Position numbers and translations under genes: made by a program
The notes under the pieces: model-generated
What the model was told of the DNA's origin: nothing
What the model saw: the letters and a program-made list of their open reading frames with translations, nothing else
Databases searched by the model: none
In this document: positions 1 to 6,156 of the stretch, in pieces
Layout: each line of letters starts with the position of its first letter
Position numbering within the stretch: position 1 is the first letter of the stretch
Source of the DNA: a virus
Strand: one strand, 5' to 3'
IMG/VR virus record: IMGVR_UViG_3300045988_001497
Location: 1 to 6,156 of that record
Length of the DNA stretch: 6,156 nucleotides

Positions 1-99
1 AATAATCCTTGCTAGAGAACTGTACCACCTCTTTCCAGCGCTGTAAGTATTCAGTAGCACGAATAGACAATGCAGATAAATCAGAATTAAGAGCAAGAA
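1..99. repeat. Terminal redundancy, copy 1 (identical to 6058-6156); wrap-around of a circular 6057-nt genome
   Basis: Base-by-base comparison shows 1-99 (aataatccttgctagagaac...gagcaagaa) equals 6058-6156 exactly. The identity runs to both window edges, so 99 nt is a minimum set by the window. The VP1 reading frame is continuous across the junction. Confidence 0.97.
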
Positions 100-1063
100 C
101 ACGAATAGAGCCAGTAGTATTACCATAAGAAGTAGCTAAAGAAGTAGCACTAGCAGGATTTTGAACCAGTGAAGCCGCAGAGCCTTCTTTATAAGGTGAA
201 TTACGAGCAACAACAGCATTAGAACCACCAACAGATGGAATATACGAAGGTAATACAGCTACCGAACCATATTGAGAAGCAGGAAGCATACCCATAAAGT
301 AGTCCTTCGGATAGTTTGCATAGCGTAACTGAACCATATCCGTAACCAATCCAATAGTACCAACACCGGACCAATAGTCTACATTATAGGCATAAGCTTT
401 GTGCTTCTCCCATTGAGAATTGCTGAAAAAATCATAATAGATTTTCTGATAAGCAAGGAATGGAAGAGCATTGACTATCTGTGAAGTCTGATAAACCAAA
501 GGATTATCAGTATCACCAAGACTGTCAACACCTAGATATTTTTTAGTAATAGCAGCCTTAGCTGTATTAGTACTAGCAATCAAAGAACCATAACCAAGCA
601 TATCAAGTAACTTGCAAGAACCATAGACAATAGGAAGTCCAGCATCGTCACGAGTATTAGTCTGGTCATTAGCATTAGCCGTCTGAAGAAACAAGCTAAG
701 GACCTGCTGAGAAACATTAGGCACAGAAGTAAGTACAGATGTATTCTCAGTAGAACTAGATGCACTAGTCATATAGTCCGTCATCTGAGTAAACGCCTGC
801 GGAAGCGCACGGGAAATCAGACGTAACGGCACAGCGTAAAAATCATAATATTCCTTGATACGGGTATAAGCAGCGGTATTTACCGGAACAGTACGGGTAA
901 ACCAATCCGAAGAAATACGATACTTATTACCAGGAATAGCAATCTGCCAATAACAAGGAAGAATTTCACCAACTTTGGCTGTAAACAACTTTTTCGAGCT
1001 CAAGTCGAAGGAAGACCGATGAGTAGAAATACTAGCTCGGTCTAAAGGATTAAAATCACTCAT
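1..1063 (-). CDS. VP1: Major capsid protein VP1 (Microviridae F-like), N-terminal 354 codons; continues across the circular junction into 6057..5366
   Basis: ATG at 1063-1061. I translated the frame by hand down to position 1 and found no stop. It begins MSDFNPLDRASISTHRSSFDLSSKKLFTAKVGEILPCYWQIAIPGNKYRISSDWFTRTVPVNTAAYTRIKEYYDFYAVPLRL and later contains NALPFLAYQKIYYDFF and LRYANYPKDYF. These are hallmark microvirus capsid motifs (SFDLS, PGD/N, AYQKIYxDyy, KDYF). The frame joins the track ORF 5366-6127 exactly, whose leading M is really an internal TTG Leu at position 70. The ORF track missed this part because it runs off the window edge. Full protein is 584 aa. Confidence 0.93.
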   Translation of the reverse strand, partial: MSDFNPLDRASISTHRSSFDLSSKKLFTAKVGEILPCYWQIAIPGNKYRISSDWFTRTVPVNTAAYTRIKEYYDFYAVPLRLISRALPQAFTQMTDYMTSASSSTENTSVLTSVPNVSQQVLSLFLQTANANDQTNTRDDAGLPIVYGSCKLLDMLGYGSLIASTNTAKAAITKKYLGVDSLGDTDNPLVYQTSQIVNALPFLAYQKIYYDFFSNSQWEKHKAYAYNVDYWSGVGTIGLVTDMVQLRYANYPKDYFMGMLPASQYGSVAVLPSYIPSVGGSNAVVARNSPYKEGSAASLVQNPASATSLATSYGNTTGSIRVLALNSDLSALSIRATEYLQRWKEVVQFSSKDY

Positions 1064-1090
1064 AATGTAGTAAATTAAAATTTATAAAGA

Positions 1091-2770
1091 TTAAACCATA
1101 CGGTTAAAAATATTATTAGCATCATTAAGTTTCTTGTGCTTAATCATATCACGACAGAATGTCGCACTACGGTACCGGAGCTGCTCAAGGAGTTGAACCG
1201 TTTCACTTGATACGGCCTGCAAGACATCAATCTCCTGCCCGTTCTGAGGCAACGCAAACATACAATCCGATATGTCCGGGTTAGCGGAACGTAAGTCGAA
1301 TACATCTCGTAAACTTTCATAATCCTTTTTCTTCTCATACTCTATGCCTGTTTTAATGATAAACATAATACGACCGGAGTAAGCACTAACATCAGAACCG
1401 AAGCCAGGCAGATGCCAATTACGGAAGAATTTATAGACATATAAGAACAACCGATATAACTTATTAATATAAGATTCAATATCGACATCACTAGAACAGT
1501 TAACAAACCTAGTAAGACACCGAGAAGCATGTAATATAATCTTGTCATCATCAGTAAGAATAGAATGAACCTTAAGGTATTGATAATAAGCACGGACAAG
1601 ACTCAAGACCGAGTCCTGTTTATAGTCAATGAACCCGAATTTTGCAATTCTCTGCGGCGTTCGGTGAACAGCGCAAAGAACTCGAATAATCGCAGTAGCA
1701 TCGTCATTGCGAGCAGACGAGAACCGCGGCAATAAGGTACGGATATACGACAGGGGTGGAGTTGAGCAAACACTGACGCCATTGAAATTATAGACTCTTC
1801 CATTAACAACAGAATCGATCTTCTCTTCAATTTTCGCATAAGGGTCTTCGTCTTCCACGAAAGAGCAACCCTTCTCAAAGAATCCAACGGATGCTCTTGA
1901 TTTGGGTCTAAACGCGCGGCATGATCTATATAATAAGGGAGCAGAACACAGGCTATTAACGTAGCTCGCAACGTATGAACAAGCTCCACCTGCGGAACGT
2001 TGGAAATCTGAACGACCGAGTTTCCAACTCTTATCGTGACAGTATCGTAAAACCTGGGCGACTTTGTCCGAGTTTGTGAATAATAAGAGATGATAATGCG
2101 GGCGGAAATGCACGGGTCCGTATTCACCCACAGCGTAGAAATGTAACGGTTCATAAGATCCTAATTTTAAAGATAAATGTTTACGTAATCGTTTAATATA
2201 ATTCTGAACATCCACATAATTTAAGAAGGGAATAAGGTTATCACGACCATATTGTTCAGAAGCAGGATAGTCCGTTTTGTCAACGGCTTGTGTCTTACTG
2301 ATAAAACTACGAATAGCATCCATACTAAGAAACCAATTATCCTTAACAGGAACATATTCCTTAATTTCACGGTCAAACGGCACAGTACCTTGAACTTGCT
2401 CGAAGAATATATGACGCAACATGGAGTCAGCATCACATTGATATTCAGAAACAGGGATATATTGATGATGCTCATTACCAAAATGAATATCTCCTAAAAT
2501 GCCTAAGGCATCCTCATAATCACTGTGAAGAACCTTACAATTCATAAGAGGAATGTGTACATTATCATAAGTAAGCGTTACAAAATAAGAGTACTTAAAA
2601 GCACTTCCAGCGGTCTTCACGCGCATGGACGCCTTTTTAGCACGCTTATGGATACAATAATCGCATTGACCACAATCCACGGCAATGCGTGCACCAGTGT
2701 ACCTGTTCGTAATAAAAGAACGGTGTTGACAATGATCAACAGCCTTAAACAATTCAGGAGAAAATTTCAT
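1091..2770 (-). CDS. VP4: Rolling-circle replication initiation protein VP4 (HUH endonuclease, phiX gene A family), 559 aa
   Basis: Track ORF 1091-2776. I prefer the ATG at 2770-2768 (MKFSPELF) over the GVG-type alternative start, a GTG at 2776. Motif 1 is FVTLTY (nt 2584-2567). Motif 2 is RPHYHLLLF (HYHLLLF at nt 2098-2078). Motif 3 is the two-tyrosine YVASYVNS (nt 1975-1952), compared with YVAKYVNK as I recall it for phiX A protein. There is an N-terminal Cys cluster DCGQCDYC and an LNYVDVQNYIKRLRK segment typical of microvirus Reps. Confidence 0.93.
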   Translation of the reverse strand: MKFSPELFKAVDHCQHRSFITNRYTGARIAVDCGQCDYCIHKRAKKASMRVKTAGSAFKYSYFVTLTYDNVHIPLMNCKVLHSDYEDALGILGDIHFGNEHHQYIPVSEYQCDADSMLRHIFFEQVQGTVPFDREIKEYVPVKDNWFLSMDAIRSFISKTQAVDKTDYPASEQYGRDNLIPFLNYVDVQNYIKRLRKHLSLKLGSYEPLHFYAVGEYGPVHFRPHYHLLLFTNSDKVAQVLRYCHDKSWKLGRSDFQRSAGGACSYVASYVNSLCSAPLLYRSCRAFRPKSRASVGFFEKGCSFVEDEDPYAKIEEKIDSVVNGRVYNFNGVSVCSTPPLSYIRTLLPRFSSARNDDATAIIRVLCAVHRTPQRIAKFGFIDYKQDSVLSLVRAYYQYLKVHSILTDDDKIILHASRCLTRFVNCSSDVDIESYINKLYRLFLYVYKFFRNWHLPGFGSDVSAYSGRIMFIIKTGIEYEKKKDYESLRDVFDLRSANPDISDCMFALPQNGQEIDVLQAVSSETVQLLEQLRYRSATFCRDMIKHKKLNDANNIFNRMV

Positions 2771-2772
2771 AA

Positions 2773-3081
2773 TCACTTACGTTTATCAATCACGTGATGC
2801 CGATCACGACTACAAAATGAAATATGAATAAACGTAGGATATAATATCAACTGGTCAAATGTGTGAACATCATCTGAAAAAGTATGGATACATTCGAGCA
2901 ATCGATTATAAGTAGTAGAACCATAAGGTTTTATATCAACAGCTTCACCTACAAGATGCTGGGAAGTCGGAACACCTCCAGCAGCCTCATTCTGTTCGGG
3001 AGTACGTCTAGCGCTAGTTACCGTAAAATGAGTATTAGAATGCAACAGGTACTCAAAAAAATGCATAAGAATATAATTCAT
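2773..3081 (-). CDS. Peptidase M15 family (zinc D-Ala-D-Ala carboxypeptidase / L-alanoyl-D-glutamate peptidase-like), putative endolysin, 102 aa
   Basis: The translation contains FTVTSARRTPEQNEAAGGVPTSQHLVGEAVDI followed by PTFIHISF. This matches the M15 / LAS-type pattern S-x-R-x-P-x-x-N...G...SxHxxGxAxD, plus a distal His. The inferred Zn ligands are H42, D49 and H86. No N-terminal signal peptide is evident. The start ATG 3081-3079 overlaps the upstream stop (ATGA). The stop TGA 2775-2773 lies 2 nt before the VP4 ATG. Confidence 0.85.
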   Translation of the reverse strand: MNYILMHFFEYLLHSNTHFTVTSARRTPEQNEAAGGVPTSQHLVGEAVDIKPYGSTTYNRLLECIHTFSDDVHTFDQLILYPTFIHISFCSRDRHHVIDKRK

Positions 3082-3161
3082 AATCCAATAGCATTAAGAA
3101 TATAACCAAGAGCAGCAGATACAGCGCCAATTACAATTTTCCAAATATTATTAGTTTTCAT
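3078..3161 (-). CDS. 27-aa single-pass membrane peptide, holin/pinholin-like candidate (MKTNNIWKIVIGAVSAALGYILNAIGL)
   Basis: This is the C-terminal part of track ORF 3078-3302, starting at the ATG at 3161-3159. It has a short polar, Lys-containing N-terminus. A roughly 19-residue hydrophobic stretch follows, with small-xxx-small spacing (GAVSAALG). Third codon positions are T-rich, as in the confirmed genes. The stop overlaps the peptidase start as ATGA. Otherwise this stretch would be about 70 nt of unexplained sequence in a tightly packed genome. An alternative in-frame ATG lies at 3191. Confidence 0.5.
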   Translation of the reverse strand: MKTNNIWKIVIGAVSAALGYILNAIGL

Positions 3162-3345
3162 TAGTTTGGGCTTTAAGTTCAACAAAATCATTCTCTTCTT
3201 TAATTGAATCCACAATAACAATAAGGCCCAACGAAGAAACTCGTTCAGAATAGTTTCCAAGACCGTCGAGAGAATTAACGATATAAGGCGAAACAACATC
3301 ACGGCCAGTGGTTTTGTCCTTAACTGAGATAATAAATTTTTGCAT
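3151..3345 (-). CDS. Hypothetical 64-aa protein, first ORF downstream of the predicted promoter (MQKFIISVKDKTTGRDVVSPYIVNSLDGLGNYSERVSSLGLIVIVDSIKEENDFVELKAQTNEN)
   Basis: This is the internal ATG (3345-3343) of track ORF 3151-3426; the longer version would run through the promoter. Codon pattern is G-rich at position 1 and T-rich at position 3, matching VP1. The residue composition is balanced and not an off-frame Leu/Ile/Phe-rich artefact. I recognise no family motif. It overlaps the next ORF by 11 nt. Confidence 0.5.
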   Translation of the reverse strand: MQKFIISVKDKTTGRDVVSPYIVNSLDGLGNYSERVSSLGLIVIVDSIKEENDFVELKAQTNEN

Positions 3346-3396
3346 AATTTTAATAAATTTTAAAATGTTAATAATAGTTGTAACTTCTAACGGAGG

Positions 3397-3427
3397 CAAA
3401 GGTATGACTTTTTTTCGTATTTCCAAA
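3397..3427 (-). promoter_or_regulatory. Bacteroides-type promoter: -33 TTTG, 19-nt spacer, -7 TAccTTTG
   Basis: The minus strand reads TTTG (3427-3424), then gaaatacgaaaaaaagtca, then TACCTTTG (3404-3397). This fits the published Bacteroides sigma-AB consensus of TTTG at -33 and TAnnTTTG at -7 with the expected spacing. In my read of the non-coding regions I saw no other TAnnTTTG in this sense. It sits about 50 nt upstream of the first ATG (3345). Confidence 0.5.
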
Positions 3428-3477
3428 TATTCTCTTTTAGGAATTGTGGGGATAGGACCATTTTGGGACGGAGTGTG

Positions 3478-3545
3478 AGTTGTGCGTTTATGGACGAGAG
3501 AAAACGAAATTGAGATGGTAACTCAATTTTCCTTCGGACACAACT
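3478..3545. other. 68-nt cloverleaf-like four-way junction (tRNA-like shape, non-canonical), function unknown
   Basis: The closing stem is AGTTGTG (3478-3484) paired with CACAACT (3539-3545), 7 bp. Arm 1 is CGTTT (3485-3489) with AAACG (3502-3506) and a 12-nt loop. Arm 2 is AAATTGAG (3507-3514) with CTCAATTT (3522-3529) and a 7-nt loop ATGGTAA. Arm 3 is TCC-TTC-GGA (3530-3538). All pairs are Watson-Crick and there are no unpaired junction nucleotides. Confidence 0.45.
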
Positions 3546-3560
3546 AGGGGCTTCGCTTGA

Positions 3561-3601
3561 ATAAAACAAAAAGTCCTAGATCCATTACTAATAGATCCAG
3601 G
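3561..3601 (-). terminator. Weak intrinsic-terminator candidate: imperfect 27-nt palindrome followed by a T-tract (minus sense)
   Basis: CCTAGATCCATTACTAATAGATCCAGG (3575-3601) folds into a 13-position stem with two A.C mismatches. In the minus sense it is followed by ACTTTTTGTTTTAT (3574-3561). The stem is AT-rich, so it is weak. Confidence 0.3.
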
Positions 3602-3631
3602 GCGTGGATGTATACAAAGGTGTATAGGCAC

Positions 3632-3653
3632 GGCAGGTCAGATAGAACCTGCC
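3632..3653. other. Perfect hairpin GGCAGGT-cagataga-ACCTGCC
   Basis: A 7-bp Watson-Crick stem (3632-3638 with 3647-3653) and an 8-nt loop, read directly from the sequence. Confidence 0.6.
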
Positions 3654-3656
3654 TTT

Positions 3657-3670
3657 GCGCGCCTTCGCGC
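3657..3670. other. GC hairpin GCGCG-CCTT-CGCGC
   Basis: A 5-bp all-GC stem (3657-3661 with 3666-3670) and a 4-nt loop, 3 nt after the preceding hairpin. Confidence 0.5.
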
Positions 3671-3722
3671 TAAAATACCGGAGCGGAACGCTCCTATAAG
3701 GAAGTCGCTCCGCTCCGTTTTT
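3671..3722. terminator. Long GC-rich hairpin flanked by A-tract and T-tract: candidate bidirectional intrinsic terminator for the VP1-VP3-VP2 transcript
   Basis: CGGAGCGGA (3679-3687) pairs with TCCGCTCCG (3709-3717), 9 bp. It can extend inward with CG/CG and CTCC/GGAAG around a TATAA loop. On the plus strand TTTTT follows (3718-3722). In the minus (gene) sense GTATTTTA follows (3678-3671). It lies 76-114 nt downstream of the VP2 stop. Confidence 0.4.
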
Positions 3723-3729
3723 AGACCAG

Positions 3730-3776
3730 GCCCTACGCGGGCGGCGGGTGTATATCGCTCAAACGCCGCGATGGGC
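3730..3776. other. GC-clamped hairpin with an AT-containing loop, immediately after the VP2 stop; candidate origin element
   Basis: GCCC (3730-3733) pairs with GGGC (3773-3776). After a 2x2 internal loop, CGCGG (3736-3740) pairs with CCGCG (3766-3770). An alternative register is GCGGCG with CGCCGC. The loop in virion sense reads TTTGAGCGATATACACC. Confidence 0.45.
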
Positions 3777-3792
3777 TTTTAGTCTTATGTTA

Positions 3793-4914
3793 TTACCGGC
3801 CGTCATAGATCGTAGTATTACGGGGACCATAACCAGGGCGGAAAGAACCAACAAAATTACCAGCACCGGATGCAAGAGAACCAAGACCACGGGAAACAGA
3901 CTCCCAATAATAAGCACGGGATTGTCTACGAGACAATTCAGCACCATATTCAGCAGCCTTCTGATTTGCCATAGAAGTCTTATATTCCGCATGTTTACGT
4001 AACTTAACATTCTTATAATCATACGTACTATCACGATACTGTAATTCATAAGAAGCATTAGCAGCCTTAATTAAAGAATCAGCAGTTTCAGACGCTAAAC
4101 GATTCTCAATATTCTTACCGGAAGCCTCGGCAGAAACAAGAATAGCACGCTGGATTTCAGTCTGAATCTGTTTTTCCGTAAGGGCTCCTTGATTCTGAAG
4201 ATTAACTAAAGTCTGAGCCTTAATAAATAAATCAGCCTGTTGGTTCTGATCCATATATTTATTTATAACACGCTGTGCATCAGAATTAAGCAAAATCTGA
4301 GTTTCCTGTGCAGCAGAAATACGTTCAGCGAACTGGGCGTTCTTTAATTCTTGAGCTTCCATAGACTGATCTAGAGCAGCAGAAATACGTCCTGTTGTTG
4401 GAGTCCAATAGCCGGAAGCACCAACTGCCAAATTTTTCCAACTAGTAAGACCTCTATAATAATCCTGCAAAATAGGAGTCAATGAATTAGTCTGATTAGT
4501 ACGAGCGTCGGACTCACGAGCAGAAGCTTCTGAAGATTTAGCTTGAGCTAGAGAAGCAAGAGACTGGAACACACCCGAAAAATTAGGTTTATAAGCCTGC
4601 ATGCTAGGAACAGGTGCAGCAGTAGCAGAAGCTCCACCGGAAGCGGGAGACCTAGAACCGGCCATAGCAGCAGAACCTTGAACAAATGGATTCAAACCTC
4701 GAGAAATCATTGCATCGGGAGAATTGTAAGCATTATTCATACCCCACATTTGTTGCTGCCAATCACGTTGAATCTGAGCCTGTTCAGCGTTAAATGCGTT
4801 CTGTTCACGCATCAGACGAAGATTAACCTTATTCTGATGATTCTGATTAACCATACCGACAATATTGTCAGTAAGGTTAGCAGCTGAGGAAGCTATAGCA
4901 TCAAACAAACCCAT
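3793..4914 (-). CDS. VP2: Minor capsid / DNA pilot protein VP2 (phiX H-like), 373 aa
   Basis: The N-terminus is MGLFDAIASSAANL...NLRLMREQNAFNAEQAQIQRDWQQQMWGMNNAYNSPDAMISRGLNPFV. It carries the pilot-protein signature of gokusho-type microviruses (QxxFNxxEAQKxRDWQxxM...NAYNSPxAxMxRxxxAGLNP). The central region is Ala/Ser/Gln-rich and predicted helical. The position after VP3 fits. The ATG 4914-4912 overlaps the upstream stop (TAATG). Confidence 0.85.
   Translation of the reverse strand: MGLFDAIASSAANLTDNIVGMVNQNHQNKVNLRLMREQNAFNAEQAQIQRDWQQQMWGMNNAYNSPDAMISRGLNPFVQGSAAMAGSRSPASGGASATAAPVPSMQAYKPNFSGVFQSLASLAQAKSSEASARESDARTNQTNSLTPILQDYYRGLTSWKNLAVGASGYWTPTTGRISAALDQSMEAQELKNAQFAERISAAQETQILLNSDAQRVINKYMDQNQQADLFIKAQTLVNLQNQGALTEKQIQTEIQRAILVSAEASGKNIENRLASETADSLIKAANASYELQYRDSTYDYKNVKLRKHAEYKTSMANQKAAEYGAELSRRQSRAYYWESVSRGLGSLASGAGNFVGSFRPGYGPRNTTIYDGR
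4310..4390. repeat. Exact 15-nt direct repeat GCAGCAGAAATACGT (4310-4324 and 4376-4390) inside VP2
   Basis: The two copies are 66 nt (22 codons) apart. They encode RISAAQ and RISAAL in ...GRISAALDQSMEAQELKNAQFAERISAAQ.... Confidence 0.9.
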
Positions 4915-5354
4915 TATTCAGAAGGAGCAGACGCGGAATCCGAAGACGGCACTGCCTTATTCTCTGCCAACATAGTCTCTGCAAATTCAGTAAGTTCAGA
5001 CTTCTCACTAGCCAATTGTTGAAGAACAGCCTGTCGTTCCGACATAGTCTGACAATGACGAGAGATAACACAATTAAAACGTTCCTCATCAGTCATACCG
5101 TCCATAACAGTAGACTGAGTAGGATGCATCTGAGCAAGAATATTCTGAACATTCATATCACCAAGCAAACGGCGATATTTTTCTTGGTTAAGAAGAATCT
5201 GCGTCATATCACATTGAAGCAAATCACCGTCAGAAGATTCATCATACATAACAGTATCATAAACAGACTGCTGATAACACGGATGTCCCTCAATCAACTC
5301 GGGAACAACCTCATTCTTAATATAATCGGGATTTATATAAGCAAAATTTCTCAT
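4914..5354 (-). CDS. Putative internal scaffolding protein (VP3-like by size and position), 146 aa
   Basis: Track ORF 4914-5360. I prefer the ATG at 5354-5352 (MRNFAYINPDY...) over the TTG at 5360. It is acidic and about 150 aa. It sits between VP1 and VP2, which is one of the gene orders I recall for gokusho-type genomes, though I cannot confirm that here. The codon bias looks like that of the confirmed genes. I recognise no strong family motif, so only the coding call is firm. Confidence 0.6.
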   Translation of the reverse strand: MRNFAYINPDYIKNEVVPELIEGHPCYQQSVYDTVMYDESSDGDLLQCDMTQILLNQEKYRRLLGDMNVQNILAQMHPTQSTVMDGMTDEERFNCVISRHCQTMSERQAVLQQLASEKSELTEFAETMLAENKAVPSSDSASAPSE

Positions 5355-5365
5355 AATCAATTAAT

Positions 5366-6156
5366 TTAATAAGGTAAACCACTTCTGTCCAAGTTCTGAA
5401 CAGCATATACTTGAAAATTAACATTACACAACAACTGATCAAATGCAACCGAACAATTAGCAGCATCAATCTGAGGAACAAAAATAGAATTCAACTGCTG
5501 AGGACGAACCTTCATTGATTGATAAGACCAAGCACCGGCAGAAGTCAATACCTGCCAACCATCAAGAGGGGCAGCCCATGACTGATAAACAGCGCCAGCA
5601 CGGAATCCGGCATGAACAGTATCAATACTAGATTTCCACTGCCAATAACGGAGGTTATAACCAAGAGCACCGGAAACATTACGTCCGGGATTGTTCTGAA
5701 GGTTGAGAGCAGGAACAGACTGCATACCAAGCTGATCGAATGCGGGCTGCGGAAAGTCAGATATAGCAGTGACAGTCAGCTGAGGGGCCTGTCCTGTCAA
5801 ATTCCAGTCCAACATAGGTACAGCATGATAAACACACATAATCACTTGATGCTCAGCACCGCAATCATAAGTAAGAATGTGGCCGGACTGACTGGATACA
5901 CCTTTACCGGCAATAGAAGCTTGAGAAGAATCGGTATCAAGATTAGTATTAACTACTTCATTGATATTAATAACACTAGACCAGCCTCCAATATAATGAG
6001 CATGATTACCCATATACTCGGGAGCTTTGATACCAAACTGGGCAGCCATTTGGTCTGAATAATCCTTGCTAGAGAACTGTACCACCTCTTTCCAGCGCTG
6101 TAAGTATTCAGTAGCACGAATAGACAATGCAGATAAATCAGAATTAAGAGCAAGAA
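5366..6156 (-). CDS. VP1: Major capsid protein VP1, C-terminal part (unique sequence 5366-6057; 6058-6156 duplicates 1-99)
   Basis: Track ORF 5366-6127 is in frame with 1..1063 across the circular junction (codon 6056-6058, where 6058 equals position 1). The C-terminal sequence is ...GYNLRYWQWKSSIDTVHAGF...FDQLLCNVNFQVYAVQNLDRSGLPY, with a TAA stop at 5368-5366. It is the conserved jelly-roll C-terminal half of the microvirus capsid. Confidence 0.93.
   Translation of the reverse strand, partial: LALNSDLSALSIRATEYLQRWKEVVQFSSKDYSDQMAAQFGIKAPEYMGNHAHYIGGWSSVININEVVNTNLDTDSSQASIAGKGVSSQSGHILTYDCGAEHQVIMCVYHAVPMLDWNLTGQAPQLTVTAISDFPQPAFDQLGMQSVPALNLQNNPGRNVSGALGYNLRYWQWKSSIDTVHAGFRAGAVYQSWAAPLDGWQVLTSAGAWSYQSMKVRPQQLNSIFVPQIDAANCSVAFDQLLCNVNFQVYAVQNLDRSGLPY
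6058..6156. repeat. Terminal redundancy, copy 2 (identical to 1-99)
   Basis: Same comparison as for copy 1. Confidence 0.97.

Follow-up and report, generated by a model that had tools for sequence, protein, structure and literature searches.

Short transmembrane peptides are common as lysis proteins in small phages, and protein E of phiX174 and LysM of phage M (37 aa) are examples. E blocks MraY. Its gene is overprinted in gene D, the protein needs a proline in its transmembrane segment, and it works without a muralytic enzyme. Another small-genome, non-tailed phage, the cystovirus phi6, has a lysis pair that consists of the wall endopeptidase P5 and of P10, a very small hydrophobic membrane protein of about 42 aa; P5 is also the entry enzyme of the virion. 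Described holins have a length of around 60-150 aa. The nearest dsDNA-phage homologue of the enzyme studied here (43% identity) is the endolysin of the tailed Stenotrophomonas phage Siara, which is part of a lysis cassette annotated with an endolysin, two holin/antiholin genes, an i-spanin and an o-spanin.

In microviruses the enzyme half of such a module was already known before. M15_3 peptidases have been described in 11 gut and lung microviruses, with an endolysin role proposed and holin neighbours noted only for the dsDNA prophage homologues (Roux 2012, PMC3394797), and peptidases have been found to be the main accessory genes of microviruses (Kirchberger 2022, PMC9239249). Both papers bear out what a sequence-only reading of our locus had said about M15 peptidases in metagenomic microviruses. 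More recently, the purified microvirus hydrolase Ebor Gp7 was reported to degrade peptidoglycan, and Ebor Gp1, a membrane protein of 45 aa to which no role is assigned, was listed without comment (Bardy 2025, PMC11980548). These reports concern the same enzyme and viral families as our locus, but a membrane peptide is not linked to the peptidase in them. Reviews still describe ssDNA phages as single-gene lysis systems (PMC10707117, PMC11946311). The same reading knew of no published membrane partner that is coupled to a microvirus peptidase, and our full-text literature search found no description of one either.

Here, we analyze a window of 6156 bases in which the gene of a 27-aa peptide directly precedes, and overlaps, the gene of a 102-aa M15 peptidase. 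The locus bears on how microviruses outside the phiX174 group lyse their hosts. As in Siara, a small membrane-protein gene adjoins and overlaps the gene of a signal-less muralytic enzyme, and the two enzymes are homologous. Unlike in Siara and other tailed-phage cassettes, the membrane protein is a one-helix peptide with no charged tail and no holin-family match, the 6-kb ssDNA genome has no antiholin or spanin genes, and the peptide gene comes before the enzyme gene, whereas the enzyme comes first in Siara. The phi6 pair shares the combination of a wall endopeptidase with a very small hydrophobic protein, but belongs to another virus realm and differs in genome type and enzyme family. In contrast to the earlier microvirus reports, the peptide described here is adjacent to the peptidase gene, overlaps it, is co-inherited with it and is under purifying selection, and the enzyme is shortened to 102 aa.

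Gene order and the M15 peptidase

The window corresponds to one full circular microvirus genome (6057 nt) together with a 99-nt terminal repeat that stems from the assembly. It has seven genes, all on the minus strand, in the order major capsid protein (whose gene spans the junction of the circle), a 148-aa ORF, pilot protein, a gap of about 450 nt, a 64-aa ORF, the 27-aa ORF, the peptidase and Rep. The last four form a chain that starts with the 64-aa ORF: this ORF runs 11 nt into the peptide gene, the peptide stop overlaps the peptidase ATG, and the Rep ATG follows 2 nt past the peptidase stop (Table 1). The peptide ORF fills the only gap between its two neighbours and shares just 11 nt and 4 nt with them. 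The ATGA overlap, the SxHxxGxAxD signature and the distal histidine of the 102-aa protein had all been proposed from the letters of the sequence, and each proved exact. The 64-aa ORF has no family match in Pfam, PHROGs or NCBIfam and is labelled 'hypothetical protein' in GenBank relatives. One copy of the Bacteroides-type promoter motif TAnnTTTG is found 52 nt upstream of it, and the genome-wide count of this motif is not above chance.

Table 1. Features of the peptide/peptidase region, with positions in the 6156-base window
Feature	Position	Strand	Remarks
27-aa peptide gene	3078..3161	-	predicted single-pass membrane peptide MKTNNIWKIVIGAVSAALGYILNAIGL; ATG 3161-3159, stop TGA 3080-3078
ATGA stop/start overlap of peptide gene and peptidase gene	3078..3081	-	read from sequence; peptidase ATG 3081-3079
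102-aa minimal Peptidase_M15_3, LAS-type Zn peptidase, putative cytoplasmic endolysin	2773..3081	-	Pfam, PHROG, invariant residues, AF2, fold neighbours
SxHxxGxAxD motif, S40-Q-H42-L-V-G45-E-A47-V-D49, with Zn ligands H42 and D49	2935..2964	-	read from sequence
H86, third Zn ligand, inside invariant H-I-S-F	2824..2826	-	homologue alignment
64-aa ORF of unknown function, MQKFIISVKDK...	3151..3345	-	conserved; coding signature in its own frame
Replication initiator (VP4-like), Rep	1091..2770	-	last gene of the chain

The 102-aa protein is clearly an M15_3 zinc peptidase, and its active site is intact. It matches PF08291 (Peptidase_M15_3) at 36.4 bits (E 6e-9; curated cutoff 23.2 bits) over profile positions 42-107 of 108, and PHROG 894, annotated 'endolysin', with an E-value of 1.7e-14. 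PF08291 is carried by 240 of 240 homologues among the matches listed, and none of the ligands H42, D49 and H86 varies among 9 diverse homologues or among 40 close ones. The AF2 model reaches a pLDDT of 91.5, and its closest folds in the PDB, although with weak E-values, are the Streptomyces Zn DD-peptidase 1lbu (probability 1.00, TM 0.51), VanY (5hnm) and ChiX (5opz), an L-Ala-D-Glu endopeptidase. A profile of the peptidase family searched against PDB sequences found the T5 L-Ala-D-Glu peptidase 2mxz (E 1e-3), while a phmmer search of the PDB with the single peptidase sequence gave spurious lectin matches only. The M15 assignment of the earlier reading therefore stood up to both the profile search and the structure prediction. 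An identical peptidase, encoded on a contig of 6156 nt, is present in nr as 'MAG TPA: peptidase [Microviridae sp.]'.

The enzyme lacks a signal, a TM segment and a hydrophobic N-terminus (best 19-residue window about +10 kcal/mol in dG), as that reading had stated. Compared to ordinary M15_3 proteins it is shortened by about 40 N-terminal residues; other microviral M15 proteins have 134-158 aa and are likewise without a TM or signal segment. Judged by family and fold, the 102-aa protein may hydrolyse peptide bonds of peptidoglycan and is thus a putative endolysin.

Coding evidence for the short ORF and its linkage to the peptidase

T-rich genomes such as these carry many hydrophobic off-frame ORFs, and 13 of them overlap annotated genes in phiHBP1 alone. 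Hydrophobicity by itself therefore proves nothing and an evolutionary test is required. The test set comprised 47 loci from GenBank and IMG/VR that were picked solely by peptidase similarity. Their 43 distinct 69-nt cores encode just 15 peptides. Third codon positions are variable at 22 of 23 sites versus 5 of 23 for second positions, the entropy at the three codon positions is 0.34/0.04/0.86, and pN/pS is 0.14 in the peptide frame versus 1.0 and 3.7 in the other two frames. In 50 peptidase-chosen loci with a 102-aa peptidase, pN/pS was 0.085 in the core of the peptide, compared with 0.29 in the peptidase, the mean pairwise amino acid identity was 95% for the peptide versus 77% for the peptidase, and 11 core positions of the peptide were invariant. 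Overall, across more than 100 distinct sequences, pN/pS of the peptide is about 0.09-0.14 and the codon-position entropy is 0.30/0.10/0.87. By this substitution pattern the short ORF is a genuine protein-coding gene under purifying selection, with a tighter constraint than its enzymatic neighbour. A chance open frame, or a leader whose peptide sequence is irrelevant, would fit the wealth of hydrophobic off-frame ORFs, but such entropy and pN/pS values are impossible without selection on the amino acid sequence, and we dismiss this explanation with near certainty.

Upstream of the conserved ATG the coding signature lies in the frame of the 64-aa gene, so the start of the 27-aa ORF is the real start. 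Longer TM ORFs from an upstream start (74 aa from a GTG, or 37 aa) were rejected on this ground, and the upstream ATG is not conserved. JGI/IMG and a part of the nr TPA records list the ORF as a 'hypothetical protein'; it is annotated in 0 of 14 GenBank relatives examined, 3 of which extend the peptidase over the peptide gene. If the locus proves to be a lysis module, gene callers and annotators would be shown to routinely miss or mishandle it.

We call loci with the window-type 27-aa peptide class A, and those of a sister clade with a 29-aa peptide class B. Among 81 loci chosen by peptidase similarity the peptide is present in all 79 that could be assessed, the other two being truncated by the end of the contig. 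A search of IMG/VR with a degenerate DNA pattern for IGAxSAALGYxLN matched 116 contigs, all of microvirus size, of which 80 were retrieved; the peptidase lies immediately downstream in 79 of these (77 directly, 2 across the contig junction). The overlap reads ATGA, or GTGA in two cases, in 77 of 77 loci with a directly readable junction, which suggests probable translational coupling of peptide and peptidase. An alignment-based search for more distant viral loci returned close relatives only, among the matches listed.

There are cases in which the partners stand apart. The partial contig L124 has kept the peptide, which ends with TAA, and lost the peptidase, with Rep about 55 nt further on; the deletion is flanked by a 14-nt repeat, and the contig may be an artefact or a defective genome. 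In mar63 the peptidase is present and no TM ORF was found in the 2.7-kb stretch that was searched. The peptidase gene of phiHBP1, a cultured Bacteroides phage, is not directly preceded by a TM ORF, and the only intergenic hydrophobic ORF of this phage lies downstream of that gene. The expectation that relatives keep both the short ORF and the overlap was thus borne out in the 79 assessable loci and the 77 readable junctions, and did not extend to class B, where a gap replaces the overlap, to mar63 and phiHBP1 without an adjacent peptide, or to L124 without the peptidase.

In the class B genomes (Dulem 236, 257, bajarodmic 410) a different peptide of 29 aa, MKSETKSKIWSAIIAAAVSLLTSIAQIFS, occupies the same slot. 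A pattern search for it found 45 contigs, and in every one of them a 102-aa M15 peptidase follows at a distance of 3-56 nt. The class B peptide is almost invariant, with 36 DNA variants that encode only 5 peptides. Aligned on their shared I-W, class A and class B peptides have only 6 of 21 residues in common. Both carry a small/polar stripe on one helical face at matching positions (G/A, A/S, G/T, N/Q and G/S); at the sixth position of the stripe one peptide has S where the other has V. In a third lineage (bajarodmic 8, 387, 1155, 276) an unrelated single-TM ORF of 37-44 aa lies about 55 nt upstream of a peptidase of 138-154 aa, and this ORF is conserved as such while evolving faster. The 47-aa TM ORF of bajarodmic 155 has no second copy among GenBank phages. 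In IMG/VR the bajarodmic 155 peptidase has no relatives, and that of bajarodmic 8 has them in non-microviral contigs only. We are highly confident that the short ORF is a real membrane-peptide gene that is functionally tied to the peptidase.

Possible functions of the peptide

The 2.8-kDa peptide is predicted to have a polar, basic N-terminus (K2, K8) followed by a 19-residue hydrophobic helix rich in Gly, Ala and Ser. Its one hydrophobic stretch, I9-L27, has a KD17 of 2.05 and a dG(19) of about +1.6 kcal/mol on the hydropathy and dG scales, and its hydrophobicity is marginal. K2 and K8 are its only charges, and the chain ends within the helix (...NAIGL), with no charged hydrophilic C-terminal tail of the kind typical of holins. 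The class A peptide has no significant match in Pfam, PHROGs or NCBIfam (best PHROG E 0.19, to a family of unknown function), and the class B peptide has no significant family match either (best PHROG E 0.13, to the holin phrog_443). Features of spanins, that is a Cys, a lipobox, a periplasm-spanning or another extramembrane domain, are absent from the 27-aa sequence, and no outer-membrane, spanin-like component is seen in the genome. The peptide half of the locus is real and robust, and the literature search found no functional description of it.

Both genes are conserved, adjacent and co-inherited. The best reading of the locus, to which we give about an even chance on the basis of gene position and architecture, is a two-gene lysis module with the peptide as the holin-like membrane partner of a cytoplasmic endolysin. 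The peptidase would be a cytoplasmic product, lacking an export signal, and would cut the cell wall. The peptide, translated just before it and probably coupled to it via the ATGA overlap, would enter the inner membrane with its N-terminal end, including K2 and K8, on the cytoplasmic face, and may oligomerise via the small/polar stripe G12, S15/A16, G19, N23 and G26. At a critical concentration it would permeabilise the membrane so that the small enzyme gains access to the peptidoglycan. We infer membrane insertion, oligomerisation and permeabilisation, as well as a lysis role of either protein, from these features. A conserved, co-inherited membrane peptide would be a concrete answer to how an enzyme without a signal crosses the membrane, a point left aside since the peptidase became known in 2012.

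This two-component reading is the best-supported one because of the gene position, the overlap, the co-inheritance, the recurrence in three lineages and the lysis cassette of Siara. The locus represents, in our verdict, the holin-endolysin theme in an unexpected virus family, with a function that we infer. If this is true, it would be a minimal holin-endolysin system of about 390 nt, and its 27-residue peptide would be membrane-active and aimed at gut Bacteroidales. We word the holin-like part conditionally because a charged C-terminal tail and a holin family are missing, the conservation is unusual and the partners are occasionally apart. The peptide has in common with holins that it is small and phage-encoded, has at least one predicted TM segment and is encoded adjacent to an endolysin gene. 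It does not have the charged C-terminal domain, belongs to no described holin family and is, with 27 aa, far shorter than described holins. Its conservation exceeds that of the enzyme, a feature uncommon among holins that suits a specific protein target at least as well. Holes large enough for a 12-kDa protein would have to be made by a one-helix 27-mer. A pinholin or membrane-release factor, which the sequence-only reading had also considered, fits less well. Such a factor would need a SAR endolysin, and since the enzyme has neither a TM segment nor a signal anchor, there is nothing for a pinholin or a releasin to release, so that both are disfavoured.

A broader proposal, which we regard as tentative and somewhat short of an even chance, is that the 27-29-aa peptides constitute a new class of ultra-small lysis effector and serve, together with the minimal 102-aa M15 endolysin, as the usual means of lysis in a large group of Alpavirinae-like gut microviruses. 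The peptide would then be either the shortest holin-like protein known, acting via a glycine-zipper-type oligomer, or an inhibitor of a conserved Bacteroides envelope protein. If true, lysis by one non-enzymatic protein could no longer be taken as the rule for ssDNA phages.

Several other explanations have to be weighed against the holin-like module. It might be that the peptide itself is the lysis or killing effector, either a wall-synthesis inhibitor of the Sgl type or a depolariser similar to type I toxins, with the peptidase as an accessory that speeds wall breakdown or is otherwise used. The tight constraint, with its 11 invariant core positions, would suit a specific host target, L124 retains the peptide despite the peptidase deletion, peptidases without an adjacent peptide in mar63 and phiHBP1 show that the two are separable, and short TM lysis peptides such as E and LysM have precedent in small phages, E even in the same viral family. 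The near-perfect co-occurrence with the peptidase in two clades (79/79, 79/80 and 45/45) argues against this, however, and L124 is a single partial contig with a repeat at the deletion. Unlike E, the peptide has no proline in its TM helix, occupies its own intergenic slot instead of being overprinted and has an M15 peptidase beside it; no similarity to E was found. The type I toxins TisB (29 aa) and Hok (around 50 aa) resemble it in size, single TM helix, polar stripe and the membrane depolarisation to be expected, but they belong to toxin-antitoxin systems of chromosomes or plasmids that antisense RNA controls and are not peptidase-coupled phage genes, and no homology to them was detected. 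We consider an effector of this kind unlikely.

Similarly unlikely is a membrane role outside lysis, for instance in superinfection exclusion, as a replication or assembly site or in prophage maintenance, with the peptidase acting in entry or as a precursor-degrading enzyme and the adjacency of the genes reflecting tight packing. In a genome of seven genes adjacency is weak evidence, and the two genes are chained with Rep and the 64-aa gene of unknown function. The M15 enzymes VanX and VanY act on cell-wall precursors, and roles in lysogeny are conceivable with a temperate sister clade. On the other side, a small TM ORF is found directly upstream of the peptidase independently in three lineages, the homologous enzymes of dsDNA phages are endolysins in lysis cassettes, and the start/stop overlap is conserved.

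Less probable still is that the peptide binds the peptidase as an anchor, an activator or an inhibitor (an antiholin-like regulator) and does not open the membrane on its own. The gene overlap would suggest coupled synthesis at a ratio of roughly 1:1, the one strongly conserved helical face may be a protein-protein interface, and a partner might supply the part that the enzyme is missing at its N-terminus. However, the peptide has almost no extramembrane residues with which to touch a soluble enzyme, and an anchor at the cytoplasmic face leaves the export problem in place.

We regard it as very improbable that a -1 frameshift or stop read-through joins the two ORFs into a membrane-tethered endolysin of the SAR type. 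The Gly/Ala/Ser-rich, weakly hydrophobic helix does have the composition of SAR domains, as known from the phage 21 SAR endolysin/pinholin system and the Mu releasin, the commonest class B arrangement is in frame with one stop and one codon in between, and Dulem viruses 226, 238 and 243 in GenBank are annotated with a 124-aa 'peptidase'. The 124-aa version, however, prolongs the peptidase frame and not the TM frame, and its sequence, MENHHWCC..., lacks hydrophobic character. A stop in the peptidase frame precedes the peptidase ATG by 15 nt in most class A loci, the last class A codons vary at wobble positions and a slippery heptamer is absent; class B peptide genes end with TAA or TAG, and with a spacing of 6, 12, 19, 24, 35 or 59 nt the frames of the two ORFs differ in some of the genomes. 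The stops, the wobble variation and the variable spacing rule out such a fusion. Unlike in SAR systems, the helix is a separate polypeptide, and with the two ORFs in different frames and no N-terminal anchor on the enzyme the latter is not a SAR endolysin.

Probable host and lysogeny

A peptide-motif search of genome contigs for a host found one binned 5-kb microvirus contig only, which is uninformative, and long contigs with a class A peptidase that could have been prophages turned out to be concatemers. One class B genome sits as a prophage in a 40.6-kb contig, with gyrA/TPR on one side and usp/batD genes on the other. The GyrA, ClpC and HtpG encoded in its flanks have the same sequences as Bacteroides uniformis proteins. 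The sister clade, at least, is thus temperate, and the peptide gene of this prophage is intact. A Shine-Dalgarno motif is absent from all genes of the window's virus, and together with the B. uniformis prophage this makes a Bacteroidales host likely. Since B. uniformis is Gram-negative, a cytoplasmic enzyme must cross the inner membrane. The window's virus and the prophage are only distant relatives, with 38% identity in the capsid protein, 28% in Rep and 33% in the pilot protein, but 55% in the peptidase, and with this related prophage B. uniformis offers a tractable host for testing.

Genome layout upstream of the peptide gene

With its direct terminal repeat, the window represents a circle of 6057 nt, and the junction of this circle falls within the major capsid gene. 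Class A peptidase contigs of 9.7-12 kb (L269 and L271-L273), which carry the same type of 27-aa peptide and peptidase as the window, consist of the 6-kb genome repeated head-to-tail. Prophage status of these contigs was considered and rejected, since they are concatemers of the 6-kb genome. The gene callers used for these four contigs missed the 27-aa ORF.

Directly upstream of the peptide gene lies a conserved 64-aa ORF, the stop codon of which is located 11 nt within the peptide gene in class A genomes as well as in those of class B, the sister clade with a different 29-aa peptide in the same slot. A family match for this ORF was not found in Pfam, PHROGs or NCBIfam. The 64-aa ORF, the peptide, the peptidase and the replication initiator Rep may form one expression unit. 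Sigma-70-like hexamers are found immediately 5' of the 64-aa gene, and the gap that separates it from the pilot gene holds no credible ORF. Two terminator-like hairpins and a Bacteroides-type TAnnTTTG motif are located in this gap; the count of this motif over the whole genome is not above chance.

Features of the window and small TM or hydrophobic ORFs near M15 peptidase genes of other microviruses
Feature	Genome	Position	Strand
Direct terminal repeat, 99 nt	window	1-99 and 6058-6156	
Major capsid gene, across circle junction	window	1081 > 1, then 6057 > 5369	-
Conserved 64-aa ORF	window	3151-3345	-
Gap between pilot and 64-aa genes, ~450 nt	window	3346-3792	-
Terminator-like hairpin	window	3694-3680	-
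Terminator-like hairpin, 12-bp stem	window	3601-3575	-
TAnnTTTG, single copy in gap	window	3404-3397	-
37-44-aa ORF, one TM helix, MESESDKLLRVIRYILIGAVV...	bajarodmic virus 8 (L221)	665-799	
Same type of ORF	bajarodmic viruses 387, 1155, 276 (L284, L285, L286)	801-935	
Hydrophobic ORF MKLNFSVLKKVILLIHDIVTFLLQRKKNN, unannotated	Bacteroides phage phiHBP1 (L287)	6309-6220, or 17 > 6220 across origin	-
Small TM ORF MKKETIKTIINTICTILSAIAAAICTTN, intergenic, unannotated, adjoins peptidase gene	Dulem virus 261 (L219)	1748-1834	
Small TM ORF, intergenic, unannotated, adjoins peptidase gene	bajarodmic virus 155 (L220)	546-689	
Small TM ORF, intergenic, unannotated, adjoins peptidase gene	Microvirus D_HF5_96 (L216)	753-815	

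Hidden and unannotated small TM ORFs

The GenBank records of Dulem viruses 238, 243 and 226 (L007, L008, L009) list a 124-aa 'peptidase' or hypothetical protein at 1138-1512, the first 21 codons of which are the peptidase frame extended upstream, across the peptide gene. The long reading is an artefact of choosing the longest ORF, and the TM ORF is hidden by it.

Small TM or hydrophobic ORFs also occur near other microvirus M15 peptidases. In bajarodmic viruses 8, 387, 1155 and 276 an ORF with one TM helix precedes a peptidase of 138-154 aa by about 55 nt; this ORF is unrelated to the class A and class B peptides, has a conserved N-terminal half and a variable TM half, and is annotated in virus 1155 only, as hypothetical. 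The ORF of the cultured phage phiHBP1 (29 aa, or 38 aa if an upstream ATG is used) has a basic C-terminal tail and is placed between the peptidase and capsid genes, where it is the sole intergenic hydrophobic ORF of this microvirus. The Dulem virus 261 ORF is similar to the class B peptide. A second copy of the bajarodmic virus 155 ORF was not found in GenBank phages.

An integrated relative, a possible deletion and divergence between two lineages

An integrated class B microvirus was found at 9548-15829 of L274 (ENA ERZ27253969 k141_54749), a Bacteroides uniformis contig, with gyrA/TPR on one side and usp/batD on the other. Three proteins encoded in the flanks, GyrA, ClpC and HtpG, have identical counterparts in B. 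uniformis. At the prophage ends the only repeat found is a direct one of 12 nt, TATATTAAACAT, and one of the integration junctions is located after the TPR gene, before the first ORF of the prophage.

In L124 (IMGVR_UViG_3300045988_000047, 3120-3260), a partial contig of 5.4 kb, the peptide gene is present and the peptidase is absent. Here the peptide ends in ...AIGV followed by TAA, Rep starts about 55 nt further on, and the deletion is flanked by a 14-nt repeat, GCTCTTGGTTATAT. Possible explanations are a natural deletion, a genome that is defective, or an artefact of assembly.

Between the window and L274 the peptidases share 55% protein identity, compared to 28-38% for capsid, pilot and Rep, and this difference suggests that the peptide-peptidase module is either under more constraint or exchanged between microvirus lineages. 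Such exchange has been reported for a peptidase by Kirchberger et al. (2022, PMC9239249).

Follow-up and report, generated by a model that had tools for sequence, protein, structure and literature searches.

The intergenic region of a gut microvirus genome

Microviruses outside the phiX/G4 group rank among the most common phages in the gut of mammals. The window considered here, the whole 6,156-nt stretch of DNA that was analysed, is the complete circular genome of a microvirus, a single-stranded-DNA phage of the gut, and the analysis concerns the only long region in it that is free of genes. The sequence comes from a virus record whose ends are direct repeats; the 99-nt repeat at both window ends is a product of linearisation, and the VP1 frame runs through it. 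Every gene lies on the - strand with short gaps (ORF lists, Pfam). VP1 (Phage_F) comes first and is followed by a 148-aa protein and VP2; beyond the gap 3792-3346 come a 64-aa ORF, an M15 peptidase and Rep. The following features frame the gap:

VP2, - strand, 373 aa, stop at 3793 (ORF list, Pfam)
3346..3792, - strand, non-coding region from the VP2 stop to the start of the 64-aa ORF (ORF lists, Pfam, composition, folds)
3397..3427, - strand, putative Bacteroidota-type promoter TTTG-N19-TACCTTTG (sequence reading; kept in relatives)
64-aa ORF, - strand, ATG at 3345 (ORF list)
HUH Rep (VP4), - strand, 561 aa, PF23343 (Pfam)

The consensus of Bacteroidota promoters is well established, and the match to it at 3397-3427, downstream of the structured core, is predicted to drive the 64-aa ORF and the peptidase and Rep genes. 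From what is established for Microviridae, the gene-sense (-) strand is assumed to be the packaged strand.

An earlier note on this DNA had described 3346-3792 as a locally GC-rich, non-coding gap packed with hairpins, and both parts of that description held up. No ORF is conserved across the gap, as the frames are closed in 105 relatives: a frame stayed open through the element in 0-1 of the 105, with a mean of 3.6-5.2 stops per frame, and 1-nt indels occur in the loops when relatives are aligned. Translation continuing past the end of VP2, by a conserved ORF or by stop-codon readthrough, was considered and rejected; the conserved TAR at the start of the element is out of the VP2 frame and the downstream stops vary. 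ARAGORN found no tRNA or tmRNA in the gap, and comparison with Rfam families at E <= 10 returned chance-level matches only (E > 2). The GC content is 0.555 at 3601-3800, compared with about 0.40 elsewhere in the genome. Folding of both strands, as RNA and as DNA, against dinucleotide shuffles had been proposed as a check, and z-scores of -4 to -7 were obtained; the RNA fold of 3346-3792 gave z = -6.5 for the - strand and -4.2 for the + strand, and the DNA fold of the core 3470-3792 gave -7.3 and -6.1.

Conservation and covariation of the core

The structured core, 3473-3786, is read here on the gene-sense (-) strand. It was present in 34 GenBank records, and two conserved blocks used as queries led to about 120 microvirus contigs in IMG/VR; a first, protein-based locus search had yielded the same clade only. 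By profile search, the element was detected in 129 of 130 related microvirus loci. Capsid identity is at least 60% within the element-bearing clade and at most 41% beyond it. Identity in the core is 0.85-0.89, the level of the best coding parts of the genome, whereas the adjoining VP2 is poorly conserved (0.3-0.5), and most of the longest invariant k-mer runs of the genome fall in the core. In an alignment of 105 relatives less than 97% identical to one another, 21-22 base pairs have undergone changes on both sides. Ninety-five percent of the cells were paired, compared with 25-45% (about 33%) when the partners were slid, and none of 500 shuffles reached the observed values. Position and structure are thus both conserved, in agreement with the proposal that the gap holds a cis element which folds in the single strand. 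The block does not form a single unit; only a module of about 95 nt at the 3' end is universal.

A universal 3' module

The universal part has the following components:

3473-3556, - strand, 3' module: GCGAAGC mini-hairpin, three-way junction and CACAC tail
3550..3556, - strand, GCGAAGC mini-hairpin, the first element of the module (variant counts)
3478..3545, - strand, three-way junction (covariation in the clade; matches of covariance model R1 in sister clades)
3538-3545 with 3478-3485, - strand, junction closing stem of 8 bp (covariation)
3531-3537, - strand, CCGAAGG mini-hairpin in the junction (covariation)
3507-3529, - strand, 8-bp junction hairpin with loop TTACCAT (covariation)
3486-3506, - strand, unpaired junction strand: pyrimidine tract and CTYGTC-YATAAAC
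3486..3500, - strand, invariant unpaired motif CTYGTC-YATAAAC, here CTCTCGTCCATAAAC, preceded by the pyrimidine tract
3473..3477, - strand, invariant 3' tail CACAC (103/103; ACAG or ACAC in sister clades)

A cloverleaf had been proposed for 3478-3545. Its third arm is paired in only 5-46% of relatives, so that what is conserved there is a three-way junction in which one long strand stays unpaired. The loop of the 8-bp junction hairpin follows the consensus TTAYCNT. At 3550-3556, the mini-hairpin reads GCGAAGC in 96 sequences, GCGGAGC in 6 and ACGAAGT in 1 (n = 103); sister clades carry GCGAAGC, GTGAAAC and ACGAAGT at this site, so that its closing pair covaries. Across about 150 sequences, both mini-hairpin loops of the module obey a GNA/GNNA rule and their closing pairs covary.

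A covariance model, R1, was built from the 95-nt module and applied to sister genomes, in which the gap after VP2 is retained; matches of 52, 33 and 19 bits were obtained. The model found the module in 47 of the 80 sister loci and in each case on the VP1 strand; all 18 complete sister genomes (those with terminal repeats) were among them. Sister clades with the module have VP1 proteins only 30-45% identical and Reps about 30% identical. In the sister matches, 19 of 20 pairs had changed on both sides while CTTGTC and the mini-hairpins were kept; CT[TC]GTC itself was found in 105/105 relatives and in 47/47 sister-clade matches. The 3' module of about 95 nt is therefore the universal part of the element, common in shape to distantly related gut microviruses, and it is placed downstream of terminator-like hairpins and upstream of the only predicted promoter.

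A 5' module of varying content

Between VP2 and the 3' module, the following features were recognized:

3606-3786, - strand, 5' module with two knots of crossing helices, TATACACC repeats and a hairpin resembling a terminator
3754..3778, - strand, knot 1, crossing helices: AAGCC 3774-3778/GGCGTT 3762-3767 and ATCGC 3768-3772/GCGAT 3754-3758
3747..3754, - strand, TATACACC copy 1, the unpaired linker joining the knots (8-mer census)
3730..3746, - strand, knot 2, crossing helices: CGC 3744-3746/GCG 3736-3738 and GCCC 3739-3742/GGGC 3730-3733
3707..3713, - strand, GCGGAGC mini-hairpin with GNA triloop, GCGAAGC in some lineages (motif census)
3671..3694, - strand, terminator-like hairpin GGAGCG-TTC-CGCTCC (3680-3694) followed by GGTATTTTA (terminator scan)
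3659..3670, - strand, short hairpin GCGC-GAAG-GCGC (pair 127-134 is AT in 81 and GC in 24)
3632..3653, - strand, hairpin GGCAGGT...ACCTGCC (covaries as GGCAGAT/ATCTGCC and GGCAAG/CTTGCC)
3606..3626, - strand, TATACACC copy 2 and TATACATCC repeat, a weak optional hairpin missing from some lineages
3565..3601, - strand, optional palindrome CCTGGATC...GATCTAGG with T tract, terminator-like (insertion in a minority of relatives)

The back-to-back hairpins listed in the earlier note exist, but the comparative data alter three of them. Besides the third cloverleaf arm, a GC clamp had been drawn across 3730-3776, a long-range helix of the minimum-energy fold; GGGC 3730-3733 instead covaries with GCCC 3739-3742 and not with 3774-3777. 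For the CGGAGCGGA stem at 3679-3717, covariation favours an inner hairpin, 3680-3694, together with the GCGGAGC mini-hairpin at 3707-3713. The palindrome 3575-3601 is present as described, yet is an optional insertion, and the GGCAGGT/ACCTGCC hairpin (3632-3653) was borne out by covariation in relatives.

Both knots retain their pairing as the bases change. Watson-Crick versions of the first helix of knot 1 (AGAGCC/GGCTCT, AAAGCC/GGCTTT and GGGCC/GGCCC) and of the second (ATCAC/GTGAT, ATCCC/GGGAT and ATCC/GGAT) occur in relatives, as do alternative pairs in knot 2 (47-57: CG 95, TA 6, GC 4; 52-62: CG 102, GC 2, AT 1; 54-60: CG 101, TA 4). Pair 100-114 of the hairpin 3680-3694 is GC in 64 sequences and AT in 38, with no exception, and GGTATTTTAGC is found at this terminator-like hairpin in 92 of 105 relatives. 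The short hairpin at 3659-3670 has a GGA triloop (ACGGAGT) in 23 relatives. The 8-mer TATACACC is found at 6.3 per kb within the element and at 0.007 per kb elsewhere in 94 genomes.

By its distribution, the 5' module is clade-specific and dispensable. It is missing, along with TATACACC, from two relatives, L039 and L072 (the latter complete, with a 55-nt terminal repeat), and in part from a third, L022, whose Reps are 82-86% identical. One sister clade carries its own, non-homologous upstream module with GNA/GNNA mini-hairpins and TATACACC; each genome has a single copy of the 8-mer, some 145 nt ahead of the 3' module. A role for TATACACC as a universal Rep nick site was rejected, as L072, L039 and L022 do without it despite Reps of 82-86% identity.

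Transcription terminators had been among the functions suggested for the block, and hairpins with T tracts are indeed found on the sense strand; by consensus match only, 3680-3694 followed by GGTATTTTA and 3575-3601 followed by ACTTTTTGTT have the make-up of terminators. Since the 5' module starts directly after VP2 and lies ahead of a terminator-like hairpin, it is probably transcribed.

Pairing and loop preferences of the element

The strand that folds, and whether it does so as DNA or as RNA, can be read from the substitutions. At 48 well-aligned internal pairs, 4952 of 5011 cells were Watson-Crick, 16 were G.T (0.3%) and 12 were A.C, and switches between G-C and A-T pairs took place almost without G.T intermediates. 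The most variable hairpin of a sister clade, with up to four pair types per position, had no G.T in 315 cells. In the sister clade, 22 G.T pairs were counted, only at helix ends, compared with a single A.C, which points to the sense strand. The loops tell of the same strand: counted as the pattern X-CG-N-AG-X', GNA triloops with a closing C-G pair reach 10.8 per kb on the sense strand of the element, 0.24 on the antisense strand and 0.56 in the rest of the genomes, and GNA mini-hairpins such as GCGAAGC and CCGAAGG are enriched about 19-fold on the sense strand only. DNA mini-hairpins of the type GCGNAGC melt at 70-76 C, have far weaker RNA versions and are poorly bound by SSB; they are known at the primase sites of G4, St-1 and alpha3, at RSF1010 ssiA (CCGAAGG) and in N4 promoters (Kimoto and Hirao, PMC13037366). 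Judged by base pairing and loop sequence, then, the element behaves as folded DNA and not RNA. Covariation restricted to Watson-Crick pairs is also compatible with a structure that extrudes from a DNA duplex.

These observations bear on an alternative in which the core would act as RNA, either as a non-coding species with a fold of its own or as a folded 3' UTR of the late (VP1-VP2) transcript. In such a role it might, for example, shield that transcript from exonucleases or target some factor of the host or its defences. In favour, the sense strand is that of the mRNA, the 5' module starts right after VP2 and precedes a terminator-like hairpin, its crossing helices are compact, covariation is strong, and the RNA fold has z = -6.5. 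We nevertheless consider this reading unlikely, as there is no Rfam match at E <= 10, G.U is no commoner than A.C at the 48 internal pairs (16 and 12 of 5011) and is absent from the 315 cells of the most variable hairpin, and the loops obey a DNA-specific GNA/GNNA rule whose RNA counterparts are weak. Further, the universal 3' module sits between terminator-like hairpins upstream and a promoter downstream, and the gap of one sister clade begins with a hairpin and T tract.

A candidate origin of DNA replication

Taken together, the region probably has a role in replication at the level of DNA. Our preferred reading, to which we assign a probability of about 0.45, is that the region would be a replication origin whose 3' module, as folded single-stranded DNA of the gene-sense strand, serves as a signal for priming of the complementary strand; priming itself and the identity of the enzyme we infer by analogy. 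On the entering circle, host SSB would cover the DNA except where very stable hairpins form. The two GNA mini-hairpins, GCGAAGC and CCGAAGG, would nucleate the 3' module (3473-3556), and the three-way junction would keep the pyrimidine tract and the invariant CTYGTC-YATAAAC unpaired. A host primase of the DnaG type would begin the complementary strand there, in the manner of G4 oric or RSF1010 ssiA; RNA polymerase or a PriA primosome are less likely primers. The 5' module would end transcription of the VP1-VP2 unit at an intrinsic terminator, and its accessory hairpins or knots with TATACACC repeats may help priming or the exclusion of SSB but are dispensable. A complementary-strand origin had been proposed for the block as a whole; it is the best-fitting role, assigned here to the 3' module.

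The main competitor assigns the 3' module to the other strand. As CTYG follows a pyrimidine tract and Rep shares a motif with phiX A, the module could be the Rep origin instead or as well. The module would then be a viral-strand (double-strand-type) origin and the 5' module an sso-like complementary-strand origin, in the layout of a rolling-circle plasmid, with Rep (VP4) cutting after CTYG in the unpaired junction strand; its substrate would be extruded from the supercoiled replicative form and, at termination, be the displaced strand. The invariant CT[TC]GTC has a pyrimidine tract before it and an A/T-rich stretch after it in 105/105 relatives and all sister matches, the same make-up as pC194 TTTCTTATCTTG/ATAATAA and phiX CAACTTG/ATATTAATAAC. 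It resembles in make-up the Rep_1 nick heptamer CTTGATA (PMC10378824), although the exact heptamer is found in 0/105 relatives. Rep has the HUH motif (HYHLLLF) and YVASYVN, compared with YVAKYVN in phiX A, with the Y-x-x-x-Y arrangement of the active site, and the 3' module is accompanied by homologous Reps at identities as low as about 30%. The module also lies immediately upstream of the rep operon promoter, the sso of rolling-circle plasmids is a dispensable cassette upstream of the dso much as the 5' module is placed here, and the genome holds no other long conserved non-coding candidate for a viral-strand origin. A likeness to the M13 origin core CTCTTGTTCCAAAC...ACAACACTCA is marginal (equalled in 28 of 2000 shuffles, p about 0.014, uncorrected) and fails in sister clades, while that to the 30-nt phiX origin is not significant, its best alignment being reached by 215 of 2000 shuffles; the phiX origin moreover lies inside gene A and needs no hairpin. 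Under this layout L072 would lack a complementary-strand origin and be handicapped at the first step of infection, and the ssoA hallmark CS-6 (TAGCGT/A) occurs in 0/105 relatives on either strand. A Rep origin had been suggested in the earlier note too, and CTYGTC makes one possible in the 3' module. It is not to be sought in the GC-rich 5' hairpins; the hairpin that the author of that note proposed elsewhere as the nick site lies in the 5' two-thirds and is missing from the complete L072, whose Rep is 83% identical. Nicking by Rep is accordingly a possibility that we rate below priming, given the analogy within the family and the fact that selection preserves a single-stranded fold of the sense strand, and both activities could reside in the 3' module.

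It is very improbable that the hairpins serve only to terminate transcription or to insulate the late unit from the early one, or that they are a packaging signal or a Xer attachment site. Two terminator-like hairpins with T tracts are present, but termination does not call for some 300 nt in which unpaired motifs are invariant and a three-way junction is retained from clade to clade. Nothing was found in favour of the packaging signal suggested in the earlier note, and to our knowledge no separate packaging signal is known in Microviridae. Integration at dif-like sites by microvirus proviruses of Bacteroidales (PMC3091885) would favour an attachment site. In one provirus from a sister clade, L246, flanked by genes for aspartyl-tRNA synthetase and pseudouridine synthase, a 19-bp direct repeat lies in the N-terminal coding region of Rep and the 3' module is intact, 380 nt from that att repeat. 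On the evidence of this sister-clade provirus the region is not the attachment site, and the attP/dif reading of the 3' module was rejected. A scan of 185,579 bacterial species genomes with the 3'-module pattern gave no match and no provirus copy, and blastn of the element against plasmids gave no match.

A more speculative extension, which we hold to be doubtful, is that the crossing helices of the two knots following VP2 are true pseudoknots of DNA, formed in the packaged strand, and that a single junction offers CTYG to the host primase as well as to the phage Rep. If so, pseudoknots and a junction nucleated by mini-hairpins would make up a structure-defined origin common to a family-level group of gut microviruses, and would be an example of natural, functional single-stranded DNA with a tertiary fold.

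Relation to known origins

Priming at the 3' module would have a close parallel in oric of G4, St-1 and alpha3, a cluster of intergenic hairpins on the packaged strand (packaging of the sense strand being assumed here). In both cases a GNNA or GNA mini-hairpin (GCGAAAGC, GCGTTAGC) stands at the priming site, a presumed one in the present case with two of them per 3' module, and a short motif of the C-T-G type lies in single-stranded DNA adjoining the hairpin (PMC13037366). By description, the present element is set apart by a three-way junction that has a pair of mini-hairpins and some 25 nt of unpaired strand, in place of three tandem hairpins, and by a host among the Bacteroidota instead of E. 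coli. RSF1010 ssiA and ssiB likewise consist of a small folded single-stranded signal with a CCGAAGG mini-hairpin and initiation in the adjacent single strand, but are read by a plasmid-encoded primase (RepB'), whereas the present phage encodes no primase (Pfam).

The sso-dso arrangement of pC194 and pT181 resembles the region in having a structured, orientation-specific, dispensable and exchangeable module upstream of a nick-type motif and rep gene, and a pyrimidine tract followed by CTTG; CS-6 and CTTGATA are absent here, there is no plasmid match, and Rep is of the microvirus VP4 type. The intergenic region of Ff phages (hairpins A-E) is also a single non-coding region packed with hairpins, which unites a terminator with the minus- and plus-strand origins, and the family of the Rep domain, PF23343, takes its name from gpII, to whose binding core a marginal match was found. 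Ff phages, however, belong to another virus realm, their region has another fold and a packaging hairpin with no counterpart here, and the match is weak and absent from sister clades. With the viral-strand origin of phiX174 (30 nt, in gene A), the element shares CTTG followed by an A/T-rich run and a Rep with HUH and YVAxYVN motifs, and a CCCCGAAGGGG mini-hairpin lies 2 nt past the phiX 30-mer; that origin is intragenic and does not depend on a junction structure, and the similarity falls short of significance. One paper on other small microviruses describes conserved hairpins between genes, their role being uncertain (PMC9865509). A folded single-stranded DNA origin is an element of a known kind, whose present architecture and distribution are not described in the literature searched.

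For gut microviruses, the element provides a defined 95-nt candidate, with invariant bases, for the initiation of a DNA strand. With the covariance model as a structural marker, the packaged strand can be recognised and false ORF calls in deposited genomes can be spotted. The element also offers a naturally occurring example on which DNA mini-hairpins, and perhaps DNA pseudoknots, could be studied in vivo.

Variable and annotated sequence around the conserved structured element

At window positions 3565-3601, an insertion consisting of a 27-nt palindrome and a T tract occupies a variable spot, at which only a minority of relatives also have it; the insertion resembles a small optional hairpin cassette. 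In some relatives, namely L006 and L008 (Dulem virus 254/255) and L072, a complete genome without the 5' module, an insert of approximately 160 nt follows VP2 and lies upstream of the element; it contains a small 51-aa ORF and a TAnnTTTG-like motif. Deposited records of two further relatives annotate a 'hypothetical protein' CDS overlapping the element, at 3581-3784 in L131 (PP511646.1), where the 3' module lies at 3650-3746, and at 587-913 in L005 (PP511392.1); both are probably spurious ORF calls. In phiX174, a GNA mini-hairpin, CCCCGAAGGGG, is found at 4320-4333 (71-84 of the compared locus, L255), 2 nt past the 30-nt viral-strand origin.

Rep gene and integrated relatives

A 19-nt run within the Rep gene, TCGGTCGTTCAGATTTCCA (window 2001-2019), is shared by 82% or more of the 94 genomes, with its third codon positions conserved as well; it is located under an alternative-frame ORF (1603-2154). 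The sister-clade microvirus provirus L246, which resides in a bacterial contig of 43.8 kb, is flanked on both sides by a 19-bp direct repeat, ACCTAACCGCCATTATGTT, at 5332-5350 and 11492-11510; the viral copy falls within the Rep N-terminal coding region, so that Rep is split by integration. In locus L215, a microvirus-like block (Rep-VP1-VP2-3' module) is immediately followed by a gene for a XerC/D-like tyrosine recombinase (6700-7554; 284 aa), then by SSB and lysozyme genes; the recombinase gene may belong to a neighbouring element, or may serve the provirus.

Possible exchange of the pilot protein gene

When the window VP2 (3793-4914) was compared with those of relatives, identity was bimodal, at either about 47-52% or 70-86%, and the mode was independent of VP1 and Rep identity, which suggests that the pilot protein gene beside the conserved gap undergoes modular exchange.
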